From: Escherichia phage FL31
Sequence record: PP400782
Length of the DNA stretch: 64,000 nucleotides
Direction: 5' to 3' (one strand)
Positions 1 to 64,000 of this stretch are shown in pieces. The translations under genes were made by a program, and so were the position numbers. A model generated the notes under the pieces. That model had not been told where the DNA came from. It made no database searches and saw only the letters and a list, made by a program, of their open reading frames with translations. Positions within the stretch are counted from its first letter, which is position 1, and each line of letters starts with the position of its first letter.

Positions 1-1710
1 AAGTGCACCATAAAGTGAGTTGATGAGCAATTTACGGTTAATCTGTGCAGTCATACCTGCAACTTCAGTACGTTGAGCTCTAAACAACATTTCATTAAGA
101 GATTTAGCAGACAACTTTTTAATCTTTTCTTTAATCTCATCGCTGAAGTCGAAACGATAATCAACATCTAATGGTTCGTCAACAGAAAGATTAGGATTAT
201 GCAATGCCTCTTTAATTATTTCACCATTACGTTGAGCTGCAAGCATGTAACCTTTATGTTCTTTACGTTGATTAAAGACCTTAGTGATTTCAGTTGGAAC
301 TACACCATCACGGTCTTTATAATACATCATGCCGTTAGGAGAGCAACTGTACACATCTGAAGGACGTTCAGCGATTGCGTTAATATAATCATGCAATGGA
401 GCTACTTTAAACGTTCCTGCTATTGTTTCCGGGCTAATATTCACTTGGCGAATAATACTTGGATACAGAGATGTAAGGTCGAAACTCATTACATATTTGT
501 ATCGATTTGGAATAGGTTCCTTAACAAAAGCGCCAGGATAAGGTTGAACCGGGTGAGAACGACCTTGTGGAATCACCTTGTTTTGTTCTTTAAGGCTATT
601 AAAAATAATAGCATCCCAAGTTTTAATTGGACTGAACACAGATTGAATCTGAATTTTAGCATAATAACCCATGTCCAAGCTCAAGTTGATGAACTGACGC
701 TTAGAATCAATTTGCAATACACGATACACGTCGATAATGTTATAAGAAATATATCGTTGGTGATTGCTTTCACGAAGCTTAGAAATAGGGCCGTCATATT
801 TCAGTTTACCAACGTTCAATTCAAATTCTGAAATGTAATCCAGAGAATACGACGGTTGATTAGTAAAAGAGAATTTTTTGTAAAGGTCAATGTAATCAAG
901 AACAGAGATACCGAACAATGTAATGATTTCACGAGAACCATACATGTTTTCGATAACTTTAACACGAGTTTTACGATGTGGTGATAAACGTTTCGCAGTA
1001 GATTCACCAAAAATATTCTTGATTCGGTTATACACATATGGAATATCAAATGACTCAACGTTCCATCCAGTCAAAATGACAGGAGTTTTCTGTTGCCAGA
1101 AGTTGAGATATTCCATCAACAATTCTTTTTCGTTATCGAACGGCATATAAATGATTTTATCGATAATTTCAGATGGAACTTCATCACCGCCTTGTTCTTG
1201 AAGCTTAGCAGCGATTTCAATAGACCATTCTTCTACATTACCATATGGAGAATTCAATAGATCAAATACGTAGAACCTGTCGTCAATTGAGTCATAATGG
1301 GTGATAGCATCAATCGGATGTTTTGCTTGTGATGGCTCAGGGAACCCATCCGGAGATGTTACTTCGATGTCGAAGTTAGCCACACGAATTTTTGTATGGT
1401 CGTATTTGATTTCATAGTTATAAGTGTCAGACAAATACGCCAATTTGAAATCGTCCATGCCAAGTGCTTCAAGTCCGATATCTTCCATGCGTTTAATCCA
1501 TTGGGAGGCATCACGCATATTAGCGAACAGCTTACGAGTACACGGCTTACCGTAGATATCGAAATATTTCGTAGCCTGACTTTCTGGACAATGAGCAAAC
1601 AGTGATGGTTTATATTCTACTTCACGAGTACGTTCACGGCCATTAGAATCGATGTAACGTTCAAAAATTGAATCACCAATCTGTTCAACCGTTAAGTAAA
1701 ATTCTTTCAT
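1..1710 (-). CDS. 43: DNA polymerase gp43, N-terminal ~570 codons; ORF runs off the window at position 1
   Basis: ATG at 1710-1708; translation begins MKEFYLTVEQIGDSIFERYID... matching the recalled T4 gp43 N-terminus, with exonuclease-domain motifs (FDIEV) downstream. Confidence 0.95.
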   Translation of the reverse strand, partial: MKEFYLTVEQIGDSIFERYIDSNGRERTREVEYKPSLFAHCPESQATKYFDIYGKPCTRKLFANMRDASQWIKRMEDIGLEALGMDDFKLAYLSDTYNYEIKYDHTKIRVANFDIEVTSPDGFPEPSQAKHPIDAITHYDSIDDRFYVFDLLNSPYGNVEEWSIEIAAKLQEQGGDEVPSEIIDKIIYMPFDNEKELLMEYLNFWQQKTPVILTGWNVESFDIPYVYNRIKNIFGESTAKRLSPHRKTRVKVIENMYGSREIITLFGISVLDYIDLYKKFSFTNQPSYSLDYISEFELNVGKLKYDGPISKLRESNHQRYISYNIIDVYRVLQIDSKRQFINLSLDMGYYAKIQIQSVFSPIKTWDAIIFNSLKEQNKVIPQGRSHPVQPYPGAFVKEPIPNRYKYVMSFDLTSLYPSIIRQVNISPETIAGTFKVAPLHDYINAIAERPSDVYSCSPNGMMYYKDRDGVVPTEITKVFNQRKEHKGYMLAAQRNGEIIKEALHNPNLSVDEPLDVDYRFDFSDEIKEKIKKLSAKSLNEMLFRAQRTEVAGMTAQINRKLLINSLYGAL

Positions 1711-1768
1711 TTAATTTCCTTTAGACGAGTTATTGTCTTTTGTTTGTTGATGAACTTATTATACTCCA

Positions 1769-1788
1769 AATGGGACCGAAGTCCCATT
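1769..1788 (-). promoter_or_regulatory. RNA hairpin with UUCG tetraloop in the regA-43 intercistronic region; candidate gene 43 translational operator
   Basis: Plus strand aatgggaccgaagtcccatt; on the mRNA strand AAUGGGAC-UUCG-GUCCCAUU, about 60 nt upstream of the gene 43 ATG. Confidence 0.4.
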
Positions 1789-1791
1789 GCT

Positions 1792-2160
1792 TTAATTACC
1801 AATTGTATATTTTGCTTTCAAAGTCCAGTCATCTTTCTGTTTAAAAGAGATAACACGGAAGTTATTAGTCAGGCCAAACAGATCTTCACGAGCAGAGTCT
1901 TCAATAACAATCAATCCCCAGTCTTCAAGCAACTGAGCAATCGAATCACGTCGCTGATAGTCTTCACCATCAATATCAACCTGACGTCCGTCCATACGCA
2001 GCATTTCTTTAAAGTGGACGATGTAATATTTACCTTGCTTTTGGAGGATATGACAGGACTGATAAAGAACTTTATCCTTGTTATTAGCGATGCCCATACG
2101 GGTCAGAGTCTCTTTGACTTTCAGAAAATCTTCGGGGTTCTTCAATTTAATTTCAATCAT
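1792..2160 (-). CDS. regA: Translational repressor RegA
   Basis: 122 aa from ATG at 2160 (MIEIKLKNPEDFLKVKETLTRMGIANNKDKVLYQSCHILQK...), matches recalled T4 RegA; located between 62 and 43. Confidence 0.9.
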   Translation of the reverse strand: MIEIKLKNPEDFLKVKETLTRMGIANNKDKVLYQSCHILQKQGKYYIVHFKEMLRMDGRQVDIDGEDYQRRDSIAQLLEDWGLIVIEDSAREDLFGLTNNFRVISFKQKDDWTLKAKYTIGN

Positions 2161-2162
2161 TT

Positions 2163-2726
2163 TTACCATTCCAATGCTAATTTTTTAAATTGTTTTTGTT
2201 CTTTCACATTTTTTGTAACTTCTTTGAGAAACTCATCAGTGACCATGGCCTTCAGTTCTTTAAGGACTATTGGCAACTTGTTATTTTTTTCAAGGAGCCG
2301 CTTATACTCGGTAGCATCATTCACGTTGATTGTGTAATGTTTCATCAACAGTTTGATAACTAGTAACTCTGAAGTGTCTTCGACTAGTTTAGCCCATTTA
2401 GAGAATCGACGACCACGTGGAATTGCCGCCATCATATAGTTGAAGTGCGCTTCATCACTTAATTCAGAACCGACTAAGTTCATCATGTAAACGGCTGGCA
2501 TACATTCTGGGAACTGGGATAATGAGTTCTCAACCATAAATTTTGAGTAGTCGACCTGAGCAATTGACATAGATTTCTTTTCATTAATAGCATTAATGAT
2601 TTTAAAGAATTCGTTCTCAGGTTTTTCTTTAAACATGTCAGCACATTTTTGAATTGCATCAGCGTCATTAGACTTCCATGCAATTTGGTGCTCGTTAAGC
2701 CGGACGTCATCATCGAATAAGTTCAT
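2163..2726 (-). CDS. 62: Clamp loader small subunit gp62
   Basis: 187 aa, [21 protein letters not shown]...[13 protein letters not shown]; recalled T4 gp62 similarity and 44-62-regA synteny. Confidence 0.9.
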
Positions 2727-2727
2727 A

Positions 2728-3690
2728 TTATTTCCAAGTCAGTTCGCAGGTCAGTTGAAGAAGCATATACATAACATGTAATTCAATATTACTTGCTAAT
2801 CCATGAAACTTATTGTTTTCGCCTGCAATTTCATAAAGCGAAATAATACTTTTACCAGGTGCAACTTGGTCATAACATTCTGAAACTAATTTATCGATGA
2901 ACCATGAATAATCTGCGGCGTATTTTGGAGCTAATGCACGAAGCTGTTTGATATCTTTGTTCTTCATTGCTTCGATAACATCAGAGACTGTGCCACGGTC
3001 ATTAGTTACGATAGACAAAATACCCGCATCAAGAACACCTTTAGCCGAGTACTGGTCTAATTGACCAATTGTACGACGAAAGTCCGGGAAGTTCTTTTTA
3101 ACCAGAGCTGCAACAACTTTCATATCAGCGATTTCGATATTTTCGTTCTTACAGATTTCAACCATACGATGAATCATTTTCTTCATCATTGAGATTTTAT
3201 CTTCTTCGGTTGGACGTCCGAATTCGATAACTCGACAACGACTACGTAACGGTTCGATAATTCCATCGATGTTGTTGGCAGTAATAATAATAGAACAGTT
3301 ACTAGAGAATTCTTCCATGAATGTACGAAGGTGACGTTGTGATTCAGCGAGGCCACTACGGTCAAATTCATCAATAACAATAACTTTAGGCTTGCCTTCC
3401 ATTGAGACTGAACGAGCGAATGCAGTTAATGGACCACGCACAAAATCAATCTTACAATCAGAACCGTTGACGAACATCATTTCGGCGTTGATGTCATTAC
3501 ATAATGCTTTTGCTACGGTTGTTTTACCTGTACCAGGAGAAGGAGAGTGCAAAATAATATGAGGAAGTTTTCCTTTAGATACTAAAGACTTGAATGTTTC
3601 ATGGTCATACGCAGGCAGAATACATTCGTCAATGGAAGAAGGACGATATTTCTGTTCTAGAATGTGTTCTTTGGAATTGATAGTAATCAT
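2728..3690 (-). CDS. 44: Clamp loader large subunit gp44 (AAA+ ATPase)
   Basis: 320 aa; Walker [11 protein letters not shown], Walker [12 protein letters not shown] motif ([10 protein letters not shown]); T4 gp44-like. Confidence 0.95.
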
Positions 3691-3716
3691 GTAATTTTCC
3701 TCATTATCATTAAACT

Positions 3717-3732
3717 GGAGGATTTCTCCTCC
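3717..3732 (-). promoter_or_regulatory. Intercistronic hairpin between genes 45 and 44
   Basis: ggaggatttctcctcc; on mRNA GGAGGA-GAAA-UCCUCC (GNRA-type loop). Confidence 0.4.
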
Positions 3733-3765
3733 ATAATCGTATCACAATAAACGTAAAGCTTTGAC

Positions 3766-4452
3766 TTAGAAGTCGTGAGTAGAATCGGCTTCCATCGCAA
3801 TAACATAACTTACTTGAGAGCTTTCAAACTTAGCTGCAACTTTATCACCAGCTCCCCACAACATTACTTTATAGTTACCTGGCTGGATTTTCATATTAGC
3901 CATATTGATTACGAAGTTAAAGTTATTAGAACCGTCATAATCAGTAAGAGTCAAAGAATACTTAGGACGAGTTAGTCCGGAATCTTCAACTTTATTATAG
4001 CCATTGATAACAATTTTACCATCTTTATTTGTAATAGCAATTGTATCAATCTGAAGTCCACGTGAAACTCGAAGCAATTGTTGAAGGTCTTCAGCTTTAA
4101 TTTCAGTAATCACAGAAGCCACTGGGAATTGAATTGGCTTATTAGGAAAAACAATGGTGCTCTTGTCGGCAGCAGGCCAATAAACTGTGGAACGTGTATC
4201 TGCAATTTTAATATTGCCATCAGTATGCATTGAAATTTCGGCATCATCAGACACTAGACTCAAAATGCTTAAGAAGCTATTCAAATCATAAAGTGCTACG
4301 TCAAAATCAATTTCATCAGAGATATTTGCTTCCGCATAAGTGGTGCCATTAACTGCACGAGTCATAATAAATTTACCTTGGCTCAGCAGAATGCCAGAGT
4401 TAATAGAAGCGAAGTTTTTCAGAATATTTACGGTTTCACGGCTAAGTTTCAT
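3766..4452 (-). CDS. 45: Sliding clamp gp45
   Basis: 228 aa; MKLSRETVNILKNFASINSGI...ADSTHDF matches recalled T4 gp45. Confidence 0.95.
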   Translation of the reverse strand: MKLSRETVNILKNFASINSGILLSQGKFIMTRAVNGTTYAEANISDEIDFDVALYDLNSFLSILSLVSDDAEISMHTDGNIKIADTRSTVYWPAADKSTIVFPNKPIQFPVASVITEIKAEDLQQLLRVSRGLQIDTIAITNKDGKIVINGYNKVEDSGLTRPKYSLTLTDYDGSNNFNFVINMANMKIQPGNYKVMLWGAGDKVAAKFESSQVSYVIAMEADSTHDF

Positions 4453-5339
4453 TTAGGTTTCCTATTAGCATAATAATTTGTCCAAGACCGGATAGCACCT
4501 TGGTATGATTCATCATTAAAACCATGCTGAATTGCATGTTTTCTAAATGTAATATAACTTGGTTTTCCTAAAGCAATCCACAATTCCTTTAATTTTTGTT
4601 CATGAAATATCCATGTACCTCTAGCTTTAGATTTTCTGAATTTATCCTTAAATTCTTTGGTTGCATTTCTTTTCGAAGCTGCGATAGAGGCCTTTGCTCT
4701 ATTTTCAGGTTTAGACCAATACAATGTTTTAGATATTTTTATTTTATCTTTAACATTAGGAGAATTCATTATATCTTTAAATTTTAAAGCAAAATCTCTA
4801 TCGTTAAACATTTTTTTAGAACGAATAGAAACTTTCTCTCTTCGTTCTTTGGTCCAATATGTTTTTTGAAATTCTCTAATTGCGTTTAAATGATTCTCCG
4901 ACAATTTGCAATTTTTTCTAACACCGACGTAATCTTCGTTTATTTCGTTTTTAGAAAGTTTTACTATTTTGCCTGTTTTTAAATTTTTATACGGTGCATA
5001 TCCTTTAGCTGATATTCTAGACTTCTCGTTAGCATAAGCCTTATTAAAATATTTTTCATTTGAAACGGCTTTAACATTGAGTTGGAATAGTCTTTCTATT
5101 CTTCTAGGGTCTAATGTGGTTTCGCCTAAAATTTTTACAGAATATTCGCCTTGGTCTATTAATCTGTTATATAAAGGAGAATACGAGGAATTAACACTAC
5201 CGGTATATATTTTACCGGTAGAATCTTCAATAATATCCTTTCCATTAAAATGACACGAAACTTTAGAACCTATATAATAACACGGGTATTCATTTTTAAT
5301 CTCACGATTATAAAAGGTTATAAGATATATTAAATTCAT
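4449..5339 (-). CDS. Putative free-standing GIY-YIG-type homing endonuclease (seg-like) with lysine-rich NUMOD-like C-terminal region
   Basis: N-terminus NLIYLITFYN...YYIGSKVS resembles the GIY...YIG module (spacing longer than canonical); C-terminal SKPENRAKASIAASKRNATKEF repeats; AT-rich relative to flanking genes; ATG at 5339 (track start 5348 is TTG). Confidence 0.45.
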   Translation of the reverse strand: MNLIYLITFYNREIKNEYPCYYIGSKVSCHFNGKDIIEDSTGKIYTGSVNSSYSPLYNRLIDQGEYSVKILGETTLDPRRIERLFQLNVKAVSNEKYFNKAYANEKSRISAKGYAPYKNLKTGKIVKLSKNEINEDYVGVRKNCKLSENHLNAIREFQKTYWTKERREKVSIRSKKMFNDRDFALKFKDIMNSPNVKDKIKISKTLYWSKPENRAKASIAASKRNATKEFKDKFRKSKARGTWIFHEQKLKELWIALGKPSYITFRKHAIQHGFNDESYQGAIRSWTNYYANRKPK

Positions 5340-5344
5340 AATTA

Positions 5345-5761
5345 TCAAGCAGCAACCATCTGCTTTTTAATAGCTTCAGGCAGTGATTCAATATATTCTG
5401 GAATTTTAGAAGCAACAATTTCGCCAGCTGCAATTAGTTGTTCGTCGGCATCAACGCAGTAGAAATCTTCCAGACGTTCAGAACCGTCTTTATCAAGAAC
5501 GATTTTAGCACCTGCTTCGATAGAATCTTTATAGTGCTTACGCATCAAATGAATCCACATATCAGACACATCGTTATCAATAAAGCCATAAATCATGAAA
5601 CGAGTTTCTTGTGGAAGAGATTGAAGCTTTTTAGCACTTGCGTCATCACAATGCAGGACCCATGCTTTACGAACACGATTATGGTTATGTGGGTTAGCGT
5701 CAGTACGGATAGAAGTAACTTTCAGATCAGCAGCAGTGAAACCTTTAGCAGTAGTAAACAT
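5345..5761 (-). CDS. Hypothetical early protein at the position of T4 rpbA
   Basis: 138 aa ORF between gene 45 region and 45.2-like ORF; assignment by synteny only. Confidence 0.45.
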   Translation of the reverse strand: MFTTAKGFTAADLKVTSIRTDANPHNHNRVRKAWVLHCDDASAKKLQSLPQETRFMIYGFIDNDVSDMWIHLMRKHYKDSIEAGAKIVLDKDGSERLEDFYCVDADEQLIAAGEIVASKIPEYIESLPEAIKKQMVAA

Positions 5762-5773
5762 ATTATTTCTCTC

Positions 5774-5965
5774 TTATTCGTAGAAGTCGGTAACTGTCCA
5801 TGCGGAATTGCGATTAGACATTATTTTATTATACTCATCTTTAAAAGCAGATTTGAGCATTTGTTCAGTAACAATATGTTCTTCACCTGAAAACGTATTG
5901 GTCAAAACATATTTTTTAATTTCAGGGACAACAAGAAGATGTTGTCCGGTTGAATACTCCGCCAT
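5774..5965 (-). CDS. Small hypothetical protein (position of T4 45.2)
   Basis: 63 aa ORF, same orientation, upstream of rpbA-position gene. Confidence 0.45.
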   Translation of the reverse strand: MAEYSTGQHLLVVPEIKKYVLTNTFSGEEHIVTEQMLKSAFKDEYNKIMSNRNSAWTVTDFYE

Positions 5966-5989
5966 TATAAATCTCCTTGATTAAAGCAA

Positions 5990-5997
5990 TATAAATA
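5990..5997 (+). promoter_or_regulatory. T4 late-promoter-like TATAAATA box upstream of the HNH endonuclease gene
   Basis: Exact TATAAATA on the plus strand 46 nt upstream of the ATG at 6043. Confidence 0.5.
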
Positions 5998-6042
5998 GGT
6001 TTATCAATTTATCTGTTGCTGTATCAAATAAGGATTTAGTAA

Positions 6043-6759
6043 ATGAATTATAACTCAATATACGAAAAGCTTATTACCAATGCTAAATCAAGAAGTTTAG
6101 ATGGTTATACAGAACGTCATCACATTATACCACAATGTTTAGGTGGAAGTGATGATGCTTTAAACTTAGTAGATTTAACACCAGAAGAACATTATTTGGC
6201 ACATCAACTGCTAGTAAAAATCCATCCAGATAATGCCTCTTTAATATATGCTGCTCGTATGATGACTATCTCATCTCCTAAAGCAGATAGAAGCAAAAAC
6301 AAATTATTTGGATGGCTTCGACGTAAGAATCAAGAAGTTCAAAAGAACAAAGAATTCACTGCTGAAACTCGTAAGAAAATGTCCGAGTCGGCAAAAAATA
6401 AACCAAAGATTACATGTCCACACTGCGGTTTAACCGGCACTGAAGGAAACATGAGACGTTGGCATTTTGATAACTGTAAACAAGGCCCTACGCCTAAAAT
6501 AGTAAAACTTGATCAAGAAACAAAGGATAAAATAATTAAAACCATGGCCACGAAAATTTGGAAAGAAGATTCTTGCCCGTTTTGTGGCTTAACTACTAAG
6601 TTATCGGCGTTAAAGCCGCATATAAAATTCTGTAAATCAAATCCTAACAGAAAGAAAAAAGAGGACAAGAAAATTAAATGTCCTCATTGCGATAAAATAG
6701 GGATCCCTGCTAATATGCATCGTTGGCATTTTGATAACTGTAAACATAAGCCTCATTAA
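6043..6759 (+). CDS. HNH homing endonuclease with NUMOD-like motif and three C-terminal CxxC zinc-ribbon repeats; only plus-strand gene in the early region
   Basis: ERHHIIPQCLGGSDDALNLVDLTPEEHYLAH (HNH core); EFTAETRKKMSESAKNK (NUMOD3-like); repeats CPHCGLTGTEGNMRRWHFDNCK / CPFCGL...KFCK / CPHCDKIGIPANMHRWHFDNCK; AGGA RBS before ATG. Confidence 0.8.
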   Translation: MNYNSIYEKLITNAKSRSLDGYTERHHIIPQCLGGSDDALNLVDLTPEEHYLAHQLLVKIHPDNASLIYAARMMTISSPKADRSKNKLFGWLRRKNQEVQKNKEFTAETRKKMSESAKNKPKITCPHCGLTGTEGNMRRWHFDNCKQGPTPKIVKLDQETKDKIIKTMATKIWKEDSCPFCGLTTKLSALKPHIKFCKSNPNRKKKEDKKIKCPHCDKIGIPANMHRWHFDNCKHKPH

Positions 6760-8444
6760 GAGGCTTTCATTACAGTAAATCGTCCAACTTTGCTCATTTG
6801 AAGATGTTGTCCATAAGCTTGTGGGTCATGGTCTCTGTGACTAATTATAAACACGTTTGCATCGGTTAGAGAGTTAAGAATTGTTGAAATAGCTTTAATA
6901 CCTTCAGAATCAGTCGCGGAATCCATGACTTCGTCCATAATTAATGTATTGATTCTAACACCAGAGACCTTTTCAGCAATATCTCGCCATGTAAACAACA
7001 ATGCGATATCGATACGTGCCTTTTCACCTTGACTAAATGAAGCATAACTGAACTCTTCACGGCCACGTGATTTTATAGATTCATTGAATTCTTCGTCAAT
7101 AGAAAACACGTAATCAGCTTCCATGATTTTAAGATAATGGTTAATCTGCTTGTTGAACAGAGGCACATATTTTTTAATGATAGCACCTTTAATACCAGAA
7201 TCTTTTAACATATCTGTGATAATACCACGATGGTATTTTTCAAGAACGATATCCGATTTTGTTTTAATGATTTTATCAAGTTCTTTTTGAAGCAAAGCTA
7301 TCTCATCGGCATGGTCGATAAATTCTGCTGAGGCTTGCTCTATTGCAGCTTTAACTTTCTTAGCTTTATCAATAGTGGCAATCATTGCTTGTTTCTTGGT
7401 ACGAATATCAGATGCAAGGTCCTGCTTAGTCTTAACATTAGCTCTATATTCATCAACTAGGACACTCAGATTATCTCTGTGACAGGTAAGTTGCTCGAAT
7501 GAGTGATTACATTCATGAAGCTTATCGGTAATCTTAGAGACAATAGGGTCACCCTGGTGCAATTGTGATGCACAAGTAGGACATGTGCCACCGTCATGAT
7601 ACATCTTAATAACTTTGTTATATGAGTCGATTTTAGATTTAATCAAGAATGCTTCTTGTCCTATCTTGTTGAATGCCTCAGTAGGGTCTTCATCAAGAAC
7701 GATATTAAGTAGTCGCTCATTAGCTTCTTCGATTTCTGCCTTTAATGAACGAGCTTCTTTGGCTAGGTCGTCATACATATTCTGTAGACGCGCTACATTA
7801 TCACCAGATAATTTCTTTTGACGTTCGATATTCTCGTTATAAATCTTAATTTGTTGGATAATACCATCTTTCTTGGCATCGAGAACTTGTCCCTGGGAAT
7901 TAAGTTCTCGAACTTGAGACTTATTGATTTTATCCATTTCAGCGAGTGTGCCGACTTCTAAAAGGTCTTCGACAAGTTTTCTACGAGCAGGGGTGCTAAG
8001 AGCCATGAAAGGGGTATACCCTGCCGTCCCAAGCACAACGATTTGTTTAAAAGACGCGTATGACATTCCGATGCTACGTTCAAATTCTTCTTGGAAGTCA
8101 CGACTGCTGGCAGATTCATCGAGACGAACACCGTCAACGGAGATTTCGAAAATATTGGGCTTTTGGCCACGTTTAATGAAGTATTTTTTATCATCGAATT
8201 CCATCCAAAGCTCAACTAAGAGCTCTTTCTTGTTCGTGCTATTAATGATTTGTCCTTTCTTAACATCACGAAATGGTTTACCGAAAAGTCCGAAAGTAAT
8301 GGCTTCTAACATCGTAGATTTACCACCGCCATTTTTACCGGTGATTAAGGTCTTTTGGACTTTATCTAATTGGATATCGATAGGATTCCCACCTACCGAC
8401 ATGATGTTTTGATAACGAACACGATTTAATTTAAATGATTTCAT
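6756..8444 (-). CDS. 46: Recombination endonuclease subunit gp46 (Rad50/SbcC-like ATPase)
   Basis: 562 aa; Walker A GKNGGGKST, coiled-coil middle, CPTC zinc hook, Walker B LIMDEV; T4 gp46-like. Confidence 0.95.
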   Translation of the reverse strand: MKSFKLNRVRYQNIMSVGGNPIDIQLDKVQKTLITGKNGGGKSTMLEAITFGLFGKPFRDVKKGQIINSTNKKELLVELWMEFDDKKYFIKRGQKPNIFEISVDGVRLDESASSRDFQEEFERSIGMSYASFKQIVVLGTAGYTPFMALSTPARRKLVEDLLEVGTLAEMDKINKSQVRELNSQGQVLDAKKDGIIQQIKIYNENIERQKKLSGDNVARLQNMYDDLAKEARSLKAEIEEANERLLNIVLDEDPTEAFNKIGQEAFLIKSKIDSYNKVIKMYHDGGTCPTCASQLHQGDPIVSKITDKLHECNHSFEQLTCHRDNLSVLVDEYRANVKTKQDLASDIRTKKQAMIATIDKAKKVKAAIEQASAEFIDHADEIALLQKELDKIIKTKSDIVLEKYHRGIITDMLKDSGIKGAIIKKYVPLFNKQINHYLKIMEADYVFSIDEEFNESIKSRGREEFSYASFSQGEKARIDIALLFTWRDIAEKVSGVRINTLIMDEVMDSATDSEGIKAISTILNSLTDANVFIISHRDHDPQAYGQHLQMSKVGRFTVMKAS

Positions 8445-8689
8445 ATGTATTCTCTTCGAATGAAGTCCTCTACATATTTTAACATGTCATCTCTATCAGC
8501 AAAATACTCATCTAGTTCTGCATACATAACAACACCTGGTGCGTACTCACAGGTAACATACATTGTTCCAAAGAAACGAGGAGTTGATTCCTCGTAATTC
8601 TCAGTCCATTCAACGATGCCAATATAACCGTCACCAATACTAAATTCATGACGATGGATTTCATAATCAGTCTTCGTCATTATACGCAT
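8441..8689 (-). CDS. Hypothetical protein (46.1 position)
   Basis: Small ORF between 46 and 47; track start is TTG, first ATG at 8689. Confidence 0.45.
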   Translation of the reverse strand: MRIMTKTDYEIHRHEFSIGDGYIGIVEWTENYEESTPRFFGTMYVTCEYAPGVVMYAELDEYFADRDDMLKYVEDFIRREYI

Positions 8690-8924
8690 CCTCAATACAC
8701 GCTTCAGCCATTTTAAGAATAGAACCGGGAGTATCGTTGTCCATTATATTAAAGCTAAATTCAATAGCCCAGTCGGTGCAGACATGAACTGCTTTAACTT
8801 CATTGCCTTCAACGCGTAATGGCTCAATCCAATACTTGATAGTGTTCTCGAATCCATCATCATCTTTAACGTCTATTTCAACTTCAAGCCCGAGCCCAGC
8901 ATTGTTAAATTCATCTAAAGTCAT
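8667..8924 (-). CDS. Hypothetical protein (46.2 position)
   Basis: 85 aa ORF with ATG at 8924, overlapping start of downstream ORF. Confidence 0.45.
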   Translation of the reverse strand: MTLDEFNNAGLGLEVEIDVKDDDGFENTIKYWIEPLRVEGNEVKAVHVCTDWAIEFSFNIMDNDTPGSILKMAEACIEDAYNDED

Positions 8925-9940
8925 TGTGTTGCCTCAATATAAAGTTCGTTGGAATATTTGACCAGCGCTTCTCTGTCTTCGTCTGAGATATCTGGAATCG
9001 CGTCAATATATTCTTTAATGATATCTTGAAGTGATTTAATCTCGATTTCCTGGTCATCATCAGATTCAACACTGTTATCAACTTTAGAAACCATACGAAG
9101 AGAGTGAACTACTTTTTCAAGTTCAGATTCAAACTTAGTCAACTCTGAATCAATTTCTGATACTATAACACGTATGGCTAGATTAGTATAATCAGAATAA
9201 TTGATTTTGCCTTTAAACGGATAAGTGATTCGTCGATGCCATGTTGTTTCATTAGGAATAAATTCCATACGTTCAACATCAGTGTCAAATACCCAGAATC
9301 CGCGCGGGTCGTTCTCATCACCTGCAGTAAGGGTCCATGGTGTCCCAATATATTTGACGTTAGCAGCTTCAGAGATTGTGTGGAAGTGGCCGGACCAGAC
9401 TTGTTTATAGGTCTTTAAGAAATCAGGTTCAAGCCCATGAGACTTCATTCCTTTATAGAAATAAAAGCCATTCAGTTCCCAGTGCCCAACACAATACGCT
9501 GCGGAAGAAGTCTTGATGTGCTCTAAGATTTCACCTGTATTTTCTTCACACATCCATGGAACGATATCAATCAGACATCCGTCAAAATCTACGGTAGTTG
9601 GATGCTCGTAAATAGTAAAGTTTTCAAATTGAGTCAACAATTCAGAAATAGTGTTAGGTGTTATTGTATTCTTAAACGCCATGTCATGGTTTCCTATCGT
9701 GACATGAACGTGAATGCCTGCTTTAGAAATCATATCAACGATTTCACGATTGAATTCCATTGTACGATGTGTTATTGCTTTACGGACGTCAAACCAATCG
9801 CCGTACTGAATCCAAGTTTTAATCCCGTGTTTCTTAGAGTATTCAATTGCTTGACGAATACCATCACGTTGAATATCTTGAACCCATGGGTCGTCTTGTT
9901 TGACTCCGATATGGAAGTCGCCTAAGTGCAAAATTTTCAT
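8921..9940 (-). CDS. 47: Recombination endonuclease subunit gp47 (Mre11/SbcD-like phosphoesterase)
   Basis: 339 aa; MKILHLGDFH..., GNHD, GHWE, GHFH metallophosphatase motifs; T4 gp47-like. Confidence 0.95.
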   Translation of the reverse strand: MKILHLGDFHIGVKQDDPWVQDIQRDGIRQAIEYSKKHGIKTWIQYGDWFDVRKAITHRTMEFNREIVDMISKAGIHVHVTIGNHDMAFKNTITPNTISELLTQFENFTIYEHPTTVDFDGCLIDIVPWMCEENTGEILEHIKTSSAAYCVGHWELNGFYFYKGMKSHGLEPDFLKTYKQVWSGHFHTISEAANVKYIGTPWTLTAGDENDPRGFWVFDTDVERMEFIPNETTWHRRITYPFKGKINYSDYTNLAIRVIVSEIDSELTKFESELEKVVHSLRMVSKVDNSVESDDDQEIEIKSLQDIIKEYIDAIPDISDEDREALVKYSNELYIEATQ

Positions 9941-9992
9941 ATTATTTCCTCATTAGTTAATTCATTTTATCATCCGTTTATAAAGCAAAAAA

Positions 9993-10010
9993 GGAACTCC
10001 GAAGAGTTCC
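9993..10010 (-). terminator. Rho-independent terminator-like hairpin (UUCG loop) followed by U6 on the minus-strand transcript
   Basis: ggaactccgaagagttcc preceded on plus strand by aaaaaa; mRNA GGAACUC-UUCG-GAGUUCC-UUUUUU. Confidence 0.5.
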
Positions 10011-10183
10011 TATCCACATAGTACACCGTACAGAGGCTCATTTGAACTTTTAAATCGAATGGGCTTGTATGTAATAGTTCCTTCGGCTTTAGCTTTATCA
10101 TAAGACTCTTTAAAACGTCTCATTCTTTCTGCTTTGCCTTTACGGATTTTATCGAAATTTTCAGAAGTCGGGATGTTCGTCAT
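10010..10183 (-). CDS. Small hypothetical ORF (57 aa) not in the supplied track
   Basis: ATG at 10183 to TAG at 10012-10010 (MTNIPTSENFDKIRKGKAERMRRFKESYDK...), ends at the terminator hairpin. Confidence 0.3.
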   Translation of the reverse strand: MTNIPTSENFDKIRKGKAERMRRFKESYDKAKAEGTITYKPIRFKSSNEPLYGVLCG

Positions 10184-10222
10184 GCATAAGCACCTCTCAG
10201 AAAATGCCTAAATCAATTTCTC

Positions 10223-10429
10223 TCATCGTTTCCACCATTTCTTAACTTGAAATGAATCGGCCCACACGAGTTGTTTTGGGTCTGCCTTTACAATAGGCGG
10301 ACAAATTTCTGTAATAGAACCGTCGTGGTATTCCTTTTCAGAAATTTTAACACAAAGAGGACCTCCCAATTTAAGGGTGAACCCTGCGTTCAGCTTCAGA
10401 CGTTTAAACTTTATTTGAACTAGCGCCAT
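10223..10429 (-). CDS. Hypothetical small protein
   Basis: ORF in region where T4 carries a-gt; first ATG at 10429. Confidence 0.4.
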   Translation of the reverse strand: MALVQIKFKRLKLNAGFTLKLGGPLCVKISEKEYHDGSITEICPPIVKADPKQLVWADSFQVKKWWKR

Positions 10430-10727
10430 TAATGATGTCCTCAATAGCCTGACGAGTAGTAACCCACTGGATTTTAATTAACTTGTCATTGTATGGTTGT
10501 CGTAGAATATCCCGAGATTTCTTAATAGCATATTCGTAAGCTTCGAAGTTGTTTTGAATTGCTGCTTCTTGAGCATGAGCATAAAGACGGTTTAGTTCAA
10601 AACGATTCTTTTTAAGAATCTTTTCGGATTTTTTACGTGCTTCAGCTTCATTTTTCTTTTGGATTTCTTGTAGCATTTTAGCTACTGCATCTTCTGCTTC
10701 TTTATTTTCAATAATCTCGGTAGTCAT
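10404..10727 (-). CDS. Hypothetical protein, predicted helical/coiled-coil
   Basis: 107 aa ORF with ATG at 10727; K/E-rich. Confidence 0.5.
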   Translation of the reverse strand: MTTEIIENKEAEDAVAKMLQEIQKKNEAEARKKSEKILKKNRFELNRLYAHAQEAAIQNNFEAYEYAIKKSRDILRQPYNDKLIKIQWVTTRQAIEDIINGASSNKV

Positions 10728-10728
10728 A

Positions 10729-10944
10729 TTATCTCATTAAATTAAAATAAAAACGTCCGTCCTCTTCAATACAGAACTCGTACTCAACTGGAGTCCCATT
10801 TATCGAAAATGACACGTCATGTGGGTTCAAAGGGTCGATGTCAAAATTAATTTTAAATTCACGACCCAACAGTTTTACCAAATAAGGGATTGCTTCGTCA
10901 AAAGGTTCTTCTAAGTAGTTAGAGATGTCAATTGTCATCCTCAT
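10729..10944 (-). CDS. Hypothetical small protein immediately downstream of gene 55
   Basis: ATG at 10944/10938 overlapping the gene 55 stop; longer track ORF overlaps gene 55 out of frame. Confidence 0.4.
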
Positions 10945-11485
10945 ATAAAAAATCCAAACTAGGCGAATCGCTAACAACTTCCTTCTTTTCAGCCCCAGGA
11001 GCTTTATAAGCGGATTCTTCATAATGCGTCATTTTATCGTAGATGTCTTGAATAAACGTTTCATCTACCAACGCTACCATATCATCGTCATGACTGTCGT
11101 AGACATTATGAACGAAGTAACTATATTTCTTTGCAACTTCCTTACGTTCTTTTTTGATACGTTGGACAAAAGCATTAAAACAAGCTCGAGTTATGTATGC
11201 ATGTGGGTTATTGTACTTAGTTTCGTCGAAATTATGAAGTCCCTTAATAGAGGCTTCAATCCCATCTGCAATCATCTCCTGCTTCCAAGACTGGGTATAT
11301 CCTGAAAAGTTGAAACGTTTGGACAGGCCTTCGGCGATAAGCATAATTGCTAAACCGATGGTATCATTCTGACGAATAATTTTGTTTGGGTCTTTATTAT
11401 TTAAGAGCTCCTTTTTCCACTCGATTATAGCGGCGAGAAGCTCTTTATTATTCACATAGTTATTTTTAGGTTTTTGTTCAGTCAT
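10928..11485 (-). CDS. 55: Late-transcription sigma factor gp55
   Basis: ATG at 11485 with GAGG RBS; [35 protein letters not shown]...[36 protein letters not shown] matches recalled T4 gp55. Confidence 0.9.
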
Positions 11486-11504
11486 AAGTACCTCTTGGCT
11501 CAAT

Positions 11505-11550
11505 TCATAGGTCTATTATATCATAATATTTAGAGACCTATCTTAAAGCA
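11505..11550 (-). promoter_or_regulatory. Middle-promoter-like element (MotA-box TGCTTTA) with inverted repeat, upstream of gene 55
   Basis: Minus strand TGCTTTAAGATAGGTCTCTAAATATTATGATATAATAGACCTAT; ATAGGTCT/AGACCTAT arms. Confidence 0.35.
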
Positions 11551-11640
11551 CGAGATACTATCAAAGATACGTAACTTTCATAAAGTTGTCGACTTAAAAT
11601 TCGCCCAGCTTTTCTTCAGTTATACTGATTCGAGTTAATT

Positions 11641-11868
11641 TCATTCTAGTTCCTTTGCTGCTTCAAGAGCAGCATCCAGCGAATCAAATTGGTCAACGAA
11701 ATCAATATTCAATGCATCGTCAACCGTAGCATATAACCACCATTGTTTGAATTCATATTCTAGAATAAATCCAGGACCTTCAATCTGAGGAAGACCTAGG
11801 CTATTTGTACCAACTTCGTAACCAGCTAGACGCAGGTCATTAATCAAAGTTTCTGTTAATACGCTCAT
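11641..11868 (-). CDS. Hypothetical acidic small protein
   Basis: 75 aa ORF, co-oriented and tightly packed. Confidence 0.5.
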   Translation of the reverse strand: MSVLTETLINDLRLAGYEVGTNSLGLPQIEGPGFILEYEFKQWWLYATVDDALNIDFVDQFDSLDAALEAAKELE

Positions 11869-12197
11869 TTTACCGCCTTAACAATTTTAAGGTCAACGAA
11901 TTTTTTCTTACGTTGATTTTTCATACGACGGATAGTTTTTTCAGAGATTTCATGTTTCTGATAAGCTTTAGATTCAACACCAAATGCAGCAACGTCAAAT
12001 TCAGAAAGAATATATTGTACTAGAATTTCGCGAATAGAATTACGTCCAATTTTCTGGTCGTGTTTTTGCATGATTTCATAAAGACGGAATTCCCACGCGT
12101 CAAGAACTTGAGGAGTAACAATATTGCCGGATTCCAGAAGAGCAACAACTTTATCGAAAGCGAAAGAATTAACTACGTTTTTGATTTTAGTAGACAT
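11865..12197 (-). CDS. Hypothetical protein
   Basis: ATG at 12197 with GAGGAAA RBS (track N-terminus extends into the promoter cassette). Confidence 0.5.
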   Translation of the reverse strand: MSTKIKNVVNSFAFDKVVALLESGNIVTPQVLDAWEFRLYEIMQKHDQKIGRNSIREILVQYILSEFDVAAFGVESKAYQKHEISEKTIRRMKNQRKKKFVDLKIVKAVK

Positions 12198-12216
12198 ATT
12201 ATTTTCCTCGGTTATT

Positions 12217-12264
12217 TTATTATCCAATGAGAGCATTATACTCTGCTCTCAAGAGTTTGTAAAT
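12217..12264 (-). repeat. PeSL-like early promoter cassette; 48-nt copy A (47/48 identical to 40375-40422)
   Basis: Minus strand ATTTACA-N17-TATAAT with GAGAGCA/TGCTCTC inverted repeat flanking the -10. Confidence 0.6.
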
Positions 12265-12266
12265 CG

Positions 12267-12479
12267 TTATCCGAACTTTTTAGCGCCTTTCCAGCCTTCG
12301 TACATAACTGCGCAAGTCAATAGCACAGCATGTTGGCATTCTTTGTATTTGTAAATCCAGAACCAGCGTAAGAAGTCTTCATCCTCAACACCGTTGAGTT
12401 TCATGTTGGCAAAGAATTCGGCACGTTCTTCACGAAGCTTTTGCGATAACATAGATTCAGGATTCATTTTGTATTCCAC
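12267..12479 (-). CDS. Hypothetical small protein
   Basis: 70 aa ORF. Confidence 0.45.
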   Translation of the reverse strand: MEYKMNPESMLSQKLREERAEFFANMKLNGVEDEDFLRWFWIYKYKECQHAVLLTCAVMYEGWKGAKKFG

Positions 12480-12691
12480 ACCCCATTTTCATCGATGAAC
12501 TTAATCCAGTCATTTACAGACCATTTAGTTGTATCGCCCTTTGGATTAACATTTAAAGTATATAATCCCTGCTTAAAAAGCATTCGTTTGATATTCATAA
12601 TTTCCTCAACTGTAACGATAACATTCGTTAGCTTTACGTTTGGCTTCAGTATGAGAAGTATTATAATCATAATCTTCTTTACTGTAAACAT
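12464..12691 (-). CDS. Hypothetical small protein
   Basis: 75 aa ORF. Confidence 0.45.
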   Translation of the reverse strand: MFTVKKIMIIILLILKPNVKLTNVIVTVEEIMNIKRMLFKQGLYTLNVNPKGDTTKWSVNDWIKFIDENGVWNTK

Positions 12692-12950
12692 CTTTTTTCA
12701 ACTTACGAACTTCTTTGCGGAGTTGTCGATTCATTTCATTCTTGACTTCAGAATCAACGCCTTTCATACGTTTCCATTTATCTGAGCGGAAAATGTTTTC
12801 AACCATGTCTTTGTGGCTAACACCGTCAGGAGCTTTACGTTTACCCATGTAATAAAAATCTTTAGAAGACAAATCTTTACGACGATACATTTTACCCATA
12901 AGTACCTCAGAGATTGATTTCAATGATACGTTTGATATACTGCACATCAC
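12606..12950 (-). CDS. Hypothetical basic protein
   Basis: 114 aa ORF overlapping the previous one in another frame; start uncertain. Confidence 0.4.
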   Translation of the reverse strand: MMCSISNVSLKSISEVLMGKMYRRKDLSSKDFYYMGKRKAPDGVSHKDMVENIFRSDKWKRMKGVDSEVKNEMNRQLRKEVRKLKKDVYSKEDYDYNTSHTEAKRKANECYRYS

Positions 12951-13155
12951 TTACTGAAAGGTCTTTAAGACCAATTGATTCTAAACGTTGTGCAAATGTT
13001 AACATATGGGTGAAGTCCAATTGCGTTTTAGTCATTTGATAAGTGTGAATGCCATTAGCAATTTCAACCTTCAAATCGTTAATGGTGACGAAAATCATTC
13101 GTTCATCATTCATGTTAAGAACTAGAACAACTTTCTTTGAATCTAAACTAATCAT
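12907..13155 (-). CDS. Hypothetical small protein
   Basis: 82 aa ORF. Confidence 0.45.
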   Translation of the reverse strand: MISLDSKKVVLVLNMNDERMIFVTINDLKVEIANGIHTYQMTKTQLDFTHMLTFAQRLESIGLKDLSVSDVQYIKRIIEINL

Positions 13156-13496
13156 GGCTTAATTTCCTTCGCAATTGAACAGAAGATACCACGGTCACAA
13201 AGCATTTCACCAATTTCTGGATATTTGATTGAATGGTACCAAACATCCAGGCTTGAAACTCTGGTTATCTGTACTGCATTACCGTTGACAGAATAGTACT
13301 GGTCAACCTTAATTTCTTTATCTTCAATTGCCATTTTGTTTTCCTCTGTGGTAGATGGTGCTAATCTTAACATATCTATCGAGGATGTAAACTGTTTTAT
13401 GAAAATATTTTCAATTTGGGAGGGGCACAAGGAGATAGTGAAGTGAAGATTCCAATGGATTATATTAGAAATGAGATAAAGAAGACCAGGCGGCAC
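13152..13496 (-). CDS. Hypothetical protein
   Basis: 114 aa ORF; start uncertain. Confidence 0.4.
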   Translation of the reverse strand: MPPGLLYLISNIIHWNLHFTISLCPSQIENIFIKQFTSSIDMLRLAPSTTEENKMAIEDKEIKVDQYYSVNGNAVQITRVSSLDVWYHSIKYPEIGEMLCDRGIFCSIAKEIKP

Positions 13497-13500
13497 CTGG

Positions 13501-13809
13501 TCAATCTTCTATGATATCAAAGTCATATCCTAATGAAATCAAGGACTTTTTAAACTCTGCAATATTCTTTTGTTTCTTATCATTTAAAAATATGACAGGA
13601 TAACGAATATTAAGTGAAGTGAATCCTGCACGTTTAGCAAGAGATACGATTAAAGGACGGTCATATTCAATCTTACCATTATTAGTGAGGACTTTATAAA
13701 ATGTATAAGGAACATTGAGCTCCTTTAAAAGTTTTGTAACAGTATAACATCCTGGACAACGTCCTACTTCTTCAGGGATGCCATAAATTTCAATCTTGTT
13801 GTGTTCCAC
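13501..13809 (-). CDS. nrdH: Glutaredoxin-like protein NrdH
   Basis: 102 aa with CPGC redox motif; adjacent to nrdG/nrdD. Confidence 0.65.
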   Translation of the reverse strand: MEHNKIEIYGIPEEVGRCPGCYTVTKLLKELNVPYTFYKVLTNNGKIEYDRPLIVSLAKRAGFTSLNIRYPVIFLNDKKQKNIAEFKKSLISLGYDFDIIED

Positions 13810-13811
13810 AA

Positions 13812-14024
13812 TTATTCCTTGCCAAGAACAGAATTCAGTTTATTAGTAATTTTGTCCAAACGTTCATTGAATTCGCTGGAGGATAAACCCTTTTCCGGAG
13901 AAATTAAACTAATCACGAAAAATACAACAGTAAAAGGAATAAGAAAAATAGCTCCAACTGCCATAAACGAAAAGAACGTTACAGTTGTAAGAAAATCAGC
14001 TAAACCTTTACGAAATTTATACAT
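13812..14024 (-). CDS. Small membrane protein
   Basis: 70 aa with one long hydrophobic helix (FFSFMAVGAIFLIPFTVVFFVISLI). Confidence 0.45.
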   Translation of the reverse strand: MYKFRKGLADFLTTVTFFSFMAVGAIFLIPFTVVFFVISLISPEKGLSSSEFNERLDKITNKLNSVLGKE

Positions 14025-14134
14025 ATTTACCCTTAATTAACTAAGCATTGATAAGCACTAAACTATATTGCGAATAAAATTCTGGACCAAAACGAAAAAT
14101 CATATCATTTATAGTATCCATAATGTAATTCAAT

Positions 14135-14605
14135 TTAATCATGTTTCCACACCCCATCGGTATTTGACCAAAGTCGCTGATTATCTGATCCTCGCCACAG
14201 TTTTTTGGTCGGAAGATTTTTCTCATACTTCCCATCAATAATAACATCAACATATTTAAGCATTTCTAGTTGTTTAATATCTTCAAACTTATATCCTGTC
14301 CACAACCAAATGCTTTTATTGGGATAAAGATTTTTAATAGTTTGAACCACAGAGTGAATCACATCTCTGTTATCAGGATAGAGAGGGTCTCCTCCGGTTA
14401 TAGTCAATCCTTCTATATAATCATTATTCAAGCATTCAATCAATTGTTCTAGTGTTTCACCAGTGAATGGAATACCATTTCTAGCATTCCATGTTGATTT
14501 ATTATAACACCCTTCGCATTTATGCAAACAACCTGTGACGAAAAGAACGACCCTGCAACCAGGGCCATTCACAAAATCACAAGGATAAAATCTATCATAA
14601 TTCAT
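14135..14605 (-). CDS. nrdG: Anaerobic ribonucleotide reductase activating protein NrdG (radical SAM)
   Basis: 156 aa; CxxxCxxC cluster (CLHKCEGCYN), GGDP motif. Confidence 0.9.
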   Translation of the reverse strand: MNYDRFYPCDFVNGPGCRVVLFVTGCLHKCEGCYNKSTWNARNGIPFTGETLEQLIECLNNDYIEGLTITGGDPLYPDNRDVIHSVVQTIKNLYPNKSIWLWTGYKFEDIKQLEMLKYVDVIIDGKYEKNLPTKKLWRGSDNQRLWSNTDGVWKHD

Positions 14606-16419
14606 TGGTGTTTAACCCTATGCATGATTTCTTTATTTTTACCGAGATTAAATCCACGTTCGTTCGGATTTCCCAAATAACCGCATGTTCTTCTTATGGT
14701 GTTCATCTTTTTAGGATCAGTTTCTCCGCAAACTGAACAAACAAATCCATTTTCAGTAGGAGTCATCTCATGGGTACTTCCACACGTAAAACATTTATCT
14801 ACTGGCATATTAACACCAAAATAATCTAAATGTTGTGCAGCATAATCCCAGACGGCCTCAAGTCCTTTTAAGTTATTTTTCATATCAGGAAGTTCAACAT
14901 AAGAAATGTGACCACCTGTCGCAATGAAATGATATGGCGCTTCACGAGAAATCTTTTCAAACGGAGTAATATTTTCTTCTACTGAAACATGGAAACTATT
15001 AGTGTACCAGCCTTTATCAGTGACATCCTTTACACTTCCATATTTTTCTGTATCAAGTTTACAGAAGCGATAACAAAGGTTTTCAGCAGGAGTCGAATAT
15101 AAACTAAAAGCAAATCCAGTTCTTTCAGTCCACTGTTTAAGATGAGCATTCATTTTAGTTAAAATTTCTTGCCCAATATCGCGACCGACAAGAATATTCA
15201 ATTCGTGAATACCAATGTATCCCAAAGACACTGAACTTCTACCGTTTTTAAATAACTCAATTATGTCGTCATCAGGTTTAAGACGAACCCCGAATGCACC
15301 TTCTTGGTAAAGAATAGGAGCTACAGTTGCTTTAACACCCTTTAAAGAACTAATTCTGCACATCAAGGCTTCAAAACACAGGTCCATTCGCTCATCAAAC
15401 AATTCAGTAAATTTCTGTTCATTGAACTGTGTTCCAATATAAGAATCTAACGCGATACGAGGAAGATTCAGTGTTACAACACCAAGATTATTGCGTCCAT
15501 CAAGAATTTCATTGCCAGTTGAATCTTTCCATACGCTCAAGAAACTACGGCAGCCCATTGGAGAAACTGGAACTGAAGAACCGGTAATAGCTTTATTATT
15601 CTTAGCTGAAATAATATCAGGATACATCCTTTTGCTTGCGCACTCTAAAGCAAGTTGCTTAATGTCGTAATTCGGATCGTCTTTATAAAGATTAACGCCT
15701 TCTTCAACGAACATAACAAGCTTAGGGAAAATAGGAGTTATTCCATCACGACCAAGGCCTTTAATACGATTTTTCAGAATTGCTTTCTGAATCATTCGTT
15801 CAGTCCAGTCAGTTCCTGTTCCAAATGTTATAGTAACAAAAGGAGTTTGACCGTTTGAGCTAAAAAGAGTATTTACTTCATACTCATAAGCTTGAAATGC
15901 GTCATAGACATCTTTTTCTGTTTTGGATTGAGCATAATTCAACGCATCGGCGATTTGCCATTTTTCTGCATCCTCAATATGTTTTGCATAGGTGCGTTTA
16001 ACATAAGGAGAAAGTACTTTATCTACATTAGCAAAAGTCGTTCCGCCATATTGGTGAGAAGCAACCTGTGCAGTAATTTGTGCCATAATTGCAGTAGCAA
16101 CGCCAATTGATTTAGGAGTTTCAATCTGTGCATTACCAAGCTTAAATCCGTTCTCAAGCATTCCTTTTAAATCTACTAAACAGCAATTAGTAAATGGAAG
16201 AGCAGGGGAATAATCAATATCGTGGAAATGGATAATTCCGCTTTCATGTGCTTTCATAATAAAAGACGGGACCATATTTTTGGCAATGTGTTTAGACACA
16301 ATACCAGCCATAAGGTCCCGTTGAGTTGGAAAAACACGAGAATCTTTATTAGCATTCTCGTTTAAAAGGTCTTTATTAGTTTTATTAATCAGTCCTTCAA
16401 TTTCTTTTTCAATTTTCAT
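14602..16419 (-). CDS. nrdD: Anaerobic ribonucleoside-triphosphate reductase NrdD, uninterrupted
   Basis: 605 aa continuous ORF; C-terminal zinc-ribbon CFTCGSTHEM...CSVCG and glycyl radical motif RRTCGYLG. Confidence 0.95.
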   Translation of the reverse strand: MKIEKEIEGLINKTNKDLLNENANKDSRVFPTQRDLMAGIVSKHIAKNMVPSFIMKAHESGIIHFHDIDYSPALPFTNCCLVDLKGMLENGFKLGNAQIETPKSIGVATAIMAQITAQVASHQYGGTTFANVDKVLSPYVKRTYAKHIEDAEKWQIADALNYAQSKTEKDVYDAFQAYEYEVNTLFSSNGQTPFVTITFGTGTDWTERMIQKAILKNRIKGLGRDGITPIFPKLVMFVEEGVNLYKDDPNYDIKQLALECASKRMYPDIISAKNNKAITGSSVPVSPMGCRSFLSVWKDSTGNEILDGRNNLGVVTLNLPRIALDSYIGTQFNEQKFTELFDERMDLCFEALMCRISSLKGVKATVAPILYQEGAFGVRLKPDDDIIELFKNGRSSVSLGYIGIHELNILVGRDIGQEILTKMNAHLKQWTERTGFAFSLYSTPAENLCYRFCKLDTEKYGSVKDVTDKGWYTNSFHVSVEENITPFEKISREAPYHFIATGGHISYVELPDMKNNLKGLEAVWDYAAQHLDYFGVNMPVDKCFTCGSTHEMTPTENGFVCSVCGETDPKKMNTIRRTCGYLGNPNERGFNLGKNKEIMHRVKHQ

Positions 16420-16889
16420 TTTAAACTCTTTCTAAGCTGCTTCTTAAATGAAGTTATTAACTGTGTTTTAGTATCAGATTCATTATATTCAAATCCTCTT
16501 TGAAGCATCTCGGTCATCATTTCCTCTTTACCTAGTCTTGAGAACTCTTTAGTTTTGTCTGGAACAAAATTAGGATGGATATTATTATCAGAATAATCTT
16601 GTTTCAAATAAGCAAGAAGAGCTTCAAGCCATTCGAGGTAGTCGACATCACGACCTTTAAGACCAGAACGGTTGAACTTATGCTTCATTTGGCCTTCTGC
16701 TGCGTTGCACAGATTACAGAGTAATCCACGAACTCTACCGGCTTTTGGCCCGTTTAACTCGTGGTCGTGGTCAAGATGGTTACCTTGAACATCAGGGTCT
16801 AATTCACGGTGGCAAATAGGACACTTACCGTTCTGTGCATCATAAAATTTTTGTTTTTCTTCTTTATATTTTGCGCCTGATAATAACAT
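16416..16889 (-). CDS. 49: Endonuclease VII (Holliday junction resolvase) gp49
   Basis: 157 aa; MLLSGAKYKEEKQKFYDAQNGKCPICHRELD...HLDHDHELNGPKAG matches recalled T4 endo VII. Confidence 0.95.
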   Translation of the reverse strand: MLLSGAKYKEEKQKFYDAQNGKCPICHRELDPDVQGNHLDHDHELNGPKAGRVRGLLCNLCNAAEGQMKHKFNRSGLKGRDVDYLEWLEALLAYLKQDYSDNNIHPNFVPDKTKEFSRLGKEEMMTEMLQRGFEYNESDTKTQLITSFKKQLRKSLK

Positions 16890-16924
16890 GATAAACCCTT
16901 ACCTTAAATAGATAAGGGTATTTA

Positions 16925-17350
16925 TTAACTTAAACGTCTTTCTAAATATTCAATGTATTCTGCGGCTGCTTGCATCAGGTTACCTTCATAGCCGTCGTTA
17001 TTTTCTTGTCCGGCTAATTTAGCTAATGCATAAGAAATTCGTTCACCTTCGAATTCGCCAAGTTTACTACCTAGCACATCCGCAATATCAGCCGAATCAA
17101 TTTCTTCGAGTTCATCTATTGAATGTGATTCCCAGAAGCACCAAAGAGAAGTATCACGGTCATAGATGCAAAGTTTCTCACCAGTGTTCAACATCACTTC
17201 AATAATGCCATGGTCGCCATAACCATCTTCGGTCGTAGTACCAATTACCTTGATGATTGTTCCTTTCTTTAATTCAGGAAACTTGACTTGTAGTTCTTCA
17301 TCTTCTTTAACAATCTTGAACCATTTACCACGTGTGTCAGAAATATTCAT
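16925..17350 (-). CDS. Hypothetical acidic protein (position of T4 pin; identity unverified)
   Basis: ATG at 17350 with GAGGA RBS; the longer track ORF to 17488 may be an N-terminal over-extension. Confidence 0.4.
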   Translation of the reverse strand: MNISDTRGKWFKIVKEDEELQVKFPELKKGTIIKVIGTTTEDGYGDHGIIEVMLNTGEKLCIYDRDTSLWCFWESHSIDELEEIDSADIADVLGSKLGEFEGERISYALAKLAGQENNDGYEGNLMQAAAEYIEYLERRLS

Positions 17351-17650
17351 ATCAATATCCTCTATAAAAGTTGCGATGCGTGCGTTTCGCTTTGCGAAGC
17401 TGACGTTTAGTTGGTCGAACCGTAAATGGTTGTCCAGAGAAAAAATTCGGATCGGTTTTAATAAGCAAATACCAATCATGTTTGCCATTTTTTAATAAAC
17501 GGTACAATAATTTAACTTGCATAATAATCTCTTCCCATTTCCAAATCAATCATATCGTTTACTGTAGGTTCATCATAACACGTTTCTTCGTCGTTGTAAA
17601 CTGTTTCGACGTCTGGCTCGACAGTTTCCCATCGAGCCGAATACCATGGC

Positions 17651-18007
17651 TTAACCACGGAGTTTATTGAGCTCTTCATAATCAATCCAGGATTCTAGCC
17701 CTGACGGCAGGTCACATTCAATGTTCCACAGAAGCTCTTCAATGGCTTGCAGGCGATTATATTCTTCAACGGTAATGGTAACCATTGGTGCAACCGGTTC
17801 TGCCTTTTTAACCATCATGTCGTTCATCAGGACGTAAAGGTCATCACGAACGACAGTGTCGTTCCAACCCCATGATTTGGCTTCGTAAGCTAATGATGAA
17901 GGGAGCACATTTAAAACTTCAATAATAGTTGGAGCATCAGGACCAAGTTCATTGGCACAAACTTCGTATACATCTTGGAAATCTTTAAGATTTAATGAAT
18001 ATGTCAT
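17651..18007 (-). CDS. Hypothetical protein
   Basis: 118 aa ORF between nrdC and gene 49 region. Confidence 0.5.
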   Translation of the reverse strand: MTYSLNLKDFQDVYEVCANELGPDAPTIIEVLNVLPSSLAYEAKSWGWNDTVVRDDLYVLMNDMMVKKAEPVAPMVTITVEEYNRLQAIEELLWNIECDLPSGLESWIDYEELNKLRG

Positions 18008-18267
18008 TTAAAATATTCTCGCAGTTGGTCAAATCCACCAATATGTCTTCCATCAGGAGCAAATACCTGAGGCATAGTCAATCCAACTTGTGATTCACGT
18101 CCTAGTTTATTCAGAAGCTCGTCAATTTTTTCTTCATCAAATACACCTTTCTCTGGCATCACGTTAATGAATTCGAACGGCTGTTTCTTAACAGTCAGCA
18201 ATCGTTTCGCATTATCACAATAAATGCATTTATGAATAGTAGAGTCATACCCGTACACTTTAAACAT
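18004..18267 (-). CDS. nrdC: Thioredoxin/glutaredoxin NrdC
   Basis: ATG at 18267; MFKVYGYDSTIHKCIYCDNAKRLLTVKKQPFEFINVMPEKG matches recalled T4 NrdC. Confidence 0.9.
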   Translation of the reverse strand: MFKVYGYDSTIHKCIYCDNAKRLLTVKKQPFEFINVMPEKGVFDEEKIDELLNKLGRESQVGLTMPQVFAPDGRHIGGFDQLREYFK

Positions 18268-18673
18268 TATTTTTCCTTTCATCAATTAAATATGCAATGC
18301 CAAATACAATACATGTAATAAAACCTGTGATACAGATAGAAACCAACAACACTGTACCAAAGAACCAAATCAAGTTATCTTTAGTAGTTTGTTTGATATC
18401 CATCTCACGAATTTCTATAGCTATCGTATCACCTTTATTCAGAAGCGTATAAAACGATGGCGATACACGCCTGTCAAAAACTCGTCCTTGCTCATCTTTA
18501 TAGACTGCAATAAATTCTAATTTAGAATATTTTCCTGTAGATTGGCCTGAGATTAATTCCACTACCTCCACAGGAATTACTTTAGTTTCCATGTAAGTAT
18601 TCTGACTGTTCCAAATGAATGGAATAATAGCAAAAACTAAAGCTGCGATAAAACAACGAAGGCTATATCTCAT
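18260..18673 (-). CDS. Membrane protein (two predicted TM helices)
   Basis: 137 aa; hydrophobic N- and C-terminal segments. Confidence 0.5.
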   Translation of the reverse strand: MRYSLRCFIAALVFAIIPFIWNSQNTYMETKVIPVEVVELISGQSTGKYSKLEFIAVYKDEQGRVFDRRVSPSFYTLLNKGDTIAIEIREMDIKQTTKDNLIWFFGTVLLVSICITGFITCIVFGIAYLIDERKNNV

Positions 18674-18978
18674 TATAATGTTCTCTCAAATTTGTGGAAG
18701 CATTTACGGCATTTCAATTTCAAGTTATCAGTGGTCCAGTTAACCAGTTGGACTTGGATAGTTCCACATTCCGGGCATGGATGTTTTGCTGCCGATTTGG
18801 CAGCATTTTCACGTCGTTCAACCATTTTCATTATTTCGTTCCATGCCGGAGGAACGAACTCTTCTTCACCGTGGATTTTATCTCGCTGAACAAATTCAAT
18901 CTTTGAACTATCGTCAATAAACTTAACCAAGCGGTGATTAGTGTTCATATCAATATCCTCTAGAAGACGTAGGTTCAT
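18673..18978 (-). CDS. Zinc-ribbon protein
   Basis: 101 aa; CPECG...CRKC. Confidence 0.5.
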   Translation of the reverse strand: MNLRLLEDIDMNTNHRLVKFIDDSSKIEFVQRDKIHGEEEFVPPAWNEIMKMVERRENAAKSAAKHPCPECGTIQVQLVNWTTDNLKLKCRKCFHKFERTL

Positions 18979-19928
18979 TATAACACCTCAATGGCATTTC
19001 GTAAACCGTCCGCTTTCGCATTCAGAGCTTTTAATGATTTAGTTTGTTCTGCAATTTGGGCTTCGACTTCTTTCAGACGAGATTTGAGATATTCGCGTTC
19101 TTCAGCCATGATATCGACCTTTTCTGCTTTAGGTTCTTTAATAGGCTTAGGTTTATACGTATTAGGGTTCTTCAGCTTAATTCGGGTACGAGAACTGTAT
19201 AACATTGAACCGTTATCTTCGGATTCGTCGAACGTTTCAACAACATCCATAGTCTCTAACAATGTAATAAGTTTATAAGACAACGAACGAATAGTTTTGT
19301 TGTGCTTATTAATTTCTTCGGCTTTCATGGTACCGAGATTACGTGAGTAATAATAAGGAACCTGGATATCAATTGATAATGATGCGTTACCATTACCGGT
19401 TGGTTTGAATACTGCAGTAACCCAATCTTTAACATGAACTTTATTTGTACGACCATCACCGCCTGTGAATAATTTACGAGAATGTTTAAAAAGCATATTC
19501 ACTTGTTTATTGAATTCACAAGCAAATTTATCAGCGAATTTAGTTTCAGGAATGGTAGTTAACCAATCAGCCAAATGAGTCTTTTTAACATCATTAACAA
19601 TAGTGAATTCAACCAAATCGGTTTTAGATGTCACAGATTTAATAAAGTTCGGCTTCATAAAGTTTTTGATGTTATCACGAGCCACAGTAGAAGATAATAA
19701 ACGAGAACGTTTGAACCATTGAAGCAGTGTCCCTAATGAATGAGAATACGCATTCTGAGTATCTTTACAGATATGATTTTCTTGGCCTGTGTATGTACCA
19801 AAATCGCGAAGAATACCACTTACTACATCTCGGTGTGGAACATCAAATCCTAGTGCGCCAGTAGCGCGCTGAGCATGAACGTTAGCGATAAGGCCGGCAA
19901 AGTATTCAATGTAATGTGAACGTGTCAT
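18978..19928 (-). CDS. Hypothetical protein with C-terminal coiled coil
   Basis: 316 aa ORF, ATG at 19928. Confidence 0.55.
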   Translation of the reverse strand: MTRSHYIEYFAGLIANVHAQRATGALGFDVPHRDVVSGILRDFGTYTGQENHICKDTQNAYSHSLGTLLQWFKRSRLLSSTVARDNIKNFMKPNFIKSVTSKTDLVEFTIVNDVKKTHLADWLTTIPETKFADKFACEFNKQVNMLFKHSRKLFTGGDGRTNKVHVKDWVTAVFKPTGNGNASLSIDIQVPYYYSRNLGTMKAEEINKHNKTIRSLSYKLITLLETMDVVETFDESEDNGSMLYSSRTRIKLKNPNTYKPKPIKEPKAEKVDIMAEEREYLKSRLKEVEAQIAEQTKSLKALNAKADGLRNAIEVL

Positions 19929-19947
19929 AATATTTTCCTCTCGTTAA

Positions 19948-19985
19948 GATAGAAAGATTATACTCCAACCATCCTTGGTTGTACA
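19948..19985 (-). promoter_or_regulatory. PeSL-like early promoter cassette
   Basis: Minus strand TGTACA-N17-TATAAT with CAACCA/TGGTTG inverted repeat in the spacer. Confidence 0.5.
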
Positions 19986-20981
19986 TCATTCCTTAAGAAG
20001 TTTTACTACTTGAATAAGATTAGCTCGTTCTGTTTTATTTTTACCATTTAAGCCTGCTAATCGTGAGATTTCATCGTCAGTCTGTTGAATAGTTACATTA
20101 AGTTCGTTAATCAAAGCTTCAAAGTATTTGATTTGCTCAGCATGTTTTGATTCAAATTTCTGAACAGGAATAACGTCTTGGTTCAGTTCATCAATAAGGT
20201 CTTTAAGAGCATCTTCTTGGTTGATATCATATTCAACTTCTTTTATTTCTTCAACGAGCTCGTCTTTATATCTAACGTCTTTTAGTCCTGGTGCTGGTCC
20301 TGAAATCTCTTCTTTAAGAGTACAAACATATCCAATACGGTATCCAGTTCCGTCTCGCTTGATATCAACTTCGTCGATAAATCCACAATGTTTAAGCCCG
20401 GAGCCGATTATGTCAAAATATCCTTGACGTCGTCCTTCAAACGTTACACGAACTACTAAGACAGTTTTGCCACCGACCTTTTGAAGCTCACATTTATAAA
20501 AGTTTGTTGAACCTGAATAACATGGATGAGTTTTAAAGTTCATCTGACGATCTAGGCCCATTTGTAAACGTGCTGTTACGGCCATAAAACGTGTTTGGTT
20601 CTCGTTAAGATGAGCAACAATCCATTTCAAAGGCATTTTACACTGTTCACGGCCGAACAAATCAGTACGTCCTAGATTACGCAGGATGTTGTTAGAGTTA
20701 ATCATCGACAGAACGTTAAGTTTATTCAGCGCGCTGAAGATTCCATCAGCCATTGATTTTCCATAACCTTTACACGCTTTAATAAGTGCTCGCGGCAGAT
20801 TAGTATAGATTTCAGACGGCATATGAAAATCAAATTTACTAACCGGTAATTGATGAACTTGGATAGCAATTTGCTCATAATTAAGTGCTCTGCGATCATT
20901 ATGGTCTTTAAACCACACTTTAATCTGTGAAGCACATAAACCGTTAATTTCATGTTTTACCGCATCAGATGTAATGCTCAT
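19986..20981 (-). CDS. Hypothetical protein
   Basis: 331 aa ORF. Confidence 0.55.
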   Translation of the reverse strand: MSITSDAVKHEINGLCASQIKVWFKDHNDRRALNYEQIAIQVHQLPVSKFDFHMPSEIYTNLPRALIKACKGYGKSMADGIFSALNKLNVLSMINSNNILRNLGRTDLFGREQCKMPLKWIVAHLNENQTRFMAVTARLQMGLDRQMNFKTHPCYSGSTNFYKCELQKVGGKTVLVVRVTFEGRRQGYFDIIGSGLKHCGFIDEVDIKRDGTGYRIGYVCTLKEEISGPAPGLKDVRYKDELVEEIKEVEYDINQEDALKDLIDELNQDVIPVQKFESKHAEQIKYFEALINELNVTIQQTDDEISRLAGLNGKNKTERANLIQVVKLLKE

Positions 20982-21043
20982 AACTATTTCCTCAGATTGA
21001 ATTGGAACTCAAAACCATTATAACCCGTCCTTGGGTAAAGCGT

Positions 21044-21571
21044 TTATGCGTGAACCGTCTTTAAACGTTCTTCAAATTTCCGAAGAGTACTAATACGTTC
21101 TGCTTTCTGTTTTGTATAGTTTGCAATACGTTCTGAAGTGAGAGCGTATCGTTCGTTTACTGATTCTTTCATGAAGTCAGGGATTTCACGAGAAGCTTTA
21201 ATTTCATCAAACTTATCGAGTACTGCCTGGTCTTCAGCAATTAAATTTTCGTACATCTCGATATCTTTCTTGATGAAGTCGATATCTTCCTGGGTTACTT
21301 TGGATAAACGAGATGCTTTATCCTTTTTGTACTGCTCGTTAGTTTCACGAGACCAGAATAATGTACGTTTTTTGTTAGTGTTTTTGTAGACTTCCACAAT
21401 TCCAACTGAATCGATGATAACAATCCAATTCCAGCGAGATTTGAAAATCTGACCTCCGTCCACGGTAATCTCGTTACCATAAGCAACGTCATTAAAGAAC
21501 TTGCTTTGTGCTTCAGATTTAAATTTACCGTCGTTATAATTTACCAGGTTGAAAATATCTTTAGCGTTCAT
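21044..21571 (-). CDS. Hypothetical protein
   Basis: 175 aa ORF with GGAGG RBS. Confidence 0.55.
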   Translation of the reverse strand: MNAKDIFNLVNYNDGKFKSEAQSKFFNDVAYGNEITVDGGQIFKSRWNWIVIIDSVGIVEVYKNTNKKRTLFWSRETNEQYKKDKASRLSKVTQEDIDFIKKDIEMYENLIAEDQAVLDKFDEIKASREIPDFMKESVNERYALTSERIANYTKQKAERISTLRKFEERLKTVHA

Positions 21572-21589
21572 GTTTTACCTCCAGTAGTT

Positions 21590-21628
21590 GATAGGTCTAT
21601 AATAACATAACCATAGACCTTGTAAACA
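21590..21628 (-). promoter_or_regulatory. PeSL-like early promoter cassette
   Basis: Minus strand GTTTACA-N16/17-TATTAT; AGGTCTAT/ATAGACCT inverted repeat spans the -10. Confidence 0.6.
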
Positions 21629-21629
21629 A

Positions 21630-21917
21630 CTAAAAGAAACTTTTTTCGGTATTTTTTCCACTGAACCAAACAGACTTCGGGATTTTTTGTAATTTTTCAG
21701 ATTTAAGTTTCTCTTCCTGTTCTTTCTTATATACACCCTTGTCGTACTGGAGCATCTCTATGGCATTCTTTTGCAAACGATCTAAGGTAATTAAGGCTTT
21801 AGTTTTTCCTTTCAAGGAAGAGTCCTGGCGAACCTCCTCGCTATATTGCATAGTAGAACTAACCATACGATGAGCATAGAGTTCGACTGCGGCTTTAATT
21901 TTTTGCGTAAAATCCAT
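21630..21917 (-). CDS. Hypothetical small protein
   Basis: 95 aa ORF. Confidence 0.45.
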   Translation of the reverse strand: MDFTQKIKAAVELYAHRMVSSTMQYSEEVRQDSSLKGKTKALITLDRLQKNAIEMLQYDKGVYKKEQEEKLKSEKLQKIPKSVWFSGKNTEKSFF

Positions 21918-22056
21918 AACATATCCTCTTTGATTTGTACATCATTATTTTTAAATATTTCTATGCCCTCAGTAGGTTCCCTGGTGTCCTTCTTTGAGGT
22001 AAGCCATATGATTATTCATCTTTATGGCTTTTGTTACCTCAGAACTTCCTATAAGC

Positions 22057-23037
22057 TTATTTCAGTAAAGTAACTTCCGAGATTTCTTCCCAACCATCTT
22101 TATCGGTTGAAATAAAATCTGCTACATAAAGAGCCGTACGTAATGATACATTGCGAAGACGAGATACGTTAGCCTTCATCCAGGACAATGCTTTATACGT
22201 TTCAGCATCAGTCAGACCACGTTTCTGCATCATGTCAGTAGATAATATTACATCTTCAACTCGAACCATAATCTCTTCATTAGAGTGTACTCCAAGGTCC
22301 AAATACACTGAACGAGATACTAAAGCTTGAAGGTGTGGAGCAAGTTTCGAACCGCGTTCTAACTCTTTATCGATATCAACGTTTGTAATGAAAACGATAG
22401 TACCTTCAAACTCAAATTCTTTATCAATACCCTTATCCTCGAGATAAGATGACGCAGTGCTCCAACAAACTTTGCGTTTATCGCCGGTATCTAATGCTGC
22501 TTTAAGAAGGTTCAAGATGTCCATATCTGAGAATACGTCAACGTCGTCGATTAAGAGAACGCTGTCTGCATCACGGTTGAGCCAAAGTTGTTCGTAAAGG
22601 CCAATACCAGAGATTTTACCATTAATGCTTTTGTATTTGATGAAACCATTATCATTAGCATTATTAAGTGCTTTATCCAGAGAATACGTCTTACCAATAC
22701 CGGCTGCACCTGAAATAATGAGTGAACGAATTTTGCCATCGATAATGCCATTCGTCATCATGTTCATTACTTTAAAGCGTTTGTTGATACGAGTTTTCAT
22801 ATCTTCAGTGCTTTCAATAACTGCAACTGGTGACGTCTCAACTCCTTCCATTATGATGTCTGATTTGAAGACCCATACTCCACGTTCAGAACCATCGATC
22901 ATAACGAAAATTTTACCATCACCTAAGTGGGAACATTCAGGATTAAGCTTTGCCGGGAACCAGGTCTTTGTGGCAACATAAGAACCAGAGATTTCGTTAT
23001 TACGGTAGATACCTTTTTTGATTTGAACGTTGAACAT
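22057..23037 (-). CDS. P-loop NTPase (Walker A/B) of unknown function
   Basis: ATG at 23037; GAAGIGKT (Walker A), LLIDDVD (Walker B). Confidence 0.6.
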   Translation of the reverse strand: MFNVQIKKGIYRNNEISGSYVATKTWFPAKLNPECSHLGDGKIFVMIDGSERGVWVFKSDIIMEGVETSPVAVIESTEDMKTRINKRFKVMNMMTNGIIDGKIRSLIISGAAGIGKTYSLDKALNNANDNGFIKYKSINGKISGIGLYEQLWLNRDADSVLLIDDVDVFSDMDILNLLKAALDTGDKRKVCWSTASSYLEDKGIDKEFEFEGTIVFITNVDIDKELERGSKLAPHLQALVSRSVYLDLGVHSNEEIMVRVEDVILSTDMMQKRGLTDAETYKALSWMKANVSRLRNVSLRTALYVADFISTDKDGWEEISEVTLLK

Positions 23038-23067
23038 TTTATTCTCCAAATTTACTCATTTCGTTTC

Positions 23068-23106
23068 GATAGGTCTATAATAACATGTTTAAAGCAAAAG
23101 TAAACA
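23068..23106 (-). promoter_or_regulatory. PeSL-like early promoter cassette (also carries a TGCTTTA MotA-box-like motif)
   Basis: Minus strand GTTTAC-TTTTGCTTTAAACATGT-TATTAT-AGACCTATC. Confidence 0.55.
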
Positions 23107-23107
23107 A

Positions 23108-23326
23108 TTATTTGCGACGAGATTTTTTGATAAGAGGTTGAAAGAACACTGCTTTACCAGCAGGAGTCAAAGTGACTCGTAATGCATTACCGATTCCCAA
23201 GGATGCTTTAACCAGACCTTTAGATTTCAGTTCACCAAATGCTTGACGTTGGTCTGCATCACGAGTGTTAACCATAAGACCTTTATCACCGGCTTCACGA
23301 ATCATTTCTAACATTTTGGTTTTCAT
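23108..23326 (-). CDS. Small basic protein, possible DNA-binding
   Basis: 72 aa ORF with GAGGAG RBS. Confidence 0.45.
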   Translation of the reverse strand: MKTKMLEMIREAGDKGLMVNTRDADQRQAFGELKSKGLVKASLGIGNALRVTLTPAGKAVFFQPLIKKSRRK

Positions 23327-23347
23327 TTTGTTTTCTCCTCTTGTTTT

Positions 23348-23385
23348 GATAGGTCTATAATAACATATCCTAAAAGCGTGTACAC
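23348..23385 (-). promoter_or_regulatory. PeSL-like early promoter cassette
   Basis: Minus strand GTACAC...TATTAT-AGACCTATCAAAAC. Confidence 0.5.
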
Positions 23386-23414
23386 TACTTTTTAAAAATA
23401 TTTTGACCCCCTAA

Positions 23415-23430
23415 AGGGCCCGAAGGCCCT
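23415..23430 (-). other. UUCG-tetraloop hairpin just downstream of the nucleotidyltransferase-like gene
   Basis: agggcccgaaggccct; mRNA GGGCC-UUCG-GGCCC. Confidence 0.45.
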
Positions 23431-23432
23431 TA

Positions 23433-24422
23433 TCATTTATAGTACGAATTGTGGTTTTCTAAGTAGACTTGTTCAAGGAAGTCATCCCAGAAACTCATAT
23501 CTACTTTTTGTTGCATACCGTTCTTAGCGGCTTGTTCTGATGCTTTTTCAACTTGGTCGACGATATCTTCTAGGAATTCTTGTACAGTTTTAAACGTATG
23601 TTTACCAAGCTTAACATCGAGAATAAATGGAGCATCTTGAAGTGGGTAAACCAGGTCACCGGTTTTGTAAATTTCCAATAGTTGGAGTCCACCACGACAT
23701 GCATGACTCAATGCTTTCCAGTCAATACCTTCGTTGGCTTCCGCCTTACGAGCACGTTCGCCATAGTTCTCTTCCAGTTTAACCAGGATGGCATTGAACT
23801 CTTTATTGGTTAACGTATCTTGGAATTTACGGTCTAACAGATTATAGAATGTTTGCTTACCTGTTTTCTCGTTTTCGGTTTCAACCCATGAAGCAAATTC
23901 ACCTACAGGCAGAACATTCTTCATATGTGATAAACGAATTACTGCACCATTATCAAAGTATTGTCCCCATTCATTAGAACGTTTAAGGGCTTGACGAAGA
24001 ACAGCCAGTCGAGAACCCTTGACACCGTATTTAGAAGCTTGCTTACGGACATACCCTAAATAAGATTTCATGTTAGTGGTATAGAAACGAGACCTGTTAT
24101 CTTGAATATACTTCCATACATCAGGCAAATCAGATTTAACTACTAGACTTTGTGGAGTGTGAAGCATATCTAATGCGACGGTTTCACCATCCGCAGCTAG
24201 TTTAAAGAAATATTTGAGACTATACAACTCATGGTCCACGTCGTCTTTTGTGTTCTTAGAAGATGTGTTATTCGTGTTCTTGCTCATGTGTTCTTTAACG
24301 TTACCGGTCAAGATATCACGAGCATGAGGGACATAAATTTCTTTAAAATCGACGTCAGATTCAGGAGTAGACGTTCCATAAAGGTGGCTACCAAAGTAGC
24401 CTTTCATAATTGTTTTCATCAT
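23433..24422 (-). CDS. Nucleotidyltransferase-fold (pol-beta superfamily) protein
   Basis: N-terminal GSHLYGTSTPESDVDF fits G[GS]x9-13[DE]h[DE]h; 329 aa. Confidence 0.45.
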   Translation of the reverse strand: MMKTIMKGYFGSHLYGTSTPESDVDFKEIYVPHARDILTGNVKEHMSKNTNNTSSKNTKDDVDHELYSLKYFFKLAADGETVALDMLHTPQSLVVKSDLPDVWKYIQDNRSRFYTTNMKSYLGYVRKQASKYGVKGSRLAVLRQALKRSNEWGQYFDNGAVIRLSHMKNVLPVGEFASWVETENEKTGKQTFYNLLDRKFQDTLTNKEFNAILVKLEENYGERARKAEANEGIDWKALSHACRGGLQLLEIYKTGDLVYPLQDAPFILDVKLGKHTFKTVQEFLEDIVDQVEKASEQAAKNGMQQKVDMSFWDDFLEQVYLENHNSYYK

Positions 24423-24892
24423 TTAGCCTTATATTCAAGAGTAGGACAGACTTTTTCTTTACGAGCTTTAAGGTATTCGCCTATTAATGATTTCTTACGT
24501 TCAATAGGCTCAAGTCCATTTTTAATTCGTTCTTGGTTTTGTGCAATGAGCTCAATTTCTTTATAATATTTTCTGTCGTTATATTTGTCTAACAACCAAG
24601 ACGGACCAATTACCAACCCGGTAGAAATAAAAGCCATGACTGCTACAATTAAAACGCCTACACCAATTGAAGCTGGAACTAATGTCCATAGACTGCTAAA
24701 AACAAAGAATTTAGTTAAAATTTCATGGCCAATGATTGTGACTGCTGCTAAAATCGCAAATCCAATAATTGAAACAGCTAATACCGGGATTAGCGTTTTC
24801 CAAAAATAAGCACACAACGTTTTCGGACGATTCCATGTACTATTGAACGCGGCATAAATTTTAAAGTGCCAAGAGTTTTCATTGATAATCAT
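24419..24892 (-). CDS. Integral membrane protein (about 4 TM helices)
   Basis: 157 aa, long hydrophobic stretches; overlaps start of the nucleotidyltransferase-like gene. Confidence 0.55.
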   Translation of the reverse strand: MIINENSWHFKIYAAFNSTWNRPKTLCAYFWKTLIPVLAVSIIGFAILAAVTIIGHEILTKFFVFSSLWTLVPASIGVGVLIVAVMAFISTGLVIGPSWLLDKYNDRKYYKEIELIAQNQERIKNGLEPIERKKSLIGEYLKARKEKVCPTLEYKAK

Positions 24893-24901
24893 AATAATTC
24901 C

Positions 24902-25444
24902 TTATTTCAAAGTTGGGATAATGGAATCGAGATAAGCTTTAAGAGCTACAGCTTCGTCTTTGGTAAATGTAGTAACATGTGAACGTAAATCATCATTTTG
25001 GCGAATAGTTACTACATCACCATCTTCATAAGAATTCATGACAGCCAAAGTCGTGGTATAGTTTGGAGCTATTGGATTAATAATGTAAGCACCACGACTG
25101 ATACCCCATTTAAGTTTAGCCTTTTCAGGTGGTTCGGATTCCAAGAATTCTTTCACCTTAGCAACGAATGTTTTCCAGTTATCGATAGAAAGGCATTTGT
25201 CTTCAGTTTCGATATTAGCACCGTTATAAAGCCCATGATAAAAACGAGCCTGAAGGTCTCCACCAATATTAATTGCCGATGCATGACCAGGCGGATTGAG
25301 TTTCAAAATCTCGTCTAGTTCCATAGGACAAATAGTAATACCATCATCTTCCTGAGTCAGAACGTATACATTACCACGTTTTTCGATAGTCAAATCACCG
25401 AACAGTTCGGTTGTTTCAATTACAGTTTTCATATTATTCACCAA
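24902..25444 (-). CDS. Hypothetical protein
   Basis: 180 aa ORF. Confidence 0.5.
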   Translation of the reverse strand: MVNNMKTVIETTELFGDLTIEKRGNVYVLTQEDDGITICPMELDEILKLNPPGHASAINIGGDLQARFYHGLYNGANIETEDKCLSIDNWKTFVAKVKEFLESEPPEKAKLKWGISRGAYIINPIAPNYTTTLAVMNSYEDGDVVTIRQNDDLRSHVTTFTKDEAVALKAYLDSIIPTLK

Positions 25445-25739
25445 TTAAAGTTTCAACAAAATTCACCAAATCATTCTGACGAGCATCAACTTGTTTTTCA
25501 TAAAAGTCTCCACAGTCATTTACTGCATGATAAGCTACATCATTTAAATCTGAATCAGCTTCACGTAAGTCATGGATAAGGTCCATCAATTTATTAGCTT
25601 GTTCGCGTGTCATTTTACCATACTCGCTTCAATAAGATTCACTATGCCGTTTACCATGTTATAAGTAAACATCGGATAATTGTATTGTACTACAACATAA
25701 GCGATAAGCAAAAGTTTCATTTTGTTCTCCGTTCGTTTT

Positions 25740-25778
25740 GGTAGGACTACTATAACATAATCCTACCAAGATGTAAAC
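25740..25778 (-). promoter_or_regulatory. PeSL-like early promoter cassette
   Basis: ggtaggactactataacataatcctacc followed by gtaaac (minus-strand GTTTAC -35); GGTAGGA/TCCTACC arms. Confidence 0.5.
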
Positions 25779-26011
25779 TACCGATTGTGTTTTAAATGTT
25801 GATAAAGTTCTTCAACTTGTTTAGGGTCCAAAACAATTAGGTCATTTTCTTGACGAAGATAAATCCATCCCTTATCCCCAGGTCCATTTTTACAAAACAT
25901 CACCACCGTATCATCATCTTCAGCGCTTTCAGGTAAAAGTTCAAGTACACCGTCTTCAGATTTTCCAGTATAATCGTAAAGCATAATATCCTCACATAAT
26001 CTCGTTAACAT
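25778..26011 (-). CDS. Hypothetical small acidic protein
   Basis: 77 aa ORF. Confidence 0.4.
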   Translation of the reverse strand: MLTRLCEDIMLYDYTGKSEDGVLELLPESAEDDDTVVMFCKNGPGDKGWIYLRQENDLIVLDPKQVEELYQHLKHNR

Positions 26012-26171
26012 ACATTTGCAATTCGGTGTGGGCTTCGGCCATCTTTTTCATAGCTCTGTTAATGTCGATGTCTCCATCTTCGCAACCATGAGCATTTTCC
26101 CAATCAGATACCGCATTAGCGTACTCTTCAATCAAAAACATCAACTTAGAAATCTTTTCTTTACGTGTCAT
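25992..26171 (-). CDS. Hypothetical small protein
   Basis: ATG at 26171 with GAGGAG RBS (track ORF over-extended to 26240). Confidence 0.4.
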   Translation of the reverse strand: MTRKEKISKLMFLIEEYANAVSDWENAHGCEDGDIDINRAMKKMAEAHTELQMYVNEIM

Positions 26172-26198
26172 AGCGTTCTCCTCTAGTAAGTAAGGTTT

Positions 26199-26227
26199 AC
26201 TATAACACAACCTGAGGAGAAGTAAAC
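26199..26227 (-). promoter_or_regulatory. PeSL-like early promoter
   Basis: Minus strand GTTTAC-TTCTCCTCAGGTTGTGT-TATAGT. Confidence 0.5.
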
Positions 26228-26242
26228 TGATAGATGCCAAAA

Positions 26243-26266
26243 AGCCCCAACCATAAGGAAGGGGCT
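26243..26266 (-). terminator. Terminator-like hairpin followed by U-run, immediately upstream of a promoter cassette
   Basis: agccccaaccataaggaaggggct preceded on plus strand by aaaa. Confidence 0.5.
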
Positions 26267-26272
26267 AGTAAA

Positions 26273-26575
26273 TTAGATAGATGTAGGCTCTAATTTTATT
26301 TTCATGAACTCGGCAAATTGTCTGGCAGTTTTTATGCCTTGTTCATGACATTCAAATGCATCATCACAGGGGCTATTTTTGTAATGCTTTGCCATATACT
26401 TATAGAATTTTTCAGAATTCTCAACATTTTGAATTTCGAACAAAGTATATACGTTTTTAATCCCTGATTCCATAAAGTTATCAAAGTATGGGTCAACATA
26501 TGCAGTACCAACGATAGGAGTTGTTGCTGCAAAAAACCCTAGCATCGCCATGACAGCTATCGCTCTTAAGGCCAT
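26273..26575 (-). CDS. Secreted/periplasmic small protein (signal peptide)
   Basis: MALRAIAVMAMLGFFAATTPIVGTAYV N-terminus. Confidence 0.5.
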   Translation of the reverse strand: MALRAIAVMAMLGFFAATTPIVGTAYVDPYFDNFMESGIKNVYTLFEIQNVENSEKFYKYMAKHYKNSPCDDAFECHEQGIKTARQFAEFMKIKLEPTSI

Positions 26576-26587
26576 ATAGGCCTCCTG

Positions 26588-26800
26588 TTAATTTTGGCCA
26601 GTATTTATTTTTCGCCTTTGGACGGCCTTAACATCTGTGAGGTATTTTTCCAGCTTGCGCTTGCGTGTATAATCAGCTTTAGAACCAGTTTGACGGATAT
26701 CCTCGTTTAAATGAGAAATAGAATGTCCTAATTCTCTTCGGATTTCATCCAATTGGGTTACAGTAAGATTACGAAGTTGTCTTTCGTTTAATTGCTGCAT
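26588..26800 (-). CDS. Hypothetical small protein
   Basis: 70 aa ORF. Confidence 0.45.
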
Positions 26801-26827
26801 ATATACCTCTTGGTTAGATATTAGTAT

Positions 26828-27409
26828 TTATAACAACCCTGTCAAATCATTCCAATGCTTCCGGCATAATGACACGTATCTATCGGTATCACCAATTTCA
26901 ATTTGACTGCCATCTGTAATTGGAAGTCCGTCTTCCGTGACTCTAGCTACCATTGTGGCCTTTTTACCACAATGACAGACACCTTTAAGTTCAACAAGCT
27001 TATCGGCAATAGCCATTAATGCTTGAGAACCTTCAAATAGATTACCTTTAAAATCTGTTCGTAGTCCATATGCCATTACCGGCACATTGTATACGTCAAC
27101 AATACGACTAAGTTGATACACCTTTTCAGTAGTTAAGAACTGAGCTTCGTCAACAAATACACAGTGAATATCCTTTTGTGCTGCAGCCCATTTATAGAAT
27201 TCAAAGATATCCATGTCTTTTGTAATTATATTGGCATCCTGACGAATACCAATACGAGAGACTATTTCACCTTTTGAATCACGAGTATCAATAGCCGGTT
27301 TAAGAACTAATACACCCATGCCACGTTCTTTATAGTTGTGTGCGGCAGTAAGTAATGAAGCAGACTTACCAGCGTTCATAGCGGCATATGTAAAAATTAA
27401 ACTAGCCAT
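26828..27409 (-). CDS. tk: Thymidine kinase
   Basis: 193 aa; MASLIFTYAAMNAGKSASLL P-loop, VDEAQF, C-terminal zinc-binding cysteines; matches recalled T4 Tk. Confidence 0.95.
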   Translation of the reverse strand: MASLIFTYAAMNAGKSASLLTAAHNYKERGMGVLVLKPAIDTRDSKGEIVSRIGIRQDANIITKDMDIFEFYKWAAAQKDIHCVFVDEAQFLTTEKVYQLSRIVDVYNVPVMAYGLRTDFKGNLFEGSQALMAIADKLVELKGVCHCGKKATMVARVTEDGLPITDGSQIEIGDTDRYVSLCRKHWNDLTGLL

Positions 27410-27418
27410 AAGAGTCCC

Positions 27419-27601
27419 TTATAGTGAATTCACGTAGTCAATGAGTTCTTGTTCTTTCCTGTCAAATGATTCCATCAATGCTTGATATTCTTCGTCCGTC
27501 AAAGGAGCATATTCATCATACGCATTGGTGGCTGCTTGCTCATCCAATAGGTCATGGATAAGTTCAAACAGTTTAGTTTTCTCTTCTTTAGTCAATTTCA
27601 T
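27419..27601 (-). CDS. Hypothetical small acidic protein
   Basis: 60 aa ORF. Confidence 0.45.
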   Translation of the reverse strand: MKLTKEEKTKLFELIHDLLDEQAATNAYDEYAPLTDEEYQALMESFDRKEQELIDYVNSL

Positions 27602-27819
27602 TTAGGTTCACCTTCTTTAACGAAATCTGGGTAAGGGTAAAATCCTGAGTAAAACCCTTCACCTTTATGATTGCTACAACCTTTGTTCGAACAGTAACAC
27701 CAATAATCAAAATCACAAGCCATTTCGTCATTGCATAAAGCAAAAACTACAGGCCATTCGCATTTTTCGCATTTAGCACCTGTAAGAATTTTTGTTTGGC
27801 TCATAACAATGGTTCCCAA
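27598..27819 (-). CDS. Cysteine-rich small protein (putative zinc finger)
   Basis: 73 aa; CEKCEW...CNDEMACDFDYWCYCSNKGC. Confidence 0.5.
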   Translation of the reverse strand: MGTIVMSQTKILTGAKCEKCEWPVVFALCNDEMACDFDYWCYCSNKGCSNHKGEGFYSGFYPYPDFVKEGEPK

Positions 27820-28298
27820 TCAACAATCACAATTTCTAGTTTAGTGGAATACGTATCTAAAATCTCTTCGATGACATCCCAGTTTCCACCACCAATACCT
27901 GCACCAATTCTTGGCATATAAATTACAGGCTTTGTTATCTTATTTTTTCCGAATTCATTTAATTCTATTATACAATTCATTAAAGCAGAGTACTCAAAAT
28001 TAGGTCCCGGCTCAAACTGTGTATAAAGATTAAAGCAATAAGCTTTATGGGTCTTAAAATATTTTTCATAAACCGAATAAGTCCCGAGTTTAGACTCGTC
28101 TCCGAATTCGGTTTGAAGTTTATCGGCTTCTAAAATTTTTGGATAAGCCTTTGCCAATTGACCTGCTACACCGGCACCCATTGTATGAAAACAATTGCAC
28201 CCATGAGCAATATTATTACCTTTAGAAAACAGGGCGACAATATCGCCCTTGATATAGTTTTTAATCACTTGCTGCAAGTCCTCTAGTATAAGAGTCAA
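27801..28298 (-). CDS. Macro-domain-like protein (putative ADP-ribose binding/processing)
   Basis: NIAHGCNCFHTMGAGVAGQLAKAYP and PRIGAGIGGG motifs typical of macro domains. Confidence 0.5.
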   Translation of the reverse strand: MTLILEDLQQVIKNYIKGDIVALFSKGNNIAHGCNCFHTMGAGVAGQLAKAYPKILEADKLQTEFGDESKLGTYSVYEKYFKTHKAYCFNLYTQFEPGPNFEYSALMNCIIELNEFGKNKITKPVIYMPRIGAGIGGGNWDVIEEILDTYSTKLEIVIVDWEPLL

Positions 28299-28608
28299 CT
28301 AGACGGTCCACCATAGAATTGCATGCTGCCTTATCTTTAGGTTCCGCCACCGAGCATTCTAATATTTGCCATTTTTTATGATATCGTTTAATTAAGGTAG
28401 ACGCCTTGAACCTACTAGACGCCCCATCTTTTTCTCCGTCTTTATACGCGTATAACAATTTTTGTGAAAAATCTACTTTACACTCTTGACTTTTACCACA
28501 ATAATCAGACGCCGTTCTGTTTGTATACTCCGTTACATCAGTATATGTAGTATTAGCAAGAGCGTTAAATGAAACCAAGCCAACTATTAAAGCCAACATT
28601 TTGGTCAT
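28261..28608 (-). CDS. Secreted protein with signal peptide
   Basis: MTKMLALIVGLVSFNALA N-terminus; several cysteines. Confidence 0.5.
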   Translation of the reverse strand: MTKMLALIVGLVSFNALANTTYTDVTEYTNRTASDYCGKSQECKVDFSQKLLYAYKDGEKDGASSRFKASTLIKRYHKKWQILECSVAEPKDKAACNSMVDRLVDSYTRGLAASD

Positions 28609-29147
28609 TCTTTTATTTCCAGTAGTTTATTTGATTTAAGGTAATTAGCCTTTTCTAGGACTTCAGAAGCATATTTACTTCCAGCACTTGTCTTCCATCC
28701 AGCATTATATGAGGATATAGCTTTTCTTATATCCCCGTTATGTATATTTAACCAATAAGAAAATTCGATATAAGCCCATCTGGCTGAATTAGACCGCTTA
28801 GATAGCATTTTCTTAATTTGGGCATCAGTCATATTATAACCAAGCTGGTTAATTCTTGCCCTCATTGTTGGTAGATAATTTTGGAACATTCCATACGCAT
28901 GGTGACCTTTCTTATCTTTAAGATTAATACCGGCAGATGATTCCTGCCATAGTATTGCGGCCATTATGTATCCAAGTCCTTTCTTATGCATATTTTCATG
29001 CGTTTTAAATTTTCCGTCCTTAGAAAACTGTTCCCCAAACTGATAAGCATAATTCAAGTTATCGAGTTGGACATTACTAAAAGTATGCTCGGAGCTATGT
29101 GCTGATAATGAAAGAGCAAATAGACCAGCGAGTAGTGCTTTTCTCAT
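28605..29147 (-). CDS. Secreted lytic-transglycosylase-like (SLT domain) protein
   Basis: Signal peptide MRKALLAGLFALSLSAHS; WQESS (catalytic E-S), AYGMFQ, SYNAGW motifs. Confidence 0.6.
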   Translation of the reverse strand: MRKALLAGLFALSLSAHSSEHTFSNVQLDNLNYAYQFGEQFSKDGKFKTHENMHKKGLGYIMAAILWQESSAGINLKDKKGHHAYGMFQNYLPTMRARINQLGYNMTDAQIKKMLSKRSNSARWAYIEFSYWLNIHNGDIRKAISSYNAGWKTSAGSKYASEVLEKANYLKSNKLLEIKE

Positions 29148-29155
29148 GTTTACCT

Positions 29156-29614
29156 CTAGATTTTAATCACTGCTTTAGAAGCTTTTCCTGGTAGTCGTTT
29201 ACTGTTAATAATAGCCATTCTGCATTGAAGAGTCTTCATTTTGAATGCCGGATTTTCGCGACAAACTGTAAGTCCTAACCAAAGATTTCCGTCAGTTATT
29301 TCTAAACGGCCCGGGCGATATTCGACACCTTCGTCAAAATCTTCATCAACATCTGGACGTGCCGGCATTGATAAAAATTCTGCAACTTCTTTAACATGAT
29401 TTTTTACTTTATGAAATAATTCAAAAACGTAATTCTCATCTATTTCTCTCTGGATGGCACGATCTAAGAGATGCTGAGAATACTTGATATGAAAGCCTGG
29501 TAGTCCAAGAGACTTTGCAGCATCTTTTATACCGGCATTTATTTTGCGGAACTCCGTTTCAAAGATTCGACGGAGTTTATTACGGCGGATAAAAACTTCC
29601 GAATTGATAGTCAT
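29156..29614 (-). CDS. regB: Endoribonuclease RegB
   Basis: ATG at 29614 with GAGGAG RBS; MTINSEVFIRRNKLRR... resembles recalled T4 RegB. Confidence 0.8.
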   Translation of the reverse strand: MTINSEVFIRRNKLRRIFETEFRKINAGIKDAAKSLGLPGFHIKYSQHLLDRAIQREIDENYVFELFHKVKNHVKEVAEFLSMPARPDVDEDFDEGVEYRPGRLEITDGNLWLGLTVCRENPAFKMKTLQCRMAIINSKRLPGKASKAVIKI

Positions 29615-29625
29615 TTTGATTTCTC

Positions 29626-29671
29626 CTCTAGTTGACAAGTCTATAGTAACACAACTAGAGGAGAAGTAAAC
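29626..29671 (-). promoter_or_regulatory. PeSL-like early promoter with perfect 10-bp inverted repeat; drives regB
   Basis: Minus strand GTTTAC-TTCTCCTCTAGTTGTGT-TACTAT; arms CCTCTAGTTG/CAACTAGAGG, downstream arm includes the regB Shine-Dalgarno. Confidence 0.6.
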
Positions 29672-29675
29672 TACT

Positions 29676-29891
29676 TTATTGATAAAACGGAGTTAAAGCC
29701 CAAGATTCTTTAGATACTATATTGGCGAAACGCCTCATCTCTTCGATTTGGCGTCGACGCTGATCAGCATAGTCTTCTTCGCCTTCTTCCTTACAATCTT
29801 CAAGGTCTTCTTCAAGATACTTTAAGTATTCACTACAAATTTTGTTGACCTTTTCTTGAAAGTCCAATAACCCAGTAATAGTAGAAGCCAT
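29676..29891 (-). CDS. Hypothetical small acidic protein
   Basis: 71 aa ORF. Confidence 0.45.
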   Translation of the reverse strand: MASTITGLLDFQEKVNKICSEYLKYLEEDLEDCKEEGEEDYADQRRRQIEEMRRFANIVSKESWALTPFYQ

Positions 29892-30325
29892 TAGTATTTT
29901 TCCTCAGGTCGAAATACCGCACGACATGCCCACATGCTGGCTTCTTTTAGATGTTGCTTAGCATACTTAAGAGCCTGCACTGCATCCATATCTTCTTTGG
30001 TTTGTTGCTCTGTTTCATTTTCTTTCAAGATATATGCTTCTTCAATCAGAGCATCAAACAACAATCCAAGACGGACTTCGGCATCTTTAATAGCGTTCAC
30101 TTTACCGATTTTATCATCGGTATGCGGCTTGTAGCCTTTGATGTCTTCAATCGACATAAGGAATTTCCTCATCGGTGGCAAGGTCATATTCGACAAATTG
30201 GATAGGCTTATTAATACCATATCCACGTACAGTGATATCAGTTGTCGGGTAGTTTCCAGTAATATCACCCATTCTAAATGATTCAATGAATGATTGCTCG
30301 CCTGGGCAAGTAAACCAGGCGGCAA
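29891..30325 (-). CDS. Hypothetical protein (start uncertain)
   Basis: 144 aa track ORF overlaps the 30147-30371 ORF; internal Met (MSIEDIKGY...) may be the true start. Confidence 0.35.
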   Translation of the reverse strand: MPPGLLAQASNHSLNHLEWVILLETTRQLISLYVDMVLISLSNLSNMTLPPMRKFLMSIEDIKGYKPHTDDKIGKVNAIKDAEVRLGLLFDALIEEAYILKENETEQQTKEDMDAVQALKYAKQHLKEASMWACRAVFRPEEKY

Positions 30326-30371
30326 AACATTTTAAAACATCTTCAGACCCTTCTATAAACAATTTAGCCAT
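30147..30371 (-). CDS. Hypothetical small protein
   Basis: 74 aa ORF. Confidence 0.4.
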   Translation of the reverse strand: MAKLFIEGSEDVLKCFAAWFTCPGEQSFIESFRMGDITGNYPTTDITVRGYGINKPIQFVEYDLATDEEIPYVD

Positions 30372-30733
30372 TATAGACTCTCAGTAAAGGTGCGAGCGAT
30401 AACGTCACGCTGCTGTTCCGGAGTCAGAGAGTTAAAGCGAACTGCATAACCGGATACACGGATGGTCAGCTGCGGATATTTTTCCGGATGCTTAACTGCA
30501 TCTTCCAGAGTTTCACGACGCAGAACGTTAACGTTTAGATGTTGTCCACCTTCAATTTTAACTTTAGGTTGATGTTCAATTTCAATTTCACGGGCATTCA
30601 AACCGTAGAAAATTTCTGGGTCTACAATAGCGTCTTCTTTAAAAGTTTTAGAGACAATAATCCGGGCTTGAGTACCGTCTTCAAAATAAATAGTGCCTTT
30701 GTGTGTGCCTTCAAGAATTTGATATGCTTTCAT
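30371..30733 (-). CDS. Autonomous glycyl radical cofactor (GrcA/YfiD-like; T4 Y06I-type)
   Basis: C-terminal [29 protein letters not shown] glycyl-radical signature. Confidence 0.8.
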
Positions 30734-30739
30734 ATAACC

Positions 30740-31048
30740 TCAATTAGAAAATAAATTTATCCAAGTTTTTTCTTTAATCAAAAATGGGTCGGAATTAAAC
30801 GCCATTAAACTTTGAGTGATTAATCCCTTAAATGGCCCATCAATAAATTCCATTTTGAAATGTGGAATACTAGTCATCAACCGTGCATTAGGAGCAGTAC
30901 AAAGAACCTGCTGCCCTGCGAACGGTCCTTTAGTCAAACGGTATCGTTTAGGTTTAAAATGGTAAATCTCGTAATTTTCTACAAGAGCCATTTTATTGCA
31001 TACTGGGCTGTTATAACAATATTCAAAAACTTCAATAGTGGTCATCAT
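30740..31048 (-). CDS. Hypothetical protein
   Basis: 102 aa ORF. Confidence 0.45.
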   Translation of the reverse strand: MMTTIEVFEYCYNSPVCNKMALVENYEIYHFKPKRYRLTKGPFAGQQVLCTAPNARLMTSIPHFKMEFIDGPFKGLITQSLMAFNSDPFLIKEKTWINLFSN

Positions 31049-31584
31049 TGCATTCCAATCACAAAAAATTGAGGACGAGCATTACCGCCGATGCAATATT
31101 TGCTTTTGCAACAGTGTTGGACTGTTTTAATATGCACATTGTAAATCTTATCCATATCAGGAGCTTTAATAGGCTCGTCAATTATGTACAGAATACGAGA
31201 AAGCGTTAATCCACGGAATTTAGAACCTTCATTGCCAATAAAACTACGAACAGAATCAGTAAATAAACGGAATCGAATATCGTCGCTAGAATAACGAGAA
31301 AATTCTTTTTTAATGTTGCAGGCAGAAATTTTAGCATAAGCTGAAGTATTAGAAAGAACAATAACTGTTCCACCATCATACAGCCAATTAACAGCAAAAT
31401 TAGTTACTGCGGTCGATTTACCTGATTGTCTGCCGCCGTCTAAACGAAGTGTACAGTACTGCTTGAGTACGTCTTCAAATGGTGGGACATAACCGTTCTT
31501 ACAAATTTCTTCTACTCTAGCATCAGAATGGTGTGTAAAAGCATTCATCAGGGATAGATAAGGACCAGTTAAAAATGTTCTCAT
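31045..31584 (-). CDS. P-loop NTPase of unknown function
   Basis: GGRQSGKST (Walker A), ILYIIDEP (Walker B). Confidence 0.55.
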   Translation of the reverse strand: MRTFLTGPYLSLMNAFTHHSDARVEEICKNGYVPPFEDVLKQYCTLRLDGGRQSGKSTAVTNFAVNWLYDGGTVIVLSNTSAYAKISACNIKKEFSRYSSDDIRFRLFTDSVRSFIGNEGSKFRGLTLSRILYIIDEPIKAPDMDKIYNVHIKTVQHCCKSKYCIGGNARPQFFVIGMQ

Positions 31585-31697
31585 TTAGTTTCTCTTTTAG
31601 GTTGGGCCATTCCGTGGCGCATGAATTGTCCATTTCTGTATTTACCCCTCCAAGTAATTATGAATATACTATCACAATTCTAGGAGAAAGTAAACTG

Positions 31698-32000
31698 TTA
31701 TTTATCTTTAATTACTTTAGCTGCTTCGATAGCCGCTTGCTGAAGGTCATCCATAGACATACCGAATTTAGAAGCAAAGTTATCAATTTTCTTTTCGACA
31801 GCATTCAAAGGCTTGGCCTGTTTACCTTCATTAGCGCCAGGAAGAGCGAGAATACGCTCTTTGTCAATATAAAGGCTTACAAGTTTCTTACGGTCTTTAT
31901 CGGACAAATCATGAAATGAATGGGCCTTTTTATTTATAGCGGCTTCTAATTTACCTGCACTCACTCGCGCTTCAGTAATAAATTCTTGATATGTTTTCAT
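31698..32000 (-). CDS. ipII: Internal protein II-like (capsid targeting sequence)
   Basis: 100 aa; N-terminal MKTYQEFITEA capsid-targeting motif. Confidence 0.7.
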   Translation of the reverse strand: MKTYQEFITEARVSAGKLEAAINKKAHSFHDLSDKDRKKLVSLYIDKERILALPGANEGKQAKPLNAVEKKIDNFASKFGMSMDDLQQAAIEAAKVIKDK

Positions 32001-32041
32001 ATGTTTCCTTTAAATGTAAATAGGTCTGAGTATTAGCTTTA

Positions 32042-32620
32042 TTAGGAATTACGGGCTGCATTAGCAACGGCGTAAGCGTACTGAACATTAGCGTCTTTAA
32101 ACGTGCCCTTAGTTGTATCTAGTTCTACCTTAAAACCGCCTTTAGCCATAACATCGGCAAATTCTTTACGGAAAGCCATTGCATCAAGACCTTTCCATGA
32201 TGATTTATGCTTGGCAAATTCAAGACCTGCGAAGTTGACAGCTTTAGCTAATTTATTATCAATGACCCATTTACCTGCTTTAGGCACAAACTTCGGACCT
32301 TTTTGTTTAGAGAACAGTTTTAAATTCCAGCGACGAAGGTCACTGTCGGCTTTAACAAAAGCTGCGTCTAAGTTACTAGCAACAACATCTTCAATATGAG
32401 CAAATTTAAGTCCGTCAACTTCAATATTTAGATCATTACGCCAGCGTAGTCCTTCCCAAGCGAAGGCTTTAAAGTCGGAAGCCTTTGTAGCTAAGTACCG
32501 TTCAATAGGAGCAGTTTTAGGGTCAAAGCCGTTTCCGCCACGATAAGTCCACTCGTCTTTATTAATGCCTTGAGCTTTTCCTGCAAAGGCCTCGGCGATA
32601 AATTCTTTATATGTTTTCAT
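32042..32620 (-). CDS. ipIII: Internal protein III-like
   Basis: 192 aa; MKTYKEFIAEA N-terminus; size matches T4 IPIII. Confidence 0.7.
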   Translation of the reverse strand: MKTYKEFIAEAFAGKAQGINKDEWTYRGGNGFDPKTAPIERYLATKASDFKAFAWEGLRWRNDLNIEVDGLKFAHIEDVVASNLDAAFVKADSDLRRWNLKLFSKQKGPKFVPKAGKWVIDNKLAKAVNFAGLEFAKHKSSWKGLDAMAFRKEFADVMAKGGFKVELDTTKGTFKDANVQYAYAVANAARNS

Positions 32621-32645
32621 TTTGTTCCTATTGATTTAATTTATG

Positions 32646-32960
32646 TTATTCTTTAGGGAAGTTTTTAGAGTATGCGTCATAAAGTTTATTACCGATGCGA
32701 CGGAAGACTTTAGCTGCAAAACGGTTTTCAGGGTTTTTAATCATGATTTGCATCATGTAAGTTCCTGCATCCGAAAGAGCTTCTTCATAGTACCCATTAA
32801 TTTCTTTAAGAGTCCTACGTTTACCACCAGGACCATCAACAGTAATTTTCCATTTACCAGTAGAAGTGCGGCTCGGTGGTTCAACTTGTTCAATCCAAAT
32901 ATAACCACCTTCAACGCGTTGGTTGGCGGATTCTGCAATAAATTCTTTATACGTTTTCAT
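32646..32960 (-). CDS. Internal-protein-like protein (CTS-bearing)
   Basis: MKTYKEFIAES N-terminus, 104 aa. Confidence 0.6.
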   Translation of the reverse strand: MKTYKEFIAESANQRVEGGYIWIEQVEPPSRTSTGKWKITVDGPGGKRRTLKEINGYYEEALSDAGTYMMQIMIKNPENRFAAKVFRRIGNKLYDAYSKNFPKE

Positions 32961-33023
32961 TTTTGTTTCCTTGTTTGTTTTGATAGAGTAATTATACCAT
33001 ATTAATACTTAAGCGTAAACAAT

Positions 33024-33284
33024 TTAAGCTTTACCGTCAGAAATAATTCCGAAGTTGTTAAAATCGTATCCAATATCGTCAACATCTACTTTAGGACTTG
33101 CTACAACATAAGCAATTTCACTACGTTTTGCATAGGTGTTGATTTCTTTACCATCGCCACCTAAGAAAGAATACCCATTACGTTTTAATGAGCCAAAGTC
33201 TTCCGCATCACCAATGAAAGCTTTAACTTTAAATTTAGGACCTTTGACATCTGTTTCAATGATAAATTCTTGATACATTTTCAT
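33024..33284 (-). CDS. Internal-protein-like protein (CTS-bearing)
   Basis: MKMYQEFIIET N-terminus, 86 aa. Confidence 0.6.
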   Translation of the reverse strand: MKMYQEFIIETDVKGPKFKVKAFIGDAEDFGSLKRNGYSFLGGDGKEINTYAKRSEIAYVVASPKVDVDDIGYDFNNFGIISDGKA

Positions 33285-33290
33285 TTTTCC

Positions 33291-33704
33291 TTAGTAAATT
33301 GATTTACCATAGTATTTGTACCAAGTAGGACGCTGAGCAATTTTTTCATCTAAGCGTGCTTGACTTATCGCAATGGACGCTTCGGACGGGACATAATTAT
33401 TACGAAATTCTACAGGAATATCGGAAATATCCTGGACAGTCGTGTCCTTGATTTTGAAACCACGTTTCAAACATTCGGCTATTAGCTCGATTTGACGTAA
33501 ACGTAAAAATTCGAGTTTGTCGTAAAAGAATGTTACGTGACCTGTGCCTAAGATAAATGTTGGAGAGATTTTAAAATCCTTTACACGTTTACCGTTTTGA
33601 ACATGTTTACGGACTGCACCAAATACGCGTGGTAATTCACGATACTCAGCCATAAGATGTTGGTCGGTCAGTTCAGAAACAAGTGTTAAATTGATACGGG
33701 TCAT
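33291..33704 (-). CDS. denV: Endonuclease V (pyrimidine dimer DNA glycosylase) DenV
   Basis: ATG at 33704; [35 protein letters not shown]... matches recalled T4 DenV. Confidence 0.9.
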
Positions 33705-33709
33705 AATTT

Positions 33710-33761
33710 CCTCCAAGTAGTTGATGAATGTATAGTATCAAAGTCCTTGGAGGAAGTAAAC
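33710..33761 (-). promoter_or_regulatory. PeSL-like early promoter with 8-bp inverted repeat, upstream of denV
   Basis: Minus strand GTTTAC...TACTAT; arms CCTCCAAG/CTTGGAGG. Confidence 0.55.
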
Positions 33762-33762
33762 A

Positions 33763-34044
33763 CTATTTTTCTGAAGCGCCTGAAATATATTTTTCAAGAC
33801 GCTGTTTCATCAACGAGCCGTTCTTAGCGATTTCTTCCGGTTTATCGCACATACGCAACAATGCTTCAAGCTTAACGATATCACTGGTGCGCTCAAATTT
33901 GCGAGTATCTATCTTACTAGCAAGTTCAGAAATACGTGCTAATAGACTTTCGGCTTCAACCAAAGCTGCACCTAGCTTAGTTGCAAATGTGTCAGTAGCT
34001 TCGTTAAGAATAGATTCCGATAAAAATTCACTATATGTTTTCAT
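33763..34044 (-). CDS. Internal-protein-like protein (CTS-bearing)
   Basis: ATG at 34044 gives [11 protein letters not shown]...; overlaps lysozyme stop (ATGA). Confidence 0.55.
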
Positions 34045-34529
34045 ATATACGCTTTCCAAGTTCCTGTTTTAAATGTTGAGATTACGCGTTTCGCGCGATT
34101 AGGTGTCTGACGATACCATTTAGATTGGGCTAGATTTACTGCCGCTTCGTCCCAACGTTTCTGTTGAAGCATACGAAGAGAATTAGTAAAACCGGCGACG
34201 CCTGCTACACCCATTTGGAAGACCATATTGACCAATGCACAACGACGAACCGCATCTAAAAAATCATATACCGGTTTAAGTTTAGCATTACCCAAGATTC
34301 CGCGAACGGCTTTATCAACGTCTTCATTAAATAGCTTTTCAGCCTCATCAAGGGTAATTGTACCGTTGCATTTACGACCGATCATTCTGTCAAGTTCAGC
34401 TTTAGCTACGGCTAAAGACGGGTTCTTTGTTACCAAATGGCCTATGCCAATCGTCCAAAAGCCTTCAGTGTCTTTGTATAAAGTCAGTCTAAGACCTTCG
34501 TCATTACGAAGCATTTCAAATATATTCAT
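34041..34529 (-). CDS. e: Lysozyme (endolysin) e
   Basis: ATG at 34529; [32 protein letters not shown]... matches recalled T4 lysozyme. Confidence 0.95.
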
Positions 34530-34563
34530 AATACCTCCCACGTTTATAGGAGGTATTTATTAC

Positions 34564-35037
34564 TTATAGGAGGGTAGTGAGCACCTTATATAATGATTTG
34601 CCCATTACATATTCCCATTGAGAAGGTTTAATTAAAGCGAATGCATCAAATTCAGGAATCTGTCGTCCGTCTGGGAATGTATGATAGGAATTACAAACAC
34701 TGTTTCTGAATTGCTCGTGCTCTACAGGGATGGTATATTGGAACAGATGAATATTCTTATTGTCTGAGTAATGATGTTCACCTAGGTCTTTCAGGAAGGC
34801 AGGGTCATATTGTGTAAACCCAGTTTCTTCTTCGCATTCACGAATAGCGGCTTCAATAGGAGATTCGCCAGGTTCGACACGGCCTTTAGGAATATCCCAC
34901 CGATGAGCTAAAGAACCTTTAGGACGAGAACCAGTTACACGGCCCATGAATAATTCTTTATCTTCGGTAAGGAAAATAATACCAGCTGATAGTTCTTTCA
35001 CTTTATTTTTCTTACTCATCATCTCAAATTCCTGCAT
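34564..35037 (-). CDS. nudE: Nudix hydrolase NudE
   Basis: Nudix box GRVEPGESPIEAAIRECEEETGF; start among three Met codons uncertain. Confidence 0.85.
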   Translation of the reverse strand: MQEFEMMSKKNKVKELSAGIIFLTEDKELFMGRVTGSRPKGSLAHRWDIPKGRVEPGESPIEAAIRECEEETGFTQYDPAFLKDLGEHHYSDNKNIHLFQYTIPVEHEQFRNSVCNSYHTFPDGRQIPEFDAFALIKPSQWEYVMGKSLYKVLTTLL

Positions 35038-35417
35038 TCGGTGATAAAACGTTCAACTTCATTATTCTTGGCTTTTATCTTGTCTTTACGTTCCTGTAAA
35101 CTACTTTTAACAAGATTAATAATGATGCCTACAGTACCTCCACCAATAATACCACCAATAATACTTACGATAGTAGATGCTAATAAGATAGCGATAATAT
35201 CTAGTATAGCAAAGGCACTTACTTTAGTACTAAAAAACCACACTGACGGTACAAATATAATCCATCCTGTTATCCATTGACACTTATTGAAAAACTTTTC
35301 AAGCTCAGCTTGAGTTGTTCGTATTACTTCATCGATAGGTTGATATCCATTAATGTATCTGTTCACGATAATACCTGCTGGCTGGTTGATTTTAAATTCT
35401 TGGCAAATATGTTTCAC
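35019..35417 (-). CDS. Membrane protein
   Basis: 132 aa with hydrophobic segments (GGIIGGGTVGIIINLV). Confidence 0.5.
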   Translation of the reverse strand: MKHICQEFKINQPAGIIVNRYINGYQPIDEVIRTTQAELEKFFNKCQWITGWIIFVPSVWFFSTKVSAFAILDIIAILLASTIVSIIGGIIGGGTVGIIINLVKSSLQERKDKIKAKNNEVERFITECRNLR

Positions 35418-35499
35418 TAAGTAGGATGGACATCCTGTCCAATCTACTGAATAATACGAAATACCTTCGTTGCATTAGACCAATATGTTTTGTTAATCA

Positions 35500-36186
35500 T
35501 TACCAGCCTTCCATAGGGAATTCCAGATAAACTTGAGCGTTGACACGAATTTCATTGGTAATCTTTTTAACTCGGTCTGTATTACGAGATACACGTCCAA
35601 ACCAACGCCATCCGTTACTAATTGCACGAGAACCAGTGTGCCATGTTTGCCAATCAAATTGAAGAAGAGTACGGTCTGGAGCTTCCCATTTCTCTAGTTC
35701 GCCTTTTTCGATTTTTTCGAGGACTTCTTTGTGCCACTGGCGATAGATAAGTTCGCCATCAGGAATCTGACTGAACTCTGCAGTTCCTGTTGCAAAATGA
35801 GTAGGACACACATCAGCGTTAACAAGACCAAGAATATGTTCAGACAAATAGCGAGGATTGTCATAGTCAGGTTGTCCTGCAGTAATAAAGTGTTGACCAA
35901 CTGGAATATCAGGGCGTGGAACATCGTCATGGTGATATCCAGGAATAGCAGGGTACCAGCCAGGCATCAGCATGTGGACTCGTGAATCAAATACAACCTG
36001 GTCGGTGTTCCAATCATCCGGCAAGTTCATGATGAAGCTGCGAGTAATAGGACCGCCGTTATTATAAGCAAATTCTAAACTACAGTTGAAGAACATAGGC
36101 TCGTTCTTGATTTTATCATTAGAAATACCGCCGGCAAAACCACCTACTGCACGAGCTTGACTATTAAACACTTTAGAACTATTCAT
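35500..36186 (-). CDS. Hypothetical protein
   Basis: 228 aa ORF, W/H/D-rich, no motif recognised. Confidence 0.55.
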   Translation of the reverse strand: MNSSKVFNSQARAVGGFAGGISNDKIKNEPMFFNCSLEFAYNNGGPITRSFIMNLPDDWNTDQVVFDSRVHMLMPGWYPAIPGYHHDDVPRPDIPVGQHFITAGQPDYDNPRYLSEHILGLVNADVCPTHFATGTAEFSQIPDGELIYRQWHKEVLEKIEKGELEKWEAPDRTLLQFDWQTWHTGSRAISNGWRWFGRVSRNTDRVKKITNEIRVNAQVYLEFPMEGW

Positions 36187-36187
36187 A

Positions 36188-36493
36188 TTATTTTCCTCGA
36201 CATTCTTTAATGAAATTTTCTAGATTGGTAGATTCAATAGCTTTTTTACGAGCTTCTGCGTGTTCTTCTTCGGTCAATTTATGTTTATAATTGACCCAGA
36301 CATTATGGTCGAAACTAGTCGTGGCATATAATAACAAAGCTCCGACGAATAATAAAAACGGTGATAAGAATATACAACCAGGCACACCATCCATACTGTA
36401 AGCCTTTTGTAATACTGCAACAGAAAGAGTTGCGTAAAAAAGTGATGCAAATATTGTTAAAAGACCAATTCGGTTGGTTTCGCCTAATTTCAT
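36188..36493 (-). CDS. Small membrane protein
   Basis: 101 aa, two hydrophobic helices; GAGGAG RBS. Confidence 0.5.
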   Translation of the reverse strand: MKLGETNRIGLLTIFASLFYATLSVAVLQKAYSMDGVPGCIFLSPFLLFVGALLLYATTSFDHNVWVNYKHKLTEEEHAEARKKAIESTNLENFIKECRGK

Positions 36494-36512
36494 AATATTC
36501 TCCTCATGTTTT

Positions 36513-36552
36513 GGTAGGACTACTATAACATAGTCCTATAATTGTGTAAACA
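36513..36552 (-). promoter_or_regulatory. PeSL-like early promoter cassette
   Basis: ggtaggactactataacatagtcctata + gtaaaca; TAGGACTA/TAGTCCTA arms around the -10. Confidence 0.55.
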
Positions 36553-36563
36553 GTTTTGCGAAA

Positions 36564-37520
36564 TTATTTGAAAGGTTTTACCATATGGAAATTTTGTTTG
36601 AAACGTTTGACGTAATCGTCATGTCCTAAGCTTTGGTACATACTTACTACTTTGCTGTAGTTTTCCCAGGCGTATTCACGGAACCAACCGGAGGTGATGC
36701 TTGTACAGACCTTTTCCAATGCCGTCATAAAACTGGCTTCAGGGTTAATTTTAAAGTCATTAGGAATCTGAGAACGTTCTAATGCTAATACACATGATTC
36801 TTCATATACACCGGCCAATTTGACCATTTCCGGTAATGATTCGAACTTCTCGCGTGAGGTCATGACTTCAGAACCATCTTTCATGTAAAATGTATACGCT
36901 GGACGGTCTGTTAGTGCAATGGCTTCATGAATAGTATCATGGTCATATGTATAGATGTCATCTTTAAAGAATGCGCTTTTAGAAGTGTCAAGAACCGGGT
37001 GAGCATAATTCAAGGTTTCTTTCTGGCGTTTCAGCATAATTTCAGTAAGTTCATCGTTCAGTGTAACACCTTTACCACGAAGATACTGAATATGGTTCAT
37101 AGTCTTTAAAAAGAATGGATTATTTTTCTTGAAACGATGAGACATCTTAATTGCAAGACACATCTCAGGAGTTGCCCAGTAAAACCCGTTAAAACGATCT
37201 TTAGTCAAATTTTTCTTGGCGTATTTTAAAAGGTCATAAGAAGACGTGAAATCTTCAGGAGTGAGTTCACCGACTAATTCACGGACATTAGTGATTGCCG
37301 GAACAATATATGCTTCAAAATGAGTTTCGCGTCCATTATGGAAGCATTTGAAAACTTGGACATCAGGGTTATCTTGGTGAACATATACACCCATCATTTG
37401 ATTTTTGAATGCATTCCAAGAACCTTGGTCCGCAATAAAGTCCCAATCACTATTTTTAATAGCGCTAGAATCAATAAGACCGTGATAGTGAAGTGCACGA
37501 GAACCAATAACTAACATCAT
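36564..37520 (-). CDS. Hypothetical protein
   Basis: 318 aa ORF. Confidence 0.55.
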   Translation of the reverse strand: MMLVIGSRALHYHGLIDSSAIKNSDWDFIADQGSWNAFKNQMMGVYVHQDNPDVQVFKCFHNGRETHFEAYIVPAITNVRELVGELTPEDFTSSYDLLKYAKKNLTKDRFNGFYWATPEMCLAIKMSHRFKKNNPFFLKTMNHIQYLRGKGVTLNDELTEIMLKRQKETLNYAHPVLDTSKSAFFKDDIYTYDHDTIHEAIALTDRPAYTFYMKDGSEVMTSREKFESLPEMVKLAGVYEESCVLALERSQIPNDFKINPEASFMTALEKVCTSITSGWFREYAWENYSKVVSMYQSLGHDDYVKRFKQNFHMVKPFK

Positions 37521-37548
37521 AATATTTTCCTCGGATTAATTCATTAAC

Positions 37549-37800
37549 TTAAATTTCACGACATGCGATATTATATTCATCCCAGAGGTCATCGTGTGAA
37601 GCCTCTACTAATGGAACGATTGTACCATTTATGTCTTCATTATAAGGGCAAATTGTACAATGTGCATCTTCGAATCGGATGCCTTTGTGTTCAGATTTTT
37701 TATAACGCATATCGAATATCTTTGCAAACTTTTCACGAGTAATGGTTTTACCAACCACTTCGGTTCCGATACTTTCGTAATAAATCATTGTGGACTCCAT
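37549..37800 (-). CDS. Hypothetical small protein
   Basis: 83 aa ORF. Confidence 0.5.
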   Translation of the reverse strand: MESTMIYYESIGTEVVGKTITREKFAKIFDMRYKKSEHKGIRFEDAHCTICPYNEDINGTIVPLVEASHDDLWDEYNIACREI

Positions 37801-37807
37801 TTAATTT

Positions 37808-37846
37808 GATAGGACTACTATAACATAGCCCTATCTTGTTGTAAAC
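37808..37846 (-). promoter_or_regulatory. PeSL-like early promoter cassette
   Basis: gataggactactataacatagccctatc + gtaaac. Confidence 0.55.
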
Positions 37847-37851
37847 TGTTT

Positions 37852-38049
37852 TTAGCAAGAATAACTAGATGATACCCAGCCTTGAACAGTAATACTATTG
37901 TGGGATAATGAGATCGCGTCCTGGAGATTCAGACCTGCGTTATCTTCAATCCATAATGTAACTTCTTCGCGTTCTTCTGTTGCAATTTGGAACAGGTTTT
38001 CTAGAGCAGCTACTGCGGTACGTACAGCACAATCTAATTCACGAGACAT
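37852..38049 (-). CDS. Small protein, WVSSSxxC family paralogue C
   Basis: 65 aa ending ...QGWVSSSYSC. Confidence 0.5.
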   Translation of the reverse strand: MSRELDCAVRTAVAALENLFQIATEEREEVTLWIEDNAGLNLQDAISLSHNSITVQGWVSSSYSC

Positions 38050-38058
38050 ATGGTTTCC

Positions 38059-38331
38059 TTAGCAAGTGTGAGAAGATGCAACCCAACCACCAGTTTCGAG
38101 GCTCAGGTTGTAGTCATATTGGTAAACGTCCGCCCATTCAGCATAGCCGTTTTTTGTACAACGTTCAAGATCGGCTTTAAGATGTCCGGGTGAATGATAG
38201 GTTCCACCCATACCATAAGCTGGGTACAAGTTGAATGTTGTGTTTTGTTTATCAGCAATTTCTTTGGCAGCCTCAATAGCTGCATAGATTTTTGCTACAG
38301 CTTCGGCCAGTTCGGTTTGTTCTTTAGACAT
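38059..38331 (-). CDS. Small protein, WVSSSxxC family paralogue B
   Basis: 90 aa ending ...GGWVASSHTC; MSKE N-terminus. Confidence 0.5.
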   Translation of the reverse strand: MSKEQTELAEAVAKIYAAIEAAKEIADKQNTTFNLYPAYGMGGTYHSPGHLKADLERCTKNGYAEWADVYQYDYNLSLETGGWVASSHTC

Positions 38332-38340
38332 AATGATTCC

Positions 38341-38646
38341 TTAGCACAACGCAGAAGACGAAACCCAAGCACCTTCAGTAATAACGTATCCATTACCTTC
38401 ACGCTTAACATCGCCGCCATTATTTTCAATTTCATCTTTCATCCACTGGGATACGATTTCACCCTTAGGATAATAAGTACGACCGCTACCATAATCACCT
38501 ACAGAAAATGATACGGCATATTGGTCTGCGATCTTTGTTGCTTCTTCTTCGATACGTTCAGCTTGATTCAGAAGTTTATAAATTGCATCTGAAGCGGATT
38601 TGGCATCATTAAACTCTGGTACTTTAATTTCAATAATCTTACTCAT
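38341..38646 (-). CDS. Small protein, WVSSSxxC family paralogue A
   Basis: 101 aa ending ...GAWVSSSALC; MSK N-terminus. Confidence 0.5.
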   Translation of the reverse strand: MSKIIEIKVPEFNDAKSASDAIYKLLNQAERIEEEATKIADQYAVSFSVGDYGSGRTYYPKGEIVSQWMKDEIENNGGDVKREGNGYVITEGAWVSSSALC

Positions 38647-38744
38647 TTTCTACATTCCTTAATAAAGTTTTCGATTGTTTCATTTTCACGTCTAGCTAGG
38701 AGTTCATTATAACTAATCATTTGAGAAGCGTAAACAGCATAATT

Positions 38745-39167
38745 TCAGTTGAGGCTTTTGCATCTTATTTCCTTAACGAATTCCATAGCTTCTTCATATT
38801 CATACTTTTTAACAGCTTCATCATACTGAGCTTGGGCTTTTGCGCACTGAACTTTCCATTCTCTTAATCTGGCTCTGTGATGACGTCCTTGGTACCAATA
38901 TCCCATCCAGTTAATAGGCATTAATAAAAACGGTATAATAAGTGGTGCGACGAACATTAATGAAAATGCTGCATCAGACGATATAACTTCACTAGAATCT
39001 AAAACAGCTCCTATAATCATAAAGATTAAAAATGCTAAAGCTAAAATAGGGCCAAATAATACTTCATTTGGGATTAATTTACGCTTGTATTCATACGCCC
39101 AGGGCTTAATTGGCATGTATAGGGTTGGCTTTGACATATTCTCTACATTCCATAATAAATTGCTCAA
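38745..39167 (-). CDS. Membrane protein
   Basis: 140 aa with TM helices; basic C-terminus. Confidence 0.5.
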   Translation of the reverse strand: MSNLLWNVENMSKPTLYMPIKPWAYEYKRKLIPNEVLFGPILALAFLIFMIIGAVLDSSEVISSDAAFSLMFVAPLIIPFLLMPINWMGYWYQGRHHRARLREWKVQCAKAQAQYDEAVKKYEYEEAMEFVKEIRCKSLN

Positions 39168-39729
39168 GGATTAAATTGTTAGTGAAATTAGGACTAACAA
39201 CCATAGTTTCATAAAGCGCATCAATAGCACTTAAAGCATCAGCTCTTTTAAGCAAAGGCTTGCCTTCATACATAGTTTCAGAATCGACGATTAACGTAAA
39301 GTAATATTTTTTATTATCGACTAGAACTTCTGTATCGATATAAAACATATTAGACCTTAAAAGCTTATCTCTAAAACCATAATAATCTTCAGAGCGTTCG
39401 CTGATATATTCCCATTCAGTGTTTAAACAACAAACAGACCATGTAGGAGCAACGAAATCAGTGAATCTAATATCATGGTCTGCAACTAGTTTAGCAATAG
39501 CTCCGATATCATGAATCATAATACCTGGGGCTAATAAAGATTTTCTGTTATGGCTAGCCGTTTTCTCGGTGGTCTCATAAGAAGCCGACCAGTACCATTT
39601 ACGACCGGTTGCGGCATATCGTAATGAATCAACTAAAGACGTAGGTGGATTTACCTTATTTCGGAACTCTTCGAACATTGAGTCAATATCATTATTTTGG
39701 TTTCGCATGTTAACTCCTTTATTATCCAA
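39106..39729 (-). CDS. Hypothetical protein
   Basis: 207 aa ORF. Confidence 0.5.
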   Translation of the reverse strand: MDNKGVNMRNQNNDIDSMFEEFRNKVNPPTSLVDSLRYAATGRKWYWSASYETTEKTASHNRKSLLAPGIMIHDIGAIAKLVADHDIRFTDFVAPTWSVCCLNTEWEYISERSEDYYGFRDKLLRSNMFYIDTEVLVDNKKYYFTLIVDSETMYEGKPLLKRADALSAIDALYETMVVSPNFTNNLILEQFIMECREYVKANPIHAN

Positions 39730-39757
39730 AAGGAGGACCGGAGTCCTCCGTATTATT

Positions 39758-40351
39758 TTATTTCAAAGAGTTAATATATTCTTGTACATCAGCAGAAGTG
39801 GTTTCGACACCGACCGGAGTGCCATTGAATGTTTCGACACGAGTCAGAGTGTCTTCGATATCAACCTTAGTCAGTGCAGCGATTTCAATTACATCATCGG
39901 CCGTAGAGATACCAAGGGCATTGGCTGCTCGAGTTTCACGAATGTATTCGAGTTTGATTGCCAGGTTCTGACGAGCATCGTCAAGTTCAACCACCTTACG
40001 AGCAATTTCAATTCGCATAGCGGCATACCCGTCAGCTTTTGTATTAAGTTGTTCGGCAGTTCGACGATACAGAAGACCAAGCTTAGCATGCATGGTAACA
40101 TCTTGTCCTTCGGCCAGGAGCTTACGAATTTCACGTTCCTTAGAAGCGGCTTGCTTGTTCTTTTCATTAACAAGTTCGCGAATACGTTTTTCTTCATTAA
40201 TAGATTTAACAGAAGCCGTTTTTAGTTCTTTGATTTGGGTAATCAACTTATCTGCAGCTGCGTTATACTGTTCTTCAACAGTCAGATTTTTAGCCATAGC
40301 AGTACCCAGTTTAGTGCGGATGAATTCAACAAGTTTCTTCAGTGTGTTCAT
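39758..40351 (-). CDS. Coiled-coil protein, possibly PspA/IM30-like
   Basis: ATG at 40351; long heptad-like K/E/A-rich helices. Confidence 0.35.
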
Positions 40352-40374
40352 ATTATTACCTTTCAATTGGTGGT

Positions 40375-40422
40375 TTATTATCCAACGAGAGCATTATACT
40401 CTGCTCTCAAGAGTTTGTAAAT
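40375..40422 (-). repeat. PeSL-like early promoter cassette; 48-nt copy B (47/48 identical to 12217-12264)
   Basis: ttattatccaacgagagcattatactctgctctcaagagtttgtaaat. Confidence 0.6.
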
Positions 40423-40649
40423 TATTTTTTAATCAAATTGACATAAAACTTGGCGTCTTCGGGGTGCATGCCTTCGCAGTATTCTTCAACCATGAACTTC
40501 TTAATAGCTTCATAAGGACCACTCAGATTAAGCTCAGTTGTCCAGAACTTGGAATCTTGGGCTGAATCGATACGAACTTCAGGGTGACGGTTGCGAATAA
40601 CTTCTTCGGTGTATTCATAATCAACGACATCAATACTAACTGTAGCCAT
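40422..40649 (-). CDS. Hypothetical small protein
   Basis: 75 aa ORF. Confidence 0.45.
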   Translation of the reverse strand: MATVSIDVVDYEYTEEVIRNRHPEVRIDSAQDSKFWTTELNLSGPYEAIKKFMVEEYCEGMHPEDAKFYVNLIKK

Positions 40650-40668
40650 TTTGTTTTCCTCTTGATTT

Positions 40669-40709
40669 GATAGGAGACTACTATAACATAAACTTACTTA
40701 GATGTAAAT
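40669..40709 (-). promoter_or_regulatory. PeSL-like early promoter cassette
   Basis: gataggagactactataacata...gtaaat. Confidence 0.45.
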
Positions 40710-40885
40710 TATTTCAACGTCACCTTTAGCTGCTTTATAACCTTCAGCCCAAGATACAACAGAGTTTTTATCTGAGGATTCAAATTCAGGCATTGGACTT
40801 TCACCAATATTCACACAGTATGTTTCTTCATTTTCATCGAACCAAATAATTAAAGTAGTCATTTTGTTTACTCCTCTGTAGTTGA

Positions 40886-40921
40886 TAAGTCTATAGTATC
40901 ACCATCCTTGGTGCTTGTACA
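40886..40921 (-). promoter_or_regulatory. PeSL-like early promoter cassette
   Basis: Minus strand TGTACA-N17-TACTAT with CACCAAGG/ATGGTG imperfect inverted repeat; precedes an unlisted ~57-codon ORF starting at 40861. Confidence 0.45.
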
Positions 40922-40930
40922 TCATTATTT

Positions 40931-41236
40931 TTAATTTTTCCAACTTAACAACTTGTAGTGTCCTTCATTCATACGTGGTTTATCCCAAGAAATACTAATA
41001 TATGATTCGCTGTCAATAGAAGTCGCCGGGTTTTTCTCTACCGTAAGACCTTCACTTTCCAGCCATTCAATAGTATTTGCGCATAAATCAGAAGAACACC
41101 TAATCGGAAACCGGCAAGATTTTTCACCTTTAGCTGCAGTGTTATACATCTTTTCTAAAATACGCTTTTGCACGTTTTTAAAAATAGTTTCAGCAGATTC
41201 TTCAGATTTTTTATTCAGTTCAGTGTAAAGACTCAT
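40931..41236 (-). CDS. Hypothetical protein
   Basis: 101 aa ORF with GAGGAG RBS. Confidence 0.5.
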   Translation of the reverse strand: MSLYTELNKKSEESAETIFKNVQKRILEKMYNTAAKGEKSCRFPIRCSSDLCANTIEWLESEGLTVEKNPATSIDSESYISISWDKPRMNEGHYKLLSWKN

Positions 41237-41255
41237 AATATTCTCCTCATGTTTT

Positions 41256-41294
41256 GATAGGTCTATAGTAACACATCTAGGGAAGAAGTAAACA
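41256..41294 (-). promoter_or_regulatory. PeSL-like early promoter cassette
   Basis: gataggtctatagtaacacatctagggaagaagtaaaca. Confidence 0.55.
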
Positions 41295-41324
41295 ACTTTT
41301 TCAGTAAGTTATAGACCCCCTAAA

Positions 41325-41340
41325 GGGGACCGAAGTCCCC
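41325..41340 (-). other. UUCG-tetraloop hairpin downstream of the 41346-41972 gene
   Basis: ggggaccgaagtcccc, overlapping a second potential stem cccc-taaa-gggg. Confidence 0.45.
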
Positions 41341-41345
41341 ATTCT

Positions 41346-41972
41346 TTACTTACGAGTTTTTGCATACTGAGCAGCGTCAGCAGCCAAACGACCTGCCTGA
41401 CGAAGTTTTTCTTTAATCGCATCGTGAAGTGGTTGAGTGTACTTCAAACCTTCGATAGTCAAATAAAGACGATAAAGGTCCGGGGTATCAAGGTTGTTGA
41501 TATGTTGGCCATTACGAAGAATATTGAATTCACGAACGAGTGAAGATGTATCGGATTCAATATCACGAACAAGCGAAGATAGTTGTTTATATTTTTTTTC
41601 CAGACTAGAAGTATCAAACTTAAGAGCAGGAGCTTTAGGAGTTGCTTTTACTTCAGGCTTAGGCTCAGGTTTTGCTATTGCTTTAGGGGTCGCAGGTTTA
41701 GGAATGGAAGGAGTAGGTTTTACTTTAGGCGAACCCGATTTAGCAGAAACACCACCACTAACAATATCTTTGAATGCTTTAGAAGCTCTGTAATATTCTT
41801 TTTGGCTGGAAGTGTCGATACCGTACATGGCTTGAACGTTTTTGAAAAACTCTGTACTAGTTTTTGTACCAGAAATAGCATCGTAAGCAGCTTGCCATTT
41901 CTCTTTTGTCATACGTACACCGGCTTCGGTGATTACTTCCGTTTCGGCTAAAAATTCATTAAAAGTATACAT
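41346..41972 (-). CDS. Internal-protein-like protein with CTS and Pro/Lys-rich linker
   Basis: ATG at 41972 gives MYTFNEFLAETEV...; SPKVKPTPSIPKPATPKAIAKPEPKPEVKATPKAPA low-complexity segment. Confidence 0.55.
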   Translation of the reverse strand: MYTFNEFLAETEVITEAGVRMTKEKWQAAYDAISGTKTSTEFFKNVQAMYGIDTSSQKEYYRASKAFKDIVSGGVSAKSGSPKVKPTPSIPKPATPKAIAKPEPKPEVKATPKAPALKFDTSSLEKKYKQLSSLVRDIESDTSSLVREFNILRNGQHINNLDTPDLYRLYLTIEGLKYTQPLHDAIKEKLRQAGRLAADAAQYAKTRK

Positions 41973-42021
41973 CAATGGTCCTTAGAAAGTAGGTTTATTG
42001 TTTACTATATTTATACAAAAA

Positions 42022-42046
42022 AGCCCCAACCTTTCGGAAGGGGCTA
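42022..42046 (-). terminator. Terminator-like hairpin plus U-run at the distal end of the tRNA/stable-RNA cluster
   Basis: agccccaacctttcggaaggggct preceded on plus strand by aaaaa. Confidence 0.5.
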
Positions 42047-42084
42047 TATACCTTGTCGGGGTTCCACCTGCTAAGGCAAGTGTT

Positions 42085-42179
42085 TGTACGAAACGCCGGG
42101 ATTCGAACCCGGTTATTAAGTAGTTGACGCTACTCAATATTTTTAAAAGGCCATATCTCGACCATATCCGAACGTTCCG
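42085..42179 (-). ncRNA. tRNA-like small RNA candidate (acceptor-like stem and canonical T-arm but no canonical anticodon arm)
   Basis: Minus strand CGGAACG...CCGGG-TTCGAAT-CCCGG-CGTTTCG; about 92 nt; a second stable hairpin GGCATTAA...TTAATGCC lies at 42261-42292. Confidence 0.35.
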
Positions 42180-42347
42180 TCAAAAACGCTACTCGGCTTA
42201 CGGCAAAGATATTTCCTCGAATCGATAATTCGGTGCGCCGTTTCTGCTGTGATATAAGGGGGCATTAACAAAACATAAAGATTTATTAATGCCAGTCCTT
42301 ACTCAGGGAACATCAGTCCGACGACTTACCGGTAGCGACCCGGCTTC

Positions 42348-42692
42348 TTATTTTGGCATATCATCAATTTGCTCTCGACGCCGACGCCATAGATTAATCG
42401 CTTCATAAACACATTCTGCGTTTGGTATATGACGGCAATAATATAATGATTCGCGTTTCTGGAATCGATGTTGCAATGGGATTTCGTTTAAAAGGTCTTT
42501 ACGGTCAAAGTATTCAAAACTAGTTAACCCGGAACGGTTTTTAATGAACTTCCAATGACCAAATTCATTTTGAACATAGATGTAATCTGCATGTTGGTAT
42601 AACAAATTAATCAATCGGTCTGAAATAACTGTATCATGTTCGTTAAAATAAAACGTTAAATCATGAACTACTAAGTAAACATTACCTTTCAT
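42348..42692 (-). CDS. Hypothetical protein between tRNA-Arg and the stable-RNA region
   Basis: ATG at 42692 with GAGGAAA RBS; the longer track ORF would overlap tRNA-Arg. Confidence 0.5.
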   Translation of the reverse strand: MKGNVYLVVHDLTFYFNEHDTVISDRLINLLYQHADYIYVQNEFGHWKFIKNRSGLTSFEYFDRKDLLNEIPLQHRFQKRESLYYCRHIPNAECVYEAINLWRRRREQIDDMPK

Positions 42693-42710
42693 ATTTTCCT
42701 CACTTAAAAT

Positions 42711-42787
<77 letters not shown>

Positions 42788-42887
42788 ATGATGCGGCTTT
42801 GGGTGTTTCAGTGTTACTCGTTTGTAGGTTCTACTTTTAACCCTTATTCGAACAACTTACCTACCTAAGAGCGTACTCACCGCGAAT

Positions 42888-42962
42888 TGGTGGCCCTGGC
42901 TGGTTTCGATCCAGCTACCTATCAGTTATGAGCTGACAGCTCTCCCATTGAGCTACAGGGCC
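42888..42962 (-). tRNA. tRNA with CAT anticodon (Met, or Ile if lysidine-modified as in T4 tRNA-Ile)
   Basis: Acceptor GGCCCTG/CAGGGCC, D stem GCTC/GAGC, anticodon loop CTCATAA, T stem GCTGG/CCAGC, encoded CCA. Confidence 0.7.
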
Positions 42963-43024
42963 TAAATAACTTTCTATTATGAAAGGCACTTGAGGGAGCA
43001 CCTTTGGTAATAGAGGGTAGATTA

Positions 43025-43049
43025 ATAATAACACATAATTCTTAAAGCA
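43025..43049 (-). promoter_or_regulatory. Middle-promoter-like element (MotA box + -10) upstream of the tRNA cluster
   Basis: Minus strand TGCTTTA-N12-TATTAT. Confidence 0.45.
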
Positions 43050-43058
43050 AATTACGTT

Positions 43059-43349
43059 TTACCGTACCATATTAATGTAGTTATATTCAATGCAACGTAA
43101 TTTCAAAGGGTTCTTGAAAATATCATATTCAAGAGGGCCTTTTTCTGTTTCAATAAAGAAATCAAAGTTAACTGTGTTAAATTTAACGTCTTCACAGAGT
43201 AATTTAACTTGTGAAGATGAACGGTCGATATAAACCTTTTCAACCTCAAAGATAGTCAGAATACCGTAGTCATTAACCAGTGCTTTAGCTGCACGTTGGT
43301 CGCTTTCATATCCGTTCTCAATGGACGATACTTTAGCATAAAGAATCAT
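43059..43349 (-). CDS. Hypothetical protein
   Basis: 96 aa ORF. Confidence 0.5.
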   Translation of the reverse strand: MILYAKVSSIENGYESDQRAAKALVNDYGILTIFEVEKVYIDRSSSQVKLLCEDVKFNTVNFDFFIETEKGPLEYDIFKNPLKLRCIEYNYINMVR

Positions 43350-43708
43350 GAATGTTCCACCATTTCAAAGGTATGAGCATCAACAATATGATACCAGTCA
43401 AAATTTTCTTCCGCGTTTTTATAAATTTCGCGAAGAGCTTCAACAGTTTTTCCTGTAGCAACAAGATCGTCAATACCACCAAGAGGATAACAGTAATAAC
43501 CAGCAAACAGAAGGAAATTAATAGTTTCTGTAGGTTCTGGATGCAGAACTCCGTTATCGTCTACCACTTCAAAGAAAGTGTAAGAAGGAGTACAAGTTTT
43601 AATCCAAGCCCATGCTTGAGCTGCCGAATCAAATGGTTTGCGTATCAAACGACAATCAGGGTCTTTAGAAGGATTTGCTTCAAAATCTGCATATACATGA
43701 TATTTCAT
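43346..43708 (-). CDS. Hypothetical protein
   Basis: 120 aa ORF. Confidence 0.5.
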   Translation of the reverse strand: MKYHVYADFEANPSKDPDCRLIRKPFDSAAQAWAWIKTCTPSYTFFEVVDDNGVLHPEPTETINFLLFAGYYCYPLGGIDDLVATGKTVEALREIYKNAEENFDWYHIVDAHTFEMVEHS

Positions 43709-43915
43709 TTACTCACCTTTTGCAATTTTATCCATAACAATAGCGATTAAACCGATTAGAAATGCTACTACCAATGAGATAGAATTTTCTGTTGTTGTCA
43801 GTAGTCCACAAATGAATCCTACAAACATCGAAAAACTAAAAGCCATTGAAGCAATTACTACAGCAACATTACGAATCAGTTCAGCGCGTTTCATTTTATT
43901 TCTCCATTTACTCAT
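43709..43915 (-). CDS. Small membrane protein
   Basis: One TM helix; better RBS at internal Met (ATG 43894). Confidence 0.45.
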   Translation of the reverse strand: MSKWRNKMKRAELIRNVAVVIASMAFSFSMFVGFICGLLTTTENSISLVVAFLIGLIAIVMDKIAKGE

Positions 43916-43922
43916 TTGTTTT

Positions 43923-43961
43923 GATAGGACTACTATAACATATCCCTATAGGCTTGTATAC
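43923..43961 (-). promoter_or_regulatory. PeSL-like early promoter cassette
   Basis: gataggactactataacatatccctata...gtatac. Confidence 0.5.
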
Positions 43962-43963
43962 CT

Positions 43964-44228
43964 TTATTTCAAATATATTGCGTATTTTTTATAGCCACCA
44001 GGCTCGTGTCGAAGACCTTTATCATTCGCAAAACGTTGAATGTTATTGAACTGGTTTTCATCAAGTTCGGATGTGTTAAATATAAAAAAAGTTTCGTTTG
44101 TTACCAAGCGTGATATGCGGAGTTAAGTCAATGTTATACAAATTAAGAATATCAGCAATAACCTGATTAACCGCTTTGTTAATTTTCACGCCAGACGATT
44201 CTGAGATGAATTCGTTGAAAGTTTTCAT
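43964..44228 (-). pseudogene. Internal-protein-like gene interrupted by a frameshift at a 7-nt homopolymer (or a short 50-aa CTS protein)
   Basis: ATG at 44228 gives MKTFNEFISESSGVKINKAVNQV... and stops after 50 codons just past the A7 run at 44084-44090; removing one base restores an ~87-aa reading frame ending at 43964. Confidence 0.45.
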
Positions 44229-44251
44229 TTTAGGTTCCATTTGGTTGTTTT

Positions 44252-44290
44252 GATAGGACTACTATAACATAGTCCTATCATGTTGTAAAT
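44252..44290 (-). promoter_or_regulatory. PeSL-like early promoter cassette with perfect 10-bp inverted repeat
   Basis: gataggacta-ctataaca-tagtcctatc + gtaaat; minus strand ATTTACA-N17-TATAGT. Confidence 0.6.
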
Positions 44291-44601
44291 TATTTTATGC
44301 CTTTAGAAGAAATGGTATTTTGGCGTTTGGCCCCTGTTTGTGAAAAATCGTGGTTATCGATTTGGTCAACTCTCATAACACCAAATGCGGATTTAATTTT
44401 GGCTTTTGAACCTTTTTTGATACTAATTATCATATAAGTATCATTTTTCTTATATTCGAAATTTGTTACTTCAACGCCTTGATTAGAAATTGACTTAATA
44501 ATAGCATTAGCGTATTCATCATCTAATGGACCGGTAGTGTTAATAATAAAATTTTTATCTGGTTTAGTAGCTTCAGCGATAAACTCTTGATAAGTTTTCA
44601 T
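44290..44601 (-). CDS. Internal protein I-like (CTS-bearing), adjacent to 57B
   Basis: ATG at 44601 gives MKTYQEFIAEATKPDKNF..., 103 aa; position corresponds to T4 ipI. Confidence 0.6.
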   Translation of the reverse strand: MKTYQEFIAEATKPDKNFIINTTGPLDDEYANAIIKSISNQGVEVTNFEYKKNDTYMIISIKKGSKAKIKSAFGVMRVDQIDNHDFSQTGAKRQNTISSKGIK

Positions 44602-44627
44602 TTGTTTTTCCGTTTGGTTTGTGATTT

Positions 44628-44666
44628 GATAGGATGATAGTAACACACCATCATCCTTATGTAAAC
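44628..44666 (-). promoter_or_regulatory. PeSL-like early promoter cassette
   Basis: gataggatgatagtaacacaccatcatcc + gtaaac; GGATGAT/ATCATCC arms. Confidence 0.55.
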
Positions 44667-44679
44667 TGTTTTGTGAAAA

Positions 44680-45365
<686 letters not shown>

Positions 45366-45369
45366 TTTA

Positions 45370-46104
45370 TTACCTTAAGATTTTTTCAATTTTAGAATAA
45401 AGCTCTTCTAACGAGCCGTCGTTTGTAATAACTAAGTCGCCTTCTTCAATAGGCAACCCAGCTTCTGTAATATGTTTATCAGTGGATTCCGTACCAGAGC
45501 GAACCACATGAATAACTGTAGCACCCATCGCTCTAGCGGTTTCCATTTCATGGACTTGGCGTGTATCGGTCACAACGTAGTAATCGAAATCACTTCCAAT
45601 ATAATCCATATAGTTTAATGCAAAAAGTTTAACCCAATACATACGGTCAAATAAATTAACGACAACATCCGTACCGAGGGCTTGCATAAGACGGCGGATT
45701 GACCACGTGTCGTTGATATTATTTATAGCTTCACGCAGGGCTTCGTACGGTTTAATATCTAGATATGAGTATCCACCTTCTAGTGATGATAATACGTTAA
45801 CACCATTAATTGGCAGGTATTGTCGTTGTAAATAAATTAGCGTTTCTTCCATTAATTCAATAACATCCAATTTATTGAGATTTAATGGTGTTTCACGGTC
45901 GTATCCAATGCCTTCAAAGTATTCATATTTCAACTCGGTGAATACATCAGGGTTTTCGGCATGTTTACGCTCCCAAGCTATTGCTAGAGCGTCTTTAATT
46001 GGATACGCTAATTGATATTTTATAGATTTAAAGTTTGAATTGATGTAATCAGCAGTAGTGTCTTTACCACTACGTTTGATGCCGCTTAAAAAGATTAGCT
46101 CCAT
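45370..46104 (-). CDS. 1: Deoxynucleoside monophosphate kinase gp1
   Basis: 244 aa; MELIFLSGIKRSGKDTTADYI P-loop; T4 gp1-like. Confidence 0.9.
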   Translation of the reverse strand: MELIFLSGIKRSGKDTTADYINSNFKSIKYQLAYPIKDALAIAWERKHAENPDVFTELKYEYFEGIGYDRETPLNLNKLDVIELMEETLIYLQRQYLPINGVNVLSSLEGGYSYLDIKPYEALREAINNINDTWSIRRLMQALGTDVVVNLFDRMYWVKLFALNYMDYIGSDFDYYVVTDTRQVHEMETARAMGATVIHVVRSGTESTDKHITEAGLPIEEGDLVITNDGSLEELYSKIEKILR

Positions 46105-46158
46105 AGGTTTTTCCTCATATAATTTATGAACGATTATAACATATGGAGCTAGAAGCGA

Positions 46159-46743
46159 TTAGCGCAAGGAAGGGTGTCTAGAAATGGATTTAGATTCGGC
46201 AGCCTGACGTGGTTGTTGAGATACAATGACTTCGCCATCCTTTTCTATCGTCATATACGCGTAATGAATAGTTGCTACGCAAGTAACGGCAGGGTCAGAG
46301 TCTTCGGTGTAACTAAATTCAATTTCACTCAAATCAGAAATCCATGGTTTATAGAAATTCGCCGTCAAAACTACTTCAGTCTTATTGTTGTTTAAAATGT
46401 GCAAAGTAACAAACTCAGGACCATCGGAGTGTGCCGTATTATGTCCGGTTATATAGTTATTAGTGCTGAGCATCCATTTATACATGTTCATCCAGGACGT
46501 CATGTCTTCATCAACTATAAATCGTACAACAAAAGGGTCATATTCAAATGTGGTGCCTGCACGCATTGCACGTCCTAACCCCATTGTGCCTGTCACAGTT
46601 TCAACAACAGGAATTCTCACACCTGGCAATGGAGCCGTTTGGGCATTGAGCACAAAACCTGAAGTTCGTGTACTATCCGGGATATCCACAACAAAGTTTG
46701 TTATATTTGTTTGGTTAAAAATCTGTCTCGCTGGACGAGTCAT
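46159..46743 (-). CDS. 3: Tail completion/sheath stabiliser gp3
   Basis: By synteny (1-3-2-4) and size; ATG at 46743 (track start is GTG). Confidence 0.7.
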   Translation of the reverse strand: MTRPARQIFNQTNITNFVVDIPDSTRTSGFVLNAQTAPLPGVRIPVVETVTGTMGLGRAMRAGTTFEYDPFVVRFIVDEDMTSWMNMYKWMLSTNNYITGHNTAHSDGPEFVTLHILNNNKTEVVLTANFYKPWISDLSEIEFSYTEDSDPAVTCVATIHYAYMTIEKDGEVIVSQQPRQAAESKSISRHPSLR

Positions 46744-46845
46744 AAGCACCTCAAAAACGCTTTAATAAAAATGCAGTATAATGGTTTTAGGTCTCTTCCA
46801 TTAATCCGGTTTAACAGAATATCAGACGAACGGAAGAGAATAGAA

Positions 46846-47667
46846 TTAAGATTTCCAAACAGTATTTGCAGAGAAACGTTTTCCTTTTGACATAAACTGC
46901 TGAGTAGGTAACATGATTATGTTAGCCCAGTCTTTAGGAGCTATTTCTGTTATTGTTCCTCTAATGTGGCCTGGCAGGTATGCTTTAATCATTTTGTCAG
47001 CACCTTGAAATCCTTTCACCTTGCTCCAGTCTATCTTCAACTTTGTGTTATTAGTAATAGTAGTTGTGCTAGCATATTGCTTCAGCAATTCTTCAAGAAA
47101 CTGTTGACGTGCTTTAGGTGGGATATAGTGCAAGTTTAACCCATACATCAAATTATGTTTACCTAATCCTAAATAAATAATCAAAGGATATCTGTCCCAA
47201 TACGGTAGAGTATCTTTATGTTTAGCATCATACACGTAAGTATAAATTTTGCCTGGCGTAGGCTTGACTACTTTATGACCTTTTACACTTTTCTTAATTG
47301 TTTCAACAAACCACTTGGATGATTTGTTGTTTACTGCTGCGCCTTCATTTCTAATCTTTTCTCGTATTGAACTGCGAAACGAGTTTATCATCAGAAGTTG
47401 ACGTTCTTGCTTATTGAGTTTATTTTTAGGTTTAGATTCAAGCGTTTCAATTTTCTGTGCAGTCTTAATAGATGATGCATATCTAGACATTGCAGATGTA
47501 AACGACGAGTATTTTATTCCTTTTGATTCTGCAAATGCTTTTGCAGTGATTCCTTTCTCTTTAGCTTTCTTGTATTCTAATCCTATCTCAATCCATTTTC
47601 TTTCATTCATAGACTGAGCAATCTTAGGGGCTTGTACGCCTTCAGATATAATTTGGAATATGCTCAT
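46846..47667 (-). CDS. 2: DNA end protector gp2
   Basis: 273 aa, basic; synteny between 3 and 4. Confidence 0.75.
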
Positions 47668-47669
47668 AA

Positions 47670-48119
47670 TTACCCCTTGTATCCGAGTTTTCTAAGTCCG
47701 TCTTCGGTTAGAACTCGAAATTTTATATTTCTCTTTTCAGCAACAGCTGAGGCAGCTTTCCATTTGTCACAGTTCACAGACCACGTGTAGATTTCATTCA
47801 TATAACGTTTCTTAGCCGCAGTTGTAAGATTCACCGGTTTAATAGGCGGCTGAGTTTCTTTCTTTGGTTTTATTTCTACAAAGAACTCTTGACCTGATGC
47901 ATCTTTCATCCATATGTCCATATAGTATCGACGTTTCTTACCTTCGGCATTACAAAAATATGGAATTACTGCTGTTTCACTACCCCATGCAATAATTTCT
48001 GGATTTTTATCCAACCATTCGAAAAAGAATTTTTCCCAGTTTGAACGATACGTTATTTTGGTATGGTCTCCACGGTATTTTTTTAAATTTTTTGGGACCC
48101 ATTTACCAGAGTAGGCCAT
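47670..48119 (-). CDS. 4: Head completion protein gp4
   Basis: ATG at 48119 with AAGGAGG RBS; [26 protein letters not shown]... matches recalled T4 gp4. Confidence 0.85.
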
Positions 48120-48130
48120 GTTGTCCTCCT

Positions 48131-48138
48131 TATAAATA
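48131..48138 (+). promoter_or_regulatory. T4 late promoter (TATAAATA) for gene 53
   Basis: Exact TATAAATA 43 nt upstream of the gene 53 start. Confidence 0.6.
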
Positions 48139-48145
48139 GTATTAT

Positions 48146-48153
48146 TATTTATA
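48146..48153 (-). promoter_or_regulatory. Divergent T4 late promoter (TATAAATA on minus strand) for genes 4-2-3
   Basis: Plus strand tatttata = minus strand TATAAATA, about 27 nt upstream of the gene 4 ATG. Confidence 0.55.
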
Positions 48154-48180
48154 CCAATTTCATATTGGAAGGAGACTATC

Positions 48181-48756
48181 TTGTTATTTACATTCTTCGA
48201 CCCAATAGGATATAGTGCTAAAACAGTTGATAAGAATGCACCTACTATTCCTATGACAGACATATTTCGTAACTATAAAGAGTACTTTAAGCGTGTTGCT
48301 GCCAATTATAGATTACGTTCTTATTATATTAAAGGCTCTCCACGTCCTGAAGAACTAGCGAATATCATTTATGGCAACCCTCAATTATACTGGGTCCTTT
48401 TGATGTGTAATGATAACTATGATCCGTATTATGGTTGGATTACATCTCAGGAAGCAGCGTATCAAGCTTCTATTCAGAAGTATGCAAATGCAGGTGGAGA
48501 CCAAATTCTTTATCATATTAACGAAAAACGCGAGAAATTTTACAACTTAGTTTCATATCCAGATGAGCCATTAGTATGGTATGATAAAGGCGACAAAGCT
48601 CGTAAGTATCCGCAATATAAAGGACCTTTAGCTGCAGTAGATACTTATGAAGCGGCAGTATTAGATAATGAAAAACTTCGTAAAATAAAAATTGTTGCAA
48701 AAGAAGATATAAACTCATTTATCACTGATTTGATTCGTGAGATGGAGATTGCATAA
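48181..48756 (+). CDS. 53: Baseplate wedge protein gp53 (apparent TTG start)
   Basis: 191 aa; MLFTFFDPIGYSAKTVDKNAPTIPMTDIFRNY...; strong GGAAGGAG RBS; no in-frame ATG upstream. Confidence 0.85.
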   Translation: MLFTFFDPIGYSAKTVDKNAPTIPMTDIFRNYKEYFKRVAANYRLRSYYIKGSPRPEELANIIYGNPQLYWVLLMCNDNYDPYYGWITSQEAAYQASIQKYANAGGDQILYHINEKREKFYNLVSYPDEPLVWYDKGDKARKYPQYKGPLAAVDTYEAAVLDNEKLRKIKIVAKEDINSFITDLIREMEIA

Positions 48757-50489
48757 TGGAAATGATTAGTAGTAGCCTTAATTGGTTTGTAGGTGTTGTT
48801 GAAGACAGAATGGACCCATTGAAACAAGGGCGTGTTCGAGTACGAGTCGTAGGCCTGCATCCGGCGCAGAGAACACAAGGTGATGTACAAGGTATTCCTA
48901 CAGAAAAACTTCCATGGATGACTGTTATTCAACCTATTACGTCTGCATCAATGTCAGGTATTGGTGGTTCTGTTACAGGTCCTGTTGAAGGAACTCGAGT
49001 ATATGGTCATTTCTTAGACAAATGGAAAACAAACGGTATTGTACTCGGTACATACGGTGGAATCGTACGTGAAAAGCCTAATAGACTTGAAGGTTTTTCA
49101 GACCCGACAGGCCAGTATCCACGACGTTTAGGTAATGATACGAACGTATTAAACCAAGGTGGTGAAGCTGGTTATTATTCGAACTCTAACGTAATTCAAG
49201 ATAACAACTTGGATTATGGTATAAACCCAGACGATACAGATTTAGCAAATATTCCAGAAGATGATGACCCAAATTTTACAATAACAGAAATGTTACGTCG
49301 TGACGAAGGTCTTCGTGATAAAGTGTATTGGGACCATCTCGGATATCCTACAGTAGGTATTGGACACCTTATCGTAATGGAAAAGACCCGAGATATGTCT
49401 CGAATTAATAAATTGTTATCCGATCAAGTAGGGCGTGAAGTAACAGGAAATCCAGGGACTATTACATTAGAAGAAGCAACAGCGTTATTTGAGAAAGACC
49501 TTGCTAAGATGCAGAAAGACATTCGTTCTAATTCTAAAGTAGGTCCTGTTTATGCTAAAATGAACAGATCTCGCCAAATGGCATTAGAAAACATGTGCTT
49601 CCAAATGGGCGTTGGTGGTGTAGCAAAATTCAATACTATGCTTAAAGCAATGGCCGAAGGTGATTGGAAAACTGCATACAAATCTGGACGCGATTCATTA
49701 TGGTTCCAACAGACTAAAGGACGCGCTTCACGTGTAACAACAATTATTTTAACCGGTAACATGGAATCATACGGTGTTCCTGTTAAAACACCGCCTTCAC
49801 CAGGAGTTGGTGCCGATTTAGTTACTAGAAATACCGATCCAGAAGACCCGGCTGGTCCTCCTGTTCCATTAGATTCACGCATCCTTTTTAAAGAACCGGA
49901 ATCAAGTTATCGTGGTGAGTATCCATACGTTCATGCTATGGAAACAGAAAGTGGTCATATCCAAGAATTTGACGATACTCCAGGTAATGAACGTTATCGC
50001 TTAGTTCATCCAACAGGGTCATATGAGGAAGTTTCTCCATCCGGGCGTCGTACTCGTAAAACTGTAGAAGACCTTTTTGACATCACTAATGGTGATGGGA
50101 ACTTTTTGATTTCTGGCGATAAGCTTGTTAACGTTGGTGCTAATGAAATATATTATAACATGGCAGACCGCCTCCATCAAATAGATGGCAATGACACAAT
50201 CTTTATTCGTGGCAACCAAGTTAAAACTGTTGAAGGCGATGGAACTCTTTATGTTAAGGGTAATATCAAAATAGTTGTTGACGGAAATGCAGATATTCTT
50301 GTTAAAGGTGATGCTAAAACTCAGGTCGAAGGGAATCATGATTACACCGTAAACGGAAACGTTAAATGGACTGTTAATGGTAATGTTGATATGACTGTTA
50401 CCGGGGATTGGGCAGAGACAATGTCTACAATGAGCTCAATAGCTTCAGGACAATACACTGTTGACGGATCTCGTATTGATATTGGGTAA
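48756..50489 (+). CDS. 5: Baseplate hub/tail lysozyme gp5
   Basis: 577 aa; central T4-lysozyme-like domain (TEMLRRDEGLRDKVYWDHLGYPTVGIGHL) and C-terminal VxGxxxV beta-helix repeats. Confidence 0.95.
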   Translation: MEMISSSLNWFVGVVEDRMDPLKQGRVRVRVVGLHPAQRTQGDVQGIPTEKLPWMTVIQPITSASMSGIGGSVTGPVEGTRVYGHFLDKWKTNGIVLGTYGGIVREKPNRLEGFSDPTGQYPRRLGNDTNVLNQGGEAGYYSNSNVIQDNNLDYGINPDDTDLANIPEDDDPNFTITEMLRRDEGLRDKVYWDHLGYPTVGIGHLIVMEKTRDMSRINKLLSDQVGREVTGNPGTITLEEATALFEKDLAKMQKDIRSNSKVGPVYAKMNRSRQMALENMCFQMGVGGVAKFNTMLKAMAEGDWKTAYKSGRDSLWFQQTKGRASRVTTIILTGNMESYGVPVKTPPSPGVGADLVTRNTDPEDPAGPPVPLDSRILFKEPESSYRGEYPYVHAMETESGHIQEFDDTPGNERYRLVHPTGSYEEVSPSGRRTRKTVEDLFDITNGDGNFLISGDKLVNVGANEIYYNMADRLHQIDGNDTIFIRGNQVKTVEGDGTLYVKGNIKIVVDGNADILVKGDAKTQVEGNHDYTVNGNVKWTVNGNVDMTVTGDWAETMSTMSSIASGQYTVDGSRIDIG

Positions 50490-50492
50490 TAT

Positions 50493-51008
50493 ATGGCACA
50501 AATACTTCCTTTAAATACCGACTTAGGAGAAGACATGGAAGGGGCGTCTATTGACGTCCTTTTTACTCCGCAGTTAGAAACAACCGAAACTTTAGTGTCA
50601 ATAAATATAACAGATTATGAACCGACACAAGGCATTGCGGTAGATGGCAATCGTTTATATGGAACATATGAAAGTGTGTTTAGCTTTTCTTCAGATGCAT
50701 TGAAATACCGATTAAATGATGATTTTGAAACCGCATCTTCATGGGATGATTTACCAAAAGATGAATCCACACAGTTATATTTGTGGAGAGCTCCTCAGAA
50801 TCTTCGTAAAGTGTTTAGTTATACGGTTGAAATGATTTATAACTACCAAGAAGAAAGTTCATCAGGCGGTTCTAGAAGTGACTCTGGTACAGAACCTCCG
50901 CCAGCTCCGATACAAAAAACTCTTACTAAGGTTTATACAAAAACTATAGTAGGAAATTGGAGCAAATGGGCTCAACAATTACGAAACTATGTTTATGCGA
51001 GGCCATAA
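50493..51008 (+). CDS. Hypothetical protein (5.1 position)
   Basis: 171 aa ORF between 5 and 5.4. Confidence 0.6.
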
Positions 51009-51010
51009 AA

Positions 51011-51304
51011 ATGTCTGGATTAAGTTACGACAAGTGCGTTACAGCAGGTCATGAAGCATGGCCTCCTACTGTAATAAATGCTTCCCAATCTAAAGTGTTC
51101 ACCGGCGGTATTCCTGTTCTTGTGGCAGGAGACCAAATAACACCTCATACAGAAATTAAAAAACCATACGAGACTCATGGAGGTGTTACTGAACCTCGTA
51201 CATCTAAAGTATACGTCACCGGTAAAAAGGCCGTTCAAATGGCTGACCCAATTTCATGCGGGGATACTGTTTCTCAGGCCTCGTCAAAAGTCTTTATAAA
51301 ATAG
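51011..51304 (+). CDS. 5.4: PAAR-repeat spike tip protein gp5.4
   Basis: 97 aa from ATG at 51011; size and position match T4 gp5.4. Confidence 0.7.
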
Positions 51305-51312
51305 GAATTAAA

Positions 51313-53283
51313 ATGGCAAACACTCCTGTAAATTATCAATTAACCCGAACAGCGAATGCTATTCCCGAGATTTTTATCGGGGGCACATTTGCCGAAATCA
51401 AACAGAACATTATCGAATGGCTTAATGGACAGAATGAATTTCTTGATTATGATTTTGAAGGTTCACGCTTAAACGTATTGTGTGACCTTTTAGCATATAA
51501 TACTCTTTATATCCAACAGTTCAGTAATAGTGCAGTGTATGAAAGCTTTATGCGTACTGCTAACTTGCGCAGTTCCGTTGTACAAGCGGCTCAGGATAAT
51601 GGATATCTGCCTGCATCTAAATCAGCAGCACAAACAGAAATTATGCTCACATGTACGGATGCATTAAATAGAAACTATATCACTATTCCACGTGGTACTC
51701 GTTTCCTGGCGTATGCTAAAGGTACTTCTGTAAATCCATATAACTTTGTTTCCACCGAAGACGTCATTGTAGTTAAAGACAAAAATAATCAATATTTCCC
51801 ACGTCTTAGGTTAGCTCAGGGACGTATTGTTCGTACTGAATTAATATTTGATAAATTAAAACCTATCATTATTCGTGATAAGAACATCGACCGTAATTTG
51901 GTTAAATTGTATGTTGACGGAGCAGAATGGATTAACTGGACTCGCAAATCGATGGTTCATGCTGGTTCTACTTCAACCATTTATTATATGCGAGAAACTG
52001 TTGACGGGAACACTGAATTTTATTTTGGTGAAGGTGAAATCTCTATTAACACATCAGAAGGTGCTTTAACATCCAACTACATTGGTGGCCTTAAACCTGT
52101 CCAGGGTTCTAAAATCGTAATTGAATATATTTCTACTAATGGTGCTGAAGCAAATGGTGCAGTAGGATTCTCTTATGCTGATACATTAGCTAATATCACA
52201 GTTATTGGAATTAATGAAAACCCAAGTAATAACCCTGACTTCGTTGGTGCGGATGGCGGTGGCGACCCTGAAGATATTGAACGTATCCGTGAATTAGGTA
52301 CAATTAAACGTGAAACTCAACAACGATGTGTGACTGCGACTGATTACGACACATTCGTCTCTGAACGATTTGGTTCTATTATTCAAGCGGTTCAGACATT
52401 TACGGATTCATCTAAGCCTGGGTACGCATTTATTGCTGCTAAACCTAAGTCTGGGTTATATTTGACTTCCGTCCAACGAGATGATATTAAAAATTATCTT
52501 AATGAGTATAACTTAGGGACGATAACTCCTGTTGTTATTTCTCCTGATTATTTGTTTATTAAAATGAATATTCGCGTTACGTATGCATTGAACAAATTAC
52601 AGGAATCTGAACAATGGTTAGAAGGCCAAATTATTAATAAAATCGACCGTTATTATATTGAAGACGTGGAAATTTTTAACTCGTCATTCGCAAAATCTAA
52701 AATGTTAACGTATGTCGATGACGCGGATATTTCTATCATTGGTTCGTCTGCGACTATTCAAATGGTTCGCGAGGTACAGAACTTCTACAAAACACCTGAA
52801 ACAGGTATTAAATACAATAACCAGATTAAAGATAGAACATTAGAATCTAACGTGTTTTCATTTGATAGTTTACGCGTTGACCCTGAAACGGAAGCTACTA
52901 TTAAATACGACGTTCGCATTGTAGGTTCAGATAGAAATGACCGCGGCATTGGACAAGTTATTATTGGCCCGTTTGCAGATGGCGACGTTATAGAAAACGC
53001 TTATATTCAACCATATACTGGTGACGATTTTAATAAACTTCATGTTACGGACGGAAGAAACAAATATTACTCTATAGGTGAAGTAAATTATCCGGCTGAT
53101 TCAATTTATTGGAATATAGCTAAAATTGATTTAACTTCTGATAGGTTTGAAGTTCAAACTATTGAACTCTATTCAGACCCAGCTGATGATGTTATCTTTA
53201 CTAAAGACGGGTCATTAATTGTATTTGAAAATGACTTACGTCCACAATATTTAACCATAGATTTGGAGCCTATTTCACAATGA
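51313..53283 (+). CDS. 6: Baseplate wedge protein gp6
   Basis: ATG at 51313; MANTPVNYQLTRTANAIPEIF... matches recalled T4 gp6. Confidence 0.9.
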   Translation: MANTPVNYQLTRTANAIPEIFIGGTFAEIKQNIIEWLNGQNEFLDYDFEGSRLNVLCDLLAYNTLYIQQFSNSAVYESFMRTANLRSSVVQAAQDNGYLPASKSAAQTEIMLTCTDALNRNYITIPRGTRFLAYAKGTSVNPYNFVSTEDVIVVKDKNNQYFPRLRLAQGRIVRTELIFDKLKPIIIRDKNIDRNLVKLYVDGAEWINWTRKSMVHAGSTSTIYYMRETVDGNTEFYFGEGEISINTSEGALTSNYIGGLKPVQGSKIVIEYISTNGAEANGAVGFSYADTLANITVIGINENPSNNPDFVGADGGGDPEDIERIRELGTIKRETQQRCVTATDYDTFVSERFGSIIQAVQTFTDSSKPGYAFIAAKPKSGLYLTSVQRDDIKNYLNEYNLGTITPVVISPDYLFIKMNIRVTYALNKLQESEQWLEGQIINKIDRYYIEDVEIFNSSFAKSKMLTYVDDADISIIGSSATIQMVREVQNFYKTPETGIKYNNQIKDRTLESNVFSFDSLRVDPETEATIKYDVRIVGSDRNDRGIGQVIIGPFADGDVIENAYIQPYTGDDFNKLHVTDGRNKYYSIGEVNYPADSIYWNIAKIDLTSDRFEVQTIELYSDPADDVIFTKDGSLIVFENDLRPQYLTIDLEPISQ

Positions 53284-56200
53284 CAGTAAAAGCGCCAGCA
53301 GTCACGAGTCTCAGATTATCTAAATTGTCCGCAAACCAAGTTCAAATTCGCTGGGATGAGGTTGGCGCTAATTTCTACTATTTTGTGGAAATAGCTGAGA
53401 CCAAAACAGCTAACGGGGAAGTAATTCCACGTAATAGCTATAGATGGACTAATTTAGGATATACCGCTGATAACAATTTCTTTGAGTCCGGTTTAAATTC
53501 ATTAACAACATATATGATGCGTGTGGCTACAGCAGCGGAGGGATTTGAGCAGTCTGATTGGAGATACACCGAAGAGTTTGAAACATTTGAAATAAACGCT
53601 TACACATTCCAACATATGATTGAAATGCAATTAGCTAATGAGTTTATTTCTGAAAAATTTACAAAAAATAATACAAACTACGTTGATTTTAATAATGACA
53701 CGATCATGGCAGCCCTGATGAGCGAGTCGTTCCAATTTAGTCCTGCATACACCGATGTGTCGTCGATTAGAAATTTTATAATTGGTGAAAATCAGTATCA
53801 TGAAATCCAGGGGCATATCCAGGACGTATGTAAAGATATAAATCGAGTATATCTAATGGAATCTGAAGGAATTCTTTACCTTTTTGAAAGATTCCAACCT
53901 ATTGTAAAAGTGTCTAATGATAAAGGCCAAACATGGAAAGCGGTTAAATTGCTTAATGACCGTGTAGGATATCCACTTTCACGAACTGTATATTACCAAT
54001 CAGAATATACGACGTATTTGCTCGGCTATGATAAGATTTTTTACGGGCGTAAATCATCCGATATTCGTTGGTCTGCTGATGATGTTCGTTTCAGTTCACA
54101 AGATGTAACATTTGCTAAAATCGGGGACCGATTAAATTTAGGTTTTGATGTAGAGATTTTCGGTACATACGCGTCATTACCAGGAAACGTATCACGTATT
54201 GCAGAAGCTATTACTTGTAATGATGACTATGTTTATATTGCGGCCAGAGATAAAGTTCGCTTCGTTAAAACCAGTAACGCTCCTATTGATTCAGATCCAT
54301 TATCTCCGACCTATTCCGAACGGTTGTTTGAACCTGAGACGTTTACAATAACAGGCAACCCTAAAGCAGTTTGTTATAAAATGGATTCTGTTGGTGGAAG
54401 AATATTCGCTCTTATTATTGGTGAAGTCGAAAACGTTAATGACGACCCAAGAACAAAGCCTATTTTGGATTCCGTTGATAAAGGTGTATACGTTTTAGAC
54501 CATGACGCTGGAACATTTAAAAGGATATTTGGTAATACCGAAGAAGAACGCCGTCGTATAGAACCGGCTTTCACCAATATGTCTACTGATGGTGTTGAGC
54601 TTTATATCTCTTCTAGTAATTTTAAATTTTTAGAATCTGATATTGTTGACGACCCAGAAACGCAATCTAAGTATGGACTTTTAGAAGCAGTTAAGTATGA
54701 ATATCCTAGAGAATGGCTCGCAGATAAACATTACCATATGATGATTTTCGCATCAAACGAAGAAAGTAATTGGGAAACTTTTTCACCAACTCCTATGCAG
54801 TATTATGCAGAACCTTTCTTTAGTTATTCTAGAAAATCAGGCACACGTTCTTGGATTAATAACTCTGATAGAGCGGTAGTGATTTATTCTGATTTGCTTT
54901 ACACAAAGGTAGTGGAAAGCCACCCTAGCACTTCACCTGATCGCAAAGTTCATGAATACTGGAATGATGGCGATTGTAAGATTGTTATGCCGAATATAGA
55001 ATTCACCGGATTTAAAAAATACGCATCTGGTATGTTATTTTATAAATCATCAGGTGAAATAATTTCATATTATGATTTTAGTTATCGTGTTAGAGATAAC
55101 GTTTCTATAATTTGGAAGCCCACTAACGTATTCTTGACCGCCTCATTACAAAACCAAGAAAAAGAAACTTCTTGGGTTCCTGTTGAAGAGACAGGTCTAG
55201 CTGACCCGGATTTACGCCCATTACTCACTACAATGATGCCAGAGTCTTATCTGTTGGATAATACAAACTTTGAAGCATTTTGTGAAGCGTATATTCAATA
55301 TCTTTCTGATGGATACGGGACTCATTATAATAACTTATTGAATTTGATTAAAAATAAATACCCACGAGAAGAACACGCCTGGGAATATCTTTGGTCTGAA
55401 ATTTATAAACGGAACATTTATTTGAATGCTGAGAAACGTGATTTAGTTTCTAGGTTCTTTGAGTCCAGAAGTTATGATTTTTATTCTACTAAAGGAACTG
55501 AAGCGTCGTATAAGTTTTTGTTTAAAGTTCTTTATAACGAAGACGTTGAAGTTGAAATCGAGTCATCTGCTGGAACAGAGTACGATATCATAATTCAATC
55601 TGATTCTATAAGTGAAGATTTGGTTGGACAAACTATATACACCGCTACAGGTAGATGTAATGTTACATATTTAGAAAGAAGCTATTCTAAAGGTAAATTA
55701 CAATGGACTGTGACTATTCATAACCTTTTAGGTAGGCTTTTAGTCGGTCAAGAAGTAAAAGCCGAAAGACTAGCAGATTTTGAAGGTGAAATAGTTCGCG
55801 GTATTAAAGGTAAAGAACTTGCCCAAAACACTATCGATTATTTTAATCGTGGTAGAGCTTATTACGTCATGAAAATAAAGTCAAATCTTCCATCCTCTCG
55901 TTGGAAATCTGACGTACTACGTTTTGTACATCCGGTAGGATTTGGATTTATTGCAATAACCTTATTAACAATGTTTATTAATACAGGATTAACGCTTAAA
56001 CATGTTGGAACTATTATTAATAAATATAAAAATTATAAGTGGGATTCCGGACTGCCTACGGAATATGCAGACCGAGTCGCTCGTTTAGACCCTCAAGGTA
56101 ATGTGGAATTCAATCCTGTTACAGGTGAAGTAATTTATGATGCTGGTCCTTATGCTGGTATCGAATACCCTTTACCTGCAAATTATAACGAAGAAAATGA

Positions 56201-56378
56201 TAACTCTATTTTCCAAGGACAATTACCGTCCGAACGACGCAAGCAAATGAGCCCATTATTTGATGCATCAGGTACAACGTTCTCTAGATTTAGAGAGCTT
56301 GTTAATGAAAGATTGTTAGATAACGTGGGAAATCCTAGAGACCCGATTAATCCACCACAGGTTAAATTAGATGAATGA
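53280..56378 (+). CDS. 7: Baseplate wedge initiator gp7
   Basis: 1032 aa ORF; size and synteny. Confidence 0.9.
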   Translation: MTVKAPAVTSLRLSKLSANQVQIRWDEVGANFYYFVEIAETKTANGEVIPRNSYRWTNLGYTADNNFFESGLNSLTTYMMRVATAAEGFEQSDWRYTEEFETFEINAYTFQHMIEMQLANEFISEKFTKNNTNYVDFNNDTIMAALMSESFQFSPAYTDVSSIRNFIIGENQYHEIQGHIQDVCKDINRVYLMESEGILYLFERFQPIVKVSNDKGQTWKAVKLLNDRVGYPLSRTVYYQSEYTTYLLGYDKIFYGRKSSDIRWSADDVRFSSQDVTFAKIGDRLNLGFDVEIFGTYASLPGNVSRIAEAITCNDDYVYIAARDKVRFVKTSNAPIDSDPLSPTYSERLFEPETFTITGNPKAVCYKMDSVGGRIFALIIGEVENVNDDPRTKPILDSVDKGVYVLDHDAGTFKRIFGNTEEERRRIEPAFTNMSTDGVELYISSSNFKFLESDIVDDPETQSKYGLLEAVKYEYPREWLADKHYHMMIFASNEESNWETFSPTPMQYYAEPFFSYSRKSGTRSWINNSDRAVVIYSDLLYTKVVESHPSTSPDRKVHEYWNDGDCKIVMPNIEFTGFKKYASGMLFYKSSGEIISYYDFSYRVRDNVSIIWKPTNVFLTASLQNQEKETSWVPVEETGLADPDLRPLLTTMMPESYLLDNTNFEAFCEAYIQYLSDGYGTHYNNLLNLIKNKYPREEHAWEYLWSEIYKRNIYLNAEKRDLVSRFFESRSYDFYSTKGTEASYKFLFKVLYNEDVEVEIESSAGTEYDIIIQSDSISEDLVGQTIYTATGRCNVTYLERSYSKGKLQWTVTIHNLLGRLLVGQEVKAERLADFEGEIVRGIKGKELAQNTIDYFNRGRAYYVMKIKSNLPSSRWKSDVLRFVHPVGFGFIAITLLTMFINTGLTLKHVGTIINKYKNYKWDSGLPTEYADRVARLDPQGNVEFNPVTGEVIYDAGPYAGIEYPLPANYNEENDNSIFQGQLPSERRKQMSPLFDASGTTFSRFRELVNERLLDNVGNPRDPINPPQVKLDE

Positions 56379-57375
56379 TTCAAGTGTTGTCTATCGTTCG
56401 ATAGTTACTTCAAAATTTAGAACTGAAAAAATGTTGAATTTCTACAATTCAATAGGTGATGGTGATAATAAAAACACCATCTTTATAACGTTTGGTCGGT
56501 CTGAACCATGGGCTGCTAATGAAAATGAGGTGGGCTTCGCCCCGCCGTATCCAACAGACTCGGTTTTAGGTGTAACAGATATGTGGACTAACATGATGGG
56601 TTTAGTTAAAGTTATCCCATCTATGTTAGACTCGGTTATTCCTAGACGTGACTGGGGAGATATTCGTTATCCAGACCCTTATACATTCAAAATAAATGAT
56701 ATAGTCGTATGTAATACAGCCCCTTATAATGCTACTGAAGACGGGGCAGGATGGTTAGTATATCGTTGCGTAGATGTTCCTGATGTTGGGATGTGTTCTA
56801 TTGAGTCTCTCGACAACAAAGAAGAATGTCTTAAATTAGGTGGTAAATGGACTCCATCTGTTAGGTCTTTAACACCTCCTGAAGGCCGTGGAGATGCTGA
56901 AGGGATTATCGAAGTTGGTGATGGATATATATGGGAGTATCTTTATGAGATTCCACCTGATGTGTCTATAAACCGATGTACTAATGAATATATAGTCGTT
57001 CCATGGCCGGAAGAAGTTAAAGAAGACCCTGCTCGTTGGGGATATGAAAACAATCTAACCTGGCAACAAGATGATTTTGGCCTTGTGTATAGAGTTAAAG
57101 CAAACATAATTCGTTTTAAAGCCTATTTAGACTCAGTTTATTTCCCTAATGCAGCACTGCCTGGTAATAAAGGATTTAGACAAATTTCTATTATCACAAA
57201 CCCGTTGGAAGCTAAACTCCGTCCTAATGACCCTAATATAAAAGCTGAAAAGGATTATTATGACCCCAGAGATTTACAGCGTCATTCTGGTGAAATGATT
57301 TATATGGAAAACCGTCCACCTATTATTATGGCAATGGACCAAACCGAAGAGATCAATATTTTGTTTATGTTCTAA
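56371..57375 (+). CDS. 8: Baseplate wedge protein gp8
   Basis: 334 aa; size and synteny. Confidence 0.9.
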   Translation: MNDSSVVYRSIVTSKFRTEKMLNFYNSIGDGDNKNTIFITFGRSEPWAANENEVGFAPPYPTDSVLGVTDMWTNMMGLVKVIPSMLDSVIPRRDWGDIRYPDPYTFKINDIVVCNTAPYNATEDGAGWLVYRCVDVPDVGMCSIESLDNKEECLKLGGKWTPSVRSLTPPEGRGDAEGIIEVGDGYIWEYLYEIPPDVSINRCTNEYIVVPWPEEVKEDPARWGYENNLTWQQDDFGLVYRVKANIIRFKAYLDSVYFPNAALPGNKGFRQISIITNPLEAKLRPNDPNIKAEKDYYDPRDLQRHSGEMIYMENRPPIIMAMDQTEEINILFMF

Positions 57376-57379
57376 TTTA

Positions 57380-57397
57380 GGGAGACTTCGGTCTCCC
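57380..57397 (+). terminator. UUCG-tetraloop hairpin after gene 8 (terminator or stability element)
   Basis: gggagacttcggtctccc followed by ttt. Confidence 0.4.
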
Positions 57398-57404
57398 TTT
57401 CGTG

Positions 57405-57412
57405 TATAAATA
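57405..57412 (+). promoter_or_regulatory. T4 late promoter (TATAAATA) for gene 9
   Basis: Exact TATAAATA 26 nt upstream of the gene 9 ATG. Confidence 0.6.
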
Positions 57413-57437
57413 GTATAAACTATTAAGGATTAGCCAC

Positions 57438-58301
57438 ATGTATATTCAAACTCCAAAACAATTGATTGACGTTGGCGAAATTGGTAACGCTTCTACAGGC
57501 GATATCCTTTTTGACGGCGGTGTTAAAATAAACAGTGATATAAATGCTATTTACAACGCGTTTGGTGATCAACGAAAAATGGCAACTGCTAATGGGACAG
57601 GACCAAATGGACAAATAATCCATGCCACTGGATACTACCAAAAAGGAGGTCCTACTGATTATTTCACCCCTGTTCCAGTAGGAAGTAGACATGACATAGA
57701 TGCTTCTACCGGTGGTGTTATTGTTACTGTTGCTAGAGGTGAACTCGGTGATTCCGTGGAATTTATAAATTCAAACGGGTCAATTTCTGTAAACAACCCA
57801 TTAAGTATCCAAGCATTAGATTCTATTAAAGGTGTTGCAGGTAATTTAGTTATAACTACACCTTATACTAAAGTTACTCTTCGTTGTATTTCTTCTGGTG
57901 CAGGCGGTTCAATATGGGATTATTCTACAGAAAGTATGTTTAGTCATACCGAAATTCCTGTAGACGGGACATGGAATATTATTTCAGACTATGTCAATAT
58001 TCCTCTATTTTATAAAACTGAATATAATGCTGCTAAACTTTTGGTTACATGCCAATCTGCCAACGGTAGAAAAATTAAATCATGTGAAATAAATATTCTA
58101 ATAGATACAATTAATTCAAGAGTTATTTCAACCGAATACGCAGTGATGCGCGTTGGAAATGATAACGAAGAAGATGAAATTGCGAATATTAGTTTTTCGA
58201 TAATTAACAATTTTGCCACTATGACAGTTTCTTCACATATAAATGGTCTTCGAGTGGCAGCTAAAGTTATTTCAACTCAGAAAATTAGGGTCGCTCAATA
58301 A
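57438..58301 (+). CDS. 9: Baseplate wedge/long tail fibre connector gp9
   Basis: 287 aa; size and synteny. Confidence 0.9.
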   Translation: MYIQTPKQLIDVGEIGNASTGDILFDGGVKINSDINAIYNAFGDQRKMATANGTGPNGQIIHATGYYQKGGPTDYFTPVPVGSRHDIDASTGGVIVTVARGELGDSVEFINSNGSISVNNPLSIQALDSIKGVAGNLVITTPYTKVTLRCISSGAGGSIWDYSTESMFSHTEIPVDGTWNIISDYVNIPLFYKTEYNAAKLLVTCQSANGRKIKSCEINILIDTINSRVISTEYAVMRVGNDNEEDEIANISFSIINNFATMTVSSHINGLRVAAKVISTQKIRVAQ

Positions 58302-60115
58302 TGAAACAAAATATTAAAATTGGGAACGTCGTTGATGACGGACAAGGCGATTACCTTCGTCGTGGTGGTGCAAAAATTAATGAAAACTTTGATGAGTTGT
58401 ATTATGAATTAGGCGATGGCGAAGTTCCATATTCCGCTGGTGCCTGGAAAACATACCATTCTTCAGATGGACTTAATTTAGCTGCTGAATGGGGTAAATC
58501 ATACGCAATTGATACTTCAACAGGGCGTGTTTCTATAAATTTACCTAAAGGAACAGTGGAAGATTATAATAAAGTAATTAGAGCCCGTGATGTATTCGCC
58601 ACATGGAATATTAACCCTGTAACATTAATTGCTGCCAGCGGTGATACTATTAAAGGTTCTTCTAGCCCAGTAGAAATCAATGTGCAGTTTTCAGACTTAG
58701 AATTAGTTTACTGTTCTCCTGGGCGATGGGAATACGTTAAAAATAAACAAATAGACAAAATTACTAGTTCTGATATTAGTAGTGTAGCTCGTAAAGAATT
58801 TTTAGTCGAAGTTCAAGGTCAAACTGATTTTCTTGATGTATTTGGGTCTGTTTCTTATAATGTGAATAATATCCGTGTAAAACATCGTGGTAACGAATTA
58901 TACTACGGTGATGCGTTCAGTGACAATAGTGACTTTGGTTCTCCAGGAGCTAATCCTGGTGAAATCGTTGCATTAGATGGTAAAAACATCCGTTTAAGAC
59001 AACCATGTAATATTGGCGACACCGTACAAATTGAAACCTTTTTGGATGGGATTACACAATTACGCAGTTCTTATTCTCGCCGCCAAATACGTATTTTAGA
59101 TTCGAAATTAACAACCCGTCCTTCCTTAGAAGGAAGTGTATATGTCGCTGATTTGTCAACTTTGAAATCTATTCCTTTTTCGGCATTTGGAGTTAATCCT
59201 TCAGAACCTGTCAATACTAATTCTTTAGAAGTTCGTTTTAATGGTATTCTTCAAGAATTAGCTGGTACTGTTGGTTTACCTATGTTCAGATGTGAAGGTG
59301 CTGATGCAGAAACTTCTACCGAGTGTTCAGCTTTAGGTGGGACTTGGGTTACATCTAACACCGATTATTCTATTGAATATGATGATAACGATGCAACTAT
59401 TGCACGTGCTTTAGTCTTTGACCGTAAGTTTGAAGACCAAGACATTATTGATATTACATGGTTTAATAACGATTTAGGCACTTTATTAAGTATCGATGAC
59501 ATTTTAGATACAACTGATGAAAGATATGTTGCACAAGGTGCAACCGTAAATGTGACCGGCGATGTGGCTTTGACCGATTTCAATAATATCGGATGGCCTA
59601 ATGTAGAATCTGTTCCGGCATATAGCAGGGAATTCTCATCTATTGCAAATATTTTTAACACTATTTACCCTGTCGGTACTATTTACGAAAATGCAGTGAA
59701 CCCTAATAACCCAGCCACGTATTTAGGATTTGGCTCTTGGAAATTATGGGGACAAGGAAAAGTATTAGTTGGATGGAACGACGATATTAGCGATCCTAAT
59801 TTTGCATTAAATAATAACGACCTTGATTCTAGCGGGAATCCTACACATACCGCCGGTGGAACAGTCGGAACAACGTCTAACACACTAACTAATTCTGATT
59901 TACCTCCTACTCAAACTGACGAGAAAGTTCTTATTTCCGATGAGAACGGTACAATTATTATTGGTGGCTGTCAATACGACCCTGATGCAGAAGGTCCTAT
60001 ATACACCAAATACCGTGAAGGCCACGCCACAACGAATAGTACACACATACCGCCTCAAGCCGTAAATAATATTCAACCGTCAATTACCGTATACCGTTGG
60101 GTAAGGATTGCATAA
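58301..60115 (+). CDS. 10: Baseplate wedge/tail pin gp10
   Basis: 604 aa; size and synteny. Confidence 0.9.
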
Positions 60116-60774
60116 TGACCATACTTAATACTAAAGCGGGAGTAATATCCCGCGAAGCAGATTTTTTAGGATTTAGAAAAAATCCTACTCAAATTGATAT
60201 TTTAAACAACCAAGGCGTAGGTTCTGTAACCATTTCTCAATTGGCAAAAGGATTCTACGATGATAACGTAGAATCTGCAATAAACGATGTTCATAATATT
60301 GCTAGAGCAGATGTAGGAACAGTTACAATTAACACCTCAGGTGTATCTCCTGAAGGAACTTCACAGGTAGATTATTGGTCCTTTAGTGGAAGTGTAACTG
60401 ACCCTAGTTTGCCCGATGGAAGCCCTGTTATTGTAAAAGTTTACGGGCTTCCTGTTAATGCTACTGTAGGTATGACAGCCGACGAATTTGTTGTACAATT
60501 ACGTACTACTCTCCGGAATGCGATTTCCGACCAATTGGCTATTGCAGAGTATAAAGATGACCCTACTGTTGGGACTAAATTACAAATAACATATTTAGAT
60601 AACCAAAGACACGTACTCCCAACGTATTCCTCTTATGGTATCACGGTTTCTCAAGAAATAGTGTCTCAGGCTAAGTCCGGGTACGGCACTTGGAATTTAC
60701 TAGGTGCGCAAACCATTACTCTTGACAACCATATTTCACCTACAACCTTTTATTATTTTGTGAGAACCGCATGA
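60115..60774 (+). CDS. 11: Baseplate wedge/short tail fibre attachment gp11
   Basis: ATG at 60115; [26 protein letters not shown]... matches recalled T4 gp11. Confidence 0.9.
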
Positions 60775-62321
60775 GTAACAATACATATCAACACGTTTCG
60801 AACGAATCGGTATATGTTGAATTTGACCCGGTAGGGTCAAATTTTGATAGTTCAATAACCAATGTCCAGGCAGCCTTAGCCTCAATTAGCGCATATGGTG
60901 TTAAAGGTGTTCCGGACGCAAGCGAAGCAGAAAAAGGTGTAATTCAATTAGCGACAGAACAAGAAGTTCTTGATGGATTTAATAGTACTAAAGCCGTTAC
61001 ACCCGCCACATTAAATGCAAGACTTCAGTATCCGAACGCGTCAGAAACACAGTACGGCGTAACTAAATATGCAACACAAGAGGAGGCCATTGCTGGCACT
61101 TTAGACACTGTTTCTATTACTCCGCTTAAATTAAACCAAACTATTGATAACACGTTCTCTACTCGTTATTCAACAGAAACAACTAACGGTGTTATTAAAA
61201 TTGCAACTCAAACCGCTGCACTTGCCGGGTCTGATGACACCACAGCAATGACTCCGCTTAAAACGCAGCAATTAGCAATAAAATTAATTTCTCAAATAGC
61301 TCCTAATAACGACCCGGCTTCAGAATCTATTACCGGTGTTGTGCGTTTAGCTACGGTGGCTCAAACACGTCAAGGAACTCTTCGCGAAGGATATGCAATT
61401 TCCCCATATACCTTTATGAATTCTGTTGCAACACAAGAATATAAAGGTGTTATACGTCTAGGAACACAAGCGGAAATTAATAGTAATTTGGGAGATGTTG
61501 CTGTAACAGGTGAAACGCTAAATGGTAGAGGAGCTACCGGTTCTATGCGTGGAGTCGTAAAATTAACGACGCAGGCCGGTATTGCCCCTGAAGGCGATAG
61601 CTCCGGAGCATTAGCATGGAACGCAGATGTAATTAATACACGCGGTGGACAAACTATTAATGGTTCTTTAAATTTAGATCACCTCACAGCAAATGGAATT
61701 TGGTCGCGTGGCGGAATGTGGAAAAACGGTGACCAGCCAGTTGCAACAGAGAGATATGCATCTGAACGTGTTCCTGTTGGAACAATTCAAATGTTCGCAG
61801 GTGATAGCGCTCCTCCAGGTTGGGTTTTATGTCATGGTGGGACCATTTCTGGAGACCAATTTCCGGACTATCGAAATGTGGTTGGAACAAGATTTGGCGG
61901 TGATTGGAATAATCCTGGAATTCCGGATATGCGCGGCCTTTTTGTTAGAGGAGCTGGTACTGGCAGTCATATTTTAAATAATCGTGGCCAAGACGGCTAT
62001 GGAAAGGATAGATTAGGTGTAGGATGTGACGGCATGCATGTTGGTGGTGTCCAAGCACAACAAATGTCATATCATAAACATGCCGGTGGATGGGGCGAAT
62101 ATCAACGTCATGAGGCACCGTTCGGAGCATCCGTATATCAAGGTTATTTAGGTACTAGAAAATACTCTGATTGGGATAACGCATCATATTTCACAAATGA
62201 CGGCTTCGAATTAGGTGGTCACCGCGACGCGCTGGGTACTCTTAACCGTGAAGGACTTATCGGATATGAGACTCGTCCGTGGAATATATCTTTAAATTAT
62301 ATTATTAAAGTCCATTACTAA
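60771..62321 (+). CDS. 12: Short tail fibre gp12
   Basis: 516 aa; [20 protein letters not shown]...; C-terminal [13 protein letters not shown]. Confidence 0.95.
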
Positions 62322-62330
62322 GGGTAAAAA

Positions 62331-63773
62331 ATGATCGAATTAAAAAGTCTACCATATGTTGATGGCCCTCCTGACGAGGGTCAAAAACGTTTAAACTGGA
62401 TTAAAAATTCAGAAGAAATAACTGGTGCTGACACGTTATATGGTTCTGAAGGAGTAATGAACCGTCCAATAACAGAAGTTCAACGAAATGTGGAAACAAT
62501 TAACGATAACGTTAAGACTATTGCAGAATCTTTAGATACCGCTAATGCTGATATTGTCACAATTAAAAGTATCTTGGATGTTTCTGGTGACGTAGATGCT
62601 TTAGCACAAATTGGACATAACACTGATGATATTGAAGTATTAAAACATACTGTAAATTCACACGGTGTTGATATTTTAAACACTGAAGAAAAACTAGATG
62701 ATACTATTGCTAATATCGGAGTAGTTAATCCGGAAACAGATTCAGTGTATCGTACGGTGCGTAACGACCTTCTTTGGATTAAAACCGAATTAGGGCAATA
62801 TACTGGACAAGATATTAATGGTGTCCCGACCGAAGGTAATGAAAGCACCGGGATGAAACGACGTATTATTACTAACAGCTCAGTGTTGGTTGACCAAGGC
62901 GTTCGTTTAACCGAGTTGGAAAATAAATTTGCCGATTCTGATGTTGGGGCTCTGACAACTGAAGTTGAAAACCTCCGCCAAGAAATGGGTCCTAGACCAT
63001 CGTTAACAGTACCGGTTTACACTCGTTTATCTAGTATTGATTCATCCATTTCTATCCAAACCAGAGATATTGCGGCATTAAAAGATTTTGTTGGATATCC
63101 TAATTCAACCGCTATTAAAACTCAAGTCGAGGCCAATCGTCTTTCTATATCAACAATAAATTCAGACATTAACTCGCCTGGTGGTATTAAACCACGTTTG
63201 ACAACGTTAGAAACTACTATAGGCTCTCCGGATTTACCGACTACTCTTCAGGGTAAGATCAAATTAAATACCGATTCCATTTCAGGTATTAACACAGTTT
63301 TAGGTGTTGATTCTTCTAGCGGTTTACGTTTTAACGTAGCATGGCTTAATCAGGTGGTTGGCGTCGATTCAAATGGTGGACAACCTGAACCGGCTGGTTC
63401 ACTTTTATATAGGACTCGTATTCTTGAAAATGGTGTTACTGACCTAGGCAATAACATTCAAAACGTTCAAACCGAATTGGGAACTAATTCGTCCGGTATT
63501 AAAGGACAAGTGACTAGTTTAAATAAACTTATAAGCGGCACTAACCCAAACGGTCAAACCATAGAAGAACGTGGTATATTGCCAACAGTTAAAAACCATG
63601 ACACGACAATTACGGATTTAACTACGCGTGTTACCACTTTAGAAACAGACCTTGCTGCAGCAGAAGAAGAAATTCAAGCCCTTAAAGAGGCCGGATATAT
63701 CGAAGACGCTCCTTCAGACGGTAAATTCTATGTTCGTAAAGATGGTGCTTGGGTTGAACTTCCTACAGCTTAA
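62331..63773 (+). CDS. wac: Fibritin (whisker antigen control) Wac
   Basis: 480 aa coiled-coil protein ending in foldon GYIEDAPSDGKFYVRKDGAWVELPTA. Confidence 0.95.
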   Translation: MIELKSLPYVDGPPDEGQKRLNWIKNSEEITGADTLYGSEGVMNRPITEVQRNVETINDNVKTIAESLDTANADIVTIKSILDVSGDVDALAQIGHNTDDIEVLKHTVNSHGVDILNTEEKLDDTIANIGVVNPETDSVYRTVRNDLLWIKTELGQYTGQDINGVPTEGNESTGMKRRIITNSSVLVDQGVRLTELENKFADSDVGALTTEVENLRQEMGPRPSLTVPVYTRLSSIDSSISIQTRDIAALKDFVGYPNSTAIKTQVEANRLSISTINSDINSPGGIKPRLTTLETTIGSPDLPTTLQGKIKLNTDSISGINTVLGVDSSSGLRFNVAWLNQVVGVDSNGGQPEPAGSLLYRTRILENGVTDLGNNIQNVQTELGTNSSGIKGQVTSLNKLISGTNPNGQTIEERGILPTVKNHDTTITDLTTRVTTLETDLAAAEEEIQALKEAGYIEDAPSDGKFYVRKDGAWVELPTA

Positions 63774-63779
63774 TGAAAA

Positions 63780-63793
63780 GGGCCTTCGGGCCC
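63780..63793 (+). other. UUCG-tetraloop hairpin between wac and gene 13
   Basis: gggccttcgggccc immediately after the wac stop. Confidence 0.45.
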
Positions 63794-63805
63794 TAAAGGA
63801 TTTAT

Positions 63806-64000
63806 ATGTCAGGTTATAATGCACAAAACCCTAAAGAATTAAAGGATGTAATATTACGTCGTTTAGGCGCTCCTATTGTAAATGTTGAATTAACTACAGA
63901 CCAAATTTATGATTGTATTTCACGGGCGTTAGAACTTTATGGTGAATATCATTTTGACGGATTGAATAAAGGTTTTCACGTATTTTTTGTTGATGACGAA
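63806..64000 (+). CDS. 13: Neck protein gp13, N-terminal part; ORF runs off the window end
   Basis: [65 protein letters not shown] matches recalled T4 gp13 N-terminus. Confidence 0.9.

Follow-up and report, generated by a model that had tools for sequence, protein, structure and literature searches.

The window, a 64,000-nucleotide (64-kb) stretch of Escherichia phage FL31, comes from an RB69-like Mosigvirus and shares 98% identity with such genomes. Three back-to-back open reading frames (ORFs) of 101, 90 and 65 residues lie at 37852-38646 on its minus strand, between the lysozyme gene e/e.2 and e.4-e.6 and a few kilobases from the tRNA cluster. Working from the ORF listing and the reverse-strand sequence, we recovered exactly the span, lengths and C-terminal endings given for them in the initial annotation. 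P1 (38341..38646, minus strand; RB69ORF139c type) matches phrog_899 (E 1.3e-22), contains a DYGSGRTYYP loop and ends in GAWVSSSALC, the terminal Cys being its sole cysteine. P2 (38059..38331, minus strand; RB69ORF137c) also matches phrog_899 (E 5e-19), with the loop AYGMGGTYH and the ending GGWVASSHTC. P3 (37852..38049, minus strand; RB69ORF136c) is a reduced paralogue of the other two with a full-length match to phrog_4882 (E 7.7e-37); it comprises a helix, a short β region and the ending QGWVSSSYSC, without a Y-G loop. A separate AAGGA Shine-Dalgarno sequence and ATG serve each gene, and the proteins begin with MSK in two cases and MSR in the third. All three are acidic, as had been claimed, with pI values of 4.6, 5.0 and 4.2 and net charges of -6, -5 and -7 for P1, P2 and P3, respectively.

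A TTTACG-17-TATAAT site resembling sigma-70 and T4 early promoters lies upstream of P1 (38706..38734, minus strand) and is also conserved across further Mosigviruses. An 11-bp hairpin (37808..37835, minus strand; -16 kcal/mol, z -4.3) immediately follows the P3 stop codon, and the equivalent site in phage SA79RD is annotated as a terminator. A second promoter-like site, TTTACA-17-TATAGT with a TG (37817..37845, minus strand), precedes an 83-residue ORF (37549..37800, minus strand in the ORF listing; phrog_3723) and the gene for a 318-residue protein (36564..37520, minus strand; RB69ORF134c), which starts about 330 nt downstream of the P3 stop on the same strand. The promoter setting of the initial annotation is thereby borne out: with a promoter ahead of P1 and a hairpin and promoter-like site behind P3, the trio looks like a separate early-type transcription unit that would end at the hairpin.

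The last ten residues of the three proteins are encoded at 38344..38373 (P1), 38062..38091 (P2) and 37855..37884 (P3), all on the minus strand, and in P1 the conserved tail positions are W94, S97, S98 and C101. The Val and Ser codons of the P3 tail differ (GTA TCA TCT AGT, as against GTT TCG TCT TCT), so the constraint acts on the protein and not on the DNA. Among the 221 Met-initiated ORFs of at least 40 residues in the window, P1, P2 and P3 are the only ones to end in Cys, and 0.00026 W..SS..C endings are expected from composition where three are observed. Adjacency and small size are all that speak for a chance similarity or for pieces of one frameshifted gene, and this artefact is refuted by the expected count, by the individual ribosome-binding sites, by full-length, stand-alone orthologues of the same size for each protein in many phages, and by the retention of the tail in 137 of 151 family representatives.

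Common to P1 and P2 are a long helix at the N-terminus and a Y-G-x-G-x-T-Y loop; pairwise BLAST aligns the two over the loop and tail (E 2e-4). Against the family profile, P3 aligns only over the last 14 columns (hhalign probability 88.8%). With its tail removed, however, the P3 body matches a relative of P2 (E 2.7e-5), so the trio are true paralogues and P3, judged by its sequence, is a paralogue that has lost the Y-G loop. The bodies had been called divergent; they are nevertheless not wholly unrelated, since P1 and P2 share helix and loop and the P3 body matches a relative of P2. The RB69 reference copy of P1 (P0002) is truncated ahead of the tail, and in the laboratory the phage can thus do without at least one copy.

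We searched 1.8 billion cluster representatives with a family profile and found 173 relatives at E<1e-3 whose match reaches the last residue. They are mostly 70-120 residues long, with a median length of 89 residues and a median net charge of -9. The end W-x-[S/A/P]-S-S-x-x-C-COOH is present in 137 of 151 representatives; Trp at -8, Ser at -5 and Cys at -1 are set by the search pattern itself, and 134 of the 137 have Ser at -4. In 77 of these 137, no cysteine other than the terminal one is present. An alignment of 141 sequences has W94, S97 and C101 invariant and A40, Y52, G53, G55, Y58 and S98 near-invariant (P1 numbering). The family thus consists of phage-specific, small, acidic, cytoplasmic proteins with a long N-terminal helix, an acidic linker and a near-invariant G-x-W-x-S-S-S-x-x-C-COOH terminus. 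The Y-G-x-G-x-T-Y loop is usual, and P3-type and other members keep the tail without it. We define membership by the tail, an acidic chain of 60-150 residues and an N-terminal helix, and P1, P2 and P3 have all of these. The shared tail is no accident: it is nearly invariant among orthologues and throughout some 170 divergent cluster representatives, including distant ones, and it is found well outside T4-like genomes.

The AlphaFold (AF2) model of P1 is confident (pLDDT 94.3) and places W-V-S-S as a β-strand within the fold. Together with the homology of the bodies, this contradicts the picture of the tail as a free appendage on unrelated proteins. The predicted P1 fold gave no match to solved structures, and for the trio nothing rose above sub-threshold noise in Pfam, NCBIfam, PADLOC or PDB searches, in keeping with the earlier statement that the family was not recognised. 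PHROG 899, which holds P1 and P2, and PHROG 4882, which holds P3, are clusters of unassigned function, and their records enter neither the tail motif nor a link to the downstream enzyme (phrog_2141). Our searches found no homologue, fold or motif precedent for the small-protein family, and our literature searches gave no paper dealing with the ORFs, DUFs or PHROGs concerned, with the tail motif, or with a phage pairing of terminal-Cys proteins and a nucleotidyltransferase.

When viral contigs were scanned for DNA encoding the pattern YGMGGTYY, the tail genes usually turned up in adjacent pairs or trios. Their sole widely shared neighbour is a homologue, of about 300 residues, of the enzyme encoded at 36564..37520, present in all 13 of the assessable loci. 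For a forward test we used 80 enzyme loci from IMG/VR with ±6 kb of flank; as two motifs of the long enzyme form served to retrieve them, the co-occurrence figure applies to that form. Counting with a regular expression on six-frame ORFs, 71 of the 80 loci have, on the strand of the enzyme gene and no more than 3.5 kb upstream of it, one to four W..SS..C ORFs (one copy in 27 loci, two in 21, three in 11 and four in 12), and only one further tail ORF occurs elsewhere in these loci, which amount to about 1 Mb. The spacing from tail gene to enzyme gene ranges from 45 to 1725 nt. A canonical tail ORF is missing from nine loci, of which at least two carry variant tails and one has no upstream sequence. 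When the enzymes are grouped into 16 clades (<60% identity), the tail family accompanies 14 and the next commonest neighbour family five. The reverse test took six tail proteins from the profile search, chosen regardless of the enzyme; five of their contigs were long enough, and the enzyme lies downstream of the tail gene in all five, at 22 nt to 1.4 kb.

The same arrangement of genes recurs in Phapecoctavirus, Otagovirus, Lazarusvirus, Busanvirus, Tulanevirus and jumbo phages, as exemplified by phAPEC8, Pseudomonas PHB09, Acinetobacter Berthold, Acidovorax ACP17, Salmonella 7t3, Aeromonas AS-gz and the Erwinia jumbo phage Kaldavass. Many large lytic phage lineages have thus inherited a two-part module of one to four tandem tail genes and a single downstream nucleotidyltransferase gene on the same strand. 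The initial annotation had drawn on the location of the trio in a plastic region to propose accessory functions, an argument weakened by the conservation of the module far outside T4-like phages. Its suggestion of a shared interaction or modification signal draws strong indirect support from the co-inherited nucleotidyltransferase-like partner gene, in at least 14 enzyme clades, and the tail proteins and enzyme probably work together as an undescribed module. In 185,579 bacterial and archaeal genomes, one per species, we found five loci, all on metagenome-assembled contigs with a phage-like module. The module is thus essentially phage-only, and an origin as a bacterial chromosomal toxin-antitoxin system was rejected on the same count. 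Enzyme hits are too few to include the many Tequatrovirus genomes, from which we infer that T4 itself lacks the module; this would explain why it has escaped study. The association of the intervening 83-residue ORF with the module is limited to close relatives.

The partner enzyme comprises two Pfam domains, PF23942 (DUF7277) and PF23940 (DUF7275), and its family numbers 2176 homologues in a protein search and 734 phage genome records. DUF7277 is an N-terminal Pol-β nucleotidyltransferase core with G6-S7, D25-x-D27 and E69; this signature is at least 90% conserved and visible in 13 of the 16 clades, the other three being truncated ORF calls. The fold, motifs I and II (G-G/S and D-x-D) and the third carboxylate identify a Pol-β nucleotidyltransferase. 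DUF7275 is a helical C-terminal domain and the most conserved part of the enzyme, with 50-60% identity between T4-like and jumbo phages and invariant residues that include K125, H128, K139, H194-D195, H198, E240-E241 and E248-R249. C272 of this domain is invariant in the long enzyme form. A short subfamily of about 250 residues, from KVP40-like vibriophages and Streptomyces and Gordonia phages, lacks residues ~28-90 and has K-T-I-T-S in place of K-V-C272-T-S. No tail gene lies within ±5 kb in any of five short-form loci, a small sample that suggests the tail proteins are tied to the long form.

DUF7275 has no sequence match in PDB, and a Pfam scan of the enzyme at E<=1 returned only DUF7275, DUF7277 and one weak unrelated hit, with no DUF1814. 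Its structural neighbours (scores in brackets) are the MenT1 toxin (10.0), the aminoglycoside nucleotidyltransferase ANT(2'') (8.7), TglT/MenT3 (8.4), TM1012 (7.7), MenT4 (7.7) and the lincosamide nucleotidyltransferase LnuA (7.2), with poly(A) polymerases further down the list. The enzyme is thus a Pol-β nucleotidyltransferase by fold, nearest to the DUF1814/MenT toxins, yet outside them by sequence. We also considered RlaP, the RNA-ligase-associated Pol-β nucleotidyltransferase (PMC7824862), and rejected this assignment as Pfam gave no such match. The same comparative survey of jumbo phages covers other nucleotidyltransferases (RlaP and CCA-adding enzymes) and not the DUF7277-DUF7275 enzyme (PMC7824862).

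We tentatively favour a reading in which the small proteins serve the enzyme as substrates or clients, are modified at their tails and then act on host targets early in infection. A tail that stays invariant across many host genera needs an equally conserved partner, and the co-inherited DUF7275 is the obvious candidate; we infer that this C-terminal domain recognises the tail, with its Trp at -8, its Ser at -5 and -4 and its Cys at -1. Speculatively, a tail serine next to the terminal cysteine would receive a nucleotidyl or phosphoryl group from the enzyme; the modification would switch or arm the small proteins, whose duplicated and divergent bodies would go on to act on targets in the host during early infection. 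Several observations agree with such a scheme: the W-x-[SAP]-S-S-x-x-C tail closes 137 of 151 family representatives and is unchanged among phages infecting Escherichia, Aeromonas, Acinetobacter, Pseudomonas, Acidovorax and Erwinia; the genes are linked in both the forward and reverse directions; and tail genes are missing beside the short enzyme form that lacks Cys272. The presence of several diverged small genes per enzyme suits clients better than an inhibitor, and an active site that reads the carboxyl end would call for just such fixed distances of Ser-Ser and Cys from the C-terminus. Among the structural neighbours, ANT(2'') and LnuA move nucleotides onto hydroxyl groups, and MenT toxins can phosphorylate their own Ser and Thr residues (PMC11375011), which we count in favour of clients.

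Against this, what the analysis establishes is co-occurrence. The modelled β-strand means that the serines may be structural and not exposed acceptors, and the nearest structural relatives of the enzyme work on tRNA and not on proteins. Trio and enzyme lie in what appear to be separate transcription units here, with an unrelated 83-residue ORF between them, and the variable spacing elsewhere indicates that tight coupling is not required. The nine of 80 enzyme loci without a canonical tail ORF and the truncated RB69 copy of P1 also count against this reading.

Protein-modifying Pol-β enzymes are well known (MntA-HepT, GlnD-PII, CitX-CitD). GlnD nucleotidylylates PII, while in CitX-CitD and MdcG-MdcC an enzyme of the nucleotidyltransferase superfamily places a nucleotide-derived prosthetic group on a conserved Ser of an acidic carrier of about 100 residues, which is encoded near its synthase (citrate lyase, malonate decarboxylase). 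For CitX/MdcG and CitD/MdcC we found no Pfam or NCBIfam match in the enzyme or the tail proteins. Only the general logic is common to these systems and the phage module, where the Ser lies in a C-terminal tail beside a native thiol and the setting is a phage rather than metabolism. HepT-MntA and GlnD-PII, like the phage module, pair a Pol-β nucleotidyltransferase with a small protein; in these two systems the partner is nucleotidylylated covalently at a side-chain hydroxyl. MntA polyadenylylates HepT (PMC7641770). The tail proteins have no HEPN or PII features: HEPN, the RNase type of HepT with its R-x4-6-H motif, was absent in Pfam and NCBIfam searches and the HepT fold was unmatched. Furthermore, the putative acceptor here is a Ser near the C-terminal Cys and not a Tyr.

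A more elaborate form of the client reading, which we regard as doubtful, is a new system of post-translational modification. The tail serine would be nucleotidylylated or phosphorylated, and the terminal cysteine would then take part either in elimination and formation of a thioether ring over S-x-x-C or in a thiol-linked nucleotide adduct; the products would be covalently modified early effectors aimed at host functions. Ser-x-x-Cys spacing is a common lanthionine ring size, and the module resembles ribosomally synthesized and post-translationally modified peptide (RiPP) loci, such as those for lanthipeptides and C-terminally modified scaffold peptides, in its tandem small genes, its invariant Ser/Cys motif at a fixed C-terminal distance and its one adjoining enzyme. 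However, among the neighbours in the window and in the conserved neighbourhood we found none of the RiPP maturases sought (LanB, LanM, LanKC, LanL, radical SAM enzymes or cyclases). The tail proteins also differ from lanthipeptides in being modelled confidently as folded proteins rather than leader-core peptides, and in residing in lytic phage genomes.

A close rival to the client reading, which we judge possible though less probable, casts the small proteins as antitoxin-like regulators. A MenT-like enzyme would modify the 3' ends of host RNA, for example the tRNA acceptor, and the small proteins would bind it through helix and tail to block, time or redirect it. The enzyme's best structural neighbours include MenT1, MenT3 and MenT4, and the order, with the small genes first and the nucleotidyltransferase gene downstream, is that of menA1-menT1. 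MenA1 has 68 residues and its long central helix alone is enough to inhibit MenT1 (PMC10435456, PMC7450476); the tail proteins are strongly acidic with a conserved long helix. Every lineage with the module consists of large phages that have tRNA or RNA-repair genes of their own.

Comparison with the MenAT/AbiE systems shows where the likeness ends. The phage enzyme has the Pol-β fold and catalytic motifs, but neither the DUF1814 match that marks the toxins nor a PADLOC assignment. Compared by sequence with the toxin-specific motif IV of MenT, the interval from D27 to the invariant K125 is 98 residues, which resembles that in MenT1. However, the Lys of the toxins is followed by an Asp (K189/D211 in MenT3, K137/D152 in MenT1), and in the phage family no invariant Asp occurs 15-22 residues after K125; position 143 is mostly Asp, and is His in the window enzyme. 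MenT toxins are electropositive (PMC7450476), whereas the phage enzyme is not basic (pI 5.3-8.8), and its very conserved C-terminal domain is much larger than theirs. In place of a co-transcribed antitoxin related to MenA or AbiEi there is a separate unit with the 83-residue ORF in between, and neither co-transcription nor translational coupling is apparent from the sequence here. The trio proteins have no family or fold match to MenA or AbiEi. They are unrelated to MenA1, are defined by the Cys-terminal tail and come as one to four diverged paralogues per enzyme, which is unusual for an antitoxin. Finally, the module is found in lytic phages only and is absent from bacterial chromosomes, and a regulatory role leaves the invariant Ser-Ser and terminal Cys unexplained.

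We consider it unlikely that the tail proteins function by themselves, for instance as sponges or mimics, with the enzyme merely in the same pathway. Here the Trp, Ser-Ser and Cys of the tail would join the Y-G-x-G-x-T-Y loop in a metal or nucleotide pocket, or in a disulfide or metal bridge within hetero-oligomers. The tail is built into a high-confidence AlphaFold fold in which Y52, G53, G55, Y58, W94, S97, S98 and C101 could form one site, and the pairs and trios of paralogues would permit hetero-oligomers. This does not account for the P3-type and other members that keep the tail and have no loop, the near-obligate linkage in fixed order with one enzyme, or the joint loss of the tail genes and the long enzyme form, and we found no match between the tail proteins and known sponge or DNA-mimic folds.

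Less likely still is that a host factor reads the tail as a C-terminal signal independently of the enzyme, in the manner of a protease degron or docking peptide. A motif at a fixed distance from the C-terminus is typical of such signals, and the trio has early-type promoter-like sites. Nevertheless, the tail is kept across phages of very different hosts, the linked phage enzyme is its obvious conserved partner, and it is modelled as folded rather than as a free peptide. To our knowledge, it is also unlike the Escherichia coli C-terminal degrons that have been described.

Because no known system has its defining parts, we consider the module to be new in kind, while its logic may prove to be a variant of the known pairs of a nucleotidyltransferase and its partner. 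Most early genes of T4-like and jumbo phages are without known function, and here one C-terminal signature links more than 170 small-protein clusters to a single uncharacterised enzyme family. Work on the module would provide first functional leads for two Pfam DUFs and two PHROG families, and the two-component system is present in tractable Escherichia coli phages of the RB69-like, JS98-like and phAPEC8-like groups. If the tail proteins are clients, the enzyme would be a protein-modifying nucleotidyltransferase with a C-terminal acceptor motif; if they are regulators, it would be a MenT-like RNA-end-modifying enzyme under the control of small acidic partners. Either would be new for lytic phages.

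Two further records concern other proteins. A 953-residue helicase (P0104) gave five partial matches, which are spurious and correspond to helicase-associated repeats. The label 'sulfurtransferase' in phage JK42 is an unreliable annotation and sits not on the trio but on a homologue of e.4, the neighbouring membrane protein.

The tail itself varies within the family. In some members, one or two additional W-x-S-S repeats immediately precede the terminal motif (as in GWESSSEGWVSSSSQC), in others the tail is shorter by one residue (W-N-S-S-x-C), and in others one residue follows the Cys (WVSSTQECN); these variant members include the family proteins P0100, P0065, P0140, P0130 and P0125, among others. 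The P1 orthologue in the RB69 reference genome (RB69ORF139c, our P0002) is annotated as 71 aa, diverges beyond residue ~67 and lacks the tail, apparently through a frameshift or truncation. Such a change suggests that the laboratory strain can do without this copy.

Comparison of the region upstream of P1 with the phage locus L001 reveals that, in the interval from e.4 to the first tail gene, the window is missing ~240 bp present in most Mosigviruses (38647-38745 versus L001 5243-5602). This deletion, shared with phage LF82-41, removes most of the e.3-like membrane-protein gene; the promoter 5' of P1 (GTTTACG...TATAAT) is retained. Beyond it lies the e.4 homologue (38745-39167, minus strand; counterpart L001 5581-5955), which belongs to phrog_2604, of unknown function, has a weak Yip1 match and looks like a small membrane protein. 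Thus, the label "sulfurtransferase" given to the homologue in Shigella phage JK42 is probably unreliable. Further along, a perfect GC-rich hairpin, GGAGGACCGGAGTCCTCC (39732-39749), separates the e.5-like and e.6-like genes and is scored as a terminator in either orientation. On the other side of the trio, an acidic 83-aa ORF with three Cys residues (phrog_3723; 37549-37800, minus strand) is located between the tail genes and the enzyme gene, and is outside the conserved module except in close relatives.

The DUF7275 enzymes also include a short subfamily (~250 aa), in which Cys272 and the central part of the nucleotidyltransferase domain are missing. No tail-family gene was found near the short form in loci L121-L123, L033 and L034, from Vibrio phages K408, Va3 and 1.081.O, Streptomyces phage Beuffert and Gordonia phage Toniann.

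Among the genes around the module in phAPEC8, Kaldavass and 7t3 are those for Ser/Thr protein phosphatases, at a distance of 1-3 kb (L027 1540-2283, L030 6151-6930, L032 6646-7389), and nicotinamide phosphoribosyltransferase genes are found nearby in several other phages (L035 1-1287; L121 2514-4169); the neighbor analysis found no cross-clade conservation of either. The tail-gene/enzyme pair of phage OR576727.2 has, ~3 kb upstream, a Macro-domain gene and one for a HopBF1-like kinase (L124 65-1206), suggestive of an anti-defense or host-manipulation neighborhood.

Follow-up and report, generated by a model that had tools for sequence, protein, structure and literature searches.

The internal head proteins IPI to IPIII of phage T4 carry a capsid targeting sequence (CTS) that directs them into the prohead core, and the prohead protease gp21 cuts at the motif L/I-X-E (PMC9026906; PMC3012670). 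T4 mutants in these internal proteins (IPs) grow on standard strains (PMC9026906). One of them, IPI/IPI* (PF11634), is injected and inhibits GmrSD, a type IV restriction enzyme. Another family, Ip9, was named in phage RB15, and a homologue bears the name ip9 in the GenBank records of VR7, VR20 and VR26. Searching the literature for Ip9 turned up nothing outside unrelated fields, and no virion data for Ip9 were found. Two further described systems are relevant to the locus considered here. T4-type phages contain gene cassettes bracketed by PeSLs (Arbiol et al. 2010; Comeau et al. 2014), promoter-hairpin elements for which the T4/PST-type consensus is TTTACW, N17, TAYWAT with a stem of the form AGNA-loop-TCNT (PMC4122927). 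Frameshift alleles at poly(T) runs can be 'leaky' (Koscielniak et al. 2018; Baranov et al. 2005).

We analyzed a 64-kb stretch of the genome of Escherichia phage FL31, referred to below as the window, to which the coordinates given here refer. FL31 came from pig faeces, was taken through three plaque pickings, and was grown on E. coli K-12 MG1655; its genome was sequenced on the Illumina MiSeq platform (2x250) and assembled de novo with CLC (PMC12032242). The phage is an RB69-like Mosigvirus, about 97% identical to the nearest genomes of the phage collection. The gp9, gp10, gp12 and fibritin proteins encoded in the window agree exactly with the FL31 entries XAO15534, XAO15535, XAO15537 and XAO15538, and the look-ups found its gp12 and fibritin sequences in no other entry. 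Its internal-protein region includes an Ip9-family gene that is broken at a run of seven T. This is a known gene in a frameshifted allele, a matter of ordinary biology or, less likely, of an assembly slip, and it involves no new mechanism.

The internal-protein slot and its PeSL elements

Gene order at the locus, all on the minus strand for the features placed here, is gene 1 (dNMP kinase), 57A, 57B, an Ip7-like gene, the Ip9-like gene, Y07D, Y07C, Y07B, tRNA-Met(cat) and tRNA-Arg(tct). Within the hypervariable ipI region the Ip9-like gene thus forms the second cassette for an internal head protein, lying between 57B and the Y07D/tRNA region. The first cassette (44290-44601) is intact and encodes a 103-aa Ip7-like protein beginning MKTYQEFIAE. 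The slot has conserved boundaries on both sides: 57B upstream (44680-45135) and Y07D, a 61-aa member of the T4 Y07D family, downstream (43709-43894). 57B is Acb1, of the anti-CBASS phosphodiesterase family, with a full-length match to PF23474 (E 7e-59), so that two kinds of anti-defence genes adjoin at this position. Just downstream of the locus are tRNA-Arg(tct) (42711-42787) and a tRNA with a CAT anticodon (42888-42962), which is annotated in relatives as either Met or Ile2.

The content of the slot between 57B and Y07D varies among other phage contigs from no cassette to one or two. Arrangements found elsewhere include IPI alone; IPI with a 102-aa protein; a 90-aa Ip9 with a 102-aa protein; a 108-aa protein with a 99-aa IPI; the FL31 arrangement of a 103-aa Ip7 with an 87-aa Ip9-like protein; and a 103-aa Ip7 with a different 87-aa protein. 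In one 98-kb contig (ENA ERZ15184976, 2415-2505) the slot between Acb1 and Y07D is empty and exactly one PeSL is left, which is the outcome expected of recombination between flanking PeSLs.

Each internal-protein cassette is headed by a PeSL-type element, with an early promoter lying within a strong hairpin. The element upstream of the Ip9-like gene (44245-44289, minus strand) consists of TTTACA (44289-44284), N17 and TATAGT (44266-44261), embedded in a 12-bp hairpin at about 44251-44280 (dG -17.5 kcal/mol, z -7.2). The downstream element (43916-43960, minus strand), which heads the next gene, reads TATACA, N17, TATAGT and has a weaker hairpin; the 27-mers of the two copies are identical. As in the PeSL cassettes described for T4-type phages, the FL31 gene is therefore bracketed by near-identical promoter-hairpin elements, the hairpin is likewise of the AGNA-loop-TCNT type, and the slot holds zero, one or two genes. 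The one departure from the T4/PST consensus TAYWAT is in the -10 hexamer, where TATAGT is off by a single base.

The 27-mer core of the element, TATGTTATAGTAGTCCTATCAAAACAA, occurs six times in the window when up to 3 mismatches are allowed, against none expected by chance. All copies are on the minus strand (23341-23367, 25733-25759, 36506-36532, 37801-37827, 43916-43942 and 44245-44271), scattered over the early and hyperplastic regions, and two of the six flank the Ip9-like gene. In phage TH58 the upstream PeSL (about 150-215) has the stem GGATGAT... / ...ATCATCC in place of the GATAGGACTA / TAGTCCTATC of FL31; in an alignment read by eye, the TH58 hairpin still surrounds the -10 hexamer despite its differing stem. 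This suggests that the pairing within PeSLs may be conserved rather than their sequence. The PeSLs account for the shuffling of genes at this locus but not for the frameshift.

An Ip9-family gene split across two frames

Direct translation from the minus-strand ATG at 44228-44226 gives MKTFNEFISESSGVKINKAVNQVIADILNLYNIDLTPHITLGNKRNFFYI and then a premature TAA at 44078-44076. This 5' fragment (44076-44228, minus strand) is 50 codons long, and its stop lies two codons past a homopolymer of seven T (T7, 44084-44090; A7 on the plus strand). Beyond the run the +1 frame (43964-44083, minus strand) continues as ...FFIFNTSELDENQFNNIQRFANDKGLRHEPGGYKKYAIYLK and terminates at the TAA at 43966-43964. 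Removal of one T from the run yields a single 87-aa protein, in which the junction tryptic peptide is NFFIFNTSELDENQFNNIQR. The original prediction, which had described the reading frame from 44228, the run, the stop two codons on and the continuation to 43964, is reproduced here in every coordinate. It had also attributed the absence of the gene from the ORF track to each piece being under 60 codons, and the lengths that we find, 50-54 codons for the 5' piece and 47 for the 3' piece, agree. The split-gene signal is far beyond chance.

The GenBank record for FL31 annotates a single gene product here, a 54-aa version of the 5' piece starting at the ATG at 44240 (XAO15519.1, hypothetical protein). 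This truncated ORF occurs once among 15 billion proteins, the one occurrence being XAO15519.1 itself. Separate translation of the 3' piece from a TTG at 44107 was considered and rejected; no Shine-Dalgarno (SD) sequence accompanies this codon, which is an internal TTG.

The earlier suggestion that this is an internal-protein-like gene, broken at a homopolymer and restored by a one-base deletion, is borne out by comparison of the repaired product with known proteins. The 87-aa protein matches the full length of PHROG 7673, 'internal head protein' (profile 1-90 of 90, E 1.9e-48), and is identical, residue for residue, to the internal head protein of Av-05. It had no family match in a Pfam search. 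In a collection of 5.8 billion proteins it was found in 17 clusters only, all from T4-type phages, which include Ip9 of RB15 (Q38376) and the Ip9 or internal head proteins of RB33, Moon, KM16 and ESCO47; matches in the large databases have 66-98% identity and 100% coverage. By sequence, then, the FL31 gene is a member of the Ip9 family. The repaired product is 98-100% identical to the 87-aa Ip9 subgroup of Mosigvirus and Carettavirus, and it aligns over its full length with the 90-aa Ip9 group at 66-72% identity, being 3 residues shorter after the CTS. With the Ip9 proteins of T-even phages (RB15 Q38376; VR7, VR20 and VR26) it has in common both a CTS-type N-terminus and its locus, but the FL31 copy is interrupted by the +1 T frameshift. 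Members of the family have an uninterrupted ORF of 87-91 codons. The FL31 copy consists instead of a 50-codon piece and a remainder in the +1 frame, which makes it a frameshifted allele, or pseudogene, of the Ip9 family.

The first ten residues, MKTFNEFISE (44199-44228, minus strand), form a putative capsid targeting sequence that resembles the propeptides of the T4 internal proteins, such as IPII/IPIII. Residues 8-10 (I-S-E) fit the L/I-X-E rule of the gp21 prohead protease, with cleavage predicted after E10. The alternative cassettes found in this slot elsewhere begin MKT[FY]xEFIxE, and the start of the adjacent Ip7-like protein is of the same form. T4 IPI occupies the same slot, between 57B and Y07D; IPI and Ip9 are alternative cassettes in relatives, with a common N-terminal targeting and cleavage logic (PMC3012670; PMC9026906), and both are dispensable on laboratory strains. 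In contrast to IPI, however, the Ip9-like protein gave no match to PF11634 in the Pfam search, and no IPI* structure was among the fold matches listed for an Ip9 model.

The model, predicted by AlphaFold, has a pLDDT of 83.9 and places the break at the turn between beta1 and beta2. Fold searches with it returned generic alpha/beta matches only. A domain of a 535-aa viral protein (BFVD UPI0018AFBB59) superposes on the model with a TM score of 0.75 (query), 28% identity and E 2.7e-7. Judging from this superposition, the Ip9 fold may also occur fused within a much larger viral protein.

Origin of the seventh T

The frameshift was compared with the same site in related phages. Across the site, all 26 close GenBank relatives have 120 nt where FL31 has 121, so the early stop of FL31 is not shared by orthologs; the comparison on which the original prediction had made its reading depend thus comes out in favor of that reading. 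Fifteen copies were read directly, contigs from ENA, Logan and IMG/VR among them, and all are intact and of full length. In PHB12, F27, mogra and phiE142 the site is AAC-TTT-TTC-ATA/GTA (T5C), within an intact and annotated ORF of 264 nt. In TH58 it is AAC-TTT-TTT-ATA, a run of six T (T6) with the frame intact. T5C is the most common state, and T6 and T7 are found in one genome each among more than 26.

Searches of wider collections returned no second T7 allele. A scan of IMG/VR for T7 was negative, as was a scan of JGI metagenomes for T6 to T8; a degenerate IMG/VR scan from T5N to T8 matched only phiE142 and Av-05, both T5C. A scan of GTDB genomes gave two 24-mer matches in MAG contigs, which on inspection lay in unrelated DNA and were chance matches. 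Exact look-ups found the 54-aa fragment, the Ip7 allele and the Y07C allele on no other contig, and look-ups of Acb1 and Y07D retrieved other phages only and no second FL31 assembly.

Since most relatives carry T5C and TH58 carries T6, the simplest path would be a synonymous C-to-T change from T5C to T6, followed by the gain of one T. After the run, FL31 differs from Av-05 by 3 nucleotides, all of them synonymous in the restored frame. With no decay in this half of the gene, the lesion is either very recent or not real.

The second of these possibilities, that the phage truly carries T6 and an intact gene as in TH58 and that the consensus gained one T during sequencing or assembly, has several points in its favor. 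The lesion lies exactly in a homopolymer, the classic site of indel miscalls; the repaired protein matches a known one at 100% identity and shows no other decay; and the lesion went unflagged by the FL31 annotators. A mutation acquired while the phage was being isolated on K-12 would, however, leave the gene just as free of decay. The T7 allele has been seen in no second, independent assembly, which fits a private recent mutation and an artefact equally. The data are moreover Illumina MiSeq 2x250 reads. On Illumina, consensus indel errors at 7-nt runs are expected to be rare.

As an internal control, the rest of the window was surveyed for frameshifts against phage G2469. In the divergent baseplate and fibre region the raw list of indels carried too much noise, and the comparison was made instead at the level of ORFs, by tblastn of those of at least 70 aa common to FL31 and G2469. 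Of the roughly 140 shared ORFs, none but the Ip9-like gene is divided between two frames. Over the first 47.5 kb, where the alignment is good, every isolated 1-nt indel that was placed on the gene table of G2469 lies in an intergenic position. Homopolymers of at least 7 nt number five in 64 kb, and the other four (7-8 nt, one of them T8) are inside unbroken ORFs, which further argues against a miscall.

The longest of these runs, a plus-strand T8 at 41592-41599, is slippage-prone and lies in frame within an unbroken 208-aa ORF (41346-41972, minus strand). A segment at 4427-5341 has no megablast match to G2469 and contains a 296-aa ORF (4449-5339, minus strand) with a T7 run; it looks like an insertion beside the sliding-clamp gene. 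The clamp gene of G2469 is annotated as two CDSs, and an additional homing endonuclease is mentioned in the paper on FL31 (PMC12032242).

Taken with the Illumina data, the one broken gene in 64 kb and the existence of a natural T6 precursor allele favor mutation over error. We consider an artefact unlikely, and conclude that T7 is probably a real frameshift caused by replication slippage, an ordinary and recent loss-of-function mutation. We infer, that is, that the extra T is present in the phage and not only in its assembly. A frameshift that arose during, or hitch-hiked through, the three plaque bottlenecks on K-12 would not have been removed, because the internal-protein class is dispensable on laboratory strains and an empty slot occurs naturally.

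Possible slippage at the run and the predicted fate of the product

The original prediction had left three options for the broken gene: a sequencing error, an inactivating mutation, or slippage giving two products. The mutation is the one favored above. The third would make T7 a designed site of +1 ribosomal frameshifting or transcriptional slippage, from which both a 50-aa and an 87-aa product are made. The sequence UUU-UUU-U does permit perfect +1 re-pairing of tRNA-Phe, T7 is at the threshold where the RNA polymerase of E. coli starts slipping, and the short product would keep the capsid targeting sequence. However, neither the run nor a two-ORF layout is found in any of the 26 close relatives or in any more distant Ip9 gene read, and most of these genes have a C interrupting the run. 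Reading of the upstream 30 nt revealed no SD-like motif, and in the 0 frame the A site is occupied by UAU, an ordinary codon. Predicted folding of the RNA on either side does not exceed that of shuffled sequence (z +0.46 and +0.33). In most bacteria, slippage sites that work efficiently measure about 9 nt (PMC1088944). Slippage as a designed two-product route is therefore unsupported, the slippery run not being conserved and stimulatory elements being absent, and we regard programmed recoding as extremely improbable.

A small amount of unprogrammed rescue is a separate matter, and is compatible with a mutated gene. T4-type phages transcribe with the host RNA polymerase. For the E. coli enzyme no slippage is seen below T7, and rescue is about 5% at T7 and 10% at T8, both figures being those of a GFP reporter in which deletion-type slippage at T7 was not quantified apart (PMC6260861). 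As in the 'leaky' poly(T) alleles, the FL31 run is a sense-strand T7 read by host polymerase, and deletion of 1 nt in the RNA would restore the frame. Because T7 is the shortest run showing any rescue, only a small effect is expected in FL31: slippage would return a small fraction of transcripts to frame, leaving the allele slightly leaky. Since the polymerase only begins to slip at 7 T, the yield of full-length Ip9 made in this way might reach a few percent at most.

The existence of both a T6 allele (TH58) and a T7 allele (FL31) raises a further question, whether the run is a contingency (phase-variable) locus at which T6 and T7 act as a reversible ON/OFF switch and the population hedges on its injected Ip9 cargo. 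The gene lies within a fast-evolving host-interaction locus, and a run of 6-7 nt is expected to be more mutable than T5C. Were it so, T6/T7 toggling together with the trickle from polymerase slippage at T7 would constitute a bet-hedging device for an injected anti-defence protein. Yet each of the two alleles is known from one genome of more than 26, and the common T5C state breaks the run. Runs of at least 7 nt are rare, at five in 64 kb, suggesting avoidance rather than use, and the genomes compared give no sign of recurrent switching. We therefore consider such a switch very unlikely.

For an ordinary loss-of-function mutation, the following sequence of events is proposed. The intact gene would produce an 87-aa precursor whose first 10 residues, by analogy with T4 IPI to IPIII, would target it to the scaffold core of the prohead. 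The gp21 protease would then remove the propeptide after I-S-E, leaving a 77-aa domain (alpha-beta-beta-alpha-beta-beta) to be packaged with the DNA and injected, presumably countering host defence. Packaging, cleavage and injection of Ip9 are deduced here from the CTS, by analogy with the T4 proteins, and its anti-defence role is likewise putative. In the FL31 lineage an ancestral T5C would have become T6 by the synonymous C-to-T change, a state that survives in TH58; replication slippage would have extended T6 to T7, after which translation would end after 50 codons. On E. coli K-12, where FL31 was isolated and grown, the lesion would be tolerated, since this host does not call for internal proteins.

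According to the structural model, the targeting peptide, alpha1 and beta1 would remain in the 50-aa product, and beta2, alpha2, beta3 and beta4, the elements encoded by the +1-frame remainder, would be missing from it. In the family alignment the most conserved half of the protein is the C-terminal one that is lost in FL31, with the invariant pattern F.FD.SELD.NQ.NNI.RFANDKGLRHE..GYKKYAIYLK. The truncated product may still be targeted to proheads. Because it lacks the conserved half, it should neither fold nor function.

These observations bear first on the annotation of FL31. The 'hypothetical protein' XAO15519.1 is the front half of a frameshifted Ip9 gene, and the record needs either a pseudogene mark or a correction. 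More broadly, the locus offers a small, clean example of the way in which T4-type phages can lose accessory genes for anti-host cargo during isolation on a defence-poor laboratory host. Such losses of cargo genes are relevant when the host ranges of isolates are compared, as for FL31 on the ECOR strains.
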